From the sequence record MN988561.1: 64,000 nt of DNA; one strand, given 5' to 3'. This document shows, piece after piece, positions 1 to 64,000 of the stretch (positions within the stretch are counted from its first letter, which is position 1; each line of letters opens with the position of its first letter). A model generated the notes under the pieces. That model had not been told where the DNA came from. It did not search any database and saw only the letters and a list, made by a program, of their open reading frames with translations. The position numbers and the translations under genes are program-made.

Positions 1-186
1 GGAAGCTGGGAAGTTCCTGATGGTGAAGACGATGATGGAGACTACGACTTTGAAGTCTTGACATCTAAATCGTCTAAGTCACTTCAGAACATTGTTGAGC
101 CTATCATTAAGAAATATCCAAGTCTAGATATCTACTATCAAACTGGAGAGAAGAATTATATTACTGTTCATGCTACTGTAAAGTAG
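1..186 (+). CDS. C-terminal part of a hypothetical protein running in from upstream
   Basis: Frame 1 is open from base 1 (GSWEVPDGEDDDGDYDF...VHATVK) to TAG at 184-186, just before the tRNA. Confidence 0.6.
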   Translation, partial: GSWEVPDGEDDDGDYDFEVLTSKSSKSLQNIVEPIIKKYPSLDIYYQTGEKNYITVHATVK

Positions 187-196
187 TTGACAGTAT

Positions 197-281
197 GTCG
201 GTATGGCGGAATTGGTAGACGCCCTGGTTTTAGGTACCAGTGTCGAAAGACGTGTAGGTTCGAGTCCTATTACCGACACCA
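197..281 (+). tRNA. trnL: tRNA-Leu(UAG), class II, CCA encoded
   Basis: GTCGGTA/TACCGAC acceptor, D-loop GAATTGGTAGAC, CTGGT-TT TAG GT-ACCAG anticodon arm, long variable arm, GTAGG-TTCGAGT-CCTAT T-arm, ACCA end. Confidence 0.95.
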
Positions 282-287
282 AATTAT

Positions 288-422
288 GACTTGATGTTGC
301 GAAAGAAATGGTTACTTCGTATTCCAAACGAGAAATGTAGGTATCGAATCCTGCTATCCTAATAGGATATCGTCTAAGATAGGACGCTAAAATTTCCATT
401 TCTGACACTATCTCATCAAGTC
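288..422 (+). ncRNA. Y RNA/YrlA-like unit 1 with permuted tRNA module
   Basis: Outer stem GACTTGATG/CATCAAGTC, TTGCGA...ATCT loop, inner stem AGAAATGG/CCATTTCT; cargo is T-arm GTAGG-TATCGAAT-CCTGC, then TATCCTA/TAGGATA acceptor, then D-arm GTCTAAGATAGGAC. Confidence 0.8.
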
Positions 423-430
423 TCATATTC

Positions 431-513
431 AGATCTTGACGTTGCGACTAGTATCGGATACTTCGCTTTGGTTGCTAAAAACTCCGATGCAATATACTAT
501 CTCGTCAAGATCT
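431..513 (+). ncRNA. Y RNA-like unit 2, minimal (no tRNA module)
   Basis: AGATCTTGACG/CGTCAAGATCT outer stem, TTGCGA...ATCT loop, GTATCGGA/TCCGATGC inner stem, TACTTCG motif, short apical loop. Confidence 0.75.
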
Positions 514-523
514 TTCAGTTTAT

Positions 524-668
524 CCTAACGTTGCGAATTAAACAGTTACTTCGATATCAAGCAGAAGGTCAATGGTTCGAATCCATTCATGCGACACGCG
601 TTGCATGTAGCTCAGTTGGTTAGAGCGTCCGCCACCACAAGATCTGTTTAAGTCATTATCTCGTTAGG
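524..668 (+). ncRNA. Y RNA/YrlA-like unit 3 with permuted tRNA module
   Basis: CCTAACG/CGTTAGG and TTAAACAG/CTGTTTAA stems; AATGG-TTCGAAT-CCATT T-arm precedes CATGCGA/TTGCATG acceptor and GCTC-AGTTGGTTA-GAGC D-arm. Confidence 0.85.
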
Positions 669-677
669 TCCTTATAA

Positions 678-822
678 CCTAGTGTTGCGATCGGTACAAC
701 TTCATCGCATTGTAAGCCCTGTGTCATTGGTTCAAATCCAATTCCTCCGTCCATCTATCGGAGGATAGCTCAGTCTGGTAGAGCAAGGAAAGTATGTTGT
801 ATCAATATACCATCTCACTAGG
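678..822 (+). ncRNA. Y RNA/YrlA-like unit 4 with permuted tRNA (Thr-UGU-like)
   Basis: CCTAGTG/CACTAGG and GGTACAAC/GTTGTATC stems; ATTGG-TTCAAAT-CCAAT T-arm; TCCTCCG-TCCA-TCTAT-CGGAGGA acceptor; GCTC-AGTCTGGTA-GAGC D-arm. Confidence 0.85.
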
Positions 823-828
823 ATCCTT

Positions 829-960
829 ATCTCATCCACCAACCTCGGTGTAAGAGTGGAAAGAGTTACGTGATCGTATGAGAATACGATCACAGTCATT
901 TAGGTCATGTACCATGTGTACAAGGATCATTCGAAGGTGCTCGTCATCTTCAGCAAATAA
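829..960 (+). other. Structured spacer that does not follow the array scaffold
   Basis: GTGATCGTAT-GAGA-ATACGATCAC perfect 10-bp GNRA hairpin, plus TCCAC/GTGGA and TGTAC/GTACA stems; no GTTGCGA. Confidence 0.4.
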
Positions 961-1104
961 TGTAGAGTTGCGAATATATCAAGTTCATCGCTTACCATAT
1001 ACCAAGCGGGTAGCTCAGTGGTTAGAGCACTAGGATGTAACAGTCGTAGAGGTCGTCGGTTCGAATCCGACTCTAACTTCTTGATATAGACTTATCTCTC
1101 TACA
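961..1104 (+). ncRNA. Y RNA-like unit 5, tRNA module opened within the acceptor stem
   Basis: TGTAGAG/CTCTACA and TATATCAAG/CTTGATATA stems; CGCTT-ACCA-linker-AAGCGGG, then D-arm, distorted anticodon arm and GTCGG-TTCGAAT-CCGAC T-arm. Confidence 0.8.
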
Positions 1105-1113
1105 ACTTTTATA

Positions 1114-1248
1114 TGTACTGTTGCGACTAATACGGTTACTTCGTTGCAAATGAAACATAGGTTCGAATCCTATCCAGAGGATTGTCGTAAGATGACATCT
1201 GGCTGAGCATTGGTGAGCTCATCTCCGTATTAACTACATCTCAGTACA
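1114..1248 (+). ncRNA. Y RNA/YrlA-like unit 6 with permuted tRNA (Cys-GCA-like)
   Basis: TGTACTG/CAGTACA and TAATACGG/CCGTATTA stems; TTGCAAA loop; ATAGG-TTCGAAT-CCTAT T-arm; CCAGA/TCTGG acceptor; GAGC-ATTGGTGA-GCTC D-arm. Confidence 0.85.
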
Positions 1249-1258
1249 ATTACAATTC

Positions 1259-1415
1259 GTACCGTTGCGAATGATATGAATACATCGCTGTAGAACCGAC
1301 GTCGTAAGACATGCTAGTTCAAGTCTAGCTCTCCGTCCCAATACTATGACGGAGATGGTGAAATTGGTAGACACATCGGTAGATAAATCTTCATATCGGC
1401 TTACAATCTCGGTAT
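1259..1415 (+). ncRNA. Y RNA/YrlA-like unit 7 with permuted class II tRNA (Leu/Tyr-like)
   Basis: GTACCG/CGGTAT and GATATGAA/TTCATATC stems; variable arm CGTCGTAAGACAT; GCTAG-TTCAAGT-CTAGC T-arm; TCTCCGT-CCCA...ACGGAGA acceptor; GTGAAATTGGTAGACAC D-arm. Confidence 0.85.
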
Positions 1416-1424
1416 ATCTTAGAC

Positions 1425-1449
1425 GCTATGTTGCGATAGTCCTCATAGC
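1425..1449 (+). promoter_or_regulatory. Minimal TTGCGA hairpin in the Ro60 leader (candidate autoregulatory site)
   Basis: GCTATG-TTGCGA-TAGTCCT-CATAGC lies about 8 nt before the AGGGA SD-like sequence and 20 nt before the ATG at 1470. Confidence 0.5.
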
Positions 1450-1469
1450 ATTATCATAGGGAAAATGTC

Positions 1470-3038
1470 ATGGCTTCGATCAATAATAAGTCAGTTGCTA
1501 ATCTTGCACGTACGGTTGCTCCTAAGGCAGTTGTAGCACCTCGTACATTCACTGGTTTATCTCATAACATTCGTAACAATAATGGTGCGATGGCGTATGA
1601 TATCACTCCTATCGAGCAATTGAGACGTACTGTTCTCTCTTGCATGCTCTGGGAGGATTCTGCATATGAGTCTGGTGAACAGATTGCTAATCGTATTGAA
1701 AGATTGATCGGAGAGTGTGATCCCTCTGATGTAGCACATCTTGCTCGTGAAGCAAGACATATCATGAAGCTACGTCATGTTCCTCTCTTTATGTGCATCA
1801 CGATGCTGAAGTATCCCGAACATAAGAAATATGTTCGTAAGACACTCGCATCAGTTATTGAGCGTCCTGATGAGCTTGGTCAAGCTCTCGCTCTCTACTG
1901 GAAGGATGCTCTTTCTCCTGCTCGTACTACTGAAGATACTGAAATCGGACCTCGAGTTACTTACGTTTCTCAGAGAAAGTCTGATCTGAATCTTCCTCTC
2001 CAACTACGTAGAGGTCTTGAAGATGCTCTACAGAAGTTTGACTCTTATCAGTTGAAGAAGTACCTTATGAAGGACAAGCCTGTCTCTATGGCTGACATTC
2101 TTCGTATCGTCCACCCTAAGGGTAAGACTGATGAGATCAAAGCTACCTATGGCGAAATCGTCAAGGGTACTGCTACTGCACCTGATACATGGGAGTCTCG
2201 TCTCTCATCTTCTGGTAGATCTGAGAAAGCTACAATCTTCACAGATATGCTCGAACGTAACAAATTAGGTGCAATGGCTCTACTGAAGAATCTGCGTGGT
2301 ATGACTGAGGCTGGTGTTGATACCAATCTTATTAATACTGCGATTCAGAAGATGAATACTGAACGTGTTCTTCCTTTCAGATTCCTCACAGCTGCTCGTC
2401 ATGCTCCTCAGTTCAAGTCTAGTCTCGGTGAGGCTATGCTAAAATCTCTGAAGGACATTCAGAATCTGCCTGGTCATACAGTACTACTGATTGACATCTC
2501 AGGTAGTATGGGTGGACGTATTTCAGGTAAGTCTGATCTGAGACGTATTGATGCTGCAGCTGCTATTGCTATCATGTTGAAGGAAATTTGTCAGTCTTCT
2601 GATATGTTTGTCTTCAATTATGGTACGTATCAAGTACGTAACGATAACGTCTTCTGCGTGAATCAACCTACTGCTAACAATCACGGATACTCCAGGATTG
2701 TTGAGAGTACGAGGATCTACAATTACGAAGAAGATGCTGTAGTGAAGAGAGGATTTGATCTATCAGATCTTATCGTCAATTCAGTAGTTGGTGGAACTGA
2801 TCTCCAGCAAGCTGTCAGTTACATCAATAATACTGTAGAGTATGATCGTATGATTATCTTTACAGATGACGAATCATCTACTGTTCCGCCAGCTCCTAGA
2901 GGTCTTTCCTATTCGATCAATGTATCGACTGGAAACTATGGAGTGACGTACGGTGATTATGTCCACATCAACGGATTCTCTGAAGGTGTGATCGGCTATG
3001 TCACTGAGTACGACAAGTACGTGAAGAGTCAGAATTAA
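1470..3038 (+). CDS. rsr: TROVE-domain RNA-binding protein (Ro60/Rsr ortholog) with C-terminal vWA domain
   Basis: EQLRRTVLSCMLWED, TWESRLS, LGAMALLKNLRGM, VLPFRF TROVE motifs; MIDAS DISGS...GGTD...FTDDE. Confidence 0.93.
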   Translation: MASINNKSVANLARTVAPKAVVAPRTFTGLSHNIRNNNGAMAYDITPIEQLRRTVLSCMLWEDSAYESGEQIANRIERLIGECDPSDVAHLAREARHIMKLRHVPLFMCITMLKYPEHKKYVRKTLASVIERPDELGQALALYWKDALSPARTTEDTEIGPRVTYVSQRKSDLNLPLQLRRGLEDALQKFDSYQLKKYLMKDKPVSMADILRIVHPKGKTDEIKATYGEIVKGTATAPDTWESRLSSSGRSEKATIFTDMLERNKLGAMALLKNLRGMTEAGVDTNLINTAIQKMNTERVLPFRFLTAARHAPQFKSSLGEAMLKSLKDIQNLPGHTVLLIDISGSMGGRISGKSDLRRIDAAAAIAIMLKEICQSSDMFVFNYGTYQVRNDNVFCVNQPTANNHGYSRIVESTRIYNYEEDAVVKRGFDLSDLIVNSVVGGTDLQQAVSYINNTVEYDRMIIFTDDESSTVPPAPRGLSYSINVSTGNYGVTYGDYVHINGFSEGVIGYVTEYDKYVKSQN

Positions 3039-3045
3039 GTAGTGA

Positions 3046-3073
3046 GAATTGGGAGTGAAATACCTCCCAATTC
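3046..3073 (+). terminator. Hairpin after the TROVE gene (terminator or processing site)
   Basis: GAATTGGGAG/CTCCCAATTC 10-bp stem followed by CATTTAT. Confidence 0.55.
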
Positions 3074-3086
3074 CATTTATCTAAAT

Positions 3087-3170
3087 GCCCACTTGATGGA
3101 ATTGGTAGACATAAGGCACTTAAAATGCCTAGCTTAATGCGTACCGGTTCGAGTCCGGTAGTGGGTACCA
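3087..3170 (+). tRNA. trnL: tRNA-Leu(UAA), CCA encoded
   Basis: GCCCACT/AGTGGGT acceptor, AGGCA-CT TAA AA-TGCCT anticodon arm, long variable arm, ACCGG-TTCGAGT-CCGGT T-arm, ACCA. Confidence 0.95.
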
Positions 3171-3288
3171 TCAAACTCAACCCCAAAATCACCTAGCCAA
3201 ACTCATTATAAATCATAGGCTTCATGAAGAGACCGATGTATCAGATAAGCTGACAAGCTATCTTGATTTCGTAGAAGGGATTCTCAAC

Positions 3289-3462
3289 ATGCCTAGTCTT
3301 GACTTTGCACAGATAGTACCTGTTGAAGCGACTATTCTGAAAATTGTAGTCATGCCAAAGGATGGGACTTGTTCAGTCTGGTATAGTATTCGCAACACTG
3401 TACATAAGACTGATCTAATCAGAGAAGAAGACAAATGGACGAGAGTAGTAACAGTACATTAG
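3289..3462 (+). CDS. Possible small hypothetical protein (reading frame is open further upstream without an ATG)
   Basis: MPSLDFAQIVPVEATILKIVVMPKDGTCSVWYSIRNTVHK...; overlaps the next gene start. Confidence 0.3.
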   Translation: MPSLDFAQIVPVEATILKIVVMPKDGTCSVWYSIRNTVHKTDLIREEDKWTRVVTVH

Positions 3463-3686
3463 ATGAGTTAGATATCCGTATCTGGATTGCCCTATCTAAC
3501 TTAAAAAGTGCTGTTAATGCTAAAATGAAAGATAGAGGTATATCAAACTATCTTGTTGATCTGAACCTTAAGATCAGCGAACGAGATATTTTGACAGACG
3601 GAAAATTTCACTCTGAATTTCCCATACCTGACTACAAAGATATTGATCCTCAAATCCTGAGCGTTTACATGAGCGAGGATCGTTAG
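3435..3686 (+). CDS. Hypothetical protein
   Basis: 83-aa ORF with AGAAG upstream, followed by a terminator. Confidence 0.6.
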   Translation: MDESSNSTLDELDIRIWIALSNLKSAVNAKMKDRGISNYLVDLNLKISERDILTDGKFHSEFPIPDYKDIDPQILSVYMSEDR

Positions 3687-3714
3687 TCAATTAGTCAATG
3701 TATTGTAATGAATT

Positions 3715-3765
3715 AGCCTAGTTAATATTGATTCTTCGAATTAGTATTAACTAGGCTTTCTTTTT
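3715..3765 (+). terminator. Rho-independent terminator
   Basis: 20-bp stem AGCCTAGTTAATATTGATTC/GAATTAGTATTAACTAGGCT (G-U pairs on the + strand) followed by TTCTTTTT. Confidence 0.8.
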
Positions 3766-3834
3766 GTCCGATAGGTTCAGTTACGCATTATAAGGGATTC
3801 TTTCTTGAAGAAGGTTCCCTCTTGGAGAAGTTAG

Positions 3835-5733
3835 ATGCTAGAATTTGCAGGTAAGTATGAAGATCTGAAGGGTATCGTACCCTCGTCTGTTCATACGATT
3901 GAGGATCTGGAGAATCAGGTCATCGCATGGGCTAAGGCCTATTACGAGAAAGAATCAGAGTTGATTTCTGATGAAGAATTCAATCTCGTTACAGAATATA
4001 TTGCAGAATTCTATCCTAATAGTCTCGTCTTGAAGACTGGATGGGGCTATAGACCTGAAGCTACCGACCATCTTCAGGAGTATCCTCACAAGATTCACGC
4101 TGGATCTCTTGCTAAGATCAAGTATGCGGACGTTAAGTCTGGTAATACGACTTATGATCCTCTATTACGATTCTCTTTGATGCCTAAGGGTGATGGAGGT
4201 AGTGTCGTTGCATACTACCACGAAGGCCTCCTGGAAAGAGCTTTGTCTCGAGGAGATGGAAATGTAGGTCTCGACATCACGAAGAATCTGGTAGCATCTG
4301 GATCTCTTCCTACCAAGATCGAGAACAAGAATATCGAATGGGTACGAGCAGAGTTGATGCTTACCTGGACTGACTATGAAGCTATCGGAGGTAAGCATCC
4401 TCGTAACAAGGCAGTAGGACTTAGTCAGTCTGAGAATGCTGATCCTGAAGAACTAGCATGCTTGAAGTTCGTAGCTTATCAGTCTAATCTAGACTTCGAC
4501 TTCGGTATGGAATTGACTCTTCTCAGGAATCTTGGATTCACAACTGTCAATCATGTCGAGATGAACTGGTCTGAATTCCTTCAGAAGATTGACGATCAAG
4601 TATTCCTAAAGTTATTGAATGAAGATTATCCAACGGATGGTCTTGTCCTTCGATTCAGTGACGATGCTGCAATCGCATTCAAGTTTCCTGATGAACGAGT
4701 TAAGACTAAGATCAAAGACATTGAATGGAATCTGTCGAGAACTGGTCGTATGGTTCCTAAGGCAATCCTGGAACCTGTCAATCTAGCAGGAGCTACGATT
4801 TCCAGAGCGACCTTGAACAACTATGAGTACTTGACTGAACTAGGATGCGGTCCAGGATCTGAAGTTGAGATCATTCGATCTAATCTGATTATCCCTAAGA
4901 TTGTGAAGGTTCTGAATAAGGAACCTGCGAGACGACCACTTGTATGCAATAGATGCTATGAGGTATTGGAGGTCGTAAAGACTGATTTGATGTGCGTCAA
5001 TGAAATGTGCGCATGTCGAGTTATGTCGTCAGTCAATCGTCTCTTTTCATTGACGAAACCTGACGGTATCGGTGGTAGTGCTTGTACGACTCTCGTTAAT
5101 GGTCTTGCAATCGATAGTTGGGAGACTGCTAAGTCAAGACTCATAGATCAAGACGTAACTGGTTTGGATAAGATCTTCGGTACAAAGACTGAGACTAAGA
5201 TTCAGGAAATGATCTCGAAGATCAAGAGTCTGAATCAGATAATCACTGTCAAAGGTGCACTTTATCTCGCGAATATTCCTAAGCTTGGTAATTCGAGTAC
5301 AGGACCTATCGCTGAGAATGTCTCAGTGGATGAATTCTTGACTGCTATTCGTGAAGATGAGATTCCTGTTTCATGGAAGCAGTACTGTGCATCTGAACCT
5401 GCATTCAACAATCTTCGTAAGTCGATTCAACGAATTCGACTGATATTAGACTTCCTTAATTGGAAGGTCAATGCTGTAGTGAAAGTTGAGAAAGTAGAAA
5501 CTCGTCTGAAGTACTGCATGACAGGAACATTTAGTAAGAAGAGATCTGAGCTACAAACTGAGTTCTCTAAGTTAGGTCTTGAATTCGTCGATGTCAAGAA
5601 AGCTCAAGTCTTGATGTGGGATGGAGAAGATCAGAAGAATAAGTATCATACTGCCAAGAAGCTCGGGATTGAGATTATCTCCGAGAAGGAATTCAGAAGT
5701 CGATATGTCCAATCAGAAGAAGCCATCGTATAA
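3835..5733 (+). CDS. ligA: NAD-dependent DNA ligase
   Basis: YY..ISDEEF domain Ia, KGDG motif I, PTDGLV, AIAFKF, SRTG OB fold, Cys4 zinc finger, C-terminal BRCT-like segment. Confidence 0.92.
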   Translation: MLEFAGKYEDLKGIVPSSVHTIEDLENQVIAWAKAYYEKESELISDEEFNLVTEYIAEFYPNSLVLKTGWGYRPEATDHLQEYPHKIHAGSLAKIKYADVKSGNTTYDPLLRFSLMPKGDGGSVVAYYHEGLLERALSRGDGNVGLDITKNLVASGSLPTKIENKNIEWVRAELMLTWTDYEAIGGKHPRNKAVGLSQSENADPEELACLKFVAYQSNLDFDFGMELTLLRNLGFTTVNHVEMNWSEFLQKIDDQVFLKLLNEDYPTDGLVLRFSDDAAIAFKFPDERVKTKIKDIEWNLSRTGRMVPKAILEPVNLAGATISRATLNNYEYLTELGCGPGSEVEIIRSNLIIPKIVKVLNKEPARRPLVCNRCYEVLEVVKTDLMCVNEMCACRVMSSVNRLFSLTKPDGIGGSACTTLVNGLAIDSWETAKSRLIDQDVTGLDKIFGTKTETKIQEMISKIKSLNQIITVKGALYLANIPKLGNSSTGPIAENVSVDEFLTAIREDEIPVSWKQYCASEPAFNNLRKSIQRIRLILDFLNWKVNAVVKVEKVETRLKYCMTGTFSKKRSELQTEFSKLGLEFVDVKKAQVLMWDGEDQKNKYHTAKKLGIEIISEKEFRSRYVQSEEAIV

Positions 5734-6649
5734 AAAGACTTATGAGATTCTAGATCCTAATGATCCTCCTACTCTAGCTAAAGAGACGGAGGATCATTAT
5801 GTATTCTATTGTCCTAATTGTGTTGAGAAAAGAGGAAAGCCTGACAAAGATGGTAGGCTTTATTGGAGTAAGCCTAAGCAGGTAGGCTACTGCTTCAAAT
5901 GCGTCACTTCATTCTTTCCTGCAGCAGATGAAAATCTGACTCCTGAGGAGAATGAGCTCTTCCATATGATTGGACGAACTCTTTCAAAGATGGATAAAGA
6001 CGAGTCAATCGTTGATCCTCCACCTATGGACTTCTCATTCGATGCCCTGGATTACGATCTTCTTACTTATTTGAAGAATCGTAATCCATTTTTGCCGTCT
6101 CTAGTGAAATTGCTCGGATGTAGAGCGTGGTATGGCAAGATTAATGGCGTAGCATTTCCATTTATCTACAAAGATTACGTAGGTAAATTCCAGGTCCGAT
6201 TTGATACCAAGATCAAGGATAAGAGATATTATACATCTCCTGGCAAGGACAAGCTACCGTACTCTCCTACAGGTCTGTTCACTGACTTCAAGTTGAGAGA
6301 TGAACCTACAATCACAATCTGTGAAGGTGTATTCGATGCTATTGCATTGATGATTCTTGGTTATCCTAATCCAATAGCTGTTCTAGGTAAGACATTGACA
6401 GCATTCCAAATCAGACTGTTGAGAACTATGATGCCTTCTAATGCATTCGTAGTAATGGATGATTGGGAGATCTCAAAGGCTATTAAAGGTCAGTTGATGA
6501 GCAATGTAATCTCAATGGAAGATGTTCGAATCGTTTCATACGGTGACGACGTTGATCCTGAAGAGTACCTAGTTGAAGAGATTAAGGATCCTGAGAAATT
6601 CAAAGTATACGCTAGTAATGTCGCAGAGATTATCAAAACGTATTCATAA
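5705..6649 (+). CDS. DNA primase (zinc finger + TOPRIM); start moved to MSNQ
   Basis: CPNC...CFKC zinc-binding domain, ICEGVFDA and VMDD TOPRIM motifs. Confidence 0.85.
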   Translation: MSNQKKPSYKKTYEILDPNDPPTLAKETEDHYVFYCPNCVEKRGKPDKDGRLYWSKPKQVGYCFKCVTSFFPAADENLTPEENELFHMIGRTLSKMDKDESIVDPPPMDFSFDALDYDLLTYLKNRNPFLPSLVKLLGCRAWYGKINGVAFPFIYKDYVGKFQVRFDTKIKDKRYYTSPGKDKLPYSPTGLFTDFKLRDEPTITICEGVFDAIALMILGYPNPIAVLGKTLTAFQIRLLRTMMPSNAFVVMDDWEISKAIKGQLMSNVISMEDVRIVSYGDDVDPEEYLVEEIKDPEKFKVYASNVAEIIKTYS

Positions 6650-7353
6650 TGAAATTCAATATTGTTGAAATGCAAATTGATGGATATCTTCGGAAAGGCT
6701 CACTTCTTCTGACTAAAGAAGATCTGAAGATCCATATTCCTCGTAAGAAACGAGATCATTATATCGGTATCTCGACTATCACAGGATGTGGTAGAATGCT
6801 ATGGATGAATTATTTTCATCCAGAACTCATTAAGTGGCCTGATAATTCCAATAATGATCATAAGAGTGCAAGAATATTTGATTACGGTCATATCGTTGAA
6901 GACATTGTCGTTCAATGTCTTCTTCTAGGTGGAGCTGAGATCACAGGAACTCAAGATCGATACTCAGACTTTGGTGGAGTATTCAAAGGTCACTCAGATG
7001 GTATTATCAACGGGAAGCTCGTTGGTGAAATCAAGTCAATGAACGAAGACTCATTTAATGACTGGATAGAACGAGGTACTCGTAAGTCTAAGTGGGGATA
7101 TTATGTTCAGACTTTGATGTACGAATACTACTCCAAAACGTATGATGGAGTACTCATCTCGGCTAACAAGAATCGTGCCATCATGAAGTGCGAACACATT
7201 CCCTATGACGAAGAAGTAGTCAATTTTCATCTAGAGAAAGCTAAGAATATCGCTGAAGCTAAAAGCATGTGGCATATCGAGAAAGAATTCATTGAACAAG
7301 ATATCGATAAGTGCACATTCTGTCCTCTGAGGAAAGCTTGTCATGGTTACTAA
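6649..7353 (+). CDS. Cas4-like PD-(D/E)XK exonuclease
   Basis: N-terminal GCGR, GHSDG...EIKS, QTLMY, C-terminal CTFCPLRKAC (1+3 Cys pattern). Confidence 0.8.
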   Translation: MKFNIVEMQIDGYLRKGSLLLTKEDLKIHIPRKKRDHYIGISTITGCGRMLWMNYFHPELIKWPDNSNNDHKSARIFDYGHIVEDIVVQCLLLGGAEITGTQDRYSDFGGVFKGHSDGIINGKLVGEIKSMNEDSFNDWIERGTRKSKWGYYVQTLMYEYYSKTYDGVLISANKNRAIMKCEHIPYDEEVVNFHLEKAKNIAEAKSMWHIEKEFIEQDIDKCTFCPLRKACHGY

Positions 7354-7648
7354 AGTAGTCAATATGCACAAAGATCGTCATTTTGATATCGATATCACAC
7401 GCAATGGAATGTATGGCAACCCATTTATTCTTGGTAAAGATGGTGATCGAGTAAATGTAATTAACAAATTTAGAGACTGGATCAAAGGTATTAGTTGTCA
7501 AGAAGTGGAGCCAATTCGACGTAGAAGCATAGTTGAAAGCCTTCCTTCTATGAAGGATAAGGTACTAGGATGTGTATGTGCTCCTAATCCTTGTCATGGT
7601 GATGTTTATGTGGATTTCATTGAAGGAGTTGAAGAGATAATATGTTGA
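7343..7648 (+). CDS. DUF4326 family protein
   Basis: VVN..D.F..DI.R...GNPF...LGCVCAPNPCHGDV signature. Confidence 0.85.
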   Translation: MVTKVVNMHKDRHFDIDITRNGMYGNPFILGKDGDRVNVINKFRDWIKGISCQEVEPIRRRSIVESLPSMKDKVLGCVCAPNPCHGDVYVDFIEGVEEIIC

Positions 7649-8145
7649 AATGGCGTAAGAGATTTCTTAGGTTGGCTAGAGAGGTCGCATCCTGGAGTAA
7701 AGATCCTTCGACAAAAGTTGGATGTGTAGTAGTCGACCCTAAGACTAAGAAGATTATCTCACTCTCATACAATGGATTTCCTCGCAATCATCCTGACGAT
7801 GAAGAGTTGTACAAAGACCGACAGTATAAGCTTGATAATATTATCCATGCAGAGATGAATTCGGTCATCGGTAATGATGTCAACGGGATGGATTTATATG
7901 TCTGGCCATTCTTCTGTTGTTCAAATTGTGCTAAACATGTAGTTCAATCAGGTATTAAGATGGTATGTTCATCTAATCTTACACCTGAAAGATGGATAGA
8001 TGATCTTAACAAATCTAAGAGTATATTTGAAACTAGTGAAGTTGAATATATTATCTTCAAAGATAAATTCCTAGATATGTCCGAAGATGAAATAGAAATC
8101 GAAGTCATAGTAGATGAAGGTTATATTAAACCTGCAAGTTGGTAA
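7642..8145 (+). CDS. dCMP deaminase
   Basis: WSKDPSTKVGC, YNGFP, HAEMN and CCSNC zinc-deaminase motifs. Confidence 0.9.
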   Translation: MLKWRKRFLRLAREVASWSKDPSTKVGCVVVDPKTKKIISLSYNGFPRNHPDDEELYKDRQYKLDNIIHAEMNSVIGNDVNGMDLYVWPFFCCSNCAKHVVQSGIKMVCSSNLTPERWIDDLNKSKSIFETSEVEYIIFKDKFLDMSEDEIEIEVIVDEGYIKPASW

Positions 8146-8147
8146 TA

Positions 8148-9860
8148 ATGGCATCTCGTAGAATTTACAGTCAGCAAGAAATTGATAAGATTACTCCAAT
8201 GGTCTGGAGGGAGATTGATAAACAATTTCCTTTCGATAGTGCTCGTTCAGGTCAGAAAGATCTGATTTTCAGAATTGTTAAAGCTTATATGGAAGGCAAG
8301 AAGTACTTCATTCTTGAAGCTCCTACTGGTACAGGTAAGTCAGTTATTGGTACAACTGCTGCAAAAGTGATTTCAGCACTATTCACTCTAGAAGCAGAAG
8401 ACGATAAGAAGGCTCCTCCTAGCAATAGTTGTGTATGTACTAAGACGAAAGCACTTCAGAAACAGTACTCTGACTCCTTTCCAGATATCGTTACACTCTG
8501 GTCAAAGACAGGATATCCTTGTAACCTAGAACCGTACAATCCGGATGCTTATTACGGATCGTATACATGTTCCAAGAAGTACTGCAAGCTATTCAATGAA
8601 TGTAATTTCAGAGTAGCTCGTGAGAAGTTTAACAGTGCTAGTACTGGTACACTCAACTATGCGTACTACTTGAATTTTCGTCATTATCGATCAAAAGTAC
8701 TAGTGCTTGACGAATGCCATACACTAGAGCAAGTTCTATGCAATCACCTGAGTGTTAAGTTCAATGTAGAATTCACTCATCGTACTCTACAAGTTATGCT
8801 TAAGTACGATTTGATATCCTCTGAACTAGCTTCTAAACTTTATGCACTGCTGACTAATGCGATTTCTATCAAGGATACAATGCCGAGATGGTTTCTTGTT
8901 ATGAAGTCGATCATTCAAGCTATGAAGCCTATTGTATCCCTGATGGTATCGAATTTTAATAGTCTTCAGGATGAAATTGATATGGGTAACTATACAATTG
9001 ATCCTACGGCTAAGAAGAATCTGTACCATCATGCTGGTTTAGTGAATACTCTAGAAGGTAAGTTACAGAAGCTACTTCATTCTTCTGTTGAATGGGTTAT
9101 TTCTGAACGTAAGGACAATGACTTCATTGAATTGAAGCCTGTGGAATTGCATGAAGAGGCACATATTCTATTCAATAGATGTGAGTTCGCAATCTTAATG
9201 TCTGCTACGATCTGTGGTATTCAAGTCTTCGCAGAGAATCTTGGCATCAAGTTACATGAGTATTCATCAACTCAGTTGAATTCTACTGTACCTATTGAGA
9301 ATCGTCGAGTATATTCTGTTGGACTACCTTCATTCTCTCGTGAAACTAAAGAAGAAGTATTTCCACTTTATGTCCATGTTATGGACGAGTTGATTAGTCA
9401 ATTTGCACCTAATGATCGAGGAATCATTCATAGTGTATCTTACGATAATGCGAGATTTATCGTTGATAATTCTAAGCATTCTCACCGTATGAAGATTCCT
9501 GAATCTTACGAATTGATGCATATCAAAGACTATATGTCAATGGAAGATGATCGTATTATCGTGACTCCTGCAGCAATCGAAGGTCTTGATCTTGAAGGTG
9601 ATCTATCCAGATTTCAAGCATTCTTGAAAGTACCTTATCCATATCTTGGAGACAAGTGGGTAGCTCGTAAGAAAGAAATCAGTAATGATTGGTACCTGCG
9701 AGAGACTATCTCAGCTATCGTACAAGGTGCTGGACGAAGCGTTCGTGGTGGTGATGATTATGCTACCACTTTTATTATGGATAGTAATTTTGATCGCTTA
9801 ACTTATCGAGGAGATTTGATTCCTCAATGGTTCAGTGAAGCTATTGTTAAATTAGGTTAA
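8148..9860 (+). CDS. DinG/Rad3-family SF2 helicase
   Basis: EAPTGTGKS, DECH, Cys cluster (Fe-S), MSAT, EGLDL, QGAGRSVR. Confidence 0.88.
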   Translation: MASRRIYSQQEIDKITPMVWREIDKQFPFDSARSGQKDLIFRIVKAYMEGKKYFILEAPTGTGKSVIGTTAAKVISALFTLEAEDDKKAPPSNSCVCTKTKALQKQYSDSFPDIVTLWSKTGYPCNLEPYNPDAYYGSYTCSKKYCKLFNECNFRVAREKFNSASTGTLNYAYYLNFRHYRSKVLVLDECHTLEQVLCNHLSVKFNVEFTHRTLQVMLKYDLISSELASKLYALLTNAISIKDTMPRWFLVMKSIIQAMKPIVSLMVSNFNSLQDEIDMGNYTIDPTAKKNLYHHAGLVNTLEGKLQKLLHSSVEWVISERKDNDFIELKPVELHEEAHILFNRCEFAILMSATICGIQVFAENLGIKLHEYSSTQLNSTVPIENRRVYSVGLPSFSRETKEEVFPLYVHVMDELISQFAPNDRGIIHSVSYDNARFIVDNSKHSHRMKIPESYELMHIKDYMSMEDDRIIVTPAAIEGLDLEGDLSRFQAFLKVPYPYLGDKWVARKKEISNDWYLRETISAIVQGAGRSVRGGDDYATTFIMDSNFDRLTYRGDLIPQWFSEAIVKLG

Positions 9861-9862
9861 TT

Positions 9863-10171
9863 ATGAGCAAATATCGTACAGTACATACTCTCAAAACGCT
9901 TGCACCATTCTACTATGCTGTAATGGGTGGTGAGAAGACATTTGAGATTCGTAAGAATGACCGACAATTTCAGAAGGGTGATCTTCTAGTCCTTGATCTT
10001 TACGAACCAGATGCTCAAACAAAGAATAGTGTGATTAGACCAGTATCTATTTACTGTGAAGTAACTTGGGTACTCGCTGGAGGTCAATTTGGTATTGAGC
10101 CAGGATATGCAGGACTAGCTATTCGTAATCTTGTTTTGCAGGAATTCAACGAATTAAGAGGTCCTTTCTGA
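9863..10171 (+). CDS. ASCH/DUF3850 domain protein
   Basis: HTLKT...FY.AV..GEKTFEIRKNDRQFQKGDLL. Confidence 0.85.
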   Translation: MSKYRTVHTLKTLAPFYYAVMGGEKTFEIRKNDRQFQKGDLLVLDLYEPDAQTKNSVIRPVSIYCEVTWVLAGGQFGIEPGYAGLAIRNLVLQEFNELRGPF

Positions 10172-10178
10172 TATTATT

Positions 10179-10207
10179 CAGCGAATCTGACGTCTAAAAG
10201 CCTTCCT
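10179..10207 (+). promoter_or_regulatory. Conserved bipartite motif copy 1 (candidate phage promoter)
   Basis: CAGCGAA-N10-AAAAGCCTTCCT in the intergenic gap before the HD-PolA operon. Confidence 0.6.
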
Positions 10208-10239
10208 TTCTACGACCCCTTAGATGAGATCGATACTTT

Positions 10240-10899
10240 ATGAAAGACATTGTCTTTAATCCTCTCCTTAAGATCTCTAGTGTGAACCGGTATTCCGGAG
10301 TTTATCTGACCAAGAATGAGTCAGTTTCAGATCACACTACTCAAACTGGATTACTATGTATTCTAGTTGGCAACGAGATCAATAAACGTCTTGCGAAATT
10401 GAAATCCTCTGTTAGAGTGAATCTCGAGAAATTAGCCTACAAGGCTTTAATCCACGATCTCGAGGAATCCAAGACTTGTGACACTCCTAGAAATGTTAAA
10501 TACTTCAATGACTTGATTTATCAAGAATTTGAGAGAAAGGGTGATGAACTATCTGAACTCTATGAATTTCCTGAGCTCTATGAGCAATGGAAAAATGCTA
10601 AGGATAAGACTCTAGAAGGGTATATTCTTAAAATCTGCGATATGATTCATGTCGTACGTAAACTAGTTGATGAAGTTGTACTTCTTGGAAATCTTAACAT
10701 GCTTCAGGTAGCACTGGAGTTGAAGGATCATCTGAAGAAGACTCACGATTATATTAATAAGATTACAGATCTACCTGCTGAAGCGATTGACGTCTTTAAT
10801 GAATTGACGATTTTCTCATTGGATACCGTTAACTATATTCTTAAGAAACATCAATCGGAGATTACAGATTATAACTTTACATCTCTGAAGAGCGCATAA
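10240..10899 (+). CDS. YfbR-like HD-domain 5'-deoxynucleotidase
   Basis: NRYSG, ESVSDHT, LIHDLEE..CD.P..VKYFN, KICD. Confidence 0.85.
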   Translation: MKDIVFNPLLKISSVNRYSGVYLTKNESVSDHTTQTGLLCILVGNEINKRLAKLKSSVRVNLEKLAYKALIHDLEESKTCDTPRNVKYFNDLIYQEFERKGDELSELYEFPELYEQWKNAKDKTLEGYILKICDMIHVVRKLVDEVVLLGNLNMLQVALELKDHLKKTHDYINKITDLPAEAIDVFNELTIFSLDTVNYILKKHQSEITDYNFTSLKSA

Positions 10900-13800
10900 T
10901 GTCCTTAGAAATTGAATCCATTATTAACAAAGTTGATCTGACTAGTGATGTTCGTGTATGTCACATGTGCCCACTAGCTGAGAAGTTTGGTGGATGTGAT
11001 AATCTTGGACGAGTATCTTTTGAGATTGTAGGTCAGAATCCTAAGGTTCTACTTGTAGGTGAAGCACCTGCAGCTGAGGATCTGAAATCTGAACGACCAT
11101 TCAGTAGTCAGTCTGGTTCATTCTTGAGAATGGCGATGGCTGAAATTGGCATTAATGATTACGCTCTAGCGAATGTGATCATGTGTCAACCTAAGAGTGT
11201 AAATATCTACACTCCGACTCCTGAAGAGTCCGCTCACTGTAAAGCACATATTCAAAGATTTGTTGAAAAGTACAAACCTGAGACAGTCATCTTGCTCGGA
11301 CGAGGAGCATATGAAGTCATTCTACCAGAGAGTTACTTCGCAGGTCAGTCAGTTACGAATGTAACCAAGAAGAAGGCTATCGAAATTGATGGTGTACGTT
11401 ATGGAGCAGCATTTCATCCATCGTATATCTTCCGTAATGGTGGTAAAGAATCACCACAGTACATCGACTTCTTGAATCGATTGAGACGACTGACTCAGAA
11501 TAGTGTTGATGCAGAATTCATCGTACCGTTTAAGATCGTTAATCTCGATCAACTAGATGAGACTCTCGAAGAGTTTGATGTCTACAAAGAACTAGGCTTC
11601 GACTATGAAGGTACCTCGCTTGATCCGTATGACGTCAATTATCAGGTTCTCGGACTTGGTATGTCATCGATGGACAAGGCAGTTTATATCGACTTTCATC
11701 GAGAGCCTACTCAAGAAGAAAAGAATAAGATATCTGACTTCATTCGTAAGAAGCAGATGTGGGTTTATAACGTCAACTATGAAACCAAAGTTACATGGTC
11801 TAAGTTGAGTAATGATCTTATTCGATTCCACGATGCGATGACTCTTGTAAAGATCGACTGTTCTCCTGGATCACTGAAGGACAATGCTCGTAAATATCTG
11901 AATGCAGAAATCTGGGAAGAGATCGTAGGTAACTTGACTACCTTGTTCTACGATATCTTCCAATTTATGAAGAAGATTGAGGAGAAATCTCCTAAACTAT
12001 ATAATGCTTGTAGACAAGCTAATATGGAGGCGATCTATCTTCTTAAGGAAGATACTGCTGAGAAAATCACTGGTGGTAAGAAGAATCCTAAGGTTACGAG
12101 ATATCGTACCAAGCAGGCAGATCATGCAGACTACATATCTGCTAAGATCTCTGCACTTAGAGAATTCTGCTCTGATGAAGATATCCAACGTGGATTTACT
12201 AAGTTTCCTTACGAGTGGGCAGCTGTTCCTCCGAAGATTCTAGGTGAATACTGCTGCTACGACTCTTATTACACACTAGGTCTTAAGAATCATCTGTGGG
12301 ATAAGTATAAGAGCGTTTACCAGTATTATATCACCCAAGGGTGGCTAGGCTCTACGATGGAGAGCTATGGTCTGAATTGGGATGATGATAAAGCTTCTGA
12401 GCATGAACGATTCTATCTCGTTGAAGCTACGACATGCTTGAATCAGATCATTCAGAAATTGGATTTTGGTGAGAAAACTCTTGATATTCATACAAGAGCA
12501 AGCATGATTTTCAATGACTCTAGTCTTCCTGATGCTAGGAAACTCATTGATCTGAAAGGTATCTTTAATCCAGGTACTCCAGATAAACTTAAACAGAAAC
12601 CCTTCTGGGATAAGTACGTAACTGACTTTACGACTGCAATATCCATCTATCTTGTTCTCAGTGAACAGATTCTAATGTCTCCAATCATTCCTGACCAAGC
12701 GATTGAGTTAGTCGATCGTCAAGATCTCAATAAAGCTATTGAGAATTTGATGTCAGTAGATTGGACTAAGTACGATGGAGTTGATCTTAAGACTGCCAAG
12801 TCAATTCAGAAATTGATGATGGATCTTATTGGTACACTCGATGAGAAGATCGGATGGAAGCTATATGCATTCAGAAGTGATGTTCTAGAGTGGCAATATA
12901 AAGCTCACGAAACGTACGGTGGACTAGATATCGACAATCGTGAGACTTGGACTCCTGAGTTCGAGTTGTTATATCTTCTGAGAAGATATAAAAAGGTTGA
13001 GAAGAGTAAGAATACGTACATCAATGGTAAGGTAGGTAGAGCACGAGTATGGTTGTCGACAGTCGATGATTACCAGAAGCCTCCTGTTCGACTGAAGCGT
13101 TACTTTGATGTTATGGAAGAGAGACAGTGGAAGAAGTATGAACTTCAGCATAACGAGAGATGGATTCTTGATACAGAATTCAATGTTGCTGGTGCAAATA
13201 CTAAACGATGGAAAGCAGCTATTCATACTGTTCCATGGGGATCAGAACTCCGAGAGATCTATGCATCTCGTTGGTGGGATGGTCTGTTTATGCATTACGA
13301 CTACTCTCAGGCAGAAGTTCGAATTCTAGCAGCTATCTCTCAGGATAGAGCACTACTGGAAGCATTCGCTGATCCTGATACTGACATTCACATGTTCGTT
13401 GCATCTCGAATCTGGAAGAAAGATCCTAAGGATGTGACTCCAGCTGAGCGTCGATATGCTAAGGTCTGCTCGTTCTCGATTTTGTACGGTAAGTCTATCG
13501 AAGGATTTGCTACTGAACATACCAAGGGTGATGTTGCAGCAGCTAAGCGTATCTTTGATGACTTCTATGCAGCATTCCCTCAAGTTAAGGAGTGGATTGA
13601 GAAACAGCATAGAGATGCGAAAGTATCTGGTAAGGTCTTTACCTTATTCGGAGATCCTCTGTATCTTGATATGTCGGACCCTAATGGTGCTATGCGTGAT
13701 GCTCAAAACTGGCCAATTCAGTCCTCGAGCAGCTGTGTAGCAGGATGGGCTATCTGGATGAACTACGAGTTTTCTAGAAATAGAAACATTCCGATTCTTC

Positions 13801-14228
13801 CAATGGTCTTTACTCACGACTCTCACGATATGGAATTCAGATGTCAACATCTATTCGAGACGATTGATACTGTTCTCGAAACTGCAGTTGATCTACCTAA
13901 GCGTAGATTTAATCTTCCGATGAAGATCGACTGGGAAATCGGTGTTAATCAGTCTGATGCAATTGAGTTCAAAGAAACATCTCGATTTGATGAAGGTCGA
14001 GGTCGTACGTATCACTTTGAATGCAATGAAAATGCAATGATGCCTGTATTCGATCGTCTAAAGAACTACTTTGACATCGAATATGAAGTCACTTCTAGAG
14101 AGACTGAGAGAGCATCGCTGAAAGAAATGTTCGTTGCAAGACGAGCATTCTCTAAGTATCTTGGTACAGATGTAACCGTCGTAGGTGGTAACCTCAAACT
14201 AGTGAAGAAAAATGGGATAAAAATATGA
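10899..14228 (+). CDS. polA: Family A DNA polymerase with N-terminal family-4 uracil-DNA glycosylase-like domain
   Basis: CHMCPL, GEAP, HPS UDG motifs; FDYE, YNVNYE, YCCYDS exonuclease motifs; DYSQAEVR, RRYAKVCSFSILYG, THDS polymerase motifs A/B/C. Confidence 0.93.
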   Translation: MSLEIESIINKVDLTSDVRVCHMCPLAEKFGGCDNLGRVSFEIVGQNPKVLLVGEAPAAEDLKSERPFSSQSGSFLRMAMAEIGINDYALANVIMCQPKSVNIYTPTPEESAHCKAHIQRFVEKYKPETVILLGRGAYEVILPESYFAGQSVTNVTKKKAIEIDGVRYGAAFHPSYIFRNGGKESPQYIDFLNRLRRLTQNSVDAEFIVPFKIVNLDQLDETLEEFDVYKELGFDYEGTSLDPYDVNYQVLGLGMSSMDKAVYIDFHREPTQEEKNKISDFIRKKQMWVYNVNYETKVTWSKLSNDLIRFHDAMTLVKIDCSPGSLKDNARKYLNAEIWEEIVGNLTTLFYDIFQFMKKIEEKSPKLYNACRQANMEAIYLLKEDTAEKITGGKKNPKVTRYRTKQADHADYISAKISALREFCSDEDIQRGFTKFPYEWAAVPPKILGEYCCYDSYYTLGLKNHLWDKYKSVYQYYITQGWLGSTMESYGLNWDDDKASEHERFYLVEATTCLNQIIQKLDFGEKTLDIHTRASMIFNDSSLPDARKLIDLKGIFNPGTPDKLKQKPFWDKYVTDFTTAISIYLVLSEQILMSPIIPDQAIELVDRQDLNKAIENLMSVDWTKYDGVDLKTAKSIQKLMMDLIGTLDEKIGWKLYAFRSDVLEWQYKAHETYGGLDIDNRETWTPEFELLYLLRRYKKVEKSKNTYINGKVGRARVWLSTVDDYQKPPVRLKRYFDVMEERQWKKYELQHNERWILDTEFNVAGANTKRWKAAIHTVPWGSELREIYASRWWDGLFMHYDYSQAEVRILAAISQDRALLEAFADPDTDIHMFVASRIWKKDPKDVTPAERRYAKVCSFSILYGKSIEGFATEHTKGDVAAAKRIFDDFYAAFPQVKEWIEKQHRDAKVSGKVFTLFGDPLYLDMSDPNGAMRDAQNWPIQSSSSCVAGWAIWMNYEFSRNRNIPILPMVFTHDSHDMEFRCQHLFETIDTVLETAVDLPKRRFNLPMKIDWEIGVNQSDAIEFKETSRFDEGRGRTYHFECNENAMMPVFDRLKNYFDIEYEVTSRETERASLKEMFVARRAFSKYLGTDVTVVGGNLKLVKKNGIKI

Positions 14229-14956
14229 GTCGAGCAAAATCACTGATCGACATGATTAAAGGAACCAAGAACGAGTCTGGTGACGATGACGACGAAATCT
14301 CAAATCGTCGTCGTGGTGGTACTTGGATTGATCCTCATCATGTTGACGCAGCATCCAAGAATCTGAAGCGTACTCAGTCATTCTACAAGAAGGCTAGTAA
14401 TGCTAGCTCAGTTGAAGATCAAGAGTATTGGTTAGCTCGAGTCTTTAACAAGAATGCTGTTGCTAAGAGAATCTCCTCTGGATTCTATAACAAGGAAGCT
14501 AAGGCAGGAGTCGTAGGCGTCGATGACGTTGAAGATCTGTCAGCATCTCTTGTTACAGGTAATCCAAGAGCATCGGGTCGTGTTACGACTAAGGATCACA
14601 CACGTAATCCTGAAGAGATCTTTGCTGCTAACCAGATCGTTAAAGCTCTCTACGATACGATTGACAAGAAGTGGCCTGGACGTCCTCAGAACAAGATGGT
14701 TCTGACATACTTCCTCAAGGTCAATAAAGCTGATCATCTTATTAACTTTAAGCTTCCATACGATGATCGTGTGGAAGAAATCATCTCTTCTATTGAGAAA
14801 TATGCTAAAGACAATAACTCCAAGATTACTTGGACTACTCCTAAGCAGTTTCAGAATTTTTCAGGTATTGAAGACAGAATGTATGCAAAGGTCATGCAGT
14901 TCCTAGCAGATAATGCTGTAGAATTGGGTGCTCTTATCATTCGAGGTAAGAAATAA
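14225..14956 (+). CDS. Hypothetical protein, weakly sigma-factor-like, with MSRA N-terminal motif
   Basis: DDVEDL and NPEEIF..QIVKALYDTIDK...KMVL resemble ECF sigma region 2 and the entry to region 4; paralogous to 15399-16055. Confidence 0.45.
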   Translation: MSRAKSLIDMIKGTKNESGDDDDEISNRRRGGTWIDPHHVDAASKNLKRTQSFYKKASNASSVEDQEYWLARVFNKNAVAKRISSGFYNKEAKAGVVGVDDVEDLSASLVTGNPRASGRVTTKDHTRNPEEIFAANQIVKALYDTIDKKWPGRPQNKMVLTYFLKVNKADHLINFKLPYDDRVEEIISSIEKYAKDNNSKITWTTPKQFQNFSGIEDRMYAKVMQFLADNAVELGALIIRGKK

Positions 14957-15303
14957 TGGACCAGAGAGTACTTGACGTTCTAGCTCAAGGATATATTAAT
15001 CGTGAGCTTACACTACCAGCCGCTGATCTATCTAAGGCTGTTATTTATATTGTTAATTATCATGTTAGACATAAGACAAGTGGACTGGCAGATCTAAAGA
15101 CTGCTTATGGTAGTCCTGAGTCTTCTAATCTGGCAGTTAGGTTCTACTCTACAGGTCTATTTAATGGTGTTGTAGATAATGATTCTAAGAGCTCAGATCT
15201 ATTCTGGTCTCTATTCAATTCGATGACTACATCTCTGATGATTGAGTCCATCAATGAATCGTTAGCTGAATCCTCGAAAGAAGTTGAAGTGATCGCCGAA
15301 TAA
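14956..15303 (+). CDS. Hypothetical protein
   Basis: 115-aa ORF translationally coupled (TAATG) to the upstream gene. Confidence 0.7.
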   Translation: MDQRVLDVLAQGYINRELTLPAADLSKAVIYIVNYHVRHKTSGLADLKTAYGSPESSNLAVRFYSTGLFNGVVDNDSKSSDLFWSLFNSMTTSLMIESINESLAESSKEVEVIAE

Positions 15304-15398
15304 AGGCGCTTACTTGTTGGGTAAATGGGTGCAGTTAGGCTCTTGGAGGGATTCTTATTCGGTGAGCCCTCCAAGGCTTCCAGAAAGAGGGTAATGTA

Positions 15399-16055
15399 AT
15401 GGCTAGCGATAGACAGATGAAAGGTTACATCTGGGGAGAGCAAATCCTGGATCATGCTCACATTGAGCATTATGCAAGGGCGATGAGATCCGATGATGTA
15501 CGTACCGAGGAGTACTGGTACCAGGCAGTATTTCATGGGAAGAACCACTCTAAGGTTCTTCAGTCGGAAGTCTTTCATAAGAAAATCCGCAACAACGTTA
15601 CAAATAAAGTAGAAGTTGAGACTCTGGTTTCTACTTCTAACTCTGACGTCGTTAATGATGTTCTAGCAGAGGAGAGAAAGAATGAAGTAAAATATTCTCG
15701 AGTTATCGAGGATGATAAGGTCGGTAATATGTCCGACTATCTTCCCGATGCAACTGTTGGGTTCTCAGTTATTATCAGAGAAATAGCTGACAAATGCAAC
15801 GATGATGAAATCAAGGTCCTGAGCTACTTTGTATGTCAGGAACATCTGGATAATATCCTATTCGAGGGGAATTCGATTCATTCATCAAACGATCGCTTCA
15901 ATCGTACGATCCTAGGTATCTGGGAAAAGAATGTGAAGAGCATCAATGATCTGAATCGATTTGTAGGTACTCGTGCTCGTGCTGATAAAGCTAGGTGGAG
16001 ACTCTGCAATCTCTTGAAGAAGGAGTATCCTGAACTCTTGTCAGGAAAACGATGA
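15399..16055 (+). CDS. Hypothetical protein, paralog of 14225-14956, candidate sigma-like factor
   Basis: EEYWYQAVF vs QEYWLARVF; IKVLSYF vs KMVLTYF; similar C-terminal helix-turn-helix-like spacing. Confidence 0.45.
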   Translation: MASDRQMKGYIWGEQILDHAHIEHYARAMRSDDVRTEEYWYQAVFHGKNHSKVLQSEVFHKKIRNNVTNKVEVETLVSTSNSDVVNDVLAEERKNEVKYSRVIEDDKVGNMSDYLPDATVGFSVIIREIADKCNDDEIKVLSYFVCQEHLDNILFEGNSIHSSNDRFNRTILGIWEKNVKSINDLNRFVGTRARADKARWRLCNLLKKEYPELLSGKR

Positions 16056-16291
16056 GTCCATCTAACAAGCCCTATGACCCAAAGTTAGACACAATCATCT
16101 ACGAAAATAGACATCCTGAAACGGGTTTGTGCATCTCGGTGCATAAATACGGAAGCAGTGAACCGAAGATCAAGTTAGGTCCAAGAATCGTCGGTGACGA
16201 CTCCAAACCTGTCTACTTGAAATTAGGTAGAATATCTATAAACGAGTTTTTGTGGATATCCGAGGTCCTAAAACCCTACGTTAAATCTTAG
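16052..16291 (+). CDS. Small protein, possibly PC4/YdbC-like ssDNA-binding fold
   Basis: CISVHKY..SEPKIKL...KLGRISINEF pattern. Confidence 0.4.
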   Translation: MSPSNKPYDPKLDTIIYENRHPETGLCISVHKYGSSEPKIKLGPRIVGDDSKPVYLKLGRISINEFLWISEVLKPYVKS

Positions 16292-16303
16292 AGGATCTAA
16301 AAC

Positions 16304-19300
16304 ATGCAACTTTCTCTGAAGCCAGTCTCTCCAGAATCTGTACTCTTGACTTCACAAGGAGAGGTCAAGTCGTATGAGACTCTGAACTTCAAGACAGGTC
16401 TACCTGTTCGAGACGGTCTCTTGTGCCAGAAGGTATTCGGACCGATTAGAGACTACGTATGTGAATGCGGCAAGTACGATGGTAAGAAATACCAGGGACA
16501 TACTTGTGAGAAGTGCGGTGTTACGGTAGCGAGTTCACGTGCTCGTACTGTGAGAATGGGTCATATTGATCTTCAAGTTCCCATTCTTAATCCGTTGATG
16601 ATCGAGTCGATCGAATCGATTATAGGTCTCCCATCCAGAAAGATGGAGGACTTTATGAAGAACAAGATCTGCCTGAAATTTTCAGCATCTGGTACAGGTA
16701 ATCTTGTTCGTAAGGACGGTACACGAGGTATCGCGTATTTTGTAGATCCTAAGGAATCTGATCCTCGATCTCCTACTCTGCAGCATACGAAGTCGTCTCT
16801 GGTTCTTTATGAACTCTTGACGGATCTCGATATTGAAGAGACGCTCAAAGTCAATGGATCCAAGATCCTGAAGACCTATGTGCAGAAGAACTTCCCTCTT
16901 TCTAATCTCTTCATTCGTTATCTACCGGTATCTCCAGCAGGATACCGTCCAGTCACTCGTATGAGAAACTACTATTCTCAGCATCCCAAGAATGACCTTT
17001 ATCAGAAGATCATTCGACGTACTCTGCGAGTGAAGGAACTGGTTAATATCAATGCAGACTCAATGATTCTTCAGGAAGAGGCAGGCATTCTGTATAAGTC
17101 TGTCGATCAACTCTTCACTGGAGGAGCTCGAGATGGCGATGGGAACCCTCTTCCTGGAACCATTGAGAAGATGATGGGTAAGAGAGGTATTCTCCGAGGA
17201 AATCTTCTCGGTAAGCGTACCGACTACTCTGGACGTTCAGTTATCACTTCAGCAGGTGATCGTGTAGAAGTGGACCAGATTGGTCTACCTCGTAAGATGG
17301 CATACATCTTGTTTCGTCCTTTCATTCTCCGTTATCTGATGACGGAGTATCTGGATCATTATACTGAAGCACTGAAGCACTACGAGAAGAAGACTGTTAT
17401 CGCACTGAAGTCTCTCGAGATGGTAGCTAAGGATTATCCGATCATCATGAATCGTGCTCCTACGCTTCATAGATACGGTGTAATGTCTTTCCGTACCAAG
17501 TTGGTAAATGGTAAGGCTATCCTCGTTCATCCGATTGTATGTTCTCCATTCAATGCAGACTTCGACGGAGATACTGTAGCTATCCACTTGCCTCTTTCAG
17601 CTAAGTCTGTTCAGGAGTGCAAAGATTATCTCATGCCTCAGAACAATCTCCTGTCTTCACTTGATGGTGATCCGATCATCAATATGTCGCACGAGATGGT
17701 TATCGGTCTTGCTATCATGTCTCGTATTAAGGATCATGATAAGGGATTCGGTACATTCCGACGTATGGATGAGCTCGAGTATCTTCATACTGTCACCAAT
17801 CCTCAGACTAGCCGTCCTACACTTGAGATCTACGATAGAATCAAGTGGAAAGATGAACGAGGAGTGACAGAGACGTGCTATGGTCGACTTCTTCTCGAGC
17901 AGACATTCAAGACCAAGAATCTTCCGAAGGACTTCTCTAAGAAGACTATTCGTCGGATGATCAGTGATGCGTACGACAAGCTTGGACCTGATGAACTGAT
18001 TAAGGTACTGGATGTAGCTACTCAGCTTTCATTCAAGTATGCTACGAACTCTGGTTTCTCAGTTTCGATTGATGATTGTAAGGTACCTTCTACGAAACCT
18101 GCTAAGATTGCGAAAGCTAGAGAGCAGGAAGCTGAGAATTATCGTCAATTCGATAACAATGAAATCAATCTTGCAGAGCGTCGAGAGAACAATATTCGTC
18201 TCTGGAACGATGTCTTTGAAGATCTTCATCACGATTGGATGAAAGAAGCAGGTGAGGACAATCCGGTAGTTCTTATGTATACTACTGGTGCTCGTGTTAG
18301 TAAGTCTCAGGTCAATCAGATCGGAGTCGCTAAGGGTCTTGTATCCAATGCACTCAATCAGATCATCGAGAAGCCTATGGTTAACTCCTTCCGTGAAGGA
18401 TTGTCGACGTTTGAGTACTTTGCATCTTGCTCTGGATCTCGTAAGTCCATGGCAGACAAGAAGAATCTGACTCCCAAGTCTGGTTATCTTACACGTCGAA
18501 TGATTACTGCTAGCCGAGATTTCTTCATTAATTCAGATGATTGTGGTACCGATAAGGGTATCATGCGTACGATGAAGTCCTCGTATGGACGTTATCGTTG
18601 CGACAATGGTGAGATGATTGGTACGAACAATAGTGAAGAACTCGTTAAGGTTCGTAGTCCGATTCATTGTGAGTCGCATGGTGGTATCTGCGTTAAGTGC
18701 TACGGTATTGATCCTGCTAAGCGTAAGATCGTCACGAAGGGGTCCAACGTAGGAGCTATTGCAGCTCACTCGTTGACTGAATCTACAACTCAGATGACGA
18801 TGCGTACCTTCCATACATCTGGTGCAGTCGTTCTGAAGGATAGTCCGATGGTCATTACTGCCCAGAAGGATGGTAAGATCAGCTGGGATACTCTTCATCC
18901 TGTCTACAGCAAGATTCATGTTGTTGCAGATATGGAAGATTGGGATACACCTCTCAATGATCGATTGACGTATACAGTTCATAACAAGATGTCTCGCATT
19001 CTTGTTAAGGATGGTCAGTCTGTCAAGAAGGGTGATCCTCTAGCGATCTACGTTGATGAAGATCTTGAGAGCGACGACGTCAGTGGATCGCTCCCTAAGA
19101 TTGAATCTCTGTATGAAGGTCGAGTACCTCCGAAAGCGTACAAGTCAGTTATCTCGAAGGTAGCTGGTAAGATTGGTATTAACATCGGAGATGAAGGTCT
19201 TAAGATCTTCGTTGATGGTGAATACCAAGGTACTGCTCATCCTAAGACTCCGGTATTCGTTGCTCAAGGTCAGTATGTTGAAGCTGGTCAGACTCTCTCG

Positions 19301-19687
19301 TTTGGTTCTCCAGACGTAGTAGGTTTGTTCAAGGAGACAAAGGATCTTGATCTCGCTTACAAGGTCTTTGAGAAGACTCTGATGGATATCTACAATAAGG
19401 AAGGTCTCCAGCCAGTACCAACTCATTCGGAGATGATCTTCAGAGCGATGTCTAATCTGGTATACACCGAGAGTGGTCCTTATGGTCTTCGATCCCATGG
19501 AGACAAGGGTAGCATTATGCTGAAGGGTATTACTCAGATTGGTGCGAATCATCCGTCCTGGTTGAAGTCAATCGGATTCGGATGGGTAGCTCAGACGATC
19601 AGAACTTCTGCTGTGAATCTTGCTACCACGTACGATCTTCCTACCGAACGTCTGATGTCTGGTGAATTGATTTACGAGGATAAATAA
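16304..19687 (+). CDS. rpoC: Phage-encoded multisubunit RNA polymerase beta-prime subunit
   Basis: CECGKY/CEKC zinc finger, NLLGKRTDYSGRSVI, NRAPTLHR, catalytic NADFDGD, bridge helix SGYLTRR, trigger loop TQMTMRTFH. Confidence 0.95.
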   Translation: MQLSLKPVSPESVLLTSQGEVKSYETLNFKTGLPVRDGLLCQKVFGPIRDYVCECGKYDGKKYQGHTCEKCGVTVASSRARTVRMGHIDLQVPILNPLMIESIESIIGLPSRKMEDFMKNKICLKFSASGTGNLVRKDGTRGIAYFVDPKESDPRSPTLQHTKSSLVLYELLTDLDIEETLKVNGSKILKTYVQKNFPLSNLFIRYLPVSPAGYRPVTRMRNYYSQHPKNDLYQKIIRRTLRVKELVNINADSMILQEEAGILYKSVDQLFTGGARDGDGNPLPGTIEKMMGKRGILRGNLLGKRTDYSGRSVITSAGDRVEVDQIGLPRKMAYILFRPFILRYLMTEYLDHYTEALKHYEKKTVIALKSLEMVAKDYPIIMNRAPTLHRYGVMSFRTKLVNGKAILVHPIVCSPFNADFDGDTVAIHLPLSAKSVQECKDYLMPQNNLLSSLDGDPIINMSHEMVIGLAIMSRIKDHDKGFGTFRRMDELEYLHTVTNPQTSRPTLEIYDRIKWKDERGVTETCYGRLLLEQTFKTKNLPKDFSKKTIRRMISDAYDKLGPDELIKVLDVATQLSFKYATNSGFSVSIDDCKVPSTKPAKIAKAREQEAENYRQFDNNEINLAERRENNIRLWNDVFEDLHHDWMKEAGEDNPVVLMYTTGARVSKSQVNQIGVAKGLVSNALNQIIEKPMVNSFREGLSTFEYFASCSGSRKSMADKKNLTPKSGYLTRRMITASRDFFINSDDCGTDKGIMRTMKSSYGRYRCDNGEMIGTNNSEELVKVRSPIHCESHGGICVKCYGIDPAKRKIVTKGSNVGAIAAHSLTESTTQMTMRTFHTSGAVVLKDSPMVITAQKDGKISWDTLHPVYSKIHVVADMEDWDTPLNDRLTYTVHNKMSRILVKDGQSVKKGDPLAIYVDEDLESDDVSGSLPKIESLYEGRVPPKAYKSVISKVAGKIGINIGDEGLKIFVDGEYQGTAHPKTPVFVAQGQYVEAGQTLSFGSPDVVGLFKETKDLDLAYKVFEKTLMDIYNKEGLQPVPTHSEMIFRAMSNLVYTESGPYGLRSHGDKGSIMLKGITQIGANHPSWLKSIGFGWVAQTIRTSAVNLATTYDLPTERLMSGELIYEDK

Positions 19688-19690
19688 AGG

Positions 19691-19888
19691 ATGCAAGACC
19701 TATCTCAACTATGTGAAGTTGAGATGGAGAAGTTAGTTGAAATACTAATGAGATCGACTCACTTGACACTCGACGGTGTTGAGCTGAGTCGATCTCATGA
19801 ATATCATAATAGCCCATCTGTCTCTACAATTAAAACTCATAAAGTCCTTGATGACTCATACATTACAGTTAGACTGAAATATGTATAA
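19691..19888 (+). CDS. Hypothetical protein
   Basis: 65-aa ORF with AAGG SD, coupled to neighbours. Confidence 0.55.
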   Translation: MQDLSQLCEVEMEKLVEILMRSTHLTLDGVELSRSHEYHNSPSVSTIKTHKVLDDSYITVRLKYV

Positions 19889-20594
19889 CTTGCAATACGA
19901 TGATGGAATTCTTAAATCAAATAGGGAGTCTCTCGTAAACATACGAGCTCCATTCTTCAAACGGATTGATCGACGATCTCGCAAGTCGTCCATCGAGAGA
20001 TTAATGATCTCACCTGATACAACAAGAAATTGTAGTCAGATTAAGAGATTTCTCGTTCCGTTCAACGATAAGTACTTGTACAGCATGCATGTGACTTATC
20101 GTGACGACTTAAAGTGTCAATCTATTTATGACACTAACAAGTCTCTCAAGCGAATCCTCCGATCTAAAATGTTAATGTCAGCTGTGAACAGGATAAATGA
20201 GTATCCTCAACTCAAAGCAGACATATTGTCTGTAATCAAGCTTGTAGTTAATTCTTGGGAGTTTGATGGTCTTATCACAGACATTGAATGGCTCCAGGAT
20301 GAAAATCTACTGGATACTGTGATATCTAAGTGGAAACTGAAGAAGTACGAATCCTCTACAGAGCGAGGGTCAGTGATCAATCTCTTAATAAAGAGTTTTG
20401 ATGGAGTTCCACTTAATCTTCTATCTCATCTAGAGATGAAGAAAATCAGTATTGAGGATACTGACATTGAGGACGTTAAGTTTAAATGTCCTCTGATATT
20501 AATGCGATCGAATTCATCTTGTGCAGGATTCATATCTAAGTCCTTGGATAAAGGACTACCTGTGAGTCTGTTCAAGATTGATATAAAAGAGTAA
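19881..20594 (+). CDS. Hypothetical protein
   Basis: 237-aa ORF ending at the convergent terminator. Confidence 0.7.
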   Translation: MYNLQYDDGILKSNRESLVNIRAPFFKRIDRRSRKSSIERLMISPDTTRNCSQIKRFLVPFNDKYLYSMHVTYRDDLKCQSIYDTNKSLKRILRSKMLMSAVNRINEYPQLKADILSVIKLVVNSWEFDGLITDIEWLQDENLLDTVISKWKLKKYESSTERGSVINLLIKSFDGVPLNLLSHLEMKKISIEDTDIEDVKFKCPLILMRSNSSCAGFISKSLDKGLPVSLFKIDIKE

Positions 20595-20650
20595 AAATAA
20601 AGGCCACTAGGCGGGACCCTTCTCGGAGGATTCACCTAGTGGCCTATTTT
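20593..20650. terminator. Bidirectional terminator between convergent early and late units
   Basis: AGGCCACTAGG/CCTAGTGGCCT stem with an A-tract on the left and a T-tract on the right. Confidence 0.8.
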
Positions 20651-20656
20651 TGTGTC

Positions 20657-20911
20657 TTATGGAAGAAGTGGTACGAAACTCTTCAGCTTATTGTACACAT
20701 CATCCTGCTTACCCATTTCAGTCGAATACTTATCAAGAATCGTCTGATTATCTGGGAATTCATTACCTTGATTAGCTACCCAGTCGACATAATCATGCCA
20801 ATCCTGGTCATCGTGAAGATCACGATGCTGCTTAATCAGATTTGCATATTCAGCATCTGTGAATTCATGCAATGATGAAAGCTTCTCAAGAATGTCTTTA
20901 GCTCTACTCAT
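20657..20911 (-). CDS. Small acidic protein with MSRA N-terminal motif (candidate internal head protein)
   Basis: GGAG-N6-ATG start giving MSRAKDILEKLSSLHE. Confidence 0.7.
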   Translation of the reverse strand: MSRAKDILEKLSSLHEFTDAEYANLIKQHRDLHDDQDWHDYVDWVANQGNEFPDNQTILDKYSTEMGKQDDVYNKLKSFVPLLP

Positions 20912-20922
20912 ATTAATCTCCG

Positions 20923-21378
20923 TCAAGCTACTACAGCGAGTTCATTACTTGGTACTTCATGAACGTCACCATCGACTTCGATCATGCAGATTTCACCGTT
21001 CACTTTAAGAACAGTGCCTGTACCGTGAACTGATTCAACAGTGTTATTAAGAAGGATCTCACGACCATTCTTATCTTCGCATTCGATGAATGCTCTCTGA
21101 CCATTGTCAGGAGTGTAATCAGGAGCTTTACCTGTTACGCCATCTGCATTCACATTGTTCCAGTGACCGTATGCGTCAAAGTATAGTACGTCGAGATCCG
21201 AACTATCTTGGAACTTGTCACGTTCAGCCATAGCATCCTTGAAAGGCATTGCTAGAGGACCTAGGATAACTTTATTGTTGGTACGATTAACAATGTACGT
21301 ACCAATGCGTTTACTGGTATCTTCGTCGATACCTGTGATCTTTGACAGATCACTAATCAGACCTGATGCTCTGCTCAT
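20923..21378 (-). CDS. Hypothetical protein with MSRA motif and C-terminal SH3/Tudor-like beta segment
   Basis: MSRASGLISDLSKITGIDE start; AGGA SD. Confidence 0.7.
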   Translation of the reverse strand: MSRASGLISDLSKITGIDEDTSKRIGTYIVNRTNNKVILGPLAMPFKDAMAERDKFQDSSDLDVLYFDAYGHWNNVNADGVTGKAPDYTPDNGQRAFIECEDKNGREILLNNTVESVHGTGTVLKVNGEICMIEVDGDVHEVPSNELAVVA

Positions 21379-21406
21379 ATTAAATATCCTTGTTAGCGTT
21401 TATGAC

Positions 21407-21706
21407 TTAGAGACCAGCAGCCTTGCGCTTTCTCATAGTCATTTGACGCTTACGAGAGATAGCAGCTTGCTGTCCTCTCTTCTTACGAGCACCCATCTTC
21501 GCAGCCTTACGCTTAGCGATGATCTCACCGGCACTCATCTTGACGCAAGTCTTACCATCAATCTTGTAACCTGGAGGGCAATCAAGAATAACACTCTTGG
21601 CTCCACCTCTGAATGTTACTTTCTTCTTAGGAGCAGCTTCACTAGCTGGAATAGAAGACTCATAGTAAGCATCAATTTTAGTGATCAAATCTGCAGATTT
21701 AGACAT
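21407..21706 (-). CDS. Prohead core protein, T4 gp68-like
   Basis: Basic C-terminus RKRQMTMRKRKAAGL resembles the gp68 tail; CPPGYK motif; MSKSADLI start. Confidence 0.6.
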   Translation of the reverse strand: MSKSADLITKIDAYYESSIPASEAAPKKKVTFRGGAKSVILDCPPGYKIDGKTCVKMSAGEIIAKRKAAKMGARKKRGQQAAISRKRQMTMRKRKAAGL

Positions 21707-21774
21707 AATGTACATCCATTTTAGTTTATTTAATGAGGATTATCACTTTACACAATTATAAAGTGTGCACAAAG

Positions 21775-21803
21775 AGGAAGGCTTATGTCGCCTTCCTTCG
21801 CTG
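21775..21803 (-). promoter_or_regulatory. Conserved bipartite motif copy 2, overlapping a terminator-like hairpin
   Basis: CAGCGAA-N10-ATAAGCCTTCCT on the - strand upstream of the three MSR-motif genes; AGGAAGGC/GCCTTCCT also pair. Confidence 0.6.
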
Positions 21804-21818
21804 AATCCTTAGCTTTAT

Positions 21819-23663
21819 TTACGTTATTAACTTATTCTTCTCACTAGCAGGTATCCCATTAGCGATTCGATCCATCATTATAGGATACGGATGAACACCA
21901 TCTTGTGTAACACTAGGTCGTACAATAGATCCTACAGGTAAAATTGCAGCACGTGGAATTGAGAGTATAAGAGTATTTCCACTAACACTTAGAATAGTAG
22001 TCGTAGATAGTCTAGCAATTCCATCAGGCGCTGCATAAGTATTGATTTCTTGTTCTCCTCTAAACAAGTTAGCATTAGCAACTTGAATAGATGAATAAGT
22101 TTCTACTCCATCAGTACCAGCTTGGACAGTGACAGTTGTGCTAGGTAGTTCTAACGTACCTGGCCATGCACCACCCTTTACACTTGATACCCATGCGTAA
22201 TAAGTATCAATAGAATCATCGCAACATGATGATGTCTTTGCTAAGATATCATTTCTCAGGCGCCATTTACCACTATTGTCTGTTCCATCAGCAGGCCATG
22301 AATTCTGAGATGAGTATGTCTGGAATTCTGCCTGAAGATATAGATTACTAGCAGTGATCGACCCTGTAGCAGGAGTCGTAGCAGACCCTGCAAAGTTATA
22401 AGTGAAACTATTTGGACCTGTGACTGTTATAATCACATTACCATTGTACTCAGTTTGAGTAGCTCCACCAATCGTAACTGTTTGACCTGTTACAAGTCCG
22501 TTAGTACCAGAAGCGATAGCCGCAGTTACAACAGTTCCTACAGATGTCAATGTGACAGTACGTGTAGTCACTGTACGACCGAGAGGGGTCGTCGCAACGA
22601 TCTTAACACCTGGATAACGTGCACGTAGTCTGGTAACCAAGCTGCGGTAATTGGTATTGAAGAATGTCGTATAAACTGTACTAGTATCATTCTGACCCAT
22701 CTGATTCAAGATAACAGTAAAAGGTTTCTTATTGTTATTGAATGCAGTGATTTCATCAAGAATTGCCCATCGACGAGTAGCAATCGTACTACCACTACCT
22801 GTAAGTTCGAGTACAGAGTGTGATCCTGGCATACCAATCATAAAGTGAGGAAGACGTCCAATACCGTCTGCTTTATCTAGCCATCTACGTAACCATCCTA
22901 AGTTACCTCGAGCATCAGCACCTGCACTATATTCTTGACGAGCTTCACCGATACTATCAACGACTGCTAGTACTACAGGTCGACCATCCCAGTCACCTTT
23001 AGCAACCATAAAATCAGGACCGTAGTATGCTGGTTGAGTTACTAGAATGTAATTTATATCGAGTGATGCAGTGCAGTCTGCAAGTGGTGTATCTTTATAA
23101 GCTAGAAGTGTATTGAGATCACTAGCGCCCCATATTCTTTCACCACGATGTTTCTGAATACGATATACTGGCCAGACTTTCTCACCTACTGCAGTATGAT
23201 AGAAAGTCCAAATTTCCATCTCACTTTCAGGAGCAACATCGCGTAGAACTAATTCATCCGTCCATGCACCATTACTCTGGTCAGCAATTGTTATAGTATC
23301 TAGACCTGAGAACTTGCACTGATAGAATACGCCAGCAACTTTGATAAACAAAGCATCGACTACTACAGAGTTACCAGGAGTACCAATTGTACCAGTTACA
23401 ACTGTTTCTTGAGGTGAATTTCCACCTTCTGTTGCAGCGAATCCAGATAGATGGAATTTGAATGAACGTGTTGCATATGAAGGAGTATTTACAATAATCT
23501 TACTGCAAAGATAGTTCGTGCCAGATGCTGCTGTAACTAAGTTACCAGATGGTACACGATTTCTAGTTGCAAAGAACATATAGCGACTAGGATCAACTGG
23601 ACGAGCTCTTCGTCCATTAAATGCAGTATTAACAATTTTTAATGATTTTTTGGATATAGCCAT
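21819..23663 (-). CDS. Virion-associated SGNH/GDSL esterase-like protein with inserted beta-barrel
   Basis: VDS block I, GQND block III, DGVHP block V; MAISK start. Confidence 0.7.
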   Translation of the reverse strand: MAISKKSLKIVNTAFNGRRARPVDPSRYMFFATRNRVPSGNLVTAASGTNYLCSKIIVNTPSYATRSFKFHLSGFAATEGGNSPQETVVTGTIGTPGNSVVVDALFIKVAGVFYQCKFSGLDTITIADQSNGAWTDELVLRDVAPESEMEIWTFYHTAVGEKVWPVYRIQKHRGERIWGASDLNTLLAYKDTPLADCTASLDINYILVTQPAYYGPDFMVAKGDWDGRPVVLAVVDSIGEARQEYSAGADARGNLGWLRRWLDKADGIGRLPHFMIGMPGSHSVLELTGSGSTIATRRWAILDEITAFNNNKKPFTVILNQMGQNDTSTVYTTFFNTNYRSLVTRLRARYPGVKIVATTPLGRTVTTRTVTLTSVGTVVTAAIASGTNGLVTGQTVTIGGATQTEYNGNVIITVTGPNSFTYNFAGSATTPATGSITASNLYLQAEFQTYSSQNSWPADGTDNSGKWRLRNDILAKTSSCCDDSIDTYYAWVSSVKGGAWPGTLELPSTTVTVQAGTDGVETYSSIQVANANLFRGEQEINTYAAPDGIARLSTTTILSVSGNTLILSIPRAAILPVGSIVRPSVTQDGVHPYPIMMDRIANGIPASEKNKLIT

Positions 23664-23694
23664 AACATCAACTCTCAGATTTATCCATGATTAC

Positions 23695-24972
23695 TTATAG
23701 AGGAGCAAGTCTCACGTAGTTAGGTGGGACCCAATAAGGATCTAGCATAGGAGCCATAGCTGCAGCGAAGTATGGTGCCATGTTAGCATGATCTGTTTGC
23801 CCAGGGTGAATTGTATCTGACGGATACGAATTAGGATCTCCCTGATATGGTCTCATATCGATCGCAACATCACAATATCCATCAGCTCCTGATAGAATCC
23901 AATTGTTGTAATCATTCTTTACAGTATTCTGAGCACCTGTGAACGTTCCACGATTCAAGCAGCAGACTGCTACCATAAGTAGCGGGAGTCCATAAGGTCC
24001 GATTGTATTCTTAACTGCAGTAGCAATTGAGATGAAGTCAGCTTTGATCGCTGCTAATGTTCTATTTGCTGCAATATCGTTAGTAATACATTGTAGAATT
24101 ACACAAGTTAGCAGGTCAAGATTGACCCATTGAAGAGGAGCGAGTGCAGGAGTCTGAAGTTGCATTTTATTAGCATCAACAGCAGCAAACTGCCATACAA
24201 ACGTCTCTCCATTAATATTATTTAATCCACGTTTGATGTAACCACCAGTCGTTCCTGTATTGGTATCATTGAGATACTGAGCAATACTGTCACCGATGAC
24301 TCTACAAGCAGCCATAGGAACATCAGGAATTCCTGTAATCATCCATGGCCATACAGCGTTACCTCCACCAGATCCAGATGCATTCATAGCACCTACGCTA
24401 TTAACCTGAGCACCACCTACTGTACGAAATCCTTGTGATGATGGGCCAACCATGTTGACACCATTAATATTGTCAAGCGCTGGATCGAATACTCCAGTCG
24501 TAGCATTCTTTACAGTTCTAGTACCTCTGGTGAAGATCTGACTATTAGCAAGAGCAAATGCTCCAACAATATTGTCAGTTTCAATCAATCCACCACTGAC
24601 TAGATCTTTAGATATCGCACCACTATAGGTTGCAGGATACGTAGTTGATCCAATTTCAATTGCACGCCTCCAGATACTTGTAGCAGCAGGAGATGCAACT
24701 TCTGCTCCAGATCCAGGTGTCAGTCTTGCTTGTATATCCTGAATTCTAAGATCTTTAATATTAGCTCGCCCGATTTTATGAGCATTTCTAACTTGGTTAG
24801 CAGTATACGATCCACCTGAAGCCATTAATGATGGAGCTAGGTTAGGAGTTGCGCACCAACTAGCTACAAGTTGTCTTTTAGTAGGTGTAGGTCGAACTAA
24901 AGGTCGATTATTGTTGCGAGGATTTATTAAGATTAATTTTGACTTCAATAATCTGGTTTTAGAGATTGCCAT
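23695..24972 (-). CDS. Virion-associated SGNH/GDSL esterase-like protein
   Basis: IGDSI, ITND, DTIHP; MAISK start. Confidence 0.75.
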   Translation of the reverse strand: MAISKTRLLKSKLILINPRNNNRPLVRPTPTKRQLVASWCATPNLAPSLMASGGSYTANQVRNAHKIGRANIKDLRIQDIQARLTPGSGAEVASPAATSIWRRAIEIGSTTYPATYSGAISKDLVSGGLIETDNIVGAFALANSQIFTRGTRTVKNATTGVFDPALDNINGVNMVGPSSQGFRTVGGAQVNSVGAMNASGSGGGNAVWPWMITGIPDVPMAACRVIGDSIAQYLNDTNTGTTGGYIKRGLNNINGETFVWQFAAVDANKMQLQTPALAPLQWVNLDLLTCVILQCITNDIAANRTLAAIKADFISIATAVKNTIGPYGLPLLMVAVCCLNRGTFTGAQNTVKNDYNNWILSGADGYCDVAIDMRPYQGDPNSYPSDTIHPGQTDHANMAPYFAAAMAPMLDPYWVPPNYVRLAPL

Positions 24973-24998
24973 AATGCTATCCTTAATGAGATATAAAT

Positions 24999-25028
24999 GT
25001 TAGTAGGTGAAATTTTCCACCTACTAAC
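24999..25028 (-). terminator. Terminator-like hairpin
   Basis: GTTAGTAGGTG/CACCTACTAAC stem followed by ATTTATAT on the - strand. Confidence 0.6.
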
Positions 25029-25043
25029 AGATTTGAGAGTCTA

Positions 25044-27404
25044 TTAACTCTGTATGTATCTCCAGCAATATCCGTCATCATAACGAGCAGGTACAGCTAC
25101 TGTTGCTCCATTTGAGAGCGTATAAACTACAGCACATGATACAGTTGGTGTGTTACGATATGTTGGCATATTCGGATTAACAACTTGTCCAGCAGGAATA
25201 ATGAACGTCAATCCTGTTTCATTAAGGACTTTCTGGTCATTAATTAGCCATTGAACAACAGATGTTGCTCCAGCAATTTCAGGAACAGTCACTGTCAGAG
25301 TAGATCCTGCAGTCATCGTACCAGAGATTGTAGGTTTAACTACAGGATCAGTAGTCGTTACTGAATTAACGAAATTAGGACCCTTCGTGAATGCAGGGTA
25401 GTCTGGTGTGACGAATGTACCACTAGCGTTTGTATAACCGGTAGCTGCTCCACCACTTCCTGAGAATCCATTATTGTTATTCTGTTCAGCGATATTGTCT
25501 GTAACGAACCCTGTTGCAGGACGGTCTTGCTTGAAGAATGCTTTATTCTTACGCGTATGGTTATAAAGGATTTCATAGTCCATACGCTGCCATCCACCGT
25601 CTGGGTCATCATATCCAGATAGTGCCATAGCAAACCAGTTACCTTCGATACGATTGAAAATCCATCGTTGATCACGAGTATGAATGATTGCACCAGTACC
25701 GATACCGAATGAGTTATCATTCAATATAGCACCACGAAGATAGTTATCACGTACGGTAACGAGACTTGATAGTGATGACAAGCAGAAGTAGTTACCTTCA
25801 CAGTCGTTACGTTCGAATAGAACTCTACTTGCACCTTCAATAACGCAGTTACCTTTAAGAGCATTCGAAAGTACTGAGTGTCTGAAGATATTGTCTGAGA
25901 CTTCTACGTCAGCAGGTTCCATACCAGACTTGCGTTCGGAGGTGATCTGAAGATTATCTGCTCCAGTACCTGTAGGAATACCAAACTTACACCAACGAAC
26001 TCGACCTTGTCTCCATTTACGGAGATACATTCCGTCACCGTCAATACCATCAACAAGTGTACAATGATAGATATTACTATTAACGAATCCATGTAAGTAG
26101 ATACCGTTACCGTACTGACTATTCTTCTCAATCTGGAGTCGCAAGAATGTACTTCCTGTACCATCCGTAAGACTGATCGCTCGTTGTGTGCCAGTAATCT
26201 TCAGATCTTTAAGAATAACGTTAGTTAATGTACCAGATACTGATGCACCAATTGCAAATCCACTTGGAACTGTGGTTATAAAGTGAGGAGGTGGTTGTGA
26301 AGGGTCACCATAAGCTTGAATTGTTGTATAATTGCGAAGTGCGTGACCTGTTGTAGTCGTAGGAGTATCGTAAACAGTACCACGCTTATACATCGTGATA
26401 TATGTACTGAAAACGTCTGCTCCTCGAATACCATTAGCCTTACCAAAGGTCTTGAATGGAGTAGCAGGAGTCTTACCATTGTTAAGACTATCGTCACCAT
26501 TGACACTATCAACGAAGTAGGTTCTTGTTAGTCCAGCAGTCGGTACAAGAGTAATAGGAACAATTGTGCTCTGACTTCCAGCAATATTAGATGCTGTGAT
26601 CGTTACATAATAAGTTCCTGCAGCTTTTGCTGAATTGACAAGAGTGATCATACCTGTACTTGCATCAATAGCAAAATCAACATCATCAATTGAATAAGTG
26701 ACTGCAGGTTTAGGTGAATTCAATGCAAGGACACGTCCTACACTCGTACCAGATGCAGCACCTTGAGTTATATACATATAACCTAGGTATCCATACTTAC
26801 CATTCTTCTCACTATCAACCCATGTCGTATAAGAAGGAGGCATCTGAGGAGCTTCATTAGGCTTATCTGTAGTAACACTAATCGTATTACTGATGATTTC
26901 GATGAATCCACTAGCTACCGTACCAGCAGTTACACGGAATTGATAAGTACCATCTTCTAACACGTCTTGGAATACGTGAGTAGAATTACCAGAAATATCT
27001 GACAATTCTGAACCGTCAACGATCCATTCTGTATTACCGAAAACTCTATATTCATAAACTATGATTCTATCATTGACAGGAGCGCCATTCTCTAGATATA
27101 GATTAGAACTAAGAGTAGGGTGGATAGTATTTTGCGGACTAGTACCTGTAATTTTTAGACGTGCCAAGGAGATCTCCATATCTGTAACTTTAGGAATATT
27201 GATTTTGTCGTATTCACGAGCTTTAATCTCAACACTTCCTGGTGGTAAATTTGAGAACGATACAGACCAGTCCCCATTCTCGTCTGCTACGATAGAATAA
27301 GTATTTGATCCTATCGTACCCTTAACGCGCTTCCCAGGAGTAGCTTTACCATGGACTGTTGCAGTATTACCTGAAGCATTTTTAGATGTAATTGATATAG
27401 CCAT
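25044..27404 (-). CDS. Appendage protein: Ig-like and cadherin-like domains plus right-handed beta-helix (depolymerase-like)
   Basis: ADENGDWSV Ig motif, FAIDASTGMIT cadherin motif, FVDSVNGDD...PFKT and Asn/Gly ladder repeats. Confidence 0.7.
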   Translation of the reverse strand: MAISITSKNASGNTATVHGKATPGKRVKGTIGSNTYSIVADENGDWSVSFSNLPPGSVEIKAREYDKINIPKVTDMEISLARLKITGTSPQNTIHPTLSSNLYLENGAPVNDRIIVYEYRVFGNTEWIVDGSELSDISGNSTHVFQDVLEDGTYQFRVTAGTVASGFIEIISNTISVTTDKPNEAPQMPPSYTTWVDSEKNGKYGYLGYMYITQGAASGTSVGRVLALNSPKPAVTYSIDDVDFAIDASTGMITLVNSAKAAGTYYVTITASNIAGSQSTIVPITLVPTAGLTRTYFVDSVNGDDSLNNGKTPATPFKTFGKANGIRGADVFSTYITMYKRGTVYDTPTTTTGHALRNYTTIQAYGDPSQPPPHFITTVPSGFAIGASVSGTLTNVILKDLKITGTQRAISLTDGTGSTFLRLQIEKNSQYGNGIYLHGFVNSNIYHCTLVDGIDGDGMYLRKWRQGRVRWCKFGIPTGTGADNLQITSERKSGMEPADVEVSDNIFRHSVLSNALKGNCVIEGASRVLFERNDCEGNYFCLSSLSSLVTVRDNYLRGAILNDNSFGIGTGAIIHTRDQRWIFNRIEGNWFAMALSGYDDPDGGWQRMDYEILYNHTRKNKAFFKQDRPATGFVTDNIAEQNNNNGFSGSGGAATGYTNASGTFVTPDYPAFTKGPNFVNSVTTTDPVVKPTISGTMTAGSTLTVTVPEIAGATSVVQWLINDQKVLNETGLTFIIPAGQVVNPNMPTYRNTPTVSCAVVYTLSNGATVAVPARYDDGYCWRYIQS

Positions 27405-27410
27405 CTTATG

Positions 27411-28886
27411 TTATCCATGACTCTTAAGTTCAACTGTAATAAGCATACTATCTGTACCGCTATTAGTGAATGCTGACTGCGGATCTGTATTAACAGGTCC
27501 ATTAGTATCATAAACTGCTAGTCTTGATGTAGACGATGAGTTAGTATGGTCTTGTCTGACTGTCCATGAAGCTCCTATACTACCTAACGTGGTACTACGG
27601 ATAGCAGCCATACAAATCAACCATGAGGTACTATCAGTATTCTGAAGTGCCATAACATCAGCATTCTTACGCGTAGTTCCTGAAGCTGCGAATACAGTAT
27701 TAATTGCACCTATTGGTGCAGCATTGTTTGCACCTCTATACACCATTACTACAGTATCTGTAGCACTTGTTGAAACGATAGAAGGTTCTGAGCTAGTAGC
27801 AGCCACCTTCCAGAAGACTCTACCTAGATAACCACCAGCACTTAAGAAAGCACTAGTAGCAGTCCAACCTGAAGGTAGTGTGAATGTTCCTCCATCACGG
27901 AATACACATGCTACAAATAGGTCACCCGCTTGGTGAGTAGGCATAGCTACAGTAGAAACACCCATTGCAGATGATACGAACGTAATTGCATCATCGATCG
28001 TAATAGAGTCGAGTGCTTCTTCACCTACTGGAAAGTCAGTAACCATCAAGTCAGCTAGATTGTAGCTACCTGCTGGTAGATCTTCTGTGTATGTATAAGT
28101 CCAATCACCTTCTGCATCTGTAACTGCTGTGCCATTTTCTGTACCACTAGGCATAAGGAAGTGAATCGTAAGACCTGATACACCTGTATTTGATCGAACG
28201 TAACCTGTTAATGTAGGTCTAGTATTCGTTGTGATATTACCTGAAGAAACCGGTACACCGTCAATCGCAGATAGGTACAGACCTTCTACTTCAGTAGCTG
28301 TAATCAAAATTGTCAATGTTCTACCTGCTGTCGTAGTAACAAGTAGTTCAGTCGACCCTACTGTTACTGGACTCTCTCCTTTAAGAATTCTATTAGTAGT
28401 ATCACTGAATGTGAATCGGCCATCATCTGGAGAGATGCTAAAGATCTTCTCATCAGCACCTATATCAAGACCTGTCAAGGTAGCGATAGTTGTTCCTTCG
28501 AGATCGTCAATGGTAAGAGTACCAGTAGTAGGTCCTAATACACCTTCGATCGTATTAACAACGTTAATTGTAAAGGTACGGATAACAGGAAAATCTATTC
28601 CGTTATCAGCTTGAATCGTGACTGTGTGTGAACTATTAGTTTCAAAATCTAATGAGCCACTAAGTCGTAGAGTTTTATTAACTAGAGAGAATTTGTTGTC
28701 TGGATCATCAATTTTAGTAAAGATATAATTAGCTTGTCCACCTGTAATTGACAGATGTCCAATGACTGAATTATTCAAAGAATTCTCGAATATTGTAGCA
28801 TTAGAAAGATAAATTGTACCAGGCAGTCTCGTAGATTTAACGATACTGTTACCGAGAATTCTAATAAATTTCTTGGATATAGTCAT
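27411..28886 (-). CDS. Appendage protein with cadherin and Big (Ig) domains
   Basis: LDFETNSSHTVTIQA cadherin motif, TNTRPTLTG and TDAEGDWTYT Big motifs; start probably MTISKK after GGAGG. Confidence 0.7.
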   Translation of the reverse strand: MTISKKFIRILGNSIVKSTRLPGTIYLSNATIFENSLNNSVIGHLSITGGQANYIFTKIDDPDNKFSLVNKTLRLSGSLDFETNSSHTVTIQADNGIDFPVIRTFTINVVNTIEGVLGPTTGTLTIDDLEGTTIATLTGLDIGADEKIFSISPDDGRFTFSDTTNRILKGESPVTVGSTELLVTTTAGRTLTILITATEVEGLYLSAIDGVPVSSGNITTNTRPTLTGYVRSNTGVSGLTIHFLMPSGTENGTAVTDAEGDWTYTYTEDLPAGSYNLADLMVTDFPVGEEALDSITIDDAITFVSSAMGVSTVAMPTHQAGDLFVACVFRDGGTFTLPSGWTATSAFLSAGGYLGRVFWKVAATSSEPSIVSTSATDTVVMVYRGANNAAPIGAINTVFAASGTTRKNADVMALQNTDSTSWLICMAAIRSTTLGSIGASWTVRQDHTNSSSTSRLAVYDTNGPVNTDPQSAFTNSGTDSMLITVELKSHG

Positions 28887-28917
28887 TTCAGGTATCTTAC
28901 CTCCGAACATAGAATAG

Positions 28918-28948
28918 TGACGCTACTTACATCGTGTAAGTAGCGTCA
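28918..28948. terminator. 14-bp perfect intergenic hairpin
   Basis: TGACGCTACTTACA-TCG-TGTAAGTAGCGTCA. Confidence 0.55.
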
Positions 28949-28954
28949 TATTAC

Positions 28955-29620
28955 TTACACTTCGATGGTATGAAGAGTTACCTTATAAACTTCGCTATTA
29001 GCTGCAGGTGTATAAGCTCCAGCAGTAACAAGATAAGCGAATAGATCTGTACCTGTGGTACGAATCTGCTTACCAATGTTATTAACTTCGACGTATAGAG
29101 TTGAACCGATCAGAACAGGCGTACCTAGATCGACGTATCCAAGGAATGATGGACGATCAGTTGCATCGAATACGAATGCTCCATTATCTGCAACAGCAGA
29201 TCCTGGTGTTGCACTGTAAAGATATAGTCTGAAAGAAGTCATACCTGCTGGAACAGATGCAATATCGAGTTCCAGCTGTGTACCTGTAACAAGGAGAGCT
29301 CCTGCAGCAGATCTTACAGCAGCAAACGTAAGAGGTCCACCTACAACGTCGTTAGCAGCATATGCGTTCATATCTGCAGGACGTGTAATAGTTAGAGCAA
29401 CATCCTTAGCAGATGATGTCTGGTTGACAGGTAGAGTATCTTGGTTACTTGCGAGAACTACAGGTAGAGATGCAGTCTTAGTCTGTTGACCAAACGTCAG
29501 ATCTGCTGCTGCACCATCAGCTCCAATAGCTACCTTAATTCTTTGATAGAGTACGCCACCAACATCGTCAGCAGCGATTGTTGCACCATTACCTGGTGTT
29601 ACACTCATATTATCAGCCAT
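28955..29620 (-). CDS. Putative virion structural protein
   Basis: MADN...ATIAADDVGGVLYQRIKV type N-terminus; late-gene context. Confidence 0.6.
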   Translation of the reverse strand: MADNMSVTPGNGATIAADDVGGVLYQRIKVAIGADGAAADLTFGQQTKTASLPVVLASNQDTLPVNQTSSAKDVALTITRPADMNAYAANDVVGGPLTFAAVRSAAGALLVTGTQLELDIASVPAGMTSFRLYLYSATPGSAVADNGAFVFDATDRPSFLGYVDLGTPVLIGSTLYVEVNNIGKQIRTTGTDLFAYLVTAGAYTPAANSEVYKVTLHTIEV

Positions 29621-29634
29621 TTTCGTATCCTAAT

Positions 29635-29946
29635 TTAGCTGTTTAACAATAGAAGACCACGGTATGTACTACCGGAGGTCGGTGGTGAAGTATTTTGACC
29701 TGCATAGGTCATGAGTAGTGTTAGTCCCATAGGACGTCCTACTCTGTCATCTACAGGAGGCGTGTCACCTGCTGTATAAGTCAATAACAATAGAAGTCCT
29801 AGAGACTTACCTGTTAAACTCGGATCTGGAGGATCAGGAGGATCTACAGGCGTTCCAGGACTATCAATTGTAGTCGAAGAGTATTGGTAGCCGTAACTGA
29901 ACACTCCTTTGACTCCTTGGAATTCGTTAAATATAACGCCAACCAT
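29635..29946 (-). CDS. Small Pro-rich putative virion protein with repeated GLLLLLTY motif
   Basis: GKSLGLLLLLTY, GRPMGLTLLMTY, YRGLLLLNS. Confidence 0.6.
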   Translation of the reverse strand: MVGVIFNEFQGVKGVFSYGYQYSSTTIDSPGTPVDPPDPPDPSLTGKSLGLLLLLTYTAGDTPPVDDRVGRPMGLTLLMTYAGQNTSPPTSGSTYRGLLLLNS

Positions 29947-29986
29947 CTTATGTCCTACTCAGAGATTTGAATCTCTATAAGATTCA

Positions 29987-30328
29987 TTAGTCGTGTTCTA
30001 CGTGAATTTCGACACCAGTACCTACAACTGATACAATTCTTCTAACAAATTTTGGTAGAATCCATGCTCCTTGTGGACGTTTATATGTCTGAGGTTCACT
30101 ATCTTCATTACTGATTGGGACTACAGTGATTTCAGCTACGATACCCGATGGAACATAGATATCCAATGCCTTACCATAAATTGGTAATTCTTTATTACCT
30201 ATCATTTCCGATGTAAGTAGATATGATTTTGTAGACTGATGAGTTCTTCTCTTCTCACCAAGGTTGTAGAGATTAGACTCTCTATCGCTATACCAACCAG
30301 ATGGATCTTTTTCTATGTCGTAAGGCAT
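29987..30328 (-). CDS. Hypothetical protein
   Basis: 113-aa ORF in the late operon. Confidence 0.65.
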   Translation of the reverse strand: MPYDIEKDPSGWYSDRESNLYNLGEKRRTHQSTKSYLLTSEMIGNKELPIYGKALDIYVPSGIVAEITVVPISNEDSEPQTYKRPQGAWILPKFVRRIVSVVGTGVEIHVEHD

Positions 30329-30343
30329 CGAATCTATTCCGTA

Positions 30344-30620
30344 TCACTGATTAAAATATTTTATGACACCATCGTAGANNNNNNNNNNNNNNNNNNNTAC
30401 CAAGATGAACTTCGATAGCTAGATCCGGATTGATTTCGTTGATGCGAGTAACCTTGTCTAAAAGCTTACCTTCAACAACGTGAATCTGGTAAATCGACGG
30501 ATCGAACTTAAGTTTTAATTGATCTACAATTTTGACTACTTCGTCGTATTCGACGTAGCCATTTTTAGATACTCCACGATAATTCTCATAATGACCAGGA
30601 CTGATGGCAATAACCTTCAT
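30344..30620 (-). CDS. N-acetylmuramoyl-L-alanine amidase (Amidase_3), middle lost in N-gap
   Basis: IAISPGH, E, AIEVHL; after the gap another frame reads YDGVIKYFNQ-stop. Confidence 0.75.
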
Positions 30621-30629
30621 TTTATATCT

Positions 30630-30932
30630 CTACTTTTTCTTCTTGTGACGGTATGCGTCTAATTGTGTTTCTAATCTACCAGCGTAGTTAGAAAGAATTT
30701 CTATAGACATTAATGCAGCTTTAGCTACACTAGGTGAACTTGTATCGAAGTCTTCAGTACTTAAACTTGTGATAGGTAGCTTAGGTCTGACATTCTTAGG
30801 TGGCTCAGGCCAGTCTTGTACAACGACTTTCTCGACGACCTTGACTGGAGGCGGGAGAGGCGTCCGTGACTTGCTCGTACTTACACAAGAACTCAGAAGA
30901 ATTACAGGAATCATTGCATATACGTACTTCAT
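30630..30932 (-). CDS. Outer-membrane lipoprotein spanin (Rz1/o-spanin-like)
   Basis: Signal peptide with LLSSC lipobox, Pro-rich body, follows a coiled-coil gene. Confidence 0.75.
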   Translation of the reverse strand: MKYVYAMIPVILLSSCVSTSKSRTPLPPPVKVVEKVVVQDWPEPPKNVRPKLPITSLSTEDFDTSSPSVAKAALMSIEILSNYAGRLETQLDAYRHKKKK

Positions 30933-31255
30933 TGTCCTGATTCCCACTTATTACCTAGCTTATTACCCTCTTCTTTGAGCCATTTCATAGATTCTTGACA
31001 AGAATTGCCAATAACTGCTGAAGATAGTTCACTTAGAAGGTGATTATGCTCGATATCTTTCTTATTAATGACCGTTTCAGAGTCTTCGAGATTCTTCATA
31101 AGATCTCTCTTATTCGCCTCAAGAGCGCTGATTTTCTCGTTATTAAGAGTGACAACTTCTGACATTTGATTGTAAGAATTCTGCCACTGTTTGATAGCTT
31201 CATCTTTGATTTCAATCGTCATAGCAGAATTAACTAATTGAGTCTTAAGACTCTT
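30929..31255 (-). CDS. Inner-membrane spanin (Rz/i-spanin-like), start lost in gap
   Basis: Long coiled coil ending SC..SM.WL; overlaps the o-spanin start. Confidence 0.6.
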   Translation of the reverse strand, partial: KSLKTQLVNSAMTIEIKDEAIKQWQNSYNQMSEVVTLNNEKISALEANKRDLMKNLEDSETVINKKDIEHNHLLSELSSAVIGNSCQESMKWLKEEGNKLGNKWESGQ

Positions 31256-31274
31256 NNNNNNNNNNNNNNNNNNN

Positions 31275-31486
31275 GTTGCCAGAAGCATACGAATCTTCGA
31301 ACCACTTAATTTGTTATCCTGAGGATCAACAATTAAATCTGTAAGATCGATGTTAGGATACTTTCTGGATGAATGCAATTTGAGGATAACCATGATAGCT
31401 ACCACAAGAACTACAACGAGACTGAATGCTCGCTCTGACATCCACCCAGAGATGTCATGAATTAAATTGAATAGTGCGTCATCCAT
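31275..31486 (-). CDS. Holin-like membrane protein, end lost in gap
   Basis: Transmembrane segment FSLVVVLVVAIMVIL, then DLIVDPQDNKLSGSKI. Confidence 0.5.
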
Positions 31487-31494
31487 AATAGTTC

Positions 31495-32274
31495 CTATGA
31501 ATATTTCTCCTTGAGAGTTTTCATGGAGATCATTTGATGGTCGATGATCTTACCTTCACCAACTCGTAATCTACAAATTCCGTATGTCCAACCAGTAGCA
31601 CTTAGTCCAGCGTAGTGTTCAACTTCTCCATCAGGTAGAGAGGTGCCGACATTGAACACTTGAACAGATTGATTAGAACCAATCTTAGCTTCATGGTGAA
31701 TACGGTGACGATGAGTGTGTCCTAGAACGACTGAGAAGAGAGTATCTCTTGCGATCGCTGCTTCGACATTCTTACCTTTATAAGGTACACCCATCGTATT
31801 GAATGGAACATGAGTAAATCCTACTCCACCTAAGAATAGAAATTTACCGTATGCGGATACATTAAAATTGTATCTGGCGTATAATTGCTCGATGAGAAGA
31901 CCGAAATGACCACACTCCTTTGGTCTAGCTTTAGCTTCTCGATGAGCTCTGTCCTCGTGATTTCCTAGTGTAATATGGCGTTCGACTTCTGTATGAGATG
32001 GAGCTTCTTTATCAAACATATAAAGAGCTTCTTCACCAGCACTAATATCGTCCATAAAAGTTGGACGTTCAAGATCCTCTTTGGATCCAGGCAATTGATG
32101 CCTAGACAAACTATCGAGAGATAGAAAGTCACCTATGCTAACAACACAGTCAGATGGATTGGCAGATAGATAACGACCGATCCAAGTCATTCTTTCATTG
32201 GATCTTTTGGGACTGACGTGAGCATCAGCGATGACCACCACGTCTTGAGATTTGTCGTCAGTAGATTTAATCAC
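31495..32274 (-). CDS. Calcineurin-like metallophosphoesterase
   Basis: ADAH, GDF, GNHE, FTH, GHTH. Confidence 0.88.
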   Translation of the reverse strand: MIKSTDDKSQDVVVIADAHVSPKRSNERMTWIGRYLSANPSDCVVSIGDFLSLDSLSRHQLPGSKEDLERPTFMDDISAGEEALYMFDKEAPSHTEVERHITLGNHEDRAHREAKARPKECGHFGLLIEQLYARYNFNVSAYGKFLFLGGVGFTHVPFNTMGVPYKGKNVEAAIARDTLFSVVLGHTHRHRIHHEAKIGSNQSVQVFNVGTSLPDGEVEHYAGLSATGWTYGICRLRVGEGKIIDHQMISMKTLKEKYS

Positions 32275-32338
32275 GGAATAATCCTTAAGGAGACATTAGA
32301 GAGGTCACAAGAATGTGACCTCTCCCTCGTCAATTCAA

Positions 32339-32944
32339 CTACGCAAGTACTGAATTAAACTTCTGAGCGTAAGTTGCTACATCTTTGGCTCGATCGAGAC
32401 CATTGATGATTCTTCTTGCATTTACCCAGTCAGTTGTATTAGAGTTAAAGTAATTCTCTAGAGATACTCCTGTGAAGTCACCTCTAGTGCTCTGCCCCTT
32501 AGTCATTCCTTCAATCATGATTCTAGCAGCGATCTTAGGATCCATTGCTAGTTCAGGATTGCCTACCAGATCAACTCCTAGGAGTTTACCCATATTTAAA
32601 TAGTTATTGTACCATGTAAGTTGTACATATCCTCGTCCACAGTACTTAGCTCCATCGCCTGGATTTTTATTACCCATTTGAAGAGCTAACTTAGGACGAG
32701 TCCCCTTGATGTCGTACATCTTGGTATAATAAGCATTGCCACCATACTCCTTAACAGGGAGCATAGTCTTAGCAGTTTCATGATAAGCAGTTGCTAACAT
32801 GTAAGCTGCCCATCTTGTATCTTCTACTTCAGCCTCGATTTCTCCAAGAATGAAGTTTAATCCATTAACTTGAGATTGAGTCAATGAAGTGAAGAGACCA
32901 TTCTTCTTAATGCCATCGTAAAATTTTTCACGATTGATTAACAT
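32339..32944 (-). CDS. Glycoside hydrolase family 19 endolysin
   Basis: ATAYHETA, YCGRGYVQLTW..NY, ARRIING. Confidence 0.9.
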   Translation of the reverse strand: MLINREKFYDGIKKNGLFTSLTQSQVNGLNFILGEIEAEVEDTRWAAYMLATAYHETAKTMLPVKEYGGNAYYTKMYDIKGTRPKLALQMGNKNPGDGAKYCGRGYVQLTWYNNYLNMGKLLGVDLVGNPELAMDPKIAARIMIEGMTKGQSTRGDFTGVSLENYFNSNTTDWVNARRIINGLDRAKDVATYAQKFNSVLA

Positions 32945-32957
32945 ATTGCACCTATCG

Positions 32958-33311
32958 CTAAGGGTTAATCTTACTGTTCAAGGTCTGGATCTGTACCTTC
33001 AGATTATCATTCTCTAATTTAAGATCACTGATTTCATCTAGAAGAAACTTAACTTGCATCTCTAATTTGGCACTATCTGCAATAGCCTTGTTACGCTCTT
33101 CATTCAGCTTGTCAGTTCTAGCTTCAAGTTCTAGTACTCTTTTAACGAGACTATCTCTGTAACTATCAAATGACTCCGTGGCACGATCATCTCTCAGATC
33201 TCGCTTAACCATACGGAATGCTTTGTAAGAACCTCCAATTATTAGAGCAGCACACGATCCGACTGCAGCCCAGAATCCTCCTGAAGCATCGGTCGGTAAA
33301 AAGTCCACCAT
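32958..33311 (-). CDS. Single-TM coiled-coil protein (holin/antiholin-like)
   Basis: N-terminal hydrophobic helix plus heptad repeat, next to the endolysin. Confidence 0.55.
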   Translation of the reverse strand: MVDFLPTDASGGFWAAVGSCAALIIGGSYKAFRMVKRDLRDDRATESFDSYRDSLVKRVLELEARTDKLNEERNKAIADSAKLEMQVKFLLDEISDLKLENDNLKVQIQTLNSKINP

Positions 33312-33313
33312 GG

Positions 33314-33775
33314 CTATTCTCCAACAGATTTATCGATTTTATTTTTATCAAATCTTAAGAAGTCCCACCAAGCAGCAACCATAACAATTGCAGTATCCAT
33401 TACTGCAGCAGCTGGAGGATATTTAGAGCTGATACAGGATAGAGATACAAATGTCCATACTGCACATGAAAAGAATTTGATGAGGAGTTCAAATTTGAAT
33501 GTCTTCTTACTCGATACACGATAAAATCTCCACAATTGAATCGATGCGAGAAAGAAGAATAGCAATACCCATTGAATCTCAGACAGGATAGAACTCATTA
33601 ATCCGTAGACAGGTCTGTCAGGACTCATTGTCTGTCCAGGTAAAGCTAATGAAATTGCCCAGAGATATCCTGACATAATCGAACAGATTATGGCAGGACT
33701 TGTGTCAGCATTTTTAACTGTTGATGAGAATGCATAATATATCTCAAATATATTATTTTTAAAATGGCTTAACAT
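33314..33775 (-). CDS. Multi-TM membrane protein (holin-like), fused in the ORF track to the upstream gene
   Basis: ATG overlaps the TGA of the DAEL-stop frame (TGATG); 3-4 hydrophobic segments. Confidence 0.65.
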   Translation of the reverse strand: MLSHFKNNIFEIYYAFSSTVKNADTSPAIICSIMSGYLWAISLALPGQTMSPDRPVYGLMSSILSEIQWVLLFFFLASIQLWRFYRVSSKKTFKFELLIKFFSCAVWTFVSLSCISSKYPPAAAVMDTAIVMVAAWWDFLRFDKNKIDKSVGE

Positions 33776-34696
33776 CACAACTCCGCATCTAAGCTGAATG
33801 CAAACGTATTTGTAACCGAATGAGTAAAGTACATCCCCAGTCGCGAATACTTGTGTATTTCCATTTGCAGCCGTACCAATCCATGAAATCGATGGAACTG
33901 TTCTCATTGGAGTTGGCGTGATATGGACTGTATAGTTTCCAGCATTACCAACAGTTACAGGATATTTTATATAGTATCTGTAGCAGAGCAAAGTTTCAGT
34001 TATAAGTGGACGCTCATAGAATGGATCCGACTCACTTGTGGCATCACCTTCAACTAGAGATACTCTAGCGATATCGAATGTCCCTGACTGTTGACCTAAG
34101 CTGACAGTATTCGCGTTCCAATTTGATCCTGCATCGAACCAAAATCTTAACCCTAAATAATTATCAGGATTCGATCCTAAAGTTTTACCGCTGATCGACG
34201 GGATATTAACAGTATACGAGAATTTCTGCCAGCTAGTACTCAGAAGAACTTTCTTAGGAGCAAAATCAACATTCGATGAGGGAGATCCACCAGTACCGAA
34301 TACTTGAACTAGATCTACAGCAATATTTTTAGCTGAGTCAGCCTTAGCATAAAATGTAATAGTAGCTCTCTTTCCGACGAGCGTTCGTACATTTTCAATC
34401 TTTTGATGCTTTAATACATAATTTCCTGCACCTGCAACTGATGTTACTACTGTTCTTGAGAAGTAAATCGGTTCGCCAGGTACTTCAGTCTGACCTACTG
34501 TAAATGGTTGCTGCGAATGAGTCTTTGTTGATCCTACATGAGTATTAGCCCATCTATCGTCAGATCCATAGTCTGCAGTTGTCTGAGAAGTAGCACGTTG
34601 CCAGATTCTAAAATCACCATTAATAATTTTATTTCTTGATGGATCTGAGATCGGTATACTAGCTCGACCTGCTAATAATGTATTTTTACTAGTCAT
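33775..34696 (-). CDS. Tail fibre-associated carbohydrate-binding-like protein with apparent 1-nt frameshift
   Basis: RNKIINGDFRIWQR motif; removing one G at 33835-33838 restores ...GMYFTHSVTNTFAFSLDAEL-stop. Confidence 0.7.
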
Positions 34697-34716
34697 TTAA
34701 TTATCCTCAGGTCCGA

Positions 34717-36024
34717 TCAGAATTCCCACATCACATTAGCATTACCTGTCATCGTAGGAGTACCACTAACAGTAGTTAATCTTAGTGATGCTAACTCACC
34801 TGGTAGTGTGACTTGAGCATTACCTCGAGAGTTACCACTACCTTGATAAGTTCCATCCACTGTCATCATCCAAGTACTAGCACCTGCCGATCCAGTTACT
34901 CTATTAATGACTACAGTCACTGATGCATAAGTAGAGACTGTAGTTCCACTAATAAAATTTAATCCTAGTGTATTCATAACAGCACTGCTCATACTACTAA
35001 CACCTAAATTAGTAATAACCCCAGTGTAGCCTGTAGTAACAATACCGGTTGAAATTCCCAATTGGAGAATAGGAATCTGATTAGCACTTAATGTTAATGT
35101 AGGAATTATAACAGTAAGTCTATTAATCGCAGGAGGTAGATTCGGCCAATCAATGAAAGTACCTGACAAAGTTGTCACTGCATTTCTCTTTAGACCTTTA
35201 GTAGTCTGGAGATTTACGACATCATTAGTCAGATTTGATAAGTTGATTGTTGCGATGTCGACTGGTGCATTATAAGCTTTAATCCAGTAAGTAACAGTAA
35301 TGTTAACAGGTCGAGTTTCACTAGCAGTACGTGGAGTACCATTAACACCATCAGTTACAGGATCTCCTGTACTTCTTGAGCCACTACCGTACGAGTTAGG
35401 ATCGTTTGAACCTGCTTGGACAATACCTGTAGTCGTCGATACGTTACTAACTACGAATCTATGACCTTGGAATGCATCCTGTTGAGTTGATCCAAATACA
35501 CGACCTGAGTCAACAGTCTGACCAGGAGTCCATCCTCGCATGAAGTAACCACCCATGTCGGGAAGGAGAGGATCTCCATTTCCATTTAAGGGTCTACCAA
35601 TCGTGATCAGATGAGCTCTGAGTTCAGGATATGTACTCGTAACTGCTGCACCATTCATCAGTAGACATCCAGGAGGAGGCGTCGTGTCACTACCAAACAT
35701 AGTAACGATCTCACCTACTCTACGTCCAACAGATGCCTGAAGATCTGATACTGACTTAGTTATAGCAGTTGATCCATATGATCTAATGACAACATTGTCA
35801 TTTGCATTTCGACCATCAATTAAAGTAACAGTTGATGGAGTAGCGAATACGATATCTGACTGGAGAATCAGAATACCATTGATGAAGATATCGTAATTGT
35901 AAGGATCTATACTTAAAATTCTGCCGTCATTTGAGACGCCACTGAATACAGTTTGACCCTCGGTCGCAGTAAATGAATAGTCAGATCGAGCTACTAAATT
36001 TGGTCTATTTCCGAGATAGGTCAT
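34717..36024 (-). CDS. Tail fibre protein with collar domain
   Basis: VGEIV...PPGCLLMNG...DMGGYFMRG...QQDAFQGH...ETRPVNI. Confidence 0.85.
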   Translation of the reverse strand: MTYLGNRPNLVARSDYSFTATEGQTVFSGVSNDGRILSIDPYNYDIFINGILILQSDIVFATPSTVTLIDGRNANDNVVIRSYGSTAITKSVSDLQASVGRRVGEIVTMFGSDTTPPPGCLLMNGAAVTSTYPELRAHLITIGRPLNGNGDPLLPDMGGYFMRGWTPGQTVDSGRVFGSTQQDAFQGHRFVVSNVSTTTGIVQAGSNDPNSYGSGSRSTGDPVTDGVNGTPRTASETRPVNITVTYWIKAYNAPVDIATINLSNLTNDVVNLQTTKGLKRNAVTTLSGTFIDWPNLPPAINRLTVIIPTLTLSANQIPILQLGISTGIVTTGYTGVITNLGVSSMSSAVMNTLGLNFISGTTVSTYASVTVVINRVTGSAGASTWMMTVDGTYQGSGNSRGNAQVTLPGELASLRLTTVSGTPTMTGNANVMWEF

Positions 36025-36041
36025 TGATCAAAATCCAATTA

Positions 36042-36548
36042 TTAATCAGTCCAGTATTCATCGTCTGCAAAATTATAAGGAATAGGATCCATTGCTTTAA
36101 TCGTCCAAGATTTGTCGTAAAGATACGATACATATGCAGTGGACTTTAAGAATAATTCAACGATTTGACCAGGAGTGAGATTCTGAGTTGCGTTATTGGC
36201 ATCTCTAAAAGGTGTGATTGTTGTTGTATCACCCATAGCGATTCGACTAGAAGCTACAGAGAATAGTGACTGAAGATTTCTGGTATCTTGTGTCGTACCT
36301 GTTATAGGAATAGTCCCTATTCCAGTTACTTGAATCGAAATCCCTTGAGCAATACGTCTCTCTCGTTCTGCGTTAATTTGATTAGAAGTAGGTCTAGGTG
36401 GAGCGTATGGAGCAATCTCATTTCCTTGATTTACCCAATCTTCTACCATTTGACGATAACGATTTCCCATATCATCAGGAATCACGAAAGTCTGACCATC
36501 AATATCTGCTTGAATGGACCCACTTTCTAAGTATCTTACATTTTCCAT
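36042..36548 (-). CDS. Tail fibre assembly chaperone-like (DUF4376-like)
   Basis: INAERERRIAQG, FRDANN, follows a fibre gene. Confidence 0.65.
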   Translation of the reverse strand: MENVRYLESGSIQADIDGQTFVIPDDMGNRYRQMVEDWVNQGNEIAPYAPPRPTSNQINAERERRIAQGISIQVTGIGTIPITGTTQDTRNLQSLFSVASSRIAMGDTTTITPFRDANNATQNLTPGQIVELFLKSTAYVSYLYDKSWTIKAMDPIPYNFADDEYWTD

Positions 36549-36561
36549 CTGNNNNNNNNNN

Positions 36562-37607
36562 ATTCAGCATCAGCTGTGTAGTTAAATTGGTAATAACCAC
36601 TCGAACTTGTTGCATTAGCAGTTTGATACACTCTAAAATGTCGAGGATTCTGGTCATCAACAAACACTGAACTAGGAAAACTACTAACATTTGTTATACT
36701 GACCCCAACCGTAGGTATTGTTCTCATCTGAACAGGAAGATAGACCATTTGAGTATATGCAGCACCTGATGATACATCACCTTGCCATGTTATATTATAT
36801 AGTGAATTTACATAATATCTTTGACATAGCATAATTTCTTGAGTAATGGGTCTAGCAGAAAAAGGATCAGTCTCAAATTGAGCATCACCTTCGACAACTG
36901 ATACGTGAGATAAATCAAAAGTCCCAGACTGTTGACCTAAATTACTAGCACGTGCTGCGAATGTCGACCCTGCATCAAACCAGAATCCTAGAATCAATGA
37001 GTGATTTCCATCGCTACCTAGAGTTTTCCCTGAGATTGATGGAAGACTCGTAACTATAGTATACTTCTTCCATGAAGATGTAAGTGCAACTAGACCTAGT
37101 GGAATCGAAACTGCAGCTGAAGGTGATCCACCACTACCAAAACTCTGATAAAATTCAACAGCGATGTTTCGACTGGTATCAGCTTTAGCATAAAATGTAA
37201 GTGTTACAGTTTTATTAGCTAAATAGTGAACACCTTCGATTGCCTGTGACTTTAGTGCGTAATTTCCAGATCCTGCAACAGATGTGACCACTGTACGACT
37301 GAAGTAAGACGGACTATTAGGAACCTCAGTATGTCCTAGTGTAAATGATTGACGAGAGGCTGTCTTAGTCGATCCGATATTAAGATTATTCCATCTATCA
37401 TCTGAACCATAACCAGAAGATGTCTGTNNNNNNNNNNCTAAACCATATATCAAAATTACCGTTGATAATCTTATTTCTAAATCCTGATACATTATCAATT
37501 AAGAGATTAGCACGTGATTTAGGAAGAGATACGAGGTCACTTAGATTATTAGAACTATCTAATTTACCATAAGCAACTTCAGGAGTTTCTGCTCCAATAT
37601 ATGACAT
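36562..37607 (-). CDS. Tail fibre-associated protein, paralog of 33775-34696 (interrupted by two gaps)
   Basis: MSYIG...RNKIINGNFDIW / YGSDDRW...YFSRTVVTSVAG...TADAE. Confidence 0.7.
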
Positions 37608-37620
37608 TAACTACTCTCCA

Positions 37621-37938
37621 TCAAAGATACATAAGCATCAATCGATGCAGCTGTACTGGATACAATATATAANNNNNNNNNNNNNNNNNNNNNNNNNNNN
37701 NNNNNNNNNNNNNNNNNNNNNNNNNNNNNNNNNNNNNNNNNGGAGCATTCTTAACAATATAAATATTGTTAGTTCCATCGTTGACATACACGTCGACATT
37801 TACAGATGCGATCAGTAGGTTAGCGACTGAAAATCCGATAACTGTAGCTGTAGTACTAGCTGGTACGTTGTAGTTAGAAATCTTAACAGGAGTCGTACCG
37901 ATTACTCTACTGTTAATAGATTTAAATACAGTAGCCAT
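37621..37938 (-). CDS. Small tail/baseplate-associated protein (gap inside)
   Basis: YNVPASTTATVIGFSVAN motif typical of myovirus fibre clusters. Confidence 0.6.
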   Translation of the reverse strand: MATVFKSINSRVIGTTPVKISNYNVPASTTATVIGFSVANLLIASVNVDVYVNDGTNNIYIVKNAXXXXXXXXXXXXXXXXXXXXXXXXYILYPVQLHRLMLMYL

Positions 37939-37942
37939 TTTA

Positions 37943-38173
37943 TTATCCTAACGCAATAGCCATAGCAATTGCAGTTGAAGTATCCGATACAGAGTTCGCA
38001 TCAATCGCAGTAGATAACTCTGCAAGTGTATCACGACTAGCAGGTGCACTACCCTTGATCGTATTGATCTTATCTGTTACAACAGTATTAACAAATTCTG
38101 TCGTAGCTACTCGGCTGGAACTATTATTATTCTCAGCAGTTATTCCGACGAATGGTGGAACTGATAGTGGCAT
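37943..38173 (-). CDS. Small tail-fibre-related protein
   Basis: NSSSRVATTEFV, APASRDTLAEL, AIAMAIALG C-terminus. Confidence 0.65.
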   Translation of the reverse strand: MPLSVPPFVGITAENNNSSSRVATTEFVNTVVTDKINTIKGSAPASRDTLAELSTAIDANSVSDTSTAIAMAIALG

Positions 38174-38177
38174 TGTA

Positions 38178-38863
38178 TTATCCTCTAATCCCTTCTAGAA
38201 CAATATTTCCAGTGATGTTACCTGCAGATGCAATAAATCTAATAGCATTTTGACTACCTGTTAAAGTAGCTGACTTAGACGCTAGTGTAACTCCTGCATG
38301 CAAGCTACTTGTAACTAGTCCTGTAAAGTGGGTAATCATATACTTGATAGTTGATGCTTTATTAAGATTAATCAACGTTGCAGTAATCAGAGAAGGATCA
38401 TTAGCCAATGTAGTAACTGTCATTTGATAACCAACTGCAGTACTTGAGGTACCATTTACAACTGCTGTACTATATCCATAATAAGCCAAAGAATGATTTC
38501 CACTCGTTGTGAATGTCGATCCGTTATCTGAACTTAATTGAATAAATCCTAAACCACCTGAAGTCAGTGCTAAGTCACCAACAATTCTCAGAGTCTTAAA
38601 TGCTGCTAGATTAGTAATAGGAAAGTTTGCAACGTTCGTAAATGAGTAAGATCCAATAAGTTCCCAGGCATTAGGTCTAAATACTTTCGTGCCAGTCCCA
38701 TCACCTACTGCTATAGAGTTATCGTCGGTATCCCATTCCATCACACCCTCTTCGGTTGGAAGAGATGATGTGCTTTGAGTGAGAATAATCTTAGGACTCG
38801 ATAAAGTTTTATTAGTAAGTGTTTCAGATCCAGTCAAGGATGCTTTGGCGTCTAAACTTGACT
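38178..38863 (-). CDS. Tail-fibre-related protein, start lost in gap
   Basis: ETLTNKTL motif, AIRF..SAGNITG.I.LEG C-terminal domain. Confidence 0.6.
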
Positions 38864-38893
38864 NNNNNNNNNNNNNNNNNNNCTCCTGAAGAG

Positions 38894-38924
38894 AAGGAGA
38901 TAGGATTTAAGATCCTATCTCCTT
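38894..38924 (-). terminator. Terminator-like hairpin
   Basis: AAGGAGATAGGAT/ATCCTATCTCCTT 13-bp stem followed by CTCTT on the - strand. Confidence 0.6.
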
Positions 38925-38929
38925 ATGTC

Positions 38930-39157
38930 TTAGACTTCGTCCCAGGTAAACTCACCCTTGTATCTAAATCTCTTACCAGTATCGTTTTCGACAACAATCG
39001 TACCGCGTACAGGATTCATTGTCTTACGATCTTCAGAAGATCTGTACAGAAGAGAAGGTTCACTTGCAGATACCTCTACGAATGTATGAGTGTACTCAAT
39101 AACTCGCGTAGGATCTTCTTGTCCAAGTTCTGGTTTGACTTCAGTTTTCTTAGCCAT
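38930..39157 (-). CDS. Hypothetical protein
   Basis: 75-aa ORF with AAGGT SD. Confidence 0.6.
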   Translation of the reverse strand: MAKKTEVKPELGQEDPTRVIEYTHTFVEVSASEPSLLYRSSEDRKTMNPVRGTIVVENDTGKRFRYKGEFTWDEV

Positions 39158-39166
39158 ATTTACACC

Positions 39167-42100
39167 TTAAGAGATTGTAAGTCTGATATTACGAATTGCA
39201 GGAGCAGTTGTAAAGTCAGTCTTGTCTAGAGTTAATCTCAGTCGACTTGCGTTAGCAGCCAGACCTGTATACGTGTAGACTGAAGTCGTCCACTCGTTAC
39301 CGATTTGAGTACTAGATACGAAAGTCATTGAGGCAAACGATGAGTTAGCCAACTGGACTGATGGTTGGAAGGTTGACCCTGTAGGAACATACTGATCGAT
39401 AACGAGCTTGAGAGTCGCTGGCGTAGTAGATCCATTAGGAATGTCAAACTGACGAGAAGTATACGTACCAGGCTTAACAGGTGTTCCACCATATAAGCAG
39501 AGACCCTTTCCGATAATCGGAGACTTGTTAGTAGATGATGAGATCATATCTACTTTAAGTAGAACCGTACCAGAAAGTGGGACTGTATAGAGAGGAATAC
39601 CAGGAGTGATATCGTACTGAGTACCTGCTTGATCCTGAAGATAGAATCTTGCTGTTGTACTCTGAGGAACCGTAATCGTCTCGTCTGATAGAACCCAATC
39701 AGAGATTGAGGTCAATCCTGTTAGAGTTAGAAGTGTAGCTGTCGCAGTTCCACTAGTGTAGACAGCTTTTCTCAGAATCATCGTCAAGTCAGAGTCCTGG
39801 AATGCAGTCCATGTAGACTCGTTAGCCGAGACTTGGAATACACCACCATAAGGCTGCTGAGTGACACGCTTCTGAGTAAGCATATCATTGTAACCGAGTT
39901 TAGCAATACCTACTGAACCAGCAGGTTGAGATGTAAGTACAACAAGTGCCTTTTCATCACCTCGGGATACAGGAATTGGAGACTCGAATGAAATCTTATT
40001 CCAACCTGCTACAACACTGGCTTTCTTGATACGACCAGACTCTGACTGCGTAGCAGATAGAGGAATACCGTATTCAGCTTCTGCTACCTTGGTAACGATA
40101 TCGTCATCTGGCAGCTCTGTAACATACAATGATACAGATGTCAAGTCACCGTCATCTTCATCCAGAACGAATGTTTCAGCGATCGGATCGTAATAAACAA
40201 CTTCAGTAGTAGCCGTCGTCATAACACGGAGGACCGCACTGGCAGTTGTATTACTCGACAGTCCTACACCTTTGATCTCGTAATTGTTAGTAGGCGTACC
40301 TGCTGCAACTGAGAGGTTATAAGTGTAAGCACCGCTACCATCTGCTGTTACGTTCTGACTGATGGAACGATACGTAATATGAATCGTTTCACCTGGAGCA
40401 AATCCTAAGAATCGAGCCTGAACAGTTTCTGTTGTGATCGTACTAGTCTTAGTTTGAGACGTCAACGGAGTTGAGAACAGATCACGAATTGTATTCCAAA
40501 CGTTCTTCTTCCAAGATCCTGTAGCAGATGGAATTGTACGGTATTGATACCAGATCGTAGTCTGCGTGATATTGGATGGAGTTAACTGGAGCTGACCAAT
40601 AGGAGGTGCACCTGCAACTGCATAAGGATTGATCTTCTGACTAGTCGTAACTTGTGTCTGACTAATTACATCAGTTTCCGTGAATGGAAGAGTTGTAGTA
40701 GCAGATGTAACACCAAGTCTGTTGTATGTTGAATCAAGAATCAGAGATTCAAGATACAGAATCATATTGTTAGTAAGACCCAGGTCTTGCTTAACATTCG
40801 ACTTCAAGTTATCAACGAACAGATTTCTCTTGTTAGTTGTCGGATCTGTTGAACGTGCACTATCCATTAGCGATAGAGTTGCAACATTATCTTCAACTGA
40901 GAAGAGTCTTGATTTCAGACTATTCAGTTCTGACTGCGGAATATTAGTAACGGTATCTGCAGTAATTACAGGATTCGAACCATTGATCAATTCGATCGTG
41001 AACAGTGAAAGAGCATTGCTCAGATACTGCGGAGGATTATAAGTTGTATAACCTGGAGTACCTCTACTGATAACGAACTGCTTGTTCTCAGTAATACTGA
41101 GACGATCAATACGTTTCAAGAAGTAGTCGTAGTCAACGTAGAACACACTACCATTAACAAGAACGTTACTTGAATCAAGAACGACTCCTAGACCGTCACC
41201 TGAAATCGTAGGTACGAACGTCGAGATGTAAGTATAAGTTACAGTGTAGGTTGAACCTGGAGCAGGTTCAGCACCACCTGGAGACCAGTTAATACTATCA
41301 CCTGATACAATGTAATCTGTGTTTACAACGTAAGTCGTACCACCTTGTGTAACGGATGATACTGCAAGAACTGGAGTATCTGGCAGTACGTCAATCGCTC
41401 CTGAGAAGCTACCGTGCGTAATCGTACGAGTTACAGACTTAGTACCTTGAATACGAGTTACTGTATTGATCTTATTGTATCGAAGATTGTACGTTGCACT
41501 ACCTGTGTAGGTATATGGTTCACCAGCTACTGCACGATTGTCAACAACAGGGTCGAATAGAACCTTCTGCTGAGTTTCAATGATAACTGGTACACCATTC
41601 ACACGAGCTTTACCAGAACTGATATTAACAATCGCAGAATTACTACCATCGAATGAGTCAAACGATGCACTCATACCATAAAGAACAGTACTACCACGAG
41701 TTTCTCTATCGTACTGGTTAAGAAGCTTATTCATAACCAAGGATACATCATCAGTCTGACGAGAGATCGTCTGAATGACACCATCAACAATAGTGATAAT
41801 CGGGAAGAATACTTCATCACCGGTTAGCTCACCTTGTGCGATCCATCTTGCAGACATCTTCTCGCGCATAGCACCTGGCTGACCTACGTTAGGAGATGCA
41901 GGATCTGGCTCGAGAATGAGAGGATCTTCAAGTTCAGTGATGAGAACAGTCTTAGCAGCAACACCTACAACGTAGGTGCCAGTTGCAGTAATCGGAACTA
42001 CTCGAGTAGGTACTTGAGCGGTTACACCATCAAGATATACCGTAGCATTCTTAAGAGTGATACCTGTAGTTGTAACAGCTTCAACTTCACCACCAGTAAG

Positions 42101-42277
42101 AATGCTACCGTTAGTGACAAGCTGAGTTAGAATGAGCTTTAGATCGTTTCTAATCGACTCCTGAATTTCATTCAATTCAGCTGCTTGTAGACCACTACCT
42201 GCAAGGAATAGAAGACGACTATAATTCTTAGTCGCATCAAATCTATTAAAATATGCGTTAGGAGGCGTATATGTCAT
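39167..42277 (-). CDS. Large baseplate/tail protein (DUF4815-like)
   Basis: FDATKNYSRLLF..G..LQAAELNEIQ N-terminus; DPIAETF; QDSDLTM. Confidence 0.8.
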   Translation of the reverse strand: MTYTPPNAYFNRFDATKNYSRLLFLAGSGLQAAELNEIQESIRNDLKLILTQLVTNGSILTGGEVEAVTTTGITLKNATVYLDGVTAQVPTRVVPITATGTYVVGVAAKTVLITELEDPLILEPDPASPNVGQPGAMREKMSARWIAQGELTGDEVFFPIITIVDGVIQTISRQTDDVSLVMNKLLNQYDRETRGSTVLYGMSASFDSFDGSNSAIVNISSGKARVNGVPVIIETQQKVLFDPVVDNRAVAGEPYTYTGSATYNLRYNKINTVTRIQGTKSVTRTITHGSFSGAIDVLPDTPVLAVSSVTQGGTTYVVNTDYIVSGDSINWSPGGAEPAPGSTYTVTYTYISTFVPTISGDGLGVVLDSSNVLVNGSVFYVDYDYFLKRIDRLSITENKQFVISRGTPGYTTYNPPQYLSNALSLFTIELINGSNPVITADTVTNIPQSELNSLKSRLFSVEDNVATLSLMDSARSTDPTTNKRNLFVDNLKSNVKQDLGLTNNMILYLESLILDSTYNRLGVTSATTTLPFTETDVISQTQVTTSQKINPYAVAGAPPIGQLQLTPSNITQTTIWYQYRTIPSATGSWKKNVWNTIRDLFSTPLTSQTKTSTITTETVQARFLGFAPGETIHITYRSISQNVTADGSGAYTYNLSVAAGTPTNNYEIKGVGLSSNTTASAVLRVMTTATTEVVYYDPIAETFVLDEDDGDLTSVSLYVTELPDDDIVTKVAEAEYGIPLSATQSESGRIKKASVVAGWNKISFESPIPVSRGDEKALVVLTSQPAGSVGIAKLGYNDMLTQKRVTQQPYGGVFQVSANESTWTAFQDSDLTMILRKAVYTSGTATATLLTLTGLTSISDWVLSDETITVPQSTTARFYLQDQAGTQYDITPGIPLYTVPLSGTVLLKVDMISSSTNKSPIIGKGLCLYGGTPVKPGTYTSRQFDIPNGSTTPATLKLVIDQYVPTGSTFQPSVQLANSSFASMTFVSSTQIGNEWTTSVYTYTGLAANASRLRLTLDKTDFTTAPAIRNIRLTIS

Positions 42278-42351
42278 TTTATCCTCAGAATGTCATAACT
42301 ATTTCGTAGAACTCTCTAGTTGAAGAGTTTCTAATAATAGGAGAAACGTTC

Positions 42352-43110
42352 TCANNNNNNNNNNNNNNNNNNNGAACCCTTATCGGAGACTTCACTTGGT
42401 ATTAGGTATTGCTTATTCTCATTACCTGCTGTAGGTACTGTACTAATAAATATACCGTATTGATAGATAGTATTATTAGGCGCATCTGTGAGATCGTAAG
42501 CAATATAAGCGTAGATATATTTCGTCGGAGTTAATGACTCAGCCCATCGTCCCTGGTTTGTAACATACGCACCATTCACATCAGGTTTAACATACTTAAC
42601 ACTCATAACTTTTCTACGACCAAGTTCTCTATAAAGACCTTCATAGGTCAATAGAGGACTTGGAGGGGATGTAGTCCAAAGTGCAGAAGAAGTAGTGTTA
42701 ACAGTCGGTATTGAAACAGTACCGACTGTAACTGAACCGTTATCAATCCATTCAGCAGCAGTAACTGTTACAAGATACTTGTAATCATTTGATGCTGTTC
42801 TACCATAAACTTTGTAGGATTTAGCACCAGATACTGCACTCCAAGTCAACTTGATTGAACTACCAACTGAACTTAGAGTGAATGCAATAGCAGAAGATCC
42901 CGTAGTTTCTCCAGCATCTGTCGTACAAGTAACCTTGTAAGTATAACTTCCCAGAGGAAGCGTTCCTGCAACAGCTGATAGTGTGGCAGCTCCACTTGTC
43001 GGAGGGTCCATGTAAGGAGGGATATCTCCCCATGCAAGGTACAGTTGCTGATCTTTAATCGATTTAGCGATCGCAACGTGACCTGTATTGGTTAGCACCA
43101 TAAAAGCCAT
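42352..43110 (-). CDS. Baseplate wedge protein (gp8-like), end in gap
   Basis: MAFMVLTNTGHVAIAK..LYLAWGD, RELGRRK; baseplate context. Confidence 0.6.
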   Translation of the reverse strand: MAFMVLTNTGHVAIAKSIKDQQLYLAWGDIPPYMDPPTSGAATLSAVAGTLPLGSYTYKVTCTTDAGETTGSSAIAFTLSSVGSSIKLTWSAVSGAKSYKVYGRTASNDYKYLVTVTAAEWIDNGSVTVGTVSIPTVNTTSSALWTTSPPSPLLTYEGLYRELGRRKVMSVKYVKPDVNGAYVTNQGRWAESLTPTKYIYAYIAYDLTDAPNNTIYQYGIFISTVPTAGNENKQYLIPSEVSDKGXXXXXXX

Positions 43111-43122
43111 AATTAACTCCAA

Positions 43123-43448
43123 TTATAGAACAGTAAGATAGATACTGTTGAACTTCTTACCAAAATTCAAGGTACCTCCACTGCTCTGATCGCCAGCGAG
43201 TGTAGGTGTTGTAATCGCATCTACATCTGCACTAATACCATGTCGATACATCGCGATGTGATTAGTTCTTAAAGTTTCAGCTCTATCTAGCATCGACTTA
43301 CCGAGTACGAAGTTATGCGAAAGTGATTTATCTTGCCATGAATAATTTATGTTACCATCAAGTGGTCTTAGATCCTGGTCAAGCTTACTTTCATCAAGTG
43401 TGAAAGCATAGATATTATGACGTCTACGTCTGATATCGAATGCGAACT
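43123..43448 (-). CDS. C-terminal fragment of another baseplate gene whose start is lost in the gap
   Basis: Open frame FAFDIRRRRHNIYAFTLDES...FNSIYLTVL-stop after the N-run. Confidence 0.55.
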
Positions 43449-43467
43449 NNNNNNNNNNNNNNNNNNN

Positions 43468-44453
43468 TAACTGAGAAGTGGTCTTTTCTGGTCTGTAACG
43501 TATGCGAGATCAACAGTACAACACGTATTTTGTCTCTTCACTGCATAACTTGAGATGATACCTGCATAAGATAGCGAGATGCTATTATAGTCCGCTAGTG
43601 TAATTAGACGTCTTTTAGTCGTGAAGTATCCTGGAGCGACTGATTTCAGTTTCTCGAGACTGTCTTCATTAGATCCATAAGAGAGAATTGTACCAGATAA
43701 GACTTCACCAGCATTGAATGTCAACTGAGATAGATCCAAACTCAGATCTTCAGTAGCTGCTCCAGGTTGAATGTATTCAACTTTAACGATATCGCCATTG
43801 TTAAGTTTCATCCCTAGATCGTCATCACCAAAGATGAAGTAGGTACCTGCCGTATAAGTTCTTTCTAGAACATCAGCATCAACTAGATCTTCAGCATTTC
43901 GTACAACAGTTACAAGTTCGTCATTTACCATGACGTTGTAGAGATTGTTGTCAATGGTGTCTTCAACAAGAAATCGTTCGAATACTTTCGTACTTGTAGA
44001 AGTGAATTGTACTGACTTCCAGAGACCAATAACTACATCAACAGTATTCTGACCAGCAACAAATCCTGTATCAGATAGAATCGAAAGAAACTCACCTCGA
44101 TAGTTACCGATCGGAGTCTCTTTGGTCCACTGAACAGGATTAGTTAATGTGAATGTAATTCTGAATCTAGGTGCTGCCATTCTATTGACATTGTAACCTA
44201 GAGTCGTTGACAATCCTACTACTGAAGATCGTAGTCGAGCAGTATCAATGTAGGCCTCTCTACGATTAGCAGATGCCATGTAGCTCAAGAATGATCCAAG
44301 ACCTGCAGCGAGTTCGATGGTGGTCATACCAGCACCACCCTCGTAGAAGTCTTTCCATCTTCTCTGGTAGTCGTTCAGTGACTGAACATATGTCTTCAAG
44401 TCGTTTCTGATAGACTCAAAGGAGATTGAAGTAGGATTGATAATATTACTCAT
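43468..44453 (-). CDS. Baseplate wedge subunit (T4 gp6-like), end lost in gap
   Basis: FESIRNDLK, EAYIDTARLRSSV..L...LGY, RRLITLADY. Confidence 0.85.
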
Positions 44454-44818
44454 TTGGACAGTCCTATGACTTGTTCAAATCTATCGTCTCCTAGTCCGAC
44501 GACCTCAAATACAAGATATACTCGATAGATATGATTATCGTAATCCGGATCAACACTAGATCTTGATGTGTCCAGAATTACTCTAGGCTCCCATCTGTAG
44601 ATAGCTTCGACGATTTCGTTATACATCTGAAACGCGAGAGCTTCAGTCATAGGTTCGAAAAGTAAGTCTTCCAGATTAGATCCGAAGTCTGCTAGGAATA
44701 GTCTCGTATTTTTACTCGTGGTTAGGATCGATATGATTGATTGTTTGATCGAATCAATATCGTAAACGTAATTAGATTTCAACGATTGATTGATATCGGA
44801 GTAAACATAATACTGCAT
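44450..44818 (-). CDS. Baseplate wedge/sheath initiator (gp25-like)
   Basis: SIKQSI..IL.T....RLF..DFGS.L..LLFEP...WEPRV. Confidence 0.9.
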   Translation of the reverse strand: MQYYVYSDINQSLKSNYVYDIDSIKQSIISILTTSKNTRLFLADFGSNLEDLLFEPMTEALAFQMYNEIVEAIYRWEPRVILDTSRSSVDPDYDNHIYRVYLVFEVVGLGDDRFEQVIGLSK

Positions 44819-44819
44819 G

Positions 44820-45428
44820 TCAATTCAGATTAATCTTATCACCAGTAACATTGATTTCTCCATTACTGGTAACATTAATCTCTCCCTCTGCACTAATGTT
44901 AATCGTACCTTTGAGACTGAGACTCAAGGAGCCATCCTTCTCAATTTTCATATTCAACTTAGGCTCGTCAGACGATTGAGTAGAAGAAGACCCTTCATCT
45001 TCTTCAGTAGCCATGTGGATGTACTCTGCAGTACCTTTCTTCTTATTCTGTCGATAGACATTACCAGAAGTATCTCTCCAACCATAGCTCTCAGGATAAT
45101 CTTCGTCGAAATCTCCTGTAGACTCTTTCTCACTCTGCCAATGACCTGAGTAGAATGGCTGATAAACATTACCATGAGGAAAGGTAACAGATAGATGTGA
45201 TCCAATCACTGGCACACTAAACTGACTACCTTTTCCAGACCCTCCTTGGAAGGTAGGTTGATTAGGATAAACCCATGGAAGGTCTTCAGTATTACCTTTG
45301 TAAATACCATCAATCGTGACTTTAACTCGACCTAGCTTCTTAGGGTCTTTGTTGTCAACAACAGTACCCTTCTGAGGCTTATTCAAATTATTAGTCTTGC
45401 TCATCCACTCTGCTGGTTTTAGAAGCAT
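44820..45428 (-). CDS. Baseplate central spike (gp5/Vgr OB-fold)
   Basis: GTVVDNKDPKKLGRVKV, LPW, PVIGS.L.V.F..G...QP, beta-repeat C-terminus. Confidence 0.85.
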   Translation of the reverse strand: MLLKPAEWMSKTNNLNKPQKGTVVDNKDPKKLGRVKVTIDGIYKGNTEDLPWVYPNQPTFQGGSGKGSQFSVPVIGSHLSVTFPHGNVYQPFYSGHWQSEKESTGDFDEDYPESYGWRDTSGNVYRQNKKKGTAEYIHMATEEDEGSSSTQSSDEPKLNMKIEKDGSLSLSLKGTINISAEGEINVTSNGEINVTGDKINLN

Positions 45429-46005
45429 TAATTATTTCCTACTGCACCGTTCATAGCTTCACGATTCNNNNNNNNNNNNNNNNNNNAGGAAAATTCTTAG
45501 ACCCTAAGTCGGATCTCGTCCACAATTCATTAACGAATGATTTATCTGTGATACTATGTTGGATCCAATTTTGAATATCTGAAGATGCTGAGATATCGAA
45601 ATCTGGAATAAAGTGCTTGCTAACAATTTGACTCATTGTAGCAATAGCTGACTGCTTAGGGGTGACCATAACATCGGTACCAGTTAGGTATTCGATTCTA
45701 TCGTACAACCCCTTCACAGTCATAATATAACTCGAACCTGAACGTCTTGAAAGCTCTTTCTTCATAGGCTTCAATCTCATGTTCGACAGTTCTAAGGTAT
45801 CCAATCCCATCGCGGCGTTGATGACAGATTTCTCATTCATATGAGAGATAACTTCGTCACTATCAGACTCGAATGTCAACTCGAAAGTTGGTAAAGTATT
45901 ACCAGCTTCTTCGACGACCATGAATCTCTTTAGATCTGAGTTACCGAGAAAGTTACGTCCATTGATATCGAATGATGCGACATACTGACCTTTAACACCT
46001 ATCAT
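45428..46005 (-). CDS. Baseplate hub protein (gp27-like), mostly lost in gap
   Basis: Position between gp53-like and gp5-like genes; beta-rich N-terminus. Confidence 0.55.
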
Positions 46006-46015
46006 CTTAAGTCCT

Positions 46016-46363
46016 CTACGATGAAACTCCTGGCACTAGCGAGAAGTAGATATTCTCAAGCGTTGATACACTTGGATAACGGATAACTGTACCTGTAACA
46101 ATATCCTCAGGATCTACAATATCGTTGTAGAGCATGAGGATCCACCAATACTGAGAATAACCTAGACCATAGATCTTCTCAGAAATCAGGTCAGGACGAC
46201 CGTCCTCACTCGTGACAGTGAAGACACCATATTTACCGATAGTTCTCAGTTTATCCATAAATGTCGAATCAAGGATATCGTACATGTCCTCTGAATAAGG
46301 CATAAACTTTGCTTGATCGTATCTATTGATAACATTAGCGTCGTAATTGATTTTGAATGCCAT
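46016..46363 (-). CDS. Baseplate wedge protein gp53-like (LysM-like)
   Basis: DGRPDLISEKIYG..YWWILMLYNDI.DP. Confidence 0.85.
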   Translation of the reverse strand: MAFKINYDANVINRYDQAKFMPYSEDMYDILDSTFMDKLRTIGKYGVFTVTSEDGRPDLISEKIYGLGYSQYWWILMLYNDIVDPEDIVTGTVIRYPSVSTLENIYFSLVPGVSS

Positions 46364-46372
46364 TTACGACTC

Positions 46373-47056
46373 CTAACGAATGTTGTCCAAGAACCATCCT
46401 TGTACTTCCTTCTTAGTAGGAAGTATTGCAGGTTGGAATTGGAGAGTTACCTTAGCATAAAGTGGTTTATTCGTACCCTTCACAGTCTCTTTCGAGAATA
46501 CTGTAGATACACTCATCAGTACGAGACGACTAGCTCTAAACCAATTGGCATATTGGATTGACCATGTCCCACGTAATGAATTTCTGAATGAGTCTTCTCC
46601 AACATTAGCATCAATATCTGGTGTCCATCCGTCCATACTAATATCAACAATCTTCGAGCTATATCCATAAGGTGCTTGAAGGAGTGGAAAGGAGTATTCA
46701 GGAGTAACACCACCATAGAGATATTTAATATCGTCAAAGATATTAACATTTCTATTGTAAGTGATGAGAGTGATAGGGATTACGAACGTCGGTTTACTTG
46801 AACCATTCCATCTCGATAGTGTCTGCTGGAGTGACTTAACAACTCTCTGAGTCATACCGAATGGATTGGTAGCTGCATTTAAGAATTTACTGGCTGCTTC
46901 ACCTAGACTGGCTGAGTCTGCATCGCTGAATTCACTAGTAATGTCGAAGCCAAAATCGGCTTCGACAAGTGCAGTGATGGCTCTACCTGGACCAGCAATC
47001 ATAACTGTAGCATTTCCATTTTTCTTAAGAGATTCTACATAGAGAGATTTTGTCAT
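46373..47056 (-). CDS. Tail tube initiator/baseplate-tube junction (gp48/54-like)
   Basis: Position after the tape measure; tube-fold-like pattern. Confidence 0.5.
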   Translation of the reverse strand: MTKSLYVESLKKNGNATVMIAGPGRAITALVEADFGFDITSEFSDADSASLGEAASKFLNAATNPFGMTQRVVKSLQQTLSRWNGSSKPTFVIPITLITYNRNVNIFDDIKYLYGGVTPEYSFPLLQAPYGYSSKIVDISMDGWTPDIDANVGEDSFRNSLRGTWSIQYANWFRASRLVLMSVSTVFSKETVKGTNKPLYAKVTLQFQPAILPTKKEVQGWFLDNIR

Positions 47057-50000
47057 CCTAGAAACATCTGTTGGAACATAGATATACCAAGATCGTCGAT
47101 AGAGTTCTTCGTGTCCTTAGCAGTGGATGTATTCATAGCAGTCTGAAGACTAGCTGGAGCAGCTGCAGCAGGAGCTTGAGATATATTTGGTGCAACAGTA
47201 GGTGGTTGTATTCTGTTGACGTTAGGCATATCCATCTGAGGGACAACTGTAGTTCTCACTTTTCTAGGATCTGTACCCTGAGGAGTGAAATTAGGTCCGT
47301 TCAGATAAGCATCTGCTTCAGCATCAGTATACTTGTACTCAGGATTGACTCCTGCAAGACCTTGATCAATAAGTCTCTGAGACTCCTTCGATACAATAGG
47401 TCCACCTTCGTTATTGTAATTCCAGAATTTAGCACGATCGGTATGTTTATCCATATGGATACCACCACCGCTCATCTGCATTCCTACTCCACCATAACCT
47501 GAAGCAATATATCCTTGACTTACTCTTGCATATTCTTCTTGAGAGATCTGCTTGCCATCAGGTCCGATAATCTTAAGGTCTGCAGCACCTCCATGGTCGT
47601 GACGAGTTGATCCTGTACGAGGACCTCCTTCTTCCTTACCATTTTGACCGCCACTATATACCTCTACACGGTATCCTGGACCTAGAGTCTTGTAAACACT
47701 TCTGGCAATATTTCTCTTCAGATCAGGTTCAATACCTTGCTTACGAATACCAGCTGTCTGACCTTGATTCTCTGAAACAATCTTATCTACACCTGCTGAT
47801 CCTTGACCTGGACCAAAGTTAGGCATCATAAGGGACATTCCAGATCCAGGACTTGCACCTAATAAATTGAAATTAGGCTTACCAGAAGCTTGAGTATCGT
47901 TAAGATACTGGCTACGTTTACCTATTTCACCTGAAGGATTCTGAGGTCTCTCAAACCCACTAATATGTGCAGACATTGCCTCTGCAGCAGTTGTGGCAGA
48001 CATGATCTTAGCATTGGCTCTAGATTCAGATCCTAACATCTCTTGACGATAGTACTGTTGTTGAACACCAACGTCAGTCCAATCTTTTCCTTGAGATGCA
48101 GCGAACTTCTTCAGATCAGTGAATCTCGTAGATCCATTTCTGGAACTATCGTGCCACTGAGCAGTACCACCTGATTCACCGTCAACGTCATTAGCATTGT
48201 AAGCAGCAGAATTCAGACCAGATCCACTCTCGCCTCTCATCGAAGCGATTTCACCTCTAGCTTGTTCAGGAGTTCTTCCTAGTCCACCTTGAGATACTGG
48301 TTTGGTTAAGAAATCATACCAACTCTTAACGTTGTCATTAGCGCCTGATCCACTGATACCTGGTTTAGACAAGTCTTGAGCAGATGCTCCTAACATCTTG
48401 AAGTTACTACCAGATGATCCTGAGAATCCTGCAGATTGAGGCATATTGCTATTGGAGAAACTCCCTTTACCATCTCCTAAGAATCCGGAGTTGAATAAGT
48501 TAGCTCTCTGTCTTTCAGCAGCAATCTGTTGAGGAGTCTTAGCTGAACGACCTGATCTTCTTGATCGACCTGATCCTCCACCACCTCCAGATCCTGTCGA
48601 ACTTGATCCTCCTAATCCAGGAAGACCATCTGCAGGATTATAACTGATTCCTGATGCAGATACACCTGCTCCAGGATAATTAGGTAAACCTGAATTGAAA
48701 TTCAAGCGAGGATTAAGTTCTTTAGCTATCTTCTTAGCTAAGTCTTCTCTTTCCTTCTCTCTTTCTCTATTCAATTGACTTTCAGATTTACGAGAATCTT
48801 CAAGTGACTTCTGACCGAGTCCGAGCCAGCTTCTAGGAGTACCTATATTGTCAAGGATCCATTTGTCCAGACCTTCAGCACTCTTACTGTTCTTCTCAAT
48901 AAACTTCTGAAGTTCTTTAGGGTCAGTAGGTATTTCATCTACAAGACTGTATGCTGTATAAGCTCCGATGAGTGGAACTGCTTTACCTAGGACCTTACCA
49001 AGTATAGAAGACGATCCTTTGAAGATACCTCCAACAGATCCTCCTTTACCTTTCAGCCATCCTAAGAGTCCACCTCCACCAGCTGCTCCTCCACCAATTC
49101 CGAGAGCATCCTTCCAATTCAATCCACTTCCGTCAGCAATACCTGCTAACATACCTAGTAGACCTTTGGATGCTTTCTTTTCACGAAGACTATCTGAGAT
49201 GTTGTCTCTATTAATAGCTTCACTGATTTCAGAGATAGACTTCTCTTCAAGACGAATCTGCGTCATTTGATTGTTGATCATCTTGGTCTGAGTAACCTCA
49301 GATTCTTTAAGTTGATCAATAACCGTCTTGTTAGACTTAGCTAGACTCTGAATTCCTGTCTTGATATCTTCAAGATTTTCAGAGTCATCTTCTTGACGTT
49401 TCTCATCTGCAACACTAGACTCTTTATCTACACTTGCAAACTTATTCAGATAGTCCTTCTTAGAATATCTGCCACGGAGCTTACCTAGTCCGACTTTAGT
49501 GACACCAGATAATCGATCGGATATTCCAAGAATATCATCAATACCGTGAAGTCCTAGTGAACCAAAACCTACTCCGTAGATATCCTTAATGAGATCGTCA
49601 GGATTGAATCGACCTGGATTTTTCAGGAATGCATCTTTAAATTTCTCGCTACCGACTCTTCGATTATCGAGATTGATACGTTCTCTGTGAGAGTAGAGTG
49701 ACAGGTCAGAGGATCTTTTCAGATCCATGACACTGATCTTCTTTGATTGCTGTTCTAATTTCTTGATAGCTGCATCAAGATTTTGATTAGAGCGATCTTG
49801 ATCATATATACTATATGATCCTGAGACTCCACTTTTGGATAGAACTTCAGCATCCTTAACGAGATCTGCTACACGTGATCGTAACTTACGAATAGAGATA
49901 GCGTCTGAACGATCGAGATCTCTTTTATGCTTATAGATCTTCTCGTTCAGACGAGCTAGTTCATTGAAGTCAGATTGACTTAATCTACGATTAGTCTCAG

Positions 50001-50145
50001 CGTCGAATTTACGAAGATTATTCATCGTCATCTTAAATTCGACGAGTTCTTCTTCGACCTCAAGTCTCAGTTTTCTGAGTTCTTTATCTGAGATTTTAGA
50101 TCCATTATCTTTGTCGGGATGAGATCCCTCGCGGGTCGTTACCAT
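47053..50145 (-). CDS. Tape-measure-like protein with tail lysozyme and M15-like peptidase domains
   Basis: Helical N-half; GES..N...G.AQW...R...FERP lysozyme-like; RHDHGGAAD...IHMD peptidase-like. Confidence 0.75.
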   Translation of the reverse strand: MVTTREGSHPDKDNGSKISDKELRKLRLEVEEELVEFKMTMNNLRKFDAETNRRLSQSDFNELARLNEKIYKHKRDLDRSDAISIRKLRSRVADLVKDAEVLSKSGVSGSYSIYDQDRSNQNLDAAIKKLEQQSKKISVMDLKRSSDLSLYSHRERINLDNRRVGSEKFKDAFLKNPGRFNPDDLIKDIYGVGFGSLGLHGIDDILGISDRLSGVTKVGLGKLRGRYSKKDYLNKFASVDKESSVADEKRQEDDSENLEDIKTGIQSLAKSNKTVIDQLKESEVTQTKMINNQMTQIRLEEKSISEISEAINRDNISDSLREKKASKGLLGMLAGIADGSGLNWKDALGIGGGAAGGGGLLGWLKGKGGSVGGIFKGSSSILGKVLGKAVPLIGAYTAYSLVDEIPTDPKELQKFIEKNSKSAEGLDKWILDNIGTPRSWLGLGQKSLEDSRKSESQLNREREKEREDLAKKIAKELNPRLNFNSGLPNYPGAGVSASGISYNPADGLPGLGGSSSTGSGGGGGSGRSRRSGRSAKTPQQIAAERQRANLFNSGFLGDGKGSFSNSNMPQSAGFSGSSGSNFKMLGASAQDLSKPGISGSGANDNVKSWYDFLTKPVSQGGLGRTPEQARGEIASMRGESGSGLNSAAYNANDVDGESGGTAQWHDSSRNGSTRFTDLKKFAASQGKDWTDVGVQQQYYRQEMLGSESRANAKIMSATTAAEAMSAHISGFERPQNPSGEIGKRSQYLNDTQASGKPNFNLLGASPGSGMSLMMPNFGPGQGSAGVDKIVSENQGQTAGIRKQGIEPDLKRNIARSVYKTLGPGYRVEVYSGGQNGKEEGGPRTGSTRHDHGGAADLKIIGPDGKQISQEEYARVSQGYIASGYGGVGMQMSGGGIHMDKHTDRAKFWNYNNEGGPIVSKESQRLIDQGLAGVNPEYKYTDAEADAYLNGPNFTPQGTDPRKVRTTVVPQMDMPNVNRIQPPTVAPNISQAPAAAAPASLQTAMNTSTAKDTKNSIDDLGISMFQQMFLG

Positions 50146-50288
50146 TCTTCATCTCCTCTTGGAGTCTCTCGTAGATGTAGGTAGCTTCCACATAGTCAAG
50201 GGATTTCAGACTCATAGGATCAGCGTTCAGGTAGAATGCCAAACCGAACGACATTTCTAACAGACTCTGCGGATTGACGAAAGGGAAA
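50105..50288 (-). CDS. +1 frame extension of the tail assembly chaperone (G/GT-type product)
   Basis: TTT CCC TTT C site, then 60 open codons LLEMSFGLAFYLNAD...YIYERLQEEMK; not in the ORF track. Confidence 0.6.
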
Positions 50289-51005
50289 TATCAAATCATT
50301 GATATCCTCCATCGCCAAATGGTTATCCGCACCACAATGACTACATTTAGTTTCGATTGATTGTCTGCCAAGATACATCATCTTGTCTACGTAATTGAGC
50401 ATATCAAGAAGATCGCCTGTAGCGTTCTCGATAATGCCCTTTGCTGTACTATAAGGCAGGTTACTTACAGATCTCGCGAAAATCTCGAGACCTTTATCCT
50501 CGTCTTCATCTTCATCAAAGTCGATCTTTAGATAGTTACCGACTGAGAGTGGCATAATGTGTAAATCAATGTCATCTCCGACAGGGATCACAGCAGGTAG
50601 TGCTGGAACTTGAATATCGGAGAATTCAATATTTGACAATTCATGTGTTTGAGAATTTGATTCTTCGCACGAATTGCATCTAAATCTGCTGGTAAACTTA
50701 GTATGGGAGAATGAAGAGATCTTTCTCAGAGATGAGACATAGAGAAAATCGTAATACGACAGATCGTTCTTATCGAATCCCTCTGTAGTAATGCCGTCCA
50801 GTACGAATAGGAATCGATCTCGTAAGCTCAATTTGGATGAGCTGAACTTCTGAAGTTCACCGTAAGTGAATGGAACATACTTAACGGTCGAGCCCTTCGG
50901 GTATGGAAGGAACTTGGATGGCAGATCTCTTACTTGAATAATAGGTAGATGTGACTTATCAGATGCTGCTTTAGTTAAGTCAGCTAAATTGTCTATGACT
51001 TTCAT
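50220..51005 (-). CDS. Tail/baseplate hub assembly chaperone (gp26/gp51-like)
   Basis: CNSC and CSHC zinc pairs; immediately upstream of the tape measure. Confidence 0.75.
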   Translation of the reverse strand: MKVIDNLADLTKAASDKSHLPIIQVRDLPSKFLPYPKGSTVKYVPFTYGELQKFSSSKLSLRDRFLFVLDGITTEGFDKNDLSYYDFLYVSSLRKISSFSHTKFTSRFRCNSCEESNSQTHELSNIEFSDIQVPALPAVIPVGDDIDLHIMPLSVGNYLKIDFDEDEDEDKGLEIFARSVSNLPYSTAKGIIENATGDLLDMLNYVDKMMYLGRQSIETKCSHCGADNHLAMEDINDLIFPFRQSAESVRNVVRFGILPER

Positions 51006-51030
51006 TTCTGTTTATCCTCTAGAAATAGCG

Positions 51031-51516
51031 TTAGCTATCTTGATGCCCTACAACGTTGAATGCAACAGAGTAGAGCTTTAAATCTGCTTGTGAGTTCAAA
51101 GATTCCTGAACATTACCATCTGGGTAAGCAAAGTATGTAGTTGACTTAATGATATTCTTCTTAGTATCCAACTTACACACGATAATCTCTCTGGCAGCAT
51201 CGTCAATGCACATAACGCCATCAGAGTCGTCGTAGATTTCATCGTGCCATGCTTGTAACCATGTTGATAATGATTTCTTAACATTATCTGCAAATGTCAT
51301 CTGAAGTTCAGGAGTCGAACTATTTTGAGGAAACTTGTACTGCTTGAGAAAGAATGGAGTAGTGAATGAAGAACTAAAGATTCTATTCTCAGTAATATCA
51401 ACTGCAGGAAACCATGCGTTGAAAGGTGATGGTGCAGAGGGAATACGAATATCCCAGAGGTTAGTCGTACCCCACTGCACTTCACGTAGTTGATCAATGG
51501 ACTTGAGGAATGGCAT
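51031..51516 (-). CDS. Tail tube-like protein (second tube paralog)
   Basis: Tube-fold pattern LQMTFAD...W..W...I...G; next to the tube gene. Confidence 0.65.
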   Translation of the reverse strand: MPFLKSIDQLREVQWGTTNLWDIRIPSAPSPFNAWFPAVDITENRIFSSSFTTPFFLKQYKFPQNSSTPELQMTFADNVKKSLSTWLQAWHDEIYDDSDGVMCIDDAAREIIVCKLDTKKNIIKSTTYFAYPDGNVQESLNSQADLKLYSVAFNVVGHQDS

Positions 51517-51548
51517 TGGATAATCTCCTTATGACATTCCTCGTCGCA

Positions 51549-52076
51549 TTATAGAGGAGTGTCTTCAAAGTAATCATACGAGATAGTGAGCGTAGGCTTC
51601 AGGATGTCCGCAGACTGACCCTGTAGCTGACCACCAGCATCGTAGTCTTCGAGATAACAACCTAGTAGGTTGTACTCCCAGATGGGAACGTCTCTACGGT
51701 TGAGACGTTCGATCTTAATCATGCATTCAACCTGAGATTTCTCTTGCTGAACACCTGTCTTCGTTTCAGAGCAGATTTCTCTCCAGTTACGAATGAACGT
51801 AGAGATCTTGTTGTCGACCGATTCGTTCATTGTAAGAGTAATCGTACCAGAAGGTAGATAGAGACCTGGCTGCTTAACGCGATGACCTCGGATCATGATT
51901 TCAGTTGATGTACCAGTCGACTTAGGAATGTCGGTTGATTCACAACGTAAGTTCAGATCCTGAAAGGTTACAGTTCTAGCTAAAGCTCTCGGAAACGTGA
52001 CGAATGTCAAGTTCCAGTTAACTGTAGTAGCCCAGTCACCTACATTTCTAACATTTTCAATAGTTGGACGAGCCAT
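51549..52076 (-). CDS. Tail tube protein (gp19-like)
   Basis: LRCESTDIP, GTITLT..E.VD..I..F...WR, LTISYDYF. Confidence 0.85.
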   Translation of the reverse strand: MARPTIENVRNVGDWATTVNWNLTFVTFPRALARTVTFQDLNLRCESTDIPKSTGTSTEIMIRGHRVKQPGLYLPSGTITLTMNESVDNKISTFIRNWREICSETKTGVQQEKSQVECMIKIERLNRRDVPIWEYNLLGCYLEDYDAGGQLQGQSADILKPTLTISYDYFEDTPL

Positions 52077-52090
52077 CTTATATTATCTCC

Positions 52091-53920
52091 TTAAACTGCT
52101 GCCTGAGCAAGCTTAAATTCAGTACCCTTACGAGTAACGATAAGCGAGCATGGGATTTCTTCAACAGATTCAACAGGCTTAATAAAGACGTCAACAATTA
52201 GCTTGTGATTACTAATATCATCGTCGCTATTGTTATCGGTATCGCACTGTACTCTGTACTCATAGATACCTCTTCTCGAGACGTACGATTCGAGTGCAGC
52301 AGATACCATTGATCTGACGAGAGATCTTGTAGTATCGTCGTTGACTTCGAATAGGAATTCTTCGAGAGCTTCCTTGAGAGAAGGCTCGATTGAGATGAGA
52401 AGTAGTCTTGTATTGAGACGATCCAGAGTCGAAGGAGTAGCAAGAAGTGTCTTCTGCCCCCATACAACGATACCTCTACCAGGAGCGAATCTGAGAGGAT
52501 TGATACCGTTATCGTACAGGTAGTCCATCTCACCCTTGGTGAATCTGCGACGAACATCGATAACGTTTAGAACACCTCTACGGAAACCAGCAACTGGGAA
52601 CCATAGTTCATAGTTGTCTGCAGTTTCAGATACGAGACCTGCTACGAAACCGTCTGGAGAGACATAAAGATCACGGTCGTTGTAACGATCGTAAATCTTG
52701 ACGTGAGTCGTATAAATTGCAGCATATGATGAATTAGCATTCAGAGTGTAATTCTTGTATGCAACGATCTGATTCAGATAGTCACTATCATCTTCTGCAG
52801 AATAAGGTGTTGAGAGAATAGCTACACAATCCATTCTGGCTGTGCAGATATCAATCATTGCCTTATGATAGTTGACAGTAGCACGACCACCGTCAATCAG
52901 AAGAGTCATCGGATTGCTGTCAGGATTAGCTAGAGTCTGGAGAGCCAGAATACAATCACTGTCAGTTGCAGCAGAACCATCAGCACCACCTACAATTGCT
53001 AGTGCAACAGCTTGATCCTTGATCGCTCCAGTAACAGAGGGATTATCTACTGCTCTAATATAATTGGACGATGCTAGAACATCTTCCAGATAGATATTAT
53101 TGTTGTAGCCATCCTTGGTACCAGGAGTCTTCGAGCAGATGAAGGATTCAACATACGTATTCATATTGTCTTTCTTGAAGACCTGAATAGCGAATGTACC
53201 TGTCTGTCTTGTGAACTCAGTGGCTGGACGAATCGAGAAAGTACCACTACCTGCAGTTGTTAGTACGATTGCAGTACCAGCTACAGCTAGATCTGCAGAA
53301 GCAGCAAGCTTAATAGTGGTAGCAGATACTCTGATTGCAAAGTAGGTCGTAGCTGAATCAAGAGGAGCAGGAAGCGTTGCTGTAGAACTTAATCTAACAG
53401 GATATCCTGTACCCCAGTCTTGTGTTACTGTCCAGATACCTGTACCTTGAACAACTGTCGCAGTTTCAAGAGCTTTGTAATTAAAGATTTTGATACGTAG
53501 ATCGTTGTTCCATGCTCCAGGGTTAGAACCTACAATCGTGAACGATTCAGTGCTAAAAGAGTGAGCATCAACATCGACTTCACCAGCTGAGAATGAAGAG
53601 TTAGCCGTAGCATTAGATGCTGGCTCGACCTTCAGACCACCAGTCAACATGCCTGTAGTGCTAGGTCTAACTGTCCAGACTTTATTACTCTTCTGGAGAG
53701 CAGCTAGAACTGAATAGTGAGCATTGTCAAAACCTACTCCAACAGTCTCGTTAGGAGTAAACGTCTTTAGAAATTGAGTATCAGAAGTACTTAGGACTGC
53801 CTTATTAACAGGACCCTTCTTAGCTCCAGGAACAACTACACCGATGTACAGTCCAGGGAAACTAGGAACTCTAGTACTTATATCAATTTCTTTAATTTGT
53901 GCATAAGGAGCTGCCATCAT
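52091..53920 (-). CDS. Contractile tail sheath protein (gp18-like)
   Basis: KGPVNKAVL, WFPVAGFRRG, GINP, WGQKTL, RLNTRLLL, FEVND. Confidence 0.93.
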   Translation of the reverse strand: MMAAPYAQIKEIDISTRVPSFPGLYIGVVVPGAKKGPVNKAVLSTSDTQFLKTFTPNETVGVGFDNAHYSVLAALQKSNKVWTVRPSTTGMLTGGLKVEPASNATANSSFSAGEVDVDAHSFSTESFTIVGSNPGAWNNDLRIKIFNYKALETATVVQGTGIWTVTQDWGTGYPVRLSSTATLPAPLDSATTYFAIRVSATTIKLAASADLAVAGTAIVLTTAGSGTFSIRPATEFTRQTGTFAIQVFKKDNMNTYVESFICSKTPGTKDGYNNNIYLEDVLASSNYIRAVDNPSVTGAIKDQAVALAIVGGADGSAATDSDCILALQTLANPDSNPMTLLIDGGRATVNYHKAMIDICTARMDCVAILSTPYSAEDDSDYLNQIVAYKNYTLNANSSYAAIYTTHVKIYDRYNDRDLYVSPDGFVAGLVSETADNYELWFPVAGFRRGVLNVIDVRRRFTKGEMDYLYDNGINPLRFAPGRGIVVWGQKTLLATPSTLDRLNTRLLLISIEPSLKEALEEFLFEVNDDTTRSLVRSMVSAALESYVSRRGIYEYRVQCDTDNNSDDDISNHKLIVDVFIKPVESVEEIPCSLIVTRKGTEFKLAQAAV

Positions 53921-53937
53921 TATCTCCGTTGGTATAC

Positions 53938-54369
53938 TTAGAAGCGTACGAAGCTAATGGCGCTAGGTAGCTCTTCTTCAATCAACTCTTCGGTCAAATC
54001 TAAGGCATTCCCTCTTGCAGGAATGAAAATATTAGTAGAGTCGTACTTAAGTGTAATAGGGTAGTCTGCTCTAGAATAGAGGTTGATCTTAGTCNNNNNN
54101 NNNNNNNNNNNNNCAAAGTTAGCAGGGATACCTGTAGGATAGACTCTAGAAATCCAGGAAGGCTTCTCGTCGGGAGGGAATACATAAGGCGTAGAAGGAA
54201 TATAACGATATAACTTCTTCGTAATAGGCTTATGCTTTTCGTAATACTTTAGACTACGCTTTACAATAAGCCAGAATCTATTCATATCGAAGTTGATAAG
54301 ACTGATATCACCGACGATGAATTGTCCTGTTTCAAGTAACATATAGTCAATTATCTCGGTGAGTTTCAT
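53938..54369 (-). CDS. Neck/head-completion protein (gp13-like), gap inside
   Basis: IIDY.L...G N-terminus; position between head and sheath genes. Confidence 0.5.
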   Translation of the reverse strand: MKLTEIIDYMLLETGQFIVGDISLINFDMNRFWLIVKRSLKYYEKHKPITKKLYRYIPSTPYVFPPDEKPSWISRVYPTGIPANFXXXXXXXTKINLYSRADYPITLKYDSTNIFIPARGNALDLTEELIEEELPSAISFVRF

Positions 54370-54371
54370 TA

Positions 54372-54689
54372 TCAGTCATCCTCGTCGTCTGAATCAACTT
54401 CTTCAGTGTAGGATACGCCAGCATCATCGAGCTTAGACTTCAGAGTTTCATAGAAGCTCTGAGCATCTTCAACACTCATCTTGACAACGCAGTCATAGAT
54501 TCCAAGTTCTCCTGTATCGTCAACAGAAGCTAGCTGATCAGCTACCCAGTCTTCAATCTCTTCAGGAGCATCTTCCATTGAATCAACAATATTCTCGCAT
54601 GCGATAGCGATCGCATCCAGTGTATCTTCATCATCTTCAACGATGGCATTAGGATACACCTTGTTAAGTAGTTCACTAGAACGCGACAT
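54372..54689 (-). CDS. Highly acidic small protein with MSRS motif (prohead core/internal protein candidate)
   Basis: MSRSSELLNKVYPNAIVE then Asp/Glu-rich sequence. Confidence 0.65.
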   Translation of the reverse strand: MSRSSELLNKVYPNAIVEDDEDTLDAIAIACENIVDSMEDAPEEIEDWVADQLASVDDTGELGIYDCVVKMSVEDAQSFYETLKSKLDDAGVSYTEEVDSDDEDD

Positions 54690-54701
54690 TCTAATCTCCA
54701 A

Positions 54702-55208
54702 TTACTTCAAAATCTTCATCTGAACAAGTCTGCCTGTAAGCGTCATAAGATGCTTACACATACCAGGAGCATGTTCTTTATTACGTTCAGGGTAATTCGT
54801 AGTTTTACGTACGTATGGCTTCATTGGAGGACCTGACAATGTCTTGTTCTCCTTATTCCAGTATCCCCATGTATAATAAAAGTCGTCACAAGTACAACGT
54901 ACCTGAGCACGAGCTTTTCTCATATCAATCTGCTTAGCGAACTTATATTCACCATCACCTAAACTGACAGTCAATGGAAATTCAGCTGATTGCATATCTG
55001 AATACTGAACATCGAAGATCGTCATCGTCAACGAGTACAGCTTAGTGCTCTGAGCGAGAGCTTTGACAGACAGTGTCTTGTTATTGATGACAGGTGTCAT
55101 GTCGACGATCGAGACTTTTCTCTTATCGCCAGTAGCATGACCAAGTACGTCCTTACCTTTAGTCAACTCGAACAGAGTAGCTTGAATTTTAGGAGTCTTA
55201 TCTGCCAT
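54702..55208 (-). CDS. SWIM zinc-finger protein
   Basis: VRCTCDDF...GMCKHL. Confidence 0.75.
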   Translation of the reverse strand: MADKTPKIQATLFELTKGKDVLGHATGDKRKVSIVDMTPVINNKTLSVKALAQSTKLYSLTMTIFDVQYSDMQSAEFPLTVSLGDGEYKFAKQIDMRKARAQVRCTCDDFYYTWGYWNKENKTLSGPPMKPYVRKTTNYPERNKEHAPGMCKHLMTLTGRLVQMKILK

Positions 55209-55218
55209 CTACGAGACC

Positions 55219-55554
55219 TTACTTCTTGTTCTCAGCTGCTTTCTTAGCAGCTTCTTCGTCAGCTTTCTTCTTAGCTGCAGCTGCTTCATCGGCCTTCTTC
55301 TTAGATTCAGCAGCTAGTCTCTCTGCTTCTTCCTTAGCCTTCTTAGCATTAGCTGCTGCCTTCTCTACTTCTTCCTTGCTAGGCATAGGTTCAAGTACGA
55401 GATCGAAATCCTTGACATAATCCTGAAGCACTAGATATTCTTCATTAGAGATATTCTCCTTGGAAGTCTTAGACTCAAGATAGAATACAAGTCCGAGATC
55501 TGGACGATTGAAGAATAGTGCGCCTGCAGAATTATTAGTTAGTTTGTAAGCCAT
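55219..55554 (-). CDS. Small protein with Ala/Lys/Glu-rich repeat tail
   Basis: True start MAYKLTNN after GAGGA; KKKADEAAAAKKKADEEAAKK. Confidence 0.7.
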   Translation of the reverse strand: MAYKLTNNSAGALFFNRPDLGLVFYLESKTSKENISNEEYLVLQDYVKDFDLVLEPMPSKEEVEKAAANAKKAKEEAERLAAESKKKADEAAAAKKKADEEAAKKAAENKK

Positions 55555-55614
55555 AATAAATCCTCTATTTATATTCAGAATGAGTAGCGATCTACTTATT
55601 ATAAATATAAAGAA

Positions 55615-55640
55615 TGAGGTGGATCTTTCGACCCACCTCA
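55615..55640 (-). terminator. Terminator after the major capsid gene
   Basis: GAGGTGGGTC-GAAA-GATCCACCTC followed by ATTCTTT. Confidence 0.8.
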
Positions 55641-55646
55641 CTAAAA

Positions 55647-57059
55647 TTATGCCGTAATCGTGATCTTCGTGATGAAGTTCGGTACGAGAACGTCGATAGC
55701 AGCCCATACTGCAGCAGCACGCTGGTTGATGAGCGGGTTAACGCCACCAGGTAGAGCTGAAGTAACAACGAGCGGCATGTACGGAGCGTACACGAGTGCA
55801 GACTCGAACGGAGATACTGCATTGTACATGCAGAGGATGGTGTCTGCGTTCAGAACGTTACCGTTAGGAACACGAACAACAGTCATACCGTCGAGAGTAC
55901 CGAAGATGTGAGGACCAATGGTCGAACCATCAGAGATCTTCACGAATCCAGGAAGCGTCTGGATGATAGCTGCAGCGTTACGTCCAGCGATCATGACGTT
56001 AACAGTACCACGACCAGCTACTGAGAGGATGTTAGCTTCTGCAACAGAAAGCTGATCCTTCAGAGACTGCTTGTGTTCGAAGTACGATACACCATCAGGT
56101 GCAGTCTTCGACCAGTTAACGTTACCGATAGCCTTAGCAGCTAGCTGAGCAATACCTGTGTTAACAGTTTCAGCGTTGATAGCTGATACGAGGTCGGTAG
56201 CAACTTCGTCTTCAGCGATCATGCCGAAACGACGACGTAGAGCATATGACTGCTCAAGACCGATGGTATCCTTCAGAGCGAATACGCGAGCATTAACGCT
56301 CTTCGTATCGAGCTTGAAGAGGATCTTCGGAATATCAGTCGAAGCTTCGAAGTCCGTAGCGAAGGTTAGAACGATGTTCTTACCAGCGGTAGGGTTAGCA
56401 GCGAAGTTAAGAACTACAGCACCAGTCGTGTAGTTAACGGTACCAGAGATACCGCGACCTAGGATATTACCCAGACCGTCATCGATAGAAGCTGGCAGAC
56501 CAGATACAGTTGTTTCAACTGTCAGCGATCCTGGACGAATCGGAGGATTCGAGATCGTGATGTTGTAAGCAAGCTGTGCATCAACAGTAACAACTGGAGC
56601 CATCGTTAGACGGTCACCAGCGAAGCCCTGAGGAGCTACCTGTTCGATGTCAGTCGCACCAGCGATCATCTGACCTGCAGTAACGTTACCACGAGTCGTC
56701 TGAGCGATGACGTTCTTGTAGTATACAGTACCGCGTTCTTCATCGATCGGCTGAACCGATGCGATAGCTGAAAGTGGCGATGTACCATAAGCTACAGTGA
56801 TAACGTCGAATGCAACGTTAGGGATCTTACCTAGCTGAGCTAGTGTACCGTCTTCTTCGCAGAGAGCCTTATAGACTTCGAAAGATTCGAGCTGCTTACC
56901 AAGAGCGTATACGTCCTGAGCAGTGATCGAACGAACCTTCGAAAGTACAGATTTACTTTCAAGAGACTCAACGAAGGTACGGTACTGCTTGAGATAACGC
57001 TCAGCGTCCTTCTCAACCTTCTGACCCTTCAGTTGTTCAGCAATAGAGATGTCACTCAT
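55647..57059 (-). CDS. Major capsid protein (T4 gp23-like)
   Basis: SVQPI....G.VYY, ARVFALK, DLVSAINAE, YAPYMPL; strong codon bias. Confidence 0.93.
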   Translation of the reverse strand: MSDISIAEQLKGQKVEKDAERYLKQYRTFVESLESKSVLSKVRSITAQDVYALGKQLESFEVYKALCEEDGTLAQLGKIPNVAFDVITVAYGTSPLSAIASVQPIDEERGTVYYKNVIAQTTRGNVTAGQMIAGATDIEQVAPQGFAGDRLTMAPVVTVDAQLAYNITISNPPIRPGSLTVETTVSGLPASIDDGLGNILGRGISGTVNYTTGAVVLNFAANPTAGKNIVLTFATDFEASTDIPKILFKLDTKSVNARVFALKDTIGLEQSYALRRRFGMIAEDEVATDLVSAINAETVNTGIAQLAAKAIGNVNWSKTAPDGVSYFEHKQSLKDQLSVAEANILSVAGRGTVNVMIAGRNAAAIIQTLPGFVKISDGSTIGPHIFGTLDGMTVVRVPNGNVLNADTILCMYNAVSPFESALVYAPYMPLVVTSALPGGVNPLINQRAAAVWAAIDVLVPNFITKITITA

Positions 57060-57079
57060 TATTTTGTATTCCTATTAAA

Positions 57080-57973
57080 TTACTTAGAGAATGATTCCAT
57101 GAGACGGCTGGTCAGACTTCCACCACGTGTGCGGAGCTCAGATTCCTGATGATCTTCATTTAGAGATTCATTCTGGACTGGCTTCTTAGTCTTACTAGTT
57201 GCATCGTAACGATCAGCAACTGCATCACCCTTGATTGATTCAAGGAGAGACTTAGTTTCTGAAACACCATGCTTCTTGACCATTGCCTCAACTGCTTCGG
57301 ACTTAACTCCGAATTCGGTAGCGATAGATTCAACATCCTTACGGAATGCTTCATCCTTAGACTTAGAAACGATAGACTCAGTCATATCGAAAGCCTTAGA
57401 GATGTCTTCTGGCGTACCTAATGCAGCATAGCTCTCTAGGGTAGCCTTCAGATTCTTAATTTCTTCAGGATTACCTAGTGCCTCGTATTTACCGAGGGAT
57501 TCAAGCTTACTACCTAGCTCTTCAAGATTGCCAAGTTCAGAATAGTTACTGACAACATCTAGCATCCCACTGAGTTCGTCAGGAGATCCAAGATCCTTGT
57601 AATCTTCTACCAGAGTGTCGATACGGTTGAAAGCCTCAGTGAGCTCTTCTGGAGTACCAAACTCTTTATACTGAACAAGCATAGCTTCAGCTTCATCTAG
57701 AGCCTTAGCAACCTGTTCAGCTGTACCTAGATCCTTGTATCCAGATACGGTTGTCTGGAGATCAGCGACCTGACCTTCGAGAACAGTAACCTTGCGATTA
57801 CTATTAGCGACGGACTCTTCAAGTCTACCGATTTCCTTGTCCTTGAGTGCAATCGACTGACTAAGTGCATCAGCTTCATTCGTCTTAGACTTAACTGTGT
57901 TCAGAGCCTCATCAAGTGCTAGCTGGAGCTTAGCCTTGTCCTTTGAGAGAGACTCTAGTAATTCTGTGCTCAT
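57080..57973 (-). CDS. Nested in-frame scaffold protein
   Basis: Internal GGAG-N6-ATG giving MSTELLES at codon 207. Confidence 0.6.
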   Translation of the reverse strand: MSTELLESLSKDKAKLQLALDEALNTVKSKTNEADALSQSIALKDKEIGRLEESVANSNRKVTVLEGQVADLQTTVSGYKDLGTAEQVAKALDEAEAMLVQYKEFGTPEELTEAFNRIDTLVEDYKDLGSPDELSGMLDVVSNYSELGNLEELGSKLESLGKYEALGNPEEIKNLKATLESYAALGTPEDISKAFDMTESIVSKSKDEAFRKDVESIATEFGVKSEAVEAMVKKHGVSETKSLLESIKGDAVADRYDATSKTKKPVQNESLNEDHQESELRTRGGSLTSRLMESFSK

Positions 57974-58591
57974 GTTATTCTCCGAAATATTATCATCGGT
58001 ATCGATGTTGTCTTGGTTTTCACTTTCGACTAGTACAGGAATAGCCGTCGGTACTCCTGGTCTCTGCACAAAGTCGAATCCTTCTAACTTAAACGTATCA
58101 GGATCTATGACCTTGGAACCACTCTTGGTTGTTCCCTTGTACTCACCAGTTGCTCTTGAAGATACTTTAAGTCGAACTCCACCACGTAGTAGTGCATTTA
58201 GATTGCGACCAGCATCAGTATTTAGGACCTGGATTTCTCCCATCCCAACACCTGTATCTTCGTCGATCCAAAGCTTAGTGACTTTGTGACTTGCTTTACC
58301 TTCAAGTAATGATTGATCATCGAGAGGTTGCTCGTGACCAATTGTACCTAATACTTCACCGTAGGACATTCTTTCGGCACTCTCGAAGATCGCTTTCTCC
58401 CAGAGCTTGTCTGAATAGAATCGACCGTTGAGAGACTCACCGTTAACTGTAAAGAATGGTCCTGCGACTCTCGCTAGGATATTGACACCGTCAACAACAC
58501 GATCTTCTTCCGACTCAGTCATAACCGTCCAAGGCTTCATATGCTTAGGATCGATATTGAATGAGTCAACGATCAGTTTCTTTTCAGACAT
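57080..58591 (-). CDS. Prohead protease (gp21-like) fused to scaffold
   Basis: NGRFY, GHE, SHKV, VSSRATG, FDFVQRPG, then coiled coil. Confidence 0.9.
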   Translation of the reverse strand: MSEKKLIVDSFNIDPKHMKPWTVMTESEEDRVVDGVNILARVAGPFFTVNGESLNGRFYSDKLWEKAIFESAERMSYGEVLGTIGHEQPLDDQSLLEGKASHKVTKLWIDEDTGVGMGEIQVLNTDAGRNLNALLRGGVRLKVSSRATGEYKGTTKSGSKVIDPDTFKLEGFDFVQRPGVPTAIPVLVESENQDNIDTDDNISENNMSTELLESLSKDKAKLQLALDEALNTVKSKTNEADALSQSIALKDKEIGRLEESVANSNRKVTVLEGQVADLQTTVSGYKDLGTAEQVAKALDEAEAMLVQYKEFGTPEELTEAFNRIDTLVEDYKDLGSPDELSGMLDVVSNYSELGNLEELGSKLESLGKYEALGNPEEIKNLKATLESYAALGTPEDISKAFDMTESIVSKSKDEAFRKDVESIATEFGVKSEAVEAMVKKHGVSETKSLLESIKGDAVADRYDATSKTKKPVQNESLNEDHQESELRTRGGSLTSRLMESFSK

Positions 58592-59300
58592 CCTGAATCT
58601 CCATTAGGGACTTCAGATAGTCAACATTTGACTTCATCTCAAGTATTTTAAAGTACTTAACGAGCATTCCATATGTCAGGTCTTCATTGACATCCTGTGA
58701 CTCTAATTGAGAAGATAACTCTTCTGGTTCGAAATCCACGACTGTCGATAACGCTGATAATACCTCAACTTGTTCTACAAGTCTCAGTAGTAATTCGAGT
58801 TCGTCATATGAAATGTCTTCATACTTGCCATCATGAACTTTCTGTTCAAGAGAAGCAAGGTGAGGTAGCGAATACTCAAGAAGAAAATCGAAATCTACAT
58901 CTTCATCCATGCTCGATCGGTAATATTCACCTTCGATGAATAGATGAGTACGTAGAGAACTTAATGCTTTAAGAGTCTCGTACTTCGTATTATCAATACT
59001 CTCGAATCTATTGGTAATACGAGTAGCAAGAAATCGACCGAGTTGTCGATGGAATTTCTTACCTTCAGTGGACTTATGCCACTTTCGTACACCTTTCAGA
59101 TGCGAGTATCTATGTCTTCTCCAGCTAGCTTTGCCTATCTGAGACCTTCTGAAATCTTTTACTTTAGATACCAGAGTTTTACGATTCTTAAGGAATATTT
59201 CATGCAGATCGTCAGGGATCGTGTCCTGACCGATAAGATCTATTCTCTCCATTTCTGTACAGAATAGAGACCTATCAAGATCTGATTTGAACTTGACCAT
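58584..59300 (-). CDS. Head morphogenesis-associated hypothetical protein
   Basis: Basic RRSQIGKASWRRHRYSHLKGVRKWHKS segment plus acidic C-terminus; between portal and protease. Confidence 0.65.
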   Translation of the reverse strand: MVKFKSDLDRSLFCTEMERIDLIGQDTIPDDLHEIFLKNRKTLVSKVKDFRRSQIGKASWRRHRYSHLKGVRKWHKSTEGKKFHRQLGRFLATRITNRFESIDNTKYETLKALSSLRTHLFIEGEYYRSSMDEDVDFDFLLEYSLPHLASLEQKVHDGKYEDISYDELELLLRLVEQVEVLSALSTVVDFEPEELSSQLESQDVNEDLTYGMLVKYFKILEMKSNVDYLKSLMEIQDV

Positions 59301-59369
59301 GATTATATCCTACACGGAGGGTCGTGCTACCGTCCCTCCTCCTGGAGTTATCTGAGGATTAAACGACTA

Positions 59370-60914
59370 TTAAGATGGTGCTGAACCATCGTCGTCTTTA
59401 CTATCCGAATCTTTAACAATCTTAGGTTCTAATTTAGAAGTCTTGGGACTGGGTTGATTCGTATTTCGGCTATTGCCTTTATGTTCACCATCGTATTTCA
59501 AGAAGTTCAGCTTATCCTGAAGGAATGTCTTCAAGGCATCTTCGTCAACAATATCATTCAGACCTGCCTCTTCAATGTCATTCAAGAAGGTGAAAGTATT
59601 ACGCAACATACCAACGGTAGCGTCATGATACTCTAGCTTCTCGAGTTCGTCAACATTGACTGTTTCATTAAGGAACTGAACTTCTAGATCTGCGAGAGTT
59701 ACATCGCGAGTAGCAGTACAATTCTTCAAGTGAGTTAAGCAGATTTGAAGAACACCAGATGCAATACTGTTCTGGATGGCTTTAATCTTACGCAGATATC
59801 TAGCGTACTTCTTAATAGTCTCTGTCTTGGATGCTCCACCGAAGAAGAGCTCTGTAGGGAATCCAATTGATGTACAGATTACGTCTCGAGTATCTCGAAT
59901 CGTATTCATAACGTCACTGACATTACTATTATTTCGAACGTCGATATTCTGCATACCACCTTTACCAGCAAAGGTAGGTACAACTTTAATTCGACCTGCA
60001 ACAGTTAGAATATCTGATGCAGTCAACATTCCTGACTGTGGATCAACAGCAATCTTCTTATTGAAGAGATTTTCATACTCTCTCGCAATATTGAATGCTT
60101 CCTTAGGGTCAGTTGATGCAGGAACTTCTACACCAACGATAGATCCAGCTGTAATATCGGAAAGCTTAACTGCAGGAATCAATTTCTCAAGAAGTTGTAG
60201 CTCCTTGATCTTTGATAGAACTCCGAACAGAATAGGCTTGCCAATACGAGCATGAGATGGTAGCTGAGATAGTCCTTCAATTTTGGACAATTCCTGCTTC
60301 TCATGTTCTGAGAATGTAGGTACTCTGATCTTGCGACCAGAAAGAATAAAGTGAGCGATCTCGTGAGGATCTTTCAATTCATAAGAATCTTGATTAGAAC
60401 GATTCTTAGTCTTGACAAGAAACTTGAACGGATAACCCTGACGATAAAATCCGAGAATTGCTGATGGATTCAGATCGTCAGTAATTTCAGTCACACCCTT
60501 ACCAGGTTGGATTGTCATACGAAGAGGGTACTCACCATATGAAAGCAAGTCTGGCGTAATATCATTTACGATATTATCAAGGTCGAACATCTTCTGAAAC
60601 TTCTCAAGTTCTCTATTGTACTTCTCATTAGGAGAAGTAACTTTGAGAATCTCACCTGAACTGATGTCTGGAGTGAGAGCGTCTTCAGAGATATTTGTGA
60701 GAAGAGCATCAACCAAATAATAACCTTTGACCTGATTGAACTCTTTAAGGTAATCATCTCTCGAATTCACTGCTGACGTGAAGACAGATGCCATAGCACT
60801 AGCTACAACTGGAGATGCTTTAGGAGTTGCACCTGTAGACTTCTTAGCTACAGGTGCAGGAGTAGTCTTGGCTTCGAATACTGAGCCATATAGTCTTTCA
60901 AAGAGTCCTGCCAT
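59370..60914 (-). CDS. Portal protein (T4 gp20-like)
   Basis: Size, position, DLLSYGE, EIAHF, YARYL. Confidence 0.85.
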   Translation of the reverse strand: MAGLFERLYGSVFEAKTTPAPVAKKSTGATPKASPVVASAMASVFTSAVNSRDDYLKEFNQVKGYYLVDALLTNISEDALTPDISSGEILKVTSPNEKYNRELEKFQKMFDLDNIVNDITPDLLSYGEYPLRMTIQPGKGVTEITDDLNPSAILGFYRQGYPFKFLVKTKNRSNQDSYELKDPHEIAHFILSGRKIRVPTFSEHEKQELSKIEGLSQLPSHARIGKPILFGVLSKIKELQLLEKLIPAVKLSDITAGSIVGVEVPASTDPKEAFNIAREYENLFNKKIAVDPQSGMLTASDILTVAGRIKVVPTFAGKGGMQNIDVRNNSNVSDVMNTIRDTRDVICTSIGFPTELFFGGASKTETIKKYARYLRKIKAIQNSIASGVLQICLTHLKNCTATRDVTLADLEVQFLNETVNVDELEKLEYHDATVGMLRNTFTFLNDIEEAGLNDIVDEDALKTFLQDKLNFLKYDGEHKGNSRNTNQPSPKTSKLEPKIVKDSDSKDDDGSAPS

Positions 60915-60922
60915 TTGCTTCT

Positions 60923-62758
60923 CTACTTGTAAACTTGGAAGTCACTCGTACCTAGAATGCCTTCATAACTATTAGTAGGCTTACTACTTGAAGCGATAGC
61001 CTCAATGAATTCTTCCGTTGTCGTATTCGCACGATAACGATTCATACCGAGTTTAGCGCTCCAGATAGATCCGCAGATAGCATCAGCACCGTCTTTACTA
61101 CCTTCCATAGGATGGTCGACCTTACGAGTACCGACTTCAAGTTCTTTCAATTCTTTACTTAGGATAGGATGCTTGATCCCATGCCATCTACTCTCAAGAA
61201 TCGCAAGCTTGAATTCATTGTAAGGATCGAAAGTTCTATCGCAAGATAGAAGTTCAGTATTGAAACCTTCTAGGAGCAAGTCCTGTCGAAGATTTGTTGA
61301 CTGATAACCATCAGTAGTAATGCAAGTGACTGGATAACCTCGAGCTCGAAGATCAATCATAAGATTCTTGATCTTATAAATTGGTACTTCTTGACCGATA
61401 CGCGCCTCGATGTACATGACAAAGTCAGTACTGTATACCGGTGAGGACTCAACGATCTCCTTACCTGCGATAGCGTCAAATCGCTTCGTAGTAATGATAC
61501 CATCAAGTCTCGTCGATGCAATACCAGTTTTATCGTGTTTGATACCAAGGTCAACATGAATAAATCTCGGACGACGATCCTTGTCAAGTTTAGTGAAGTC
61601 AATAAACTCAATCAATCTCTCATTCGGATTGAAGAAGTCAACAGATACCACATCCTTGTGAACAGGATTATCTTTCTTGAAGGACTCTTCGATCTTCTCC
61701 ACTGATGGAATGAATCGATGAGCTGCCTGAGTACTCTTACCAGCGATGTCCTGAAGTGCTCGGTAAATATCTTTCTCGAAGTTTACCTGATACTCAATTG
61801 GGACATCCATGATGTAGGATTCGTCAATACCAATCGTTCCAGTTTGTGGAGTGATAATGAACGGATCCTTGAATTGGTTACCTACGAATACCTTAAAGGT
61901 CTGACCAGAATACTGAATCTTCCACGGAGGGAGAACCTTCCAGATCGGGTTGTCCCAAATTCTAATCTTAGGATCGTCTTCTCTGCCCTTAAGTAGATAA
62001 TCTTCGATGAATGAACCTGAGTCAGTCTTCGAGGAATCGATCCACATACGTCCTGGGTACGATTCATTCTTCATGAAACGTGACTGGAGACGAGCTAGAA
62101 CACCGTTATAGTTCTCGACTGCCTGACCTGCAACCTTATTCTGGAAGTTAATTTCCGATAGAATAGTTGAGAAGACAGCTTTACCGAGAACGTCTGATGG
62201 ACGAGAACCTGTAATGATATCGATATTGTTAGGAAGAATCGACAACTTACCTGAAGTCTTCTTCATCTCCGATTTGAAGAATGGTGAATTCTTAAGGTAT
62301 GTAATAATCTGATCGTAAAGAACAGTACCAGCTAGACTCTTCGTAGCGTTCATCAGAGCCAAGACGATCTTGGTACTCTTGATGAGATTATACTTTTCAT
62401 GCGGATCCTTAAGATACAGCAACTTACATAGATCGTAAGTCACACCTGCAAGTGCGCATGTAGACTTACCTTGACCGATCGATCCTGTAAGAACGATCTC
62501 AAGATAAGGTGAGAAGAATGGATTTGGGTAGATCTCATAAAGAGCGCTACGCCAGATCGGATAGGTATTGTCACCAAACATGTCACCCATGAAGTAATCA
62601 TCATCGATGAATTTGTCAATGGTAGGTGGAGCATCTACGTACCCTCCCATTTTAGCGAGAGTACGTAGTGTTTCAGTCTTACCATGAGCAGCCATGAGAT
62701 TCTGTACAAGAGCTCCCATCGACTGATCAACAGGACTCGTGTTATTCTCAGTGCTCAA
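60923..62758 (-). CDS. Terminase large subunit
   Basis: TGSIGQGKS Walker A, ILSE Walker B variant, HVDLG, KVDHP..GSKD.ADA nuclease motifs. Confidence 0.92.
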   Translation of the reverse strand: MSTENNTSPVDQSMGALVQNLMAAHGKTETLRTLAKMGGYVDAPPTIDKFIDDDYFMGDMFGDNTYPIWRSALYEIYPNPFFSPYLEIVLTGSIGQGKSTCALAGVTYDLCKLLYLKDPHEKYNLIKSTKIVLALMNATKSLAGTVLYDQIITYLKNSPFFKSEMKKTSGKLSILPNNIDIITGSRPSDVLGKAVFSTILSEINFQNKVAGQAVENYNGVLARLQSRFMKNESYPGRMWIDSSKTDSGSFIEDYLLKGREDDPKIRIWDNPIWKVLPPWKIQYSGQTFKVFVGNQFKDPFIITPQTGTIGIDESYIMDVPIEYQVNFEKDIYRALQDIAGKSTQAAHRFIPSVEKIEESFKKDNPVHKDVVSVDFFNPNERLIEFIDFTKLDKDRRPRFIHVDLGIKHDKTGIASTRLDGIITTKRFDAIAGKEIVESSPVYSTDFVMYIEARIGQEVPIYKIKNLMIDLRARGYPVTCITTDGYQSTNLRQDLLLEGFNTELLSCDRTFDPYNEFKLAILESRWHGIKHPILSKELKELEVGTRKVDHPMEGSKDGADAICGSIWSAKLGMNRYRANTTTEEFIEAIASSSKPTNSYEGILGTSDFQVYK

Positions 62759-62766
62759 GTGAAATC

Positions 62767-63270
62767 CTATTCTTCAGTTGTTTTCTTAGGTGGAGCAGCT
62801 ACAGCATTAACATTCAAGTTAGATAGAATCGCAGAGACGATCGCTTGAACGTCGGTACCTGCTTGAGTCTTATCTGCTGGATCAGTTGCAGCTAGAGCGA
62901 GTAGCTGAGCTTCAACATTACCCCAGTCGATTGACTTAAGAGTCGATCTAACATAAGACGAAGATTCGTTAAGTGCTTCAACACCCATCTTGTAGAGACC
63001 AACCAGTTTGGAGGGTTCTAGATTACGAATCGTATCTTCACTGAAGACCTGACTTTCAAGATTATATACAAGCGCAGATAGATTCGAGACTCTCTTAGCC
63101 TGAACTTCTGCTAGACCGAAGAGGGCCAGTTGAAGACCGACCTCCTTGATTCTCCAGTCATTGAATCCATTTACCTTACGATCGACAAGCTGAATAGCGT
63201 AGTCAATCGATTTCGTTAATTCTGGTGCTTGGGAACTTTCTGAGAATTCATCAGCCAGATCATCACTCAT
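62767..63270 (-). CDS. Terminase small subunit candidate
   Basis: Helical 167-aa protein directly upstream of the large terminase; AAGGAG SD. Confidence 0.55.
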   Translation of the reverse strand: MSDDLADEFSESSQAPELTKSIDYAIQLVDRKVNGFNDWRIKEVGLQLALFGLAEVQAKRVSNLSALVYNLESQVFSEDTIRNLEPSKLVGLYKMGVEALNESSSYVRSTLKSIDWGNVEAQLLALAATDPADKTQAGTDVQAIVSAILSNLNVNAVAAPPKKTTEE

Positions 63271-63295
63271 CAGGTTCTCCTTAATTGAATAAAGT

Positions 63296-63321
63296 TGGTG
63301 TCCCGATTTCTCAGGACACCA
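63296..63321 (-). terminator. Terminator-like hairpin just upstream of the small terminase RBS
   Basis: TGGTGTCCTGA-GAAA-TCGGGACACCA followed by ACTTTATT (G-U pair on the - strand). Confidence 0.7.
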
Positions 63322-63354
63322 TAGTATTATTACATTATATAAATGCCCTTATAA

Positions 63355-63640
63355 ACTGGGCGCTACTAAAAATTGATAAAGGGAGGAGATCAAATAACTT
63401 TGACGAGGATAGTTACGATCTCCTCCCATGCTACTCAGAAAGAGGAGTAGCCACTCAGGCGACAAGACAGACTAGAGAGCTCCAGCACAAACTCAATCTA
63501 GCGAAACGTCTCGTCAGCCAACTACCAAGGAGAGGTTCCCAGTAAGAAGCGCTTCTCATGTATTATGAAAGCTAGTTCTTCCAGAAGGGTTACCTTAAAG
63601 AACTTTCCGACCGGCGTATTGCGGCGCACCCTTCTTCTGA
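63355..63640 (-). ncRNA. Unassigned multi-helix structured RNA candidate
   Basis: ACTGGG/CCCAGT closing stem enclosing GACGAGAC/GTCTTGTC, GCTACTC/GAGTAGC and GGGAGGAGATCG/TGATCTCCTCCC helices; AGAAGGGT/ACCCTTCT domain upstream. Confidence 0.5.
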
Positions 63641-63733
63641 GGAGGACCGACTTACATTATCAATTATTGGATAATTGTATAATAACTCACGACAAAATAA
63701 AACGCTCTTTCTTTCTTGATTCACGGTTACCTA

Positions 63734-63762
63734 CAGCGAATTGAGCTCTCAAAAGCCTTCCT
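63734..63762 (+). promoter_or_regulatory. Conserved bipartite motif copy 3
   Basis: CAGCGAA-N10-AAAAGCCTTCCT pointing out of the window. Confidence 0.6.
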
Positions 63763-63949
63763 CTACGTAATGCCAGGACCCTCCTTATTATCACATGACA
63801 TTCCACACGAGATTGCATTCGCATTATTCTTATTATAAGAATTGTAATAGACTTTATTACTTATCTCGATTTATCCTACCTTATGGAATTTCATTTTCTC
63901 CTTATTAAAATAAAAATTTTACGAATTTTCACGATCTGACTTTCTTAAT

Positions 63950-64000
63950 TAGTTATTATATTATAATAATTATAATTATTATATAATTATTATAATAAGA
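63950..64000. repeat. A/T-only low-complexity tract with 22-bp perfect palindrome
   Basis: TATAATAATTATAATTATTATA at 63962-63983. Confidence 0.6.

What the first reader, a model, noticed from the sequence alone, without database searches (positions are those of the whole stretch)
316..1385. Each cargo is a different circularly permuted tRNA, some keeping NCCA and the anticodon loop
Seen: in units 1, 3, 4, 6 and 7 the 3' half (anticodon-loop remnant, variable region, T-arm, acceptor 3' strand) comes before the 5' half (acceptor 5' strand, D-arm), and the acceptor stems pair across a linker. Units 4 and 7 still read T-CCA and C-CCA at the old 3' end. Anticodon-like loops remain: ATTCCAA (u1), ATTGTAA (u4, Thr-like), TTGCAAA (u6, Cys-like), CTGTAGA (u7). 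Known: canonical YrlA keeps the D/T elbow but replaces the anticodon arm. Inference: the units arose independently from distinct tRNA genes (circularised or tandem precursors). They may act as a decoy panel for anticodon nucleases (PrrC/RloC, VapC, PARIS-type defences) or recruit different tRNA-binding enzymes to Ro60.
Basis: partly seen in the sequence, partly recalled or inferred. Interest (0 to 1): 0.88.

Follow-up and report, generated by a model that had tools for sequence, protein, structure and literature searches.

The report
Phage Y RNAs built as permuted tRNAs
Upstream of a Rhizobium phage's Ro60 gene lie seven small Y RNA genes, five of which carry a tRNA look-alike with its two halves in swapped order; this build is already known for bacterial YrlA RNAs, but here some copies keep an encoded CCA end and an anticodon-like loop, and that loop proves to be a widespread, fast-changing feature of the family.

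Summary
The window is Rhizobium phage RHph_TM40 (100% identity). Between tRNA-Leu(tag) and a Ro60/TROVE gene lie seven Y-RNA-like units. In u1, u3, u4, u6 and u7 the order is T arm, closed acceptor hairpin, D arm. A covariance model built only from this phage's own tRNAs, permuted in silico, hits u3 (E 1e-17), u4 (2e-15), u7 (1e-6) and u6 (7e-4). u1 is weak, and nothing else in the 64 kb scores. ARAGORN calls re-joined u3, u4 and u7 as tRNAs, and mismatched halves give none. u4 and u7 carry N73-CCA exactly after a 7-bp acceptor stem.

Published work already describes YrlA RNAs as resembling circularly permuted tRNAs and proposes an origin from dimeric tRNAs.

What appears new is this. In u1 and u6 the heptamer is the loop of a closed hairpin. 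The same hairpin occurs in 102 viral and 123 bacterial/archaeal (genome-collection) relatives, with U33 and R37 nearly invariant. Its triplet varies widely and switches between close relatives. The decoy role is untested. I rate this a new variant of a known kind.

The parts
197..281 (+). tRNA-Leu(tag), the last gene of the phage's 19-tRNA cluster upstream of the array; it encodes CCA
   Evidence: ARAGORN; Rfam tRNA 53.7 bits; annotation of MN988522
288..422 (+). Unit u1, a closed-hairpin ('type B') Y RNA. Anticodon-like hairpin 316-332 (loop ATTCCAA 321-327), T arm 337-354 (8-nt loop), acceptor hairpin 355-369 (6 bp), D arm 371-386, then the conserved CTAAAA 387-392
   Evidence: R1 gives only 8.6 bits. 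The layout matches the family found
431..513 (+). Unit u2, a minimal Y RNA with scaffold only and no tRNA-like module (YrlB-like)
524..668 (+). Unit u3, an 'open' (type A) permuted tRNA. Heptamer 554-560, AC 3' strand 561-565, V loop AGGTC 566-570, T arm 571-587, acceptor 588-594/601-607 (7-8 bp, no CCA), D arm 610-626, AC 5' strand 628-632
   Evidence: R1 58 bits, E 1.3e-17. Rfam YrlA 36.2 bits, full length. ARAGORN call on the re-joined halves. 80% identity to tRNA-Arg(TCT). Compensatory T-stem change in Y65
678..822 (+). Unit u4, an open permuted tRNA. Heptamer ATTGTAA 709-715, T arm 726-742, acceptor 3' strand 743-749, T73-CCA 750-753, linker 754-758, acceptor 5' strand 759-765, D arm 768-784
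   Evidence: R1 51.8 bits, E 1.7e-15. Rfam YrlA 37.3 bits. ARAGORN. Coordinates
961..1104 (+). Unit u5, a third topology. The tRNA-like part (1004-1079) is in natural order (D arm, irregular AC-like arm, AGGTC, T arm). An acceptor-like hairpin CGCTT-loop-AAGCG lies upstream, and the Y stem enters between the T arm and the acceptor
   Evidence: Rfam tRNA 33.9 bits over model positions 6-65; fold; compensatory changes in the AC-like stem in Y65
1114..1248 (+). Unit u6, a closed-hairpin variant. Hairpin 1140-1154 (loop TTGCAAA 1144-1150), T arm 1157-1173, acceptor 5 bp (1174-1178/1198-1202) with a 19-nt inserted hairpin, D arm 1204-1221
   Evidence: R1 18 bits, E 7e-4
1259..1415 (+). Unit u7, an open permuted class II (Leu-like) tRNA. 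Heptamer CTGTAGA 1288-1294, AC 3' strand 1295-1299, long variable arm 1300-1312, T arm 1313-1329, acceptor 3' strand 1330-1336, C73-CCA 1337-1340, linker 1341-1348, acceptor 5' strand 1349-1355, D arm 1358-1374, AC 5' strand 1376-1380
   Evidence: R1 26 bits, E 1.3e-6. ARAGORN. 80% identity to tRNA-Leu(TAG). Best in-phage match is Leu_tag at 0.68. Compensatory D-stem and variable-arm changes in Y65
1425..1449 (+). Eighth TTGCGA motif, inside a 6-bp hairpin (GCTATG...CATAGC) about 20 nt before the Ro60 start codon. It is a possible Ro60 binding site in the rsr leader
   Evidence: read from the sequence. The MFE fold of 1418-1472 did not return this hairpin
1470..3038 (+). Phage Ro60 (TROVE + vWA) gene, the presumed protein partner of the units
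   Evidence: Pfam TROVE 2.8e-13; PDB 9KOP/9L5Y, Thermus phage phiLo Ro60, 1.7e-12; annotated as a TROVE protein
3087..3170 (+). tRNA-Leu(taa), closing the locus

Best explanation
The region is an array of seven YrlA-class Y RNA genes belonging to the phage's Ro60 gene.

Shown:
- Each unit has the same two-helix scaffold around a conserved UUGCGA / YAUCU internal loop, followed by the family motif UUAC(U/A)UCG.
- Five units carry a tRNA mimic in the YrlA order (T arm, closed acceptor, D arm). One carries it in natural order, and one has none.
- The mimics are under structural selection, because compensatory changes separate near-identical phages.

Inferred:
- The array is transcribed together with the flanking tRNAs and rsr, and is cut out by host tRNA-processing nucleases.
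- The scaffold loads each RNA onto the Ro60 ring.
- The tRNA-shaped module is what a tRNA-binding partner sees.
- u4 and u7, and probably u3, have a 7-bp acceptor stem. As shown for M. smegmatis YrlA, they would be opened by RNase P and trimmed to a CCA end, which here is encoded. The result would be two-piece RNAs with a real tRNA acceptor end.
- The heptamer is an anticodon-loop mimic, closed in u1 and u6 and in the homologous position in u3, u4 and u7. Its triplet sets which anticodon-reading host factor engages the RNP.

On this reading the phage makes a panel of Ro60 RNPs that pass for different tRNAs. I think the most likely partners are tRNA-directed nucleases, or repair or modification enzymes acting during infection. 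The data do not say which.

The confidence of 0.6 is for the statement as a whole. By step: Ro60-associated Y RNAs about 0.9, RNase P and CCA processing of u4 and u7 about 0.5, the triplet as a specificity determinant about 0.4-0.5.
For: Identity and context:
- 100% match to RHph_TM40. The array is unannotated and lies inside a cluster of 20 tRNAs next to a TROVE gene.
- The Ro60 assignment rests.

Scaffold:
-.

tRNA mimicry:
-.

Structural selection:
- Differences from Y65 cluster in the cargos of u3, u5 and u7: 17, 8 and 25 differences, with 0-3 variable columns in each of the other four units and about 1.3% Y65-specific divergence across rsr.
- These differences include compensatory pairs in the T stem, D stem, variable arm and AC-like stem.

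Family level:
- The same permuted units occur in arrays of 2-5 upstream of Ro60 in the Xanthomonas, Caulobacter and Brevundimonas phages checked and in the IMG/VR contigs; the weak crAss001 hits lie downstream of its gene.
- 101 of 113 IMG/VR loci with the hairpin motif hold a Ro60 homologue. The motif is always on the same strand as that gene.

Hairpin signature:
- Viral set: fifth stem pair intact in 102/102, U33 in 101/102, R37 in 101/102, 26 different triplets. Every NNU triplet has A37 and every NNG triplet has G37.
- Bacterial set: the same pattern in 123 instances.
- 19 further units have 13 different stem sequences and the same loop rule.
- The triplet switches in 4 of 10 clusters of close relatives, while positions 33 and 38 never change.

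Published experiments:
- YrlA folds like tRNA (10.1101/312249).
- A phage Ro60 binds upstream Y-like RNAs and forms a complex with host PNPase (PMC12135203).
Against: - There are no expression, processing or binding data for this phage.
- The units score far below the Rfam YrlA gathering threshold (36-37 bits against 69), and only u3 and u4 are hit at all.
- u1 and u6 are poor tRNA mimics by the covariance model (8.6 and 18 bits). u1 has an 8-nt T loop and an atypical D loop.
- In u3, u4 and u7 the heptamer is not closed by a stem. In open-type units of other phages that segment is only 3-8 nt long, so there it may be an accident.
- Encoded NCCA is a minority trait in the family (7 of 94), so it cannot be generally required.
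- Published work places the hairpin as a variable arm. Topologically, a five-helix junction fits a class II tRNA equally well. Which helix stacks as the anticodon arm is unknown.
- The family instances are homologous, so the conservation counts are not independent events.
Confidence: 0.6

Rival explanations
1. One reading: a decoy panel. The tRNA-shaped modules, with their different anticodon-like loops, soak up or misdirect host anticodon nucleases (PrrC/RloC, VapC-type toxins, PARIS or retron effectors). This would protect real tRNAs, with Ro60 stabilising the decoys or handing the cut pieces to an exonuclease.
For: - The loop keeps the features such enzymes read: a 7-nt loop, U33, R37 and the 36/37 rule.
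- The triplet switches between close relatives 3-6 times faster per site than the flanks change.
- Cargo substitutions are concentrated between phages that are otherwise about 99% identical.
- The locus sits inside a phage tRNA cluster, here and in 55 of 113 IMG/VR loci.
Against: - The hairpin and its varied triplets are just as common next to chromosomal Ro60 genes of free-living bacteria (Bradyrhizobium, Streptomyces, Acidobacteriota and others). A counter-defence decoy makes little sense there.
- No nuclease gene or target is identified.
- The commonest triplets (GUU, UGU, GCU) are not an obvious list of nuclease targets (my own knowledge).
- Most units have a closed acceptor stem.
Confidence: 0.2
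2. Ordinary paralogous YrlA genes, with differences that carry no meaning. The units bind Ro60 and only the D/T elbow matters. The CCA, the heptamers and the class II arm are drift, or leftovers of gene conversion with neighbouring tRNA genes.
For: - Wang et al. argue that the conserved elbow is the interaction site and that the AS, AC and V regions vary freely.
- NCCA occurs in only 7 of 94 relatives.
- Open-type units elsewhere have 3-8 nt in place of the heptamer.
- The triplets match nearby tRNAs no better than chance.
Against: - Near-invariant U33, R37 and A38 with a free triplet, the 36/37 coupling kept through recent switches, and covarying stems are signs of selection on the loop.
- CCA at the exact position is about 5 times enriched across the family (P 7e-4) and is present in 2 of 3 units here.
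- Compensatory changes occur within the fast-evolving cargos.
Confidence: 0.25
3. True permuted tRNA genes, as in the red alga Cyanidioschyzon. The units would be processed, with the acceptor opened and the ends joined or held by the stem, into chargeable tRNAs that add decoding capacity (for example Phe, His or Asp, which the phage's set lacks).
For: - Re-joined u3, u4 and u7 pass ARAGORN.
- u4 and u7 encode CCA.
- The phage's 20 tRNAs lack Phe, His and Asp, while the u4 body is Phe-like and the Y65 allele of u7 reads GUG.
Against: - There is no bulge-helix-bulge motif.
- No RNA ligase appears in the annotated parts of the genome that I read, though about 75 kb was not read.
- Bodies and triplets disagree: the Leu-like body of u7 carries GUA or GUG.
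- AC stems are imperfect (3/5 in u4).
- The long Ro60-binding stem would remain attached.
- The conserved scaffold and the Ro60 linkage point to a Y RNA role.
Confidence: 0.06
4. Decayed tandem tRNA genes (pseudogenes) with no function of their own.
For: Tandem tRNA genes do score with the permuted model (Microcystis phage L009).
Against: - Seven units share a non-tRNA scaffold with perfect helices.
- Acceptor strands pair 7/7 within a unit.
- The array is conserved in 8 phage isolates with compensatory changes.
- There is family-wide linkage to Ro60.
Confidence: 0.02

Closest known systems
YrlA (Rfam RF02553), the tRNA-like Y RNA of Salmonella, M. smegmatis and over 250 bacteria and phages (Chen et al. 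2014; Wang et al. 2018)
   Same: - It is encoded next to and on the same strand as Ro60.
- It has a 5' GCGA-type Ro60 motif and a conserved YUAY (here UUAC).
- The order is T arm, closed acceptor stem-loop, D arm.
- It is described in print as resembling a circularly permuted tRNA, with a proposed origin from dimeric tRNA.
- M. smegmatis YrlA, with a 7-bp acceptor stem, is cut by RNase P and receives CCA.
   Different: - There are seven units in tandem, with three different break points (31|32, 26|27 and 65|66).
- The CCA is encoded in two units.
- One unit has a class II (Leu-like) body.
- Scores are half the Rfam threshold.
- The T and D stem sequences are not the conserved YrlA ones in u1, u6 and u7.
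- The stem-loop published as 'V' is shown here to carry an anticodon-loop signature, whereas the papers state that YrlA lacks an anticodon loop.
Circularly permuted tRNA genes of Cyanidioschyzon merolae and some other algae and archaea (Soma et al. 2007, as cited)
   Same: The gene order is 3' half, linker, 5' half. The acceptor stem is initially closed by the linker. The anticodon stem is formed by the two ends of the transcript.
   Different: Those transcripts are processed through a circular intermediate into working tRNAs by the splicing endonuclease. Here there is no such motif, and the ends continue into a long Ro60-binding stem.
Deinococcus radiodurans Yrn1
   Same: For u5 only: the T and D elements are in natural order with an anticodon-arm-like stem-loop between them, whose loop is not 7 nt.
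   Different: u5 has a full D arm and a canonical AGGTC variable loop. Binding to PNPase is unknown.
Yrl1 and Yrl2 of Thermus phage phiLo, with phage Ro60 (PMC12135203)
   Same: They are phage-encoded Y-like RNAs upstream of a phage Ro60, with a CGAA-type motif in a bulged stem. The Ro60 protein is homologous (E 1.7e-12).
   Different: There are only two RNAs, and they are not described as tRNA-like. In vitro they form complexes with host PNPase.
Two-piece (permuted) tmRNA of alphaproteobacteria, and viral tRNA-like structures
   Same: They are tRNA mimics with rearranged connectivity and a CCA end that tRNA enzymes recognise (my own knowledge).
   Different: They are unrelated in sequence, have no Ro60 link and have known translation-related roles.

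Membership tests
YrlA-class Y RNA | Encoded within about 4 kb of a Ro60/TROVE gene, on the same strand | tested here: met
   The units lie at 288-1415 and Ro60 at 1470-3038, all on the + strand.
YrlA-class Y RNA | The 5' and 3' ends pair into a stem carrying the GNCGAAN0-1G Ro60 motif near the 5' end | tested here: inconclusive
   All seven units have UUGCGA in an internal loop between two perfect helices. GCGAA occurs in u1, u3, u5 and u7. The first G of the published motif is U, and u2, u4 and u6 read GCGAC or GCGAU.
YrlA-class Y RNA | Order T stem-loop, acceptor-like stem-loop, D stem-loop, with tRNA-type T and D loops | tested here: met
   Met for u3, u4 and u7, and more weakly for u6 and u1 (R1 model; Rfam alignments). 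Not met for u2 (no module) or u5 (natural order).
YrlA-class Y RNA | Conserved YUAY preceding the V region | tested here: met
   UUAC in u1, u3 and u6; AUAC in u2 and u7. u4 and u5 have CUUCAUCG and GUUCAUCG instead. The same motif occurs in other Ro60 phages.
YrlA-class Y RNA | Score at or above the Rfam RF02553 gathering threshold (69 bits) | tested here: not met
   u3 scores 36.2 bits and u4 37.3 bits; the other units are not reported. Phage relatives also fall below the threshold at 30-56 bits.
YrlA-class Y RNA | Bound by Ro60; modified by TruB and DusA | not testable with these tools
   This needs immunoprecipitation and modification mapping.
tRNA (functional gene) | Cloverleaf in natural 5'-to-3' order, detected by tRNA finders | tested here: not met
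   ARAGORN finds no tRNA at 283-1440 in native order. Only u5 gives a partial RF00005 hit, over model positions 6-65.
Circularly permuted tRNA gene (algal or archaeal type) | Re-joined halves form a canonical tRNA | tested here: met
   Met for u3, u4 and u7 with ARAGORN at default settings. The mismatched-half controls are 0 of 6.
Circularly permuted tRNA gene (algal or archaeal type) | The termini form a bulge-helix-bulge motif that is processed into a mature, chargeable tRNA | tested here: not met
   The termini continue into the roughly 20-bp Y stem with the UUGCGA loop. No bulge-helix-bulge motif is seen in the folds. Charging cannot be tested here.

The most novel reading that the evidence does not exclude
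The stem-loop that the YrlA literature files as a 'variable arm' is in fact a selected anticodon stem-loop mimic. Its stem and its U33, R37 and A38 are constant, and it obeys the tRNA 36/37 rule. Its triplet is a rapidly switching specificity code. Phage arrays such as this one, with seven units, three connectivities and some units with an encoded CCA, would then be panels of Ro60 particles that impersonate particular isoacceptors towards anticodon-reading enzymes such as nucleases, modification enzymes or synthetases. That would give the long-sought partner of the YrlA tRNA-like domain a readable address.
Probability: 0.3. Interest if true: 0.85.

Novelty: new variant of a known kind. Interest (0 to 1): 0.6.

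Why it matters
The purpose of the tRNA-like half of bacterial Y RNAs has been open since 2014.

This locus and its relatives show that the mimicry goes further than described. It includes an encoded CCA at the exact tRNA position. It includes an anticodon-type loop whose triplet changes between close relatives while the surrounding loop stays fixed. And it includes several 'identities' side by side in one phage.

That gives a concrete handle. One can change the triplet, or compare units, and ask which tRNA-binding protein follows.

u4 and u7 also look like near-intact products of a head-to-tail tRNA dimer, which is direct sequence support for the published origin model.

On the practical side, these RNAs are unannotated in the Rhizobium phage records. 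In other phages they are often mis-called as short tRNA genes.

Tried and rejected
1. Isotype from the triplet. The heptamers read Gly, Thr, Cys and Tyr, and 5-6 of 7 triplets equal anticodons of the phage's own tRNAs. With a fixed rule this gives P of about 0.03. The bodies do not match the tRNAs with the same anticodon. Across 55 IMG/VR loci the loop triplet matches a nearby tRNA no more often than in shuffled loci (15 against 14.3, P 0.46). I rejected it as evidence of copying from the phage's own tRNAs.

2. Closer relatives of the phage Ro60 in IMG/VR, searched with the single protein, gave none. The only covariation data for this array therefore come from Y65, TM30 and TM39.

3. A first MAFFT alignment of 15 permuted tRNAs was misaligned at loops of variable length. 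I replaced it with a gap-clean set of 9.

4. A promoter and terminator scan showed nothing above the shuffled background inside the array.

5. I looked for RNA repair genes in the genome annotation. None is annotated in the roughly 130 kb that I read; the rest was not read.

6. A diversity-generating retroelement as the cause of the clustered substitutions: the changes are not adenine-specific, so I rejected it.

7. Three review papers that might already describe the anticodon-like loop (PMC10870794, PMC6047535, PMC6542706) are not held. Prior description therefore cannot be excluded.
Full report
WHERE THE WINDOW COMES FROM. Window 150-3200 is 100% identical to Rhizobium phage RHph_TM40 (MN988522) and four sister isolates. 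It is 99.3% identical to TM30, 98.8% to TM39 and 96.7% to Y65, all in the genus Cuauhnahuacvirus, family Kleczkowskaviridae, with genomes of about 207 kb. The records annotate only two tRNA-Leu genes and a 'TROVE domain-containing protein' here; the 1.2 kb between them is blank. The ORF at 1470-3038 is a Ro60 homologue. It matches Pfam TROVE at 2.8e-13, with weaker sub-threshold matches to vWA-type domains, and the solved Ro60 of Thermus phage phiLo (9KOP/9L5Y) at 1.7e-12. Upstream, the phage carries 19 tRNA genes ending with tRNA-Leu(tag) at window 197-281, and tRNA-Leu(taa) follows Ro60. All 20 tRNAs encode CCA, and some neighbours are only 1-3 nt apart.

THE UNITS. Seven units share a 5' GTTGCGA motif, a second motif T(T)AC(T/A)TCG and a 3' (C/T)ATCTC motif. 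In every unit the bases outside GTTGCGA/ATCTC form a perfect 6-11 bp helix. The bases between GTTGCGA and TTACTTCG form a perfect 8-9 bp helix with a partner before ATCTC. The helix sequences are unrelated between units. That is the anatomy of a Y RNA: a long stem made by the two ends, with a conserved internal loop carrying a GCGA(A) motif like the published GNCGAA Ro60 motif. The units span u1 288-422, u2 431-513, u3 524-668, u4 678-822, u5 961-1104, u6 1114-1248 and u7 1259-1415. I found no promoter-like or terminator-like excess inside the array, so a common precursor with the tRNAs and rsr is likely. This is an inference, by analogy with M. smegmatis.

CHECKING THE OBSERVATION: ORDER OF THE HALVES. 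In u1, u3, u4, u6 and u7 the minimum-energy folds show a T arm, a hairpin and then a D arm. I tested tRNA-likeness without relying on my own parsing. I took nine class I tRNAs of this same phage and permuted them in silico, in the order anticodon-stem 3' strand, V loop, T arm, acceptor 3' strand, N73CCA, acceptor 5' strand, D arm, anticodon-stem 5' strand. I aligned them without internal gaps, apart from one gap column in the D loop, and built covariance model R1.

Searched over the whole 64-kb window on both strands, R1 gave the following:

| Unit | Bits | E-value | Note |
|---|---|---|---|
| u3 | 58 | 1.3e-17 | full length |
| u4 | 51.8 | 1.7e-15 | full length |
| u7 | 26 | 1.3e-6 | class II body |
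| u6 | 18 | 7e-4 | |
| u5 | partial | - | natural order |
| u1 | 8.6 | - | filters off only |

Outside the array and the T arms of the two flanking tRNA-Leu genes, no match reached E below 0.3.

CHECKING THE OBSERVATION: RE-JOINED HALVES. ARAGORN finds no tRNA in the native array. On the re-joined halves it calls u3, u4 and u7 at default settings, u1 at a relaxed threshold, and u6 only at -ps80. All six mismatched half-combinations give nothing. The Y65 alleles of u3 and u7, which carry 17-25 substitutions, are still called. So the permutation is real and strong for u3, u4 and u7, and graded for u6 and u1.

CCA. In u4 the T arm (726-742) is followed by TCCTCCG, T, CCA, TCTAT, CGGAGGA, TA and the D arm. 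In u7 the sequence runs TCTCCGT, C, CCA, ATACTATG, ACGGAGA, TG and the D arm. The CCA is therefore at positions 74-76 after a perfect 7-bp acceptor stem and a discriminator base. Two such cases among the three units with a 7-bp stem have P = 7e-4.

THE HEPTAMERS.

- In u1 and u6 the scaffold motif itself supplies the 5' strand of a closed hairpin: TTCGT-ATTCCAA-ACGAG and TTCG-TTGCAAA-TGAA. The V region and T arm follow. The tRNA look-alike is therefore complete, and the Y stem enters between the D arm and this hairpin (break at 26|27).
- In u3, u4 and u7 the heptamer sits in the same linear position: scaffold motif, 7 nt, 5 nt, V, T arm. The 5 nt that follow pair with 5 nt after the D arm (u3 4/5, u4 3/5, u7 5/5). 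This is the published YrlA arrangement (break at 31|32).

u5 is a third case. Its D arm, irregular arm, AGGTC and T arm are in natural order (RF00005 33.9 bits). An acceptor-like hairpin lies upstream, and the Y stem enters at 65|66. u2 has no module.

WHAT IS ALREADY KNOWN. The Rfam YrlA consensus structure itself runs V, T arm, hairpin, D arm, closed by a 4-bp stem. u3 and u4 are sub-threshold hits to it, at 36-37 bits against a threshold of 69. Chen et al. 2014 (PMC4201824) defined the T, AS, D and 'V' stem-loops, the GNCGAA motif and a conserved YUAY that begins V. They found YrlA next to Ro60 in 254 bacteria and 22 phages. They also showed that M. smegmatis YrlA, with a 7-bp acceptor stem, is cleaved by RNase P and receives CCA in vivo. 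Wang et al. 2018 (10.1101/312249) solved the Salmonella domain. [quoted passage not shown] The headline of the finding is therefore the family's known build, and the 'tandem precursor' inference is already published.

ARE THE CARGOS DIFFERENT tRNAs? Re-joined units are 0.48-0.64 identical to each other. That is the range seen between unrelated isotypes among the phage's own tRNAs (mean 0.57, 95th percentile 0.65). blastn searches against 50,697 phage records gave these best matches:

| Unit | Best real tRNA | Identity | Detail |
|---|---|---|---|
| u3 | Acinetobacter phage tRNA-Arg(TCT) | 80% over 70 nt | one alignment across the junction; anticodon stems TCCGC/GCAGA vs TCCGC/GCGGA |
| u7 | Pseudomonas phage tRNA-Leu(TAG) | 80% over 64 nt | loop CTGTAGA vs CTTAGAA, TAG kept with a 1-nt shift |
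| u4 | Staphylococcus phage tRNA-Phe | 84% over 59 nt | V loop plus T arm identical at 22/22; loop region ATTGTAAGC vs ATTGAAGC; also tRNA-Lys at 73% |

For u7 the best match inside the phage is the neighbouring tRNA-Leu(tag), at 0.68. Three different tRNA lineages, including one of class II, are thus supported for u3, u4 and u7. u1 and u6 cannot be assigned. Because the scaffolds are paralogous, the simplest history is duplication of units with later replacement or conversion of the cargo by tRNA-gene sequence. N73-CCA plus a 5-8 nt linker is what the junction of two head-to-tail copies of a CCA-encoding tRNA gene would leave. This history is an inference.

SELECTION. Between the window and Y65 the variable columns pile up in the cargos of u3, u5 and u7 (17, 8 and 25 differences). 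The other four units have 0-3 variable columns each, and rsr shows about 1.3% Y65-specific divergence. The changes include compensatory pairs:

- u3 T stem: AATGG/CCATT becomes GCTGG/CCAGT.
- u5 arm: CTA/TAG becomes CCA/TGG.
- u7 D stem: GTG/CAC becomes GGG/CCC.
- u7 variable-arm hairpin is rewritten from GTC-GTAA-GAC to GCA-TA-TGC.

The structures are therefore maintained while the sequences turn over quickly. The u7 heptamer changes from CTGTAGA to CTGTGGA.

THE WIDER FAMILY: ARRAYS. R1 also finds several permuted units upstream of Ro60 in other phages: Xanthomonas phage 10KY502B (3 units), Caulobacter phage CcrColossus (5) and Brevundimonas phage Bambus (2). crAss001 gives weak hits downstream of its gene. 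All carry (T)TACTTCG or TTCTTCG just 5' of the module. Some are annotated in GenBank as 68-nt 'tRNA-Thr' or 'tRNA-Gln'. Several are class II or Leu-like, and several keep N73-CCA (CcrColossus unit 2 and Bambus unit 2).

THE WIDER FAMILY: THE HAIRPIN. An exact-pattern scan of IMG/VR for the closed-hairpin form (CTTCG, N9, CGRGAGGTC, NNN, GGTTCRA; my rough estimate of the chance expectation is below 1) returned 113 stretches containing 102 unique instances.

- 101 of the 113 stretches hold a Ro60 homologue. The motif is always on that gene's strand and lies upstream of it in 78 of 102 cases.
- The unconstrained fifth stem pair is a standard pair in 102/102 instances.
- Loop position 33 is U in 101/102, position 37 is a purine in 101/102, position 38 is A in 95/102, and position 32 is never G.
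- Positions 34-36 take 26 different triplets. GUU, UGU, GCU and UGG are the most frequent.
- Every triplet ending in U has A37, and every triplet ending in G has G37, which are the usual pairings in real tRNAs. Many loops match loops I recall from real tRNAs (my own knowledge): CUGUUAA, CUUGUAA, CUGCUAA, CUGAUAA, CUUCUAA, CUUUUAA.
- Nineteen further units in the same loci have 13 other stem sequences and the same loop rule.
- Among 10 clusters of close relatives (flank divergence of 10% or less), 4 show triplet switches: CUG/UAG, GUU/GAG, GUU/UCU and GUU/GUG. Position 37 changes along with position 36. Per-site difference is 0.14-0.29 at positions 34-36 against 0.05 in the flanks. Positions 33 and 38 never change.

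The same pattern is at least as common in bacterial genomes. There U33 occurs in 117/123, R37 in 114/123, and there are 37 triplets. This hairpin, preceded by UUAC, is evidently the 'V' stem-loop of Chen et al. In the papers I could read it is treated as a variable arm, and the anticodon-type signature is not mentioned.

THE WIDER FAMILY: CCA. Many IMG/VR loci hold arrays of 2-5 units about 150-170 nt apart, with different loops, and some units have N73-CCA plus a spacer of about 5 nt. Across the closed-hairpin set, CCA sits exactly after the 7-nt acceptor 3' strand in 7 of 94 instances, against 1.5 expected (P 7e-4).

WHAT THIS MEANS FOR THE FINDING.

- u1 matches the closed-hairpin layout, including CGAG after the loop and CTAAAA after the D arm, but it has a degenerate elbow.
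- u6 is a variant of the same form.
- u3, u4 and u7 are open-type units that look 'young'. They are full tRNA bodies at 73-84% identity to real tRNAs, with a 7-bp acceptor stem, and two of them have an encoded CCA.
- In open-type units of other phages the segment in the heptamer position is 3-8 nt long. The heptamers of u3, u4 and u7 are therefore best read as leftovers of the parental loop (the Leu TAG in u7), not as a proven functional loop.

MECHANISM. Shown: the Ro60 linkage, the scaffold, the tRNA mimicry, structural selection, and the loop signature with its switching triplet. Taken from published experiments on relatives: Ro60 binding, recognition by TruB, DusA, RNase P and the CCA enzyme, and complexes of a phage Ro60 and Y-like RNA with PNPase. 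Inferred: each unit loads onto the phage Ro60 and presents a tRNA-shaped module. u4, u7 and probably u3 are opened by RNase P and end in CCA. The loop triplet, together with class I or class II body features, decides which anticodon- or identity-reading host protein engages.

My confidence by step is as follows:

| Step | Confidence |
|---|---|
| These are Ro60-associated Y RNAs | about 0.9 |
| u4 and u7 are processed by RNase P to a CCA end | about 0.5 |
| The triplet is a specificity determinant | about 0.4-0.5 |

The low value for the decoy idea reflects that the same hairpin, with equally varied triplets, sits next to chromosomal Ro60 genes of free-living bacteria.

VERDICT. Its core, a permuted tRNA in a Y RNA, is the known YrlA design, and the origin model is published. 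New here are the size and heterogeneity of the array (seven units, three connectivities, a class II body), the encoded N73-CCA, and the anticodon-type loop. The follow-up shows that the loop is a conserved, fast-switching feature across phage and bacterial relatives. I rate it a new variant of a known kind, with interest 0.6.

Noticed in passing
window 3096-3138 (inside tRNA-Leu(taa), 3087-3170): The window's allele differs from TM30, TM39 and Y65 at 16 clustered positions in the D stem, anticodon stem and variable arm. The changes look largely compensatory. The acceptor stem, T arm and anticodon loop are identical. A genuine phage tRNA therefore shows the same patchy, structure-preserving turnover as the Y RNA cargos.
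   Followed up: partly
window 1425-1449: An eighth TTGCGA motif lies in a 6-bp hairpin (GCTATG-TTGCGATAGTCCT-CATAGC) about 20 nt upstream of the Ro60 ATG. It looks like a minimal Ro60 site in the rsr leader and could allow autoregulation. The MFE fold of 1418-1472 did not return this hairpin.
   Followed up: no
window 826-960: A 135-nt gap between u4 and u5 begins with a second copy of the 3' motif (CTTATCTC). It holds a perfect 10-bp hairpin (GTGATCGTAT-GAGA-ATACGATCAC) and two more stems (MFE -37 kcal/mol). It has no TTGCGA, and it differs from Y65 at 9 positions. It may be a degenerate unit or another small RNA.
   Followed up: partly
L005 2316-2383 (Xanthomonas phage 10KY502B); L007 1643-1710 (CcrColossus); IMG/VR loci L016-L128: Ro60-linked Y RNA units are annotated in GenBank as 68-nt tRNA-Thr and tRNA-Gln. 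ARAGORN made 50 calls overlapping or adjacent to such units in the IMG/VR loci. tRNA counts for Ro60-carrying phages are therefore probably inflated.
   Followed up: partly
L004 18458-18547 (RHph_TM40 record 128457-128546): The phage encodes a tRNA-Ser with anticodon ACT (A34), which is unusual for bacteria. The phage's 20-tRNA set lacks Asp, His and Phe.
   Followed up: no
IMG/VR loci L016-L128: Ro60 and Y RNA loci are very often embedded in phage tRNA clusters. 55 of the 113 stretches hold separate tRNA genes, 455 in all. This suggests co-expression and shared processing with tRNAs.
   Followed up: partly
L140 and L150 (genome contigs): The closed-hairpin pattern also hits contigs labelled as archaeal MAGs (DHVE2 group, Methanophagales). 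I did not check whether these are viral or contaminant contigs, or whether a Ro60 gene is adjacent.
   Followed up: no

What the first reader, a model, noticed from the sequence alone, without database searches (positions are those of the whole stretch)
988..1080. Unit 5 is permuted at a different position, inside the acceptor stem
Seen: the order is CGCTT-A-CCA, linker, AAGCGGG, D-arm, distorted anticodon arm (CTAGG..10 nt..CGTAG), AGGTC, T-arm, TC. The tRNA circle was therefore opened between about nt 67 and 68, not at the anticodon, and the conserved TCG motif supplies part of the acceptor helix. Inference: the Ro handle can be grafted on at more than one position. This argues for capture of circular tRNA intermediates and for a different presented surface (anticodon arm exposed).
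Basis: partly seen in the sequence, partly recalled or inferred. Interest (0 to 1): 0.72.

Follow-up and report, generated by a model that had tools for sequence, protein, structure and literature searches.

The report
Differently permuted tRNA-like phage Y RNA
One of seven small RNAs encoded just upstream of a Rhizobium phage's Ro60 gene carries a complete tRNA look-alike that is joined to its Ro60-binding stem through the acceptor stem rather than the anticodon side; this is a rare new layout of a known RNA class (bacterial Y RNAs), and its function is untested.

Summary
The window is a Rhizobium phage RHph_TM30-type genome. Bases 288-1416 hold seven Y-RNA-like units directly upstream of a TROVE/Ro60 gene (1470-3038). 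Each unit has a closing stem, a GTTGCGA...ATCTC internal loop and a second stem.

Unit 5 (961-1104) is the only one whose insert reads: acceptor 3' strand CGCTT, ACCA, a 6-nt spacer, acceptor 5' strand AAGCGGG, U8-A9, D arm, a non-canonical anticodon-like arm, AGGTC, T arm, TC. This is a tRNA circle opened at about 66-68.

- Rfam's tRNA model hits its core (33.9 bits).
- ARAGORN calls a tRNA only after in-silico un-permutation.
- Phage Y65 keeps the layout, with a compensatory change in the anticodon-like stem.
- A metagenomic phage contig (L004, Ro60 47% identical) has two units of the same topology and one cut at 7/8.
- About 245 other Ro60 loci showed only the canonical YrlA order or an unpermuted form.

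My reading is a YrlA-class, Ro60-tethered tRNA mimic with a new permutation point.

The inference that the Ro handle can attach at several positions is supported. Capture of circular tRNAs is not needed. The retained NCCA-plus-spacer loops and a leftover start of a second tRNA copy in L004 fit the published tandem-tRNA-dimer model better.

No expression, Ro60-binding or processing data exist.

The parts
288..1416 (+). Array of seven Y-RNA-like units (U1 288-423, U2 431-514, U3 524-669, U4 678-823, U5 961-1104, U6 1114-1249, U7 1259-1416). Each has a closing stem, GTTGCGA, stem 2, an insert, ATCTC and the closing stem again.
   Evidence: GTTGCGA occurs 8 times on the + strand in 296-1436, and 16 times in the window against 4.6 expected. 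The closing stems are 5-10 bp, all different in sequence and all paired. U3 and U4 hit Rfam YrlA at 36-37 bits, below the gathering score of 69.
961..966 (+). U5 closing (presumed Ro60-binding) stem, 5' strand TGTAGA. It pairs with 1099-1104.
   Evidence: (pair probability 0.8-1.0)
967..973 (+). Conserved 5' motif GTTGCGA (followed by A974, so it contains CGAA), in the internal loop opposite ATCTC
   Evidence: The CGAA / GNCGAA motif is the conserved Ro-side feature of bacterial and phage Y RNAs.
975..983 (+). Stem 2, 5' strand. It pairs with 1080-1088.
   Evidence: (probability 0.8-0.99)
984..988 (+). 5' single-stranded linker TTCAT. T988 may wobble-pair with G1009.
989..993 (+). Acceptor-stem 3' strand CGCTT (tRNA positions 68-72), placed upstream of the rest of the tRNA-like body
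994..997 (+). Discriminator A plus CCA, retained inside the closed acceptor loop
   Evidence: All 21 tRNA genes called in the 27-kb tRNA region and the window encode CCA.
998..1003 (+). Spacer TATACC linking CCA to position 1
1004..1010 (+). Acceptor-stem 5' strand AAGCGGG (positions 1-7)
1011..1028 (+). U8-A9 and the D arm (GCTC / AGTGGTTA / GAGC), with A14, G15, G18-G19 and A21
1030..1049 (+). Anticodon-like arm: CTA-G-GAT / GTAACA / GTC-G-TAG. Seven of the eight TM30/Y65 differences in U5 lie here. The stem is kept by one double and one single compensating change.
1050..1071 (+). Variable loop AGGTC and T arm GTCGG / TTCGAAT / CCGAC
   Evidence: probability 0.92-0.97
1072..1073 (+). T66 and C67, the inferred partners of G1010 and G1009. 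The cloverleaf circle is open after this point.
   Evidence: Inferred from the tRNA frame. Not predicted thermodynamically.
1074..1079 (+). 3' single-stranded linker TAACTT. Y65 has one extra A here.
1080..1088 (+). Stem 2, 3' strand
1094..1104 (+). Conserved 3' motif ATCTC (1094-1098) and closing-stem 3' strand TCTACA (1099-1104)
1470..3038 (+). rsr: TROVE/Ro60 orthologue with a vWA domain (522 aa)
   Evidence: Pfam TROVE E = 2.8e-13

Best explanation
Unit 5 is a phage-encoded Y RNA of the YrlA kind.

Architecture (shown):
- Its 5' and 3' ends pair into the same scaffold as its six neighbours: closing stem, GUUGCGA/AUCUC internal loop, stem 2. This is presumably the binding site for the Ro60 protein encoded 370 nt downstream.
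- The scaffold carries a complete tRNA-shaped module with a canonical elbow.
- Two single-stranded linkers of 4-6 nt join the scaffold to the cloverleaf at a break in the 3' strand of the acceptor stem (66/67 or 67/68).
- The acceptor top is closed by an A-CCA-UAUACC loop.
- All four arms are present: acceptor, D, an anticodon-like arm and T.

Mechanism (inferred):
- The L-shape forms with the acceptor top stacking on the T arm across the nick, giving a three-way junction.
- Ro60 binds the scaffold.
- The tRNA mimic recruits or occupies a tRNA-binding host factor, as proposed for YrlA. Candidates are a processing, modification or repair enzyme, PNPase or another nuclease.
- Host RNase P may open the acceptor loop 5' of A1004 and leave a CCA end, as shown for Mycobacterium smegmatis YrlA.

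Origin (inferred): a one-tRNA-long window (68-76, spacer, 1-67) cut out of a tandem tRNA dimer, the same route proposed for canonical YrlA but in a different phase.
For: Context:
- The window matches Rhizobium phage RHph_TM30 and its relatives. A TROVE gene lies at 1470-3038.
- There are seven units with the same scaffold, and their stems differ in sequence but stay paired.
- U3 and U4 hit Rfam YrlA below threshold.
- The CGAA motif plus the TTAC(T/A)TC-like junction motif recur in YrlAs of many other Ro60 loci.

tRNA module:
- Rfam tRNA scores 33.9 bits, above the gathering score of 29.
- The MFE and the alifold consensus both give the cloverleaf.
- ARAGORN calls a tRNA only after un-permutation.
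- The frame is intact: 7 nt, then TA, then the D stem.
- The chance of the upstream complement plus NCCA is about 0.2%.

Conservation:
- In Y65 (94.9% identical across the array), 7 of the 8 differences in U5 fall in the 20-nt anticodon-like arm. They include T:A to C:G and U.G to C:G. The eighth is one extra A in a linker.
- L004 (Ro60 47% identical) has unit A sharing TTCATCGCTT...AGCGGG with U5 (24.6 bits with my model).
- L004 unit B has a wholly different acceptor sequence (GTCTCC-G-CCA-TCTAT-GGAGACG) in the same topology.

Precedent:
- YrlA is a structurally proven tRNA mimic, described as a circularly permuted tRNA.
- M. smegmatis YrlA is cut by RNase P and gains CCA in vivo.
Against: - There is no expression, end-mapping, Ro60-binding or probing data for this phage.
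- Close comparison rests on two sequences only (TM30 group and Y65). Apart from the anticodon-like arm, every pair is invariant and therefore uninformative.
- The two acceptor pairs that define the break are not predicted thermodynamically. The acceptor-top hairpin (0.41-0.47) and the D arm (0.34) have only moderate pair probability.
- The Rfam YrlA model does not match U5 even at E <= 10.
- A scaffold attached in the acceptor/T helix could hinder RNase P, so the cleavage step is speculative.
- No promoter or terminator delimits the units.
- No donor tRNA was found: identity is about 70% or less to the phage's own tRNAs and about 81% to any tRNA in the phage database.
Confidence: 0.7

Rival explanations
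1. Decaying relic. A tRNA (or the end of a tRNA dimer) became trapped inside a Y-RNA scaffold, and the unusual order has no function of its own.
For: - The anticodon-like arm is non-canonical and changes between TM30 and Y65.
- L004 unit A, the apparent orthologue, has lost CCA and has a broken T stem.
- The topology is rare: no further true case in about 245 other Ro60 loci.
Against: - Outside the anticodon-like arm, U5 shows no substitutions between TM30 and Y65, only one inserted A in the 3' linker, while neighbouring units differ by up to 14.6%.
- Changes in the arm preserve pairing.
- All tertiary-contact nucleotides of the elbow are intact.
- The same topology recurs with an unrelated acceptor sequence in L004 unit B.
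Confidence: 0.13
2. A genuine circularly permuted tRNA gene. Its transcript is cut and re-ligated, through a circular intermediate, into a decoding tRNA.
For: - The order is 3' end, CCA, spacer, 5' end, as in algal and archaeal permuted tRNA genes.
- The un-permuted sequence is called a tRNA by ARAGORN.
Against: - The anticodon arm has a 7-position stem with a G.G mismatch and a 6-nt loop (5 nt in Y65), or 8 and 7 nt in ARAGORN's reading. The 'anticodon' is not conserved: an undetermined 4-base 'taac' in TM30 against Arg-acg in Y65.
- The ends sit in the same Ro-type scaffold as the six neighbours, not in a bulge-helix-bulge motif.
- Known junctions are 20/21, 37/38, 50/51 and 59/60, and they need a splicing endonuclease not reported in bacteria.
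Confidence: 0.03
3. The repeated stem / GTTGCGA / ATCTC units are not Ro60 sites. They are processing or punctuation elements of the phage tRNA cluster (for example RNase III or RNase E sites), and the tRNA-like inserts are incidental.
For: - The array lies inside a long tRNA-gene region.
- No internal promoters or terminators were found.
- Ro60 binding is untested.
Against: - The units are confined to the 1.2 kb directly upstream of rsr. GTTGCGA does occur at eight other, scattered positions in the 64-kb window, on both strands, but those were not inspected and are not clustered.
- The same kind of arrays precede Ro60 genes in unrelated contigs (L004 and L085).
- U3 and U4 match the YrlA model.
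- The motif contains the CGAA signature of Y RNAs.
Confidence: 0.05
4. Origin rival. The permutation arose by capture of a circularised tRNA, with 3' CCA ligated to the 5' end and the product copied back into DNA, rather than from a tandem tRNA dimer.
For: Reverse transcription of circular or permuted pre-tRNAs is one published model for permuted tRNA genes. Several different break points exist.
Against: - A 5-8-nt spacer separates CCA from position 1 in U4, U5, U7 and L004-B.
- L004 unit C keeps the first 10 nt or so of a second tRNA copy after its acceptor 3' strand.
- Several phage tRNA genes sit 1-3 nt apart, and all 21 called encode CCA, so dimers are plentiful.
- The dimer model is already proposed for YrlA.
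- No gene annotated as a reverse transcriptase appears in the stretches whose annotation I read. This rests on GenBank product names only; I ran no search for one.
Confidence: 0.1

Closest known systems
YrlA (Rfam RF02553), the tRNA-like Y RNA of Salmonella and more than 250 bacteria and phages
   Same: - Encoded next to rsr/Ro60.
- The ends pair into a stem carrying a CGAA-type motif.
- The effector module has tRNA D and T arms with conserved elbow nucleotides and a loop-closed acceptor stem.
- Described in the literature as a circularly permuted tRNA.
   Different: - YrlA order is T arm, closed acceptor, D arm, with the scaffold continuing from the anticodon stem and no anticodon loop.
- Unit 5 order is acceptor top, D, anticodon-like arm, T, with the scaffold entering at 66-68.
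- The YrlA model gives no hit on unit 5.
Deinococcus radiodurans Yrn1
   Same: A D-like element, then an 'anticodon arm' (5-bp stem, 6-nt loop), then the T arm between the strands of the Ro-binding stem. This is the opposite orientation to YrlA.
   Different: Yrn1 has no acceptor hairpin, no CCA and no variable loop, and its D arm is doubtful. Unit 5 has all of these.
Mycobacterium smegmatis YrlA (processed form)
   Same: A seven-pair acceptor stem closed by a loop. It is cut by RNase P and ends in CCA, giving a two-piece Ro60-bound RNA. Units 4, 5 and 7 here already encode NCCA in that loop.
   Different: In M. smegmatis the scaffold is on the anticodon side and CA is added after cleavage. 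Cleavage of unit 5 is untested.
Circularly permuted tRNA genes of Cyanidioschyzon merolae, green algae and Thermofilum pendens
   Same: The 3' part of the tRNA lies upstream of the 5' part, joined by a 1-74-bp intervening sequence between the 3' end and position 1. A tandem-duplication origin has been proposed.
   Different: - Those genes mature into decoding tRNAs through bulge-helix-bulge cleavage and ligation.
- Their junctions are at 20/21, 37/38, 50/51 and 59/60, never in the acceptor stem.
- Unit 5 has no usable anticodon loop and ends in a Ro-type scaffold.
Two-piece (permuted) tmRNA of Alphaproteobacteria and their phages
   Same: A tRNA-like acceptor/T domain encoded in permuted order, with the CCA end upstream of the 5' end and an excised linker. 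The family is found in Brevundimonas phages next to their Ro60 genes. That the Rhizobium host itself processes such precursors is my own background knowledge, not tested here.
   Different: tmRNA has a tag reading frame and pseudoknots, and it is not linked to Ro60. ARAGORN, whose output covers tmRNA as well, lists no tmRNA in the window.

Membership tests
YrlA-class Y RNA (RF02553) | Encoded adjacent to an rsr/Ro60 (TROVE) gene | tested here: met
   Unit 5 ends 366 nt upstream of the TROVE ORF at 1470-3038.
YrlA-class Y RNA (RF02553) | The 5' and 3' ends pair into a stem with a conserved CGAA-type motif in a bulge or internal loop | tested here: met
   TGTAGA/TCTACA closing stem, with GTTGCGA-A opposite ATCTC. 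The motif is as described.
YrlA-class Y RNA (RF02553) | Bound by Ro60/Rsr | not testable with these tools
   No binding data. Inferred from the motif and gene adjacency.
YrlA-class Y RNA (RF02553) | tRNA-like D and T arms with conserved elbow nucleotides | tested here: met
   Rfam tRNA 33.9 bits over model positions 6-65. G18-G19, the TTCGAAT loop, and the G15/C48 bases that would form the Levitt pair are all present.
YrlA-class Y RNA (RF02553) | Order T arm, loop-closed acceptor, D arm, with the scaffold continuing from the anticodon stem; match to the covariance model | tested here: not met
   The order is acceptor top, D, anticodon-like arm, T. There is no RF02553 hit on 961-1104 at E <= 10, whereas U3 and U4 hit.
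Canonical tRNA gene | Acceptor stem formed by the two ends of a contiguous 1-76 sequence | tested here: not met
   ARAGORN finds nothing in the native sequence. The Rfam alignment stops at positions 6 and 65.
Canonical tRNA gene | Five-pair anticodon stem with a 7-nt loop and a conserved anticodon | tested here: not met
   The arm is 20 nt (19 nt in Y65), with a G.G mismatch and a 6-nt or 5-nt loop. The loop sequence was rewritten between TM30 and Y65.
Circularly permuted tRNA gene (algal/archaeal type) | The 3' segment lies upstream of the 5' segment, joined by an intervening sequence between the 3' end and position 1 | tested here: met
   989-997 (68-76), then a 6-nt spacer, then 1004-1073 (1-67).
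Circularly permuted tRNA gene (algal/archaeal type) | Termini form a bulge-helix-bulge motif and are ligated to give a mature decoding tRNA | tested here: not met
   The termini lie in a 9-bp stem plus a Ro-type internal loop shared with six non-identical neighbours. Ligation is untestable here.
Yrn1-type Y RNA (Deinococcus) | D-like element, anticodon-like arm and T arm between the Ro-stem strands, with no acceptor stem | tested here: inconclusive
   The arm order is the same, but unit 5 has an acceptor hairpin with CCA and a variable loop. No Yrn1 sequence was available to align.

The most novel reading that the evidence does not exclude
Phage Ro60 loci hold a natural 'permutation series' of tRNA mimics. 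The same closed cloverleaf-plus-scaffold circle is opened on the anticodon/D side, at 66-68, at 7/8, or at the acceptor end.

Unit-5-type RNAs would be the members built to present an uninterrupted D/anticodon limb. After RNase P cleavage they would also present a free CCA end. The Ro60 particle would then engage, or act as a decoy for, a host factor that reads the anticodon limb. Examples are an anticodon nuclease used in anti-phage defence, or a modification or aminoacylation enzyme.

The fast, stem-preserving turnover of the anticodon-like loop between TM30 and Y65 would then reflect an arms race.
Probability: 0.15. Interest if true: 0.85.

Novelty: new variant of a known kind. Interest (0 to 1): 0.58.

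Why it matters
Bacterial Y RNAs are thought to tether Ro60 to an unknown tRNA-binding effector through a tRNA mimic. The only well-described tRNA-mimicking layout, YrlA, hides the anticodon side in the Ro60 scaffold.

- **A second attachment point.** A layout conserved in two related phage species and echoed in a distant contig attaches the scaffold in the acceptor stem and keeps all four arms. So the effector does not need one fixed geometry between Ro60 and the mimic.
- **An experimental handle.** Comparing which layouts bind which host proteins could map the recognised tRNA surface.
- **Evidence on origin.** The retained NCCA-plus-spacer loops and the partial second tRNA copy are unusually direct sequence support for the tandem-tRNA-dimer origin of Y RNAs.
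- **Annotation.** A 1.1-kb, seven-gene non-coding array is unannotated in all eight deposited genomes.

Tried and rejected
1. **Closer relatives of the Ro60 gene, to get covariation.**
   - IMG/VR with the protein alone found nothing.
   - The nearest proteins are 44-50% identical. P0002's 88.6-kb contig could not be fetched and is absent from the plasmid and species-representative genome collections.
   - P0004, P0005, P0007, P0008 and P0009 sit on contigs with little or no upstream DNA.
   - L085 (P0006) has five units, all in canonical order or lacking a tRNA-like domain.
2. **Profile scans of IMG/VR, JGI metagenomes and genomes.** These returned 240 Ro60 loci, all 42% identical or less. 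They served for a census, not for covariation.
3. **A covariance model of unit 5 (R1).** It recovers true tRNAs and forces canonical YrlAs into the model. Only L004 units A, B and C were relevant. It is too sequence-specific to prove absence elsewhere.
4. **Motif scans for 'D arm before T arm without a complete tRNA', and for an upstream acceptor hairpin**. Every hit except unit 5 was a false positive, where the Ro-side motif GGTG..GAAG...TTACTTC mimics a D arm.
5. **Exact-pattern scans of IMG/VR for TTCATCGCTT..AGCGGG and GTTGCGA..TTCATCG**.
6. **Donor tRNA search**. No close donor was found.
7. **Promoter and terminator scan**. Counts were no higher than in shuffled sequence, so transcript boundaries remain unknown.
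8. **MAFFT alignment of the four unit-5-type sequences**. It misaligned L004-B, so I compared elements by hand.
Full report
**Where the window comes from**

Bases 280-1470 are 100% identical to Rhizobium phage RHph_TM30 and six close relatives, 99.9% identical to TM39, and 94.9% identical to RHph_Y65. These are genomes of up to about 207 kb in Kleczkowskaviridae, genus Cuauhnahuacvirus.

The finding lies in a 1.2-kb stretch that carries no annotation in any of those records. The stretch sits between tRNA-Leu(tag) (197-281) and a 'TROVE domain-containing protein' gene (1470-3038), at the end of a long tRNA-gene region. Pfam confirms TROVE (E = 2.8e-13) followed by weak, sub-threshold vWA-type matches, the make-up of Ro60/Rsr.

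**The array**

GTTGCGA occurs eight times on the + strand between 296 and 1436. The whole window has 16 copies against 4.6 expected.

Seven of the copies head complete units built the same way:
- a 5-10-bp closing stem whose sequence differs in every unit but always pairs
- GTTGCGA on the 5' side opposite ATCTC on the 3' side
- a second 7-9-bp stem, again different in each unit
- an insert

Units 3 and 4 hit the Rfam YrlA model at 36-37 bits, below its gathering score of 69. The motif contains the CGAA signature used to recognise bacterial and phage Y RNAs. It is followed by a TTAC(T/A)TC-type junction motif that I also see in YrlAs of many unrelated Ro60 loci.

I therefore read the array as seven Y RNAs. 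The 'Ro handle' is an inference from motif and position, not a tested interaction.

**The observation itself**

Unit 5 spans 961-1104. Its insert reads:
- linker TTCAT (984-988)
- CGCTT (989-993)
- A-CCA (994-997)
- TATACC (998-1003)
- AAGCGGG (1004-1010)
- TA
- D arm GCTC/AGTGGTTA/GAGC
- A
- a 20-nt anticodon-like arm
- AGGTC
- T arm GTCGG/TTCGAAT/CCGAC
- T1072-C1073
- linker TAACTT

Exactly seven nucleotides precede the U8-A9-like TA, as in a tRNA. CGCTT pairs with positions 1-5 and is followed by a discriminator base and CCA.

Evidence for the fold:
- The MFE fold and the RNAalifold consensus with Y65 both return the closing stem, stem 2, the CGCTT/AAGCG hairpin and the three arms.
- Rfam's tRNA model hits 1009-1073 above its gathering score, but only over model positions 6-65.
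- ARAGORN ignores the native sequence. It calls a tRNA when 989-997 is placed after 1073.
- In 200,000 random 44-mers, a complement to positions 1-5 followed by NCCA appeared 377 times.

So the description is correct and is not a chance pattern.

The weak points are these:
- The two pairs that place the break (G1009-C1073, G1010.T1072) come from the tRNA frame, not from energy. Their pair probability is 0, and the full cloverleaf scores -34.7 against -39.5 kcal/mol for the MFE.
- T988.G1009 is an alternative pairing, so the break is at 66/67 or 67/68.
- The acceptor-top and D-arm pair probabilities are only 0.3-0.5.

**How unit 5 differs from its neighbours**

Units 1, 3, 4, 6 and 7 run T arm, loop-closed acceptor stem, D arm (D-like in units 1 and 6). 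That is the YrlA order. Unit 2 has no tRNA-like insert.

In MFE folds of units 1, 3 and 6, a local hairpin follows the junction motif and precedes the variable loop and T arm; in unit 7 a short stem there is my reading by eye. On that reading the circle is opened on the anticodon/D side, around 26/27, rather than strictly inside an anticodon loop. This detail is my reading of single-sequence folds. In unit 4 an intermolecular-style anticodon stem (CCU/AGG) is equally possible.

Units 4 and 7 also keep N-CCA plus a 5-8-nt spacer in the acceptor loop. Unit 3 has seven pairs without CCA. Units 1 and 6 are degenerate. Unit 5 is the only unit with the order acceptor top, D, anticodon-like arm, T.

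**Conservation**

TM30 and Y65 differ at 61 of 1193 aligned columns, very unevenly:

| Region | Divergence |
|---|---|
| Unit 3 | 11% |
| Unit 7 | 14.6% |
| Spacer between units 4 and 5 | 6.6% |
| Units 1, 2, 4, 6 and the leader | 1.2% or less |

In unit 5, seven of eight differences fall in the 20-nt anticodon-like arm:
- One pair changes on both sides (T:A to C:G).
- One pair changes on one side (U.G to C:G).
- The loop is rewritten and is one base shorter.

The eighth difference is an extra A in the 3' linker. The arm is therefore kept as a stem while its loop drifts. With a G.G mismatch and a 6-nt or 5-nt loop, it is not a decoding arm. ARAGORN reads an undetermined 4-base 'taac' in TM30 and Arg-acg in Y65. 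All other pairs are invariant between the two phages, which neither supports nor contradicts them.

**More distant relatives**

No close Ro60 relative exists in IMG/VR. The nearest proteins are 44-50% identical. One of them, P0003 at 47%, lies on a 46-kb ENA contig, L004. That contig carries tRNA genes and PhoH, Dam and Gp80-family genes, and looks phage-like.

Upstream of its Ro60 gene are three tRNA-like units, all in D-to-T order:
- **Unit A** shares TTCATCGCTT...AGCGGG with unit 5 and is picked up by my unit-5 covariance model (24.6 bits). It has lost CCA and has a broken T stem.
- **Unit B** has an unrelated acceptor (GTCTCC-G-CCA-TCTAT-GGAGACG), TA, D arm, a 6-bp/6-nt anticodon-like arm, T arm, then C66. 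This is the same topology, with the break unambiguously at 66/67.
- **Unit C** runs D arm, a canonical 5-bp/7-nt anticodon arm, T arm, acceptor 3' strand, GAAA, acceptor 5' strand. It is opened at 7/8.

**Census**

I collected about 245 further Ro60 loci:
- 80 from IMG/VR
- 80 from JGI metagenomes
- 80 from species-representative genomes
- six cultured phages
- a few short contigs

A covariance-model search covered only the 80 IMG/VR loci and L004, and Rfam scans covered only L004 and the six cultured phages. Only the two motif scans covered the whole set. None of these found another unit-5-type element. The usual result was canonical YrlA.

A minority (L036, L050 and two elements in L062) are the same circle opened at the acceptor end. 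They have free acceptor strands, D and T arms, and a closed Ro-type module in place of the anticodon arm.

The topology is thus rare but not unique, and it is older than the TM30/Y65 split. My methods are sequence-biased, so absence elsewhere is not proven.

**Origin**

The literature already describes YrlA as resembling a circularly permuted tRNA and proposes descent from a dimeric tRNA transcript. The same duplication-and-loss route is the leading model for permuted tRNA genes and two-piece tmRNA, with reverse transcription of circular pre-tRNA as an alternative.

Four observations here favour the dimer route:
- All 21 tRNA genes called in the 27-kb tRNA region and the window encode CCA.
- Several neighbouring tRNA genes are only 1-3 nt apart.
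- The closed acceptor loops keep N-CCA plus a short spacer.
- L004 unit C keeps GACTAGG-TA-G, the start of a second tRNA copy, right after its acceptor 3' strand and a 4-nt spacer.

A one-tRNA-long window sliding along a dimer yields all three layouts:
- 27-76, spacer, 1-26 (canonical)
- 67/68-76, spacer, 1-66/67 (unit 5 and L004-B)
- 8-76, spacer, 1-7 (L004-C)

Circular-tRNA capture would predict a direct CCA-to-position-1 joint. It is not excluded, but it is not needed. How the Ro-type scaffold is acquired each time is unexplained. Units 4 and 5 share the junction CAA(C/G)TTCATCGC, which hints at scaffold duplication followed by exchange of the insert.

**Likely mechanism**

Shown:
- the scaffold shared with six neighbours
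- a complete tRNA-like module whose elbow nucleotides are canonical (A14, G15 and C48 positioned for the Levitt pair, G18-G19, A21, TTCGAAT)
- flexible 4-6-nt linkers on both sides of the break, one of them variable in length

Inferred:
- The acceptor top stacks on the two lower pairs and the T arm across the nick. This forms a three-way junction in which the two helices joined by a zero-length strand stack coaxially.
- The scaffold projects sideways and binds Ro60.
- The L-shaped mimic engages a tRNA-binding host factor. This is proposed for YrlA on the basis of its crystal structure and its modification by TruB and DusA.
- A phage Ro60 with its Y RNAs has been shown to assemble with host PNPase in vitro, so remodelling of host RNA decay is a plausible output.

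RNase P cleavage 5' of A1004 with a CCA end at A997 is possible. M. smegmatis YrlA, which has seven acceptor pairs, is cut in vivo and in vitro. However, the scaffold entering the acceptor/T helix may interfere, so I give this step no more than even odds.

Relative to the canonical units, unit 5 leaves the D/anticodon limb uninterrupted and encumbers the acceptor/T limb.

**Comparison with known families**

- **YrlA.** Unit 5 works like a YrlA but fails that family's defining order and its covariance model.
- **Yrn1.** It shares arm order with Deinococcus Yrn1, which lacks an acceptor hairpin, CCA and a variable loop.
- **Permuted tRNA genes.** It shares gene layout with them, but their junctions are at 20/21, 37/38, 50/51 and 59/60, and they mature into real tRNAs.

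I found no paper describing this array or this permutation point. The library is incomplete: two relevant reviews were not held.

I classify it as a new variant of a known kind. It is interesting mainly to Y-RNA and tRNA-mimicry specialists. The main limits are the lack of any experimental data and the thin comparative depth.

Noticed in passing
window 288-1416: Seven complete Y-RNA-like genes lie directly upstream of rsr. No feature is annotated under the 280-1470 stretch in any of the matching GenBank records except the flanking tRNA-Leu and TROVE genes, and 'none' is listed under the unit 5 core.
   Followed up: partly
window 1420-1470: An eighth GTTGCGA sits in the loop of a small hairpin about 35 nt before the rsr start codon. 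The stretch has no differences between TM30 and Y65. It could be an autoregulatory Ro60 site in the mRNA leader.
   Followed up: no
window 824-960: The spacer between units 4 and 5 folds into several hairpins (z = -2.4). It contains GTGGAAAGAGTTAC, which resembles the 5' motif of YrlAs in other loci, but it has no T arm. Its nature is unexplained.
   Followed up: partly
window 743-765 (unit 4) and 1330-1355 (unit 7): Units 4 and 7 have seven-pair acceptor stems closed by N-CCA plus a 5-8-nt spacer. Unit 7 also has a long variable arm and a class II D arm (Leu/Ser/Tyr-like). Unit 4 and L004 unit B share the loop CCATCTAT.
   Followed up: partly
window 524-669 and 1259-1416 versus L002: Divergence between TM30 and Y65 is patchy. 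Unit 3 differs by 11% and unit 7 by 14.6%, mostly with pair-preserving changes in T, D and acceptor stems. Units 1, 2, 4 and 6 differ by 1.2% or less. The cause could be fast module evolution or recombination.
   Followed up: partly
L004 4090-4960 and 2447-2577: All three tRNA-like Y units of this contig are in D-to-T order with two different break points (66/67 and 7/8). The same contig has a match to the skipping-rope RNA (RF02924) at 37.2 bits, just over the gathering score of 36.7.
   Followed up: partly
L036 2458-2588; L050 2321-2449; L062 3952-4076 and 4089-4217: These are tRNA-like RNAs next to Ro60 genes with free acceptor ends, D and T arms, and a closed Ro-type module (GGTGGCG.AGG...TTACTTC) where the anticodon arm should be. 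With introns allowed, ARAGORN calls them tRNAs with introns of 33-51 nt.
   Followed up: partly
L249 6789-7046; L250 6357-6702: Brevundimonas phages Bambus and Gurke encode a permuted tmRNA (RF04321, about 58 bits) 2-2.5 kb downstream of their Ro60 genes.
   Followed up: no
L250 2781-2855; L253 2816-2883; L251 2143-2210: GenBank 'tRNA' features just upstream of Ro60 genes in phages Gurke (tRNA-Ser), 10KY502B (tRNA-Thr) and CcrColossus (tRNA-Gln) overlap sub-threshold YrlA hits. They are probably YrlA tRNA-like modules called as tRNAs.
   Followed up: no
window 3046-3073: The only terminator-like hairpin in 1-3500 lies right after the rsr stop codon and before tRNA-Leu(taa). No promoter-like enrichment was seen within the array. 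This is consistent with co-transcription of the array and rsr.
   Followed up: no

What the first reader, a model, noticed from the sequence alone, without database searches (positions are those of the whole stretch)
1425..1470. Eighth, minimal TTGCGA hairpin in the Ro60 translation-initiation region
Seen: GCTATG-TTGCGA-TAGTCCT-CATAGC repeats the outer stem and invariant TTGCGA of the array, but has no inner stem or cargo. It ends about 8 nt before the SD-like AGGGA. Inference: spare Ro60 binds its own leader and represses translation, matching protein level to Y RNA supply (autogenous control by RNA mimicry).
Basis: partly seen in the sequence, partly recalled or inferred. Interest (0 to 1): 0.7.

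Follow-up and report, generated by a model that had tools for sequence, protein, structure and literature searches.

The report
Minimal Y-RNA hairpin before phage Ro60
A 25-base hairpin just upstream of a Rhizobium phage's Ro60 gene is a stripped-down copy of the seven Y-RNA genes before it, so Ro60 might bind its own message, but nothing yet shows that it regulates anything.

Summary
GCTATG-TTGCGA-TAGTCCT-CATAGC lies at 1425-1449. It ends 8 nt before AGGGA (1458-1462) and 20 nt before the ATG (1470) of a 522-aa TROVE/Ro60 gene. The window is Rhizobium phage RHph_TM40.

The hairpin has the frame of the seven upstream Y-RNA-like units: an outer stem closed by G:C, UUGCGA on the 5' side and a CUC-ending box on the 3' side. 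It has no inner stem and no cargo. Chance probability is about 8e-6.

In about 230 other TROVE loci, a Y-like module often ends within 30-50 nt of the start codon. Those modules are complete (59 nt or more). No other leader holds a comparable minimal hairpin.

Homologues at 44-50% protein identity lack the 5' motif in their leaders. Near-identical phages keep the hairpin, but they are too close to be informative. Folding gives no robust switch. An RNA-library contig from a ~90% relative keeps the leader length.

Autogenous repression is plausible in geometry and precedent, but untested (about 0.3). The rivals are a deletion relic, an mRNA 5'-end protector and a free mini Y RNA.

The parts
288..422 (+). 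Y-RNA-like unit 1: 9-bp outer stem, UUGCGA, inner stem, tRNA-like cargo, AUCUC
431..513 (+). Y-RNA-like unit 2: short type of 83 nt with no tRNA-like cargo and an 11-bp outer stem
524..668 (+). Y-RNA-like unit 3: T-arm then D-arm order, with a sub-threshold Rfam YrlA match
678..822 (+). Y-RNA-like unit 4, with a sub-threshold Rfam YrlA match
961..1104 (+). Y-RNA-like unit 5: cargo 1009-1073 matches the Rfam tRNA model in normal D-to-T order
1114..1248 (+). Y-RNA-like unit 6
1259..1415 (+). Y-RNA-like unit 7, the last full unit, separated from the hairpin by an AU-rich spacer of about 9 nt like the other inter-unit spacers
1425..1449 (+). The finding: a minimal eighth module. 5' arm 1425-1430, UUGCGA 1431-1436, UAG 1437-1439, UCCU 1440-1443, 3' arm 1444-1449.
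1458..1462 (+). Shine-Dalgarno-like AGGGA, 8 nt after the hairpin and 7 nt before the ATG
1469..1474 (+). CAUGGC, which includes the start codon. It is an alternative partner of the 5' arm GCUAUG in a competing 50-nt fold.
1470..3038 (+). TROVE/Ro60 gene, 522 aa: TROVE domain plus vWA-like C-terminus
3046..3073 (+). 10-bp hairpin after the stop codon with a weak T tail, followed by tRNA-Leu(taa) at 3087-3170. Possible 3' end protector of the Ro60 message.

Best explanation
The hairpin is the eighth member of the phage's Y-RNA array, the one nearest the ribosome-binding site. It is reduced to the Ro60-recognition frame: an outer stem closed by G:C, the UUGCGA 5' strand and a CUC-ending 3' strand. 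The inner stem and cargo are gone. It occupies the position that a complete short Y RNA holds in many other TROVE loci. The most likely working model is that it stays in the leader of the Ro60 message and acts as a binding site for Ro60 that is not occupied by Y RNA. A 60-kDa ring bound at -45 to -21, 8 nt from the Shine-Dalgarno sequence, would hinder 30S loading. Ro60 synthesis would then fall when protein exceeds Y RNA. Shown: the anatomy, the position, the derivation from the array design and the identity of the gene. Inferred: that Ro60 binds a module lacking the upper stem, that the hairpin remains on the translated RNA, and the direction of the effect.
For: All eight copies share the G-UUGCGA ... 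CUC frame with flanking arms, and the chance probability is about 8e-6. In the seven full units the motif lies in an asymmetric internal loop between the outer and inner stems. This matches the description of phage and bacterial Y RNAs, in which a 'large internal bulge' harbours the CGAA motif (PMC12135203). It also resembles the GNCGAA and GGUCCGA 5'-strand motifs (PMC4201824). The nearest solved relative of this protein is Thermus phage phiRo60 (E 1.7e-12). That protein binds a simplified stem-bulge-stem Y mimic with a Kd of about 17 nM (PMC12135203). Ro60 mainly contacts the 5' strand (PMC4201824). The hairpin's two departures from the array's 3' box (AU to UC) would let GCGA pair with UC-C. 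This may partly replace the missing inner stem (read from the sequence; an inference). The junction between the Y array and the TROVE gene looks like a control point elsewhere. A Y module ends within 30 nt of the start in 23 of 79 viral loci, against about 1 in shuffles. About 8-11 of 80 viral loci have an intrinsic-terminator-like hairpin at that junction. An RNA-library contig from a ~90% relative runs without gaps from the end of unit 7 through the leader into the gene. The geometry resembles classical operators upstream of the Shine-Dalgarno sequence, such as thrS and T4 gene 43 (from my own knowledge).
Against: There is no binding or expression data. The hairpin is found only in Cuauhnahuacvirus genomes that are too similar to test conservation. 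There are 0 differences in the 52-nt leader, but also only 1.4% in the gene and 1.5% or less in four of the units. Every subfamily homologue (44-50% identity) whose leader could be read lacks a 5' motif there. A relaxed search found mini hairpins in 6 of 85 leaders, against 6.8 in shuffles. The upper stem of the stem-bulge-stem frame is missing. The motif reads CGAU rather than CGAA, and in phiRo60 the fourth-base change weakens binding about 3-fold (PMC12135203). In context the hairpin has a predicted pair probability of only 1-26%. The spacers on both sides are AU-rich and 8-9 nt long, like the inter-unit spacers. The hairpin could therefore be cut away from the message like any other unit.
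Confidence: 0.3

Rival explanations
1. The hairpin is a relic. A short Y RNA such as unit 2 once sat next to the ribosome-binding site, as in many other loci. One internal deletion removed its inner stem and loop. What remains has no function and has not yet decayed.
For: Complete short modules of 59-96 nt hold this position in other phages, and the 25-nt version is unique. Relatives show other partial remains at the same place. L005 has a solo 3' box, TTTACTC-CATAG, whose arm matches the window's CATAGC but has no 5' motif. L008, L259 and L260 have only a pyrimidine box before the Shine-Dalgarno sequence. A fresh deletion would leave stem and motif intact by default. The genomes that carry the hairpin differ by only about 1% in conserved segments. 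The array also tolerates a 138-nt stretch of unknown role at 823-960.
Against: The stem is perfect and the 7-nt 5' motif is intact. The two 3'-box changes happen to improve local pairing. A ~90% relative keeps the leader length without gaps. Phage genomes tend to lose useless DNA.
Confidence: 0.33
2. The hairpin protects the mRNA end or marks a processing boundary. The Ro60 message is cut out of a long tRNA/Y-RNA precursor. The hairpin, perhaps capped by Ro60, would shield the new 5' end from 5'-end-dependent RNases. The 10-bp hairpin at 3046-3073 would shield the 3' end. The net effect would be stabilisation, which is positive rather than negative feedback.
For: The gene lies at the end of a ~10-kb same-strand tRNA region, between a Y array and tRNA-Leu(taa). 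No convincing promoter or terminator lies between unit 7 and the gene. Hairpins flank the ORF on both sides, and the 3' one lacks a proper T tract. The RNA contig is co-linear from unit 7 into the gene. Y RNAs upstream of rsr are processed from one precursor in M. smegmatis (PMC4201824).
Against: A stabiliser does not need a Ro60 motif. The stem is only 6 bp and -6.2 kcal/mol. No 5' ends are mapped. The RNA contig is not proof of a single transcript, nor of RNA origin.
Confidence: 0.17
3. The hairpin is a free mini Y RNA. It would be excised like the other units and act in trans, occupying Ro60's Y-RNA site without bringing a tRNA-like or effector-tethering module. It would serve as a gate or competitor.
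For: Its spacing from unit 7 (about 9 nt, AU-rich) and from the Shine-Dalgarno sequence (8 nt, AU-rich) equals the inter-unit spacers of 7-10 nt. It has the same frame as the other units. Unit 2 shows that cargo-less units exist in this array.
Against: At 25 nt it is far below any described Y RNA (80-130 nt, PMC4201824) and below the smallest module found here (59 nt). It has no upper stem. Nothing shows that it accumulates.
Confidence: 0.1
4. The hairpin is half of a conformational switch. Without Ro60, GCUAUG pairs with CAUGGC (the start codon) and UCCU pairs with GGGA (the Shine-Dalgarno sequence), which closes the ribosome-binding site. Ro60 would lock the Y-like hairpin and open the site, so the effect would be activation.
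For: In the 1419-1480 context the closed fold has 91% probability and the start codon is 98% paired. The two alternative 3' arms differ by one base.
Against: The fold is no better than shuffled sequence, with z of +0.3 to +1.2. In longer contexts it drops to 2-4%. Co-transcriptional folding favours the local hairpin anyway. Positive autoregulation gives no obvious benefit.
Confidence: 0.05

Closest known systems
Bacterial and phage Y RNAs (YrlA, YrlB, Yrl1 and Yrl2; Rfam RF02553; Chen et al. 2014, PMC4201824; phiLo phiRo60, PMC12135203)
   Same: It is encoded right next to a TROVE/Ro60 gene. A terminal stem encloses a conserved CGA-containing 5'-strand motif. It belongs to a same-strand array with units that carry T-arm and D-arm mimics. 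Short cargo-less members (YrlB type, unit 2) are known.
   Different: It is 25 nt long, against 59-157 nt here and 80-130 nt in the literature. It has no inner stem, so it is not a stem-bulge-stem. It has no loop or tRNA-like module. Its 3' box is UCCUC rather than AUCUC. It lies inside the translation-initiation region.
Autogenous translational operators that mimic the protein's main RNA ligand (E. coli thrS, ribosomal-protein operons, T4 gene 43, gene 32 and regA, MS2 coat protein); comparison from my own knowledge
   Same: A small copy of the protein's natural RNA target is placed just upstream of its own Shine-Dalgarno sequence. The position, -45 to -21, overlaps the 5' part of the 30S footprint.
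   Different: No binding or repression has been shown. It is not conserved beyond one phage genus. Autoregulation has not been reported for Ro60 in the papers I searched.
5'-terminal stabiliser hairpins of processed mRNAs (ompA type); comparison from my own knowledge
   Same: It is a hairpin at the likely 5' boundary of a message cut from a polycistronic precursor.
   Different: The 5' end is not mapped. The stem is short. It carries a protein-binding motif that a plain stabiliser does not need.

Membership tests
Y RNA (YrlA/YrlB type) | Encoded adjacent to a Ro60/TROVE gene | tested here: met
   The hairpin ends 20 nt upstream of the TROVE ORF.
Y RNA (YrlA/YrlB type) | Terminal stem enclosing the conserved 5'-strand Ro60 motif (GNCGAA-like; UUGCGA in this lineage) | tested here: met
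   It has a 6-bp stem closed by G:C and an exact UUGCGA, as in units 1-7. The motif reads CGAU, as in unit 4, not CGAA.
Y RNA (YrlA/YrlB type) | Stem-bulge-stem: a second (inner) stem above the motif | tested here: not met
   Only 7 nt lie between UUGCGA and the 3' arm. At best 2-3 pairs around a triloop could form.
Y RNA (YrlA/YrlB type) | tRNA-like domain (YrlA) or effector-binding loop | tested here: not met
   There is no cargo. Units 1 and 3-7 have T-like or D-like arms.
Y RNA (YrlA/YrlB type) | Match to the Rfam YrlA covariance model at gathering score | tested here: not met
   There is no match at 1425-1449. Units 3 and 4 reach 36-37 bits against a gathering score of 69.
Y RNA (YrlA/YrlB type) | Bound and stabilised by Ro60 | not testable with these tools
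   This needs EMSA or immunoprecipitation.
Autogenous translational operator by RNA mimicry | Operator resembles the protein's main RNA ligand | tested here: met
   It shares its frame with the seven neighbouring Y units.
Autogenous translational operator by RNA mimicry | Lies in the translation-initiation region of the protein's own mRNA | tested here: inconclusive
   The position, -45 to -21 and 8 nt from the Shine-Dalgarno sequence, fits. Whether the mature message keeps it is unknown. A co-linear RNA-library contig is only a hint.
Autogenous translational operator by RNA mimicry | Protein binding lowers translation of its own message | not testable with these tools
   This needs reporter fusions and toeprinting.
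Autogenous translational operator by RNA mimicry | Operator conserved with the gene in related genomes | tested here: inconclusive
   It is invariant in 96-100% relatives, which is uninformative. It is absent at 44-50% identity and in about 230 further loci.
Intrinsic terminator or attenuator | GC-rich stem followed by a T tract | tested here: not met
   The scan did not call it. The stem has 2 G:C pairs and the tail reads ATTATCAT.

The most novel reading that the evidence does not exclude
Ro60 controls its own synthesis by binding a Y-RNA mimic in its leader. The same logic may apply widely. In roughly a third of phage TROVE loci a complete short Y module ends within 30 nt of the start codon. 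Ro60 bound to the unprocessed last module would then gate ribosome entry and tie protein output to Y-RNA occupancy.
Probability: 0.2. Interest if true: 0.7.

Novelty: new variant of a known kind. Interest (0 to 1): 0.4.

Why it matters
Ro60 and its Y RNAs are conserved from bacteria and phages to humans, where Ro60 is a major autoantigen. How cells or phages match the amount of protein to the amount of Y RNA is not known. A Y-like hairpin in the Ro60 leader would give a simple, directly testable feedback device. It would also give a natural 25-nt minimal binding site for structural work. If it proves to be a relic, it still documents how Y-RNA arrays grow by duplication and decay by internal deletion next to the gene they serve.

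Tried and rejected
- **Rfam.** A scan at E<=1 found nothing for the hairpin except a chance minus-strand snoRNA match at E 0.82.
- **Promoter and terminator scan.** Matches were at chance level. There was one weak -10/-35 match at 1380-1407, and the hairpin was not called a terminator.
- **Regulon idea.** The 103 kb of the phage genome that I scanned holds no further G-TTGCGA...CTC hairpins next to genes.
- **Closer relatives.** A single-protein scan of IMG/VR found none. Profile scans of IMG/VR, JGI metagenomes and GTDB genomes returned only relatives at 41-42% identity or less. The contig of the closest homologue, P0002 at 50%, had no DNA available.
- **Apparent minis.** The 40-nt 'mini modules' in L139, L152 and L246 turned out to be internal parts of full YrlA units.
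- **Leaders elsewhere.** A relaxed search for motif-bearing mini hairpins in 85 leaders gave 6 hits against 6.8 in shuffles.
- **Thermodynamic switch.** The fold depends on context and is no better than shuffled sequence.
- **Conservation in Y65, TM30 and TM39.** Uninformative.
- **RNA data.** The first query listed no run. The second found one root metatranscriptome. Its contigs show a ~90% relative, but the positions of most mismatches in the leader were not printed.
- **Fetching that contig.** A search with an 87-aa protein fragment found nothing.
- **Start-codon predictions.** My automatic predictions were wrong in some loci, for example L033 and L036. The gap statistics are therefore approximate.

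Full report
**Source and context**

The window matches Rhizobium phage RHph_TM40 (MN988522.1, Cuauhnahuacvirus, Kleczkowskaviridae) at 100% identity. The region lies at the end of a ~10-kb same-strand tRNA cluster. Between tRNA-Leu(tag) (197-281) and a gene annotated 'TROVE domain-containing protein' (1470-3038), the record annotates nothing.

The protein has a TROVE domain (E 2.8e-13) and weak vWA matches. Its nearest solved relative is the Ro60 of Thermus phage phiLo (9KOP/9L5Y, E 1.7e-12). It has thousands of TROVE homologues.

**The observation**

The sequence is as described.

| Feature | Coordinates |
|---|---|
| 5' arm GCTATG | 1425-1430 |
| TTGCGA | 1431-1436 |
| TAGTCCT | 1437-1443 |
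| 3' arm CATAGC | 1444-1449 |
| AGGGA (Shine-Dalgarno-like) | 1458-1462 |
| ATG of the Ro60 ORF | 1470 |

Eight TTGCGA copies lie on the + strand in 297-1436. The other 62.8 kb of the + strand holds 11.

Every one of the eight copies has the same frame:
- It is preceded by a G that closes an inverted repeat of 6-11 bp.
- On the 3' side, the arm is preceded by a box ending in CUC. That box is AUCUC in units 1-7 and UCCUC in the hairpin.

Folding the seven full units shows a common plan:
- an outer stem;
- an asymmetric internal loop, with UUGCGA plus 1-4 nt on the 5' side and 5-10 nt plus AUCU on the 3' side;
- an inner stem of 8-9 bp;
- a cargo with T-arm-like and D-arm-like hairpins.

Unit 2 (83 nt) has no such cargo. 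Units 3 and 4 give sub-threshold Rfam YrlA matches, and the cargo of unit 5 matches the tRNA model.

The hairpin is this frame with the internal loop closed on itself. For a random leader, the chance of holding G-TTGCGA with perfect 6-bp arms is about 8e-6. In 103 kb of the phage, the strict pattern (allowing CTG/TGT variants of the motif) returns the seven units, this hairpin, two looser + strand matches elsewhere, and one hit inside a coding region.

**Relation to known Y RNAs**

- Chen et al. found YrlA-like RNAs next to Ro60 in more than 250 bacteria and phages. They describe a 5'-strand motif, GNCGAAN0-1G, that resembles the vertebrate GGUCCGA. They note that Ro60 mainly contacts the 5' strand (PMC4201824).
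- The phiLo study describes phage Y-like RNAs as a terminal stem flanking a large bulge with a CGAA motif. It shows that a simplified stem-bulge-stem mimic binds with a Kd of about 17 nM, and that single CGAA changes weaken binding 3- to 4-fold (PMC12135203).
- G-UUGCGA fits this picture. The hairpin keeps the lower stem and the motif but lacks the upper stem. It reads CGAU, as unit 4 does.
- Its two differences from the array's 3' box (AU to UC) would allow G:C and A:U pairs with GCGA around a bulged C. That could partly replace the lost inner stem. This is my inference from the sequence.

**Conservation in relatives**

Four close relatives (TM30, TM39, Y65 and the identical TM2_3B group) keep 1418-1500 unchanged. 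Divergence between Y65 and TM40 is patchy.

| Segment | Differences |
|---|---|
| Leader (52 nt) | 0 |
| Ro60 gene | 1.4% |
| Units 1, 2, 4, 6 | 1.5% or less |
| Units 3, 5, 7 and tRNA-Leu(taa) | 5-14% |

Invariance of the hairpin therefore carries no weight.

The next homologues form a subfamily of 511-529 aa at 44-50% identity. Their leaders could be read in L005, L006, L007, L008, L009, L259 and L260.

None has a 5' motif in the leader:
- L005 has three full units. It then has a solo 3' box followed by CATAG, which matches the first five bases of the window's 3' arm CATAGC. This suggests a common ancestral last module that decayed differently in each lineage.
- L006 has five units, then a terminator-like hairpin and an unrelated 11-bp hairpin.
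- L009 has a full module whose 3' arm abuts the Shine-Dalgarno sequence.
- All but L006 have a pyrimidine box (ATCTC, TACTC, AACTC, GACTCC or ATCCT) 5-12 nt before the Shine-Dalgarno sequence.

**The wider pattern**

I collected three sets of loci: 80 viral, 80 metagenomic and 80 bacterial. I added eight GenBank phages. I then searched upstream of each TROVE start for modules with a 5' motif, a 3' box and paired arms.

| Set | Distinct loci | Module in last 300 nt | Ends within 30 nt of start | Ends within 50 nt | Shuffle expectation (within 30 nt) |
|---|---|---|---|---|---|
| Viral | 79 | 46 | 23 | 34 | about 1 |
| Metagenomic | 73 | 55 | 14 | 34 | about 1.4 |
| Bacterial | 77 | 58 | 5 | 26 | about 1.9 |

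Most modules that end within 30 nt in the viral set are short, 59-96 nt. So a Ro60-binding module directly before the ribosome-binding site is the common layout.

The window's 25-nt version is the smallest by far, and it is unique:
- Candidate 40-nt minis were parts of full units.
- A relaxed search for motif-bearing mini hairpins in leaders found no enrichment.
- About 8-11 of 80 viral loci place an intrinsic-terminator-like hairpin between the last module and the gene. This suggests that the junction is used to set the ratio of Y RNA to Ro60.
- Some automatic start predictions were wrong, so these counts are approximate.

**Folding**

Alone, the hairpin folds at -6.2 kcal/mol, and 11 of 200 shuffles fold as well. 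In longer contexts its pairs have 1-26% probability.

In the 1419-1480 context, a competing 50-nt fold has 91% probability. It pairs GCUAUG with CAUGGC (the start codon) and UCCU with GGGA (the Shine-Dalgarno sequence). This fold is no better than shuffled sequence, and it fades in longer contexts. Thermodynamics therefore neither supports nor excludes a switch. If the switch were real, it would predict activation by Ro60, not repression.

**Expression data**

No run was listed for the whole array. A query with 1400-2400 found one root metatranscriptome.

Its contigs include a 355-nt piece from a ~90% relative. That piece covers 1402-1732 with 33 mismatches and no gaps. It continues about 21 nt further 5' into a diverged unit 7. 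This shows that the leader length is kept in a relative about 10% diverged, and that the end of unit 7, the hairpin and the gene are co-linear in an RNA library.

This is not proof of a single transcript. The positions of most mismatches were not printed. I could not retrieve the contig by another route.

**Mechanism**

What is shown is the anatomy and the position.

I rank autogenous repression first among the functional models, at about 0.3:
- It needs only that Ro60 binds the lower stem plus the motif.
- The site lies 8 nt from the Shine-Dalgarno sequence and inside the 5' part of the 30S footprint. The footprint and the thrS and T4 gene 43 precedents are from my own knowledge.
- The junction is a plausible control point.

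A plain relic is about equally likely, at 0.33. Internal deletion of a short unit explains every feature without selection, and other lineages show partial remains at the same place.

The remaining alternatives are:
- an mRNA 5'-end protector (0.17);
- a free mini Y RNA (0.1);
- an activating switch (0.05).

The AU-rich spacers of 8-9 nt on both sides equal the inter-unit spacers. The hairpin may therefore be cut out like any other unit, which would limit any cis effect to the precursor.

**Verdict**

The hairpin is real and not due to chance. It is a minimal member of a Y-RNA array, placed at the Ro60 ribosome-binding site. This is a new variant of a known kind. The regulatory claim is attractive and easy to test, but it has no comparative or experimental support so far.

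Noticed in passing
window 288-1417: The GenBank record does not annotate the seven-unit Y-RNA-like array. Neighbouring units have related outer stems (units 1/2, 3/4, 5/6/7), which suggests growth by tandem duplication. The cargo order differs between units: T-arm then D-arm in units 3, 4 and 7, but normal tRNA order in unit 5 (Rfam tRNA 33.9 bits at 1009-1073, not called by ARAGORN).
   Followed up: partly
window 823-960: A 138-nt gap lies between units 4 and 5 and has no TTGCGA. It holds a solo ATCTC box at 829-833, a perfect 10-bp hairpin (GTGATCGTAT/ATACGATCAC, 870-893) and a small GTAC hairpin near 908-922. Its role is unknown.
   Followed up: no
window 524-668, 961-1104, 1259-1417, 3087-3170 versus L004 (phage Y65): Divergence between TM40 and Y65 is concentrated in the cargo of units 3, 5 and 7 and in tRNA-Leu(taa), at 5-14%. 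The other units, the leader and the Ro60 gene differ by 1.5% or less. This looks like cassette-like exchange or fast evolution of the tRNA-like parts.
   Followed up: partly
window 3046-3073: A 10-bp hairpin sits 8 nt after the Ro60 stop codon with only a weak T tail. It is followed by tRNA-Leu(taa). It may protect the 3' end of the message rather than terminate transcription.
   Followed up: no
L008:164: The N-terminal alignment (IASANQ against MASINN) suggests that this TROVE homologue starts at ATT, 27 nt upstream of the called GTG. This would be either a non-canonical start or a sequencing error.
   Followed up: no
L006:1150-1190, L030, L048, L050, L065/L067, L073 (within ~120 nt upstream of the TROVE start): Intrinsic-terminator-like hairpins lie between the last Y module and the TROVE start in about a tenth of viral loci. 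This is a different way to limit Ro60 relative to Y RNA.
   Followed up: partly
L005, L007, L008, L009, L259, L260 leaders; window 1439-1443: A pyrimidine box (ATCTC, TACTC, AACTC, GACTCC, ATCCT, TCCTC) lies 5-12 nt (14 nt in the window) before the Shine-Dalgarno sequence in seven of eight subfamily leaders. In some it is complementary to the Shine-Dalgarno sequence, for example UCUCU/GGAGA in L007. It may be a leftover 3' box of a last module or an anti-Shine-Dalgarno element.
   Followed up: partly
L062, about -47 to -20 from the TROVE start: A truncated Y-like hairpin, TTGCG-GTGGATATATTTCAT-CGCAA, carries the 5' motif and a TTCATC box but no 3' box. It is followed by TTTTATTT. It is the only other partial module seen at this junction, and it looks like a terminator.
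   Followed up: no
L005:1447-1577: There is an Rfam skipping-rope RNA (RF02924) match at 37.2 bits, just above the gathering score of 36.7, in the metagenomic phage contig that carries a 47%-identical TROVE gene.
   Followed up: no
L013 (Caulobacter phage CcrColossus) 730-1935: At least nine Y-like modules lie in tandem upstream of the TROVE gene. Long Y arrays are therefore not unique to the Rhizobium phage.
   Followed up: partly
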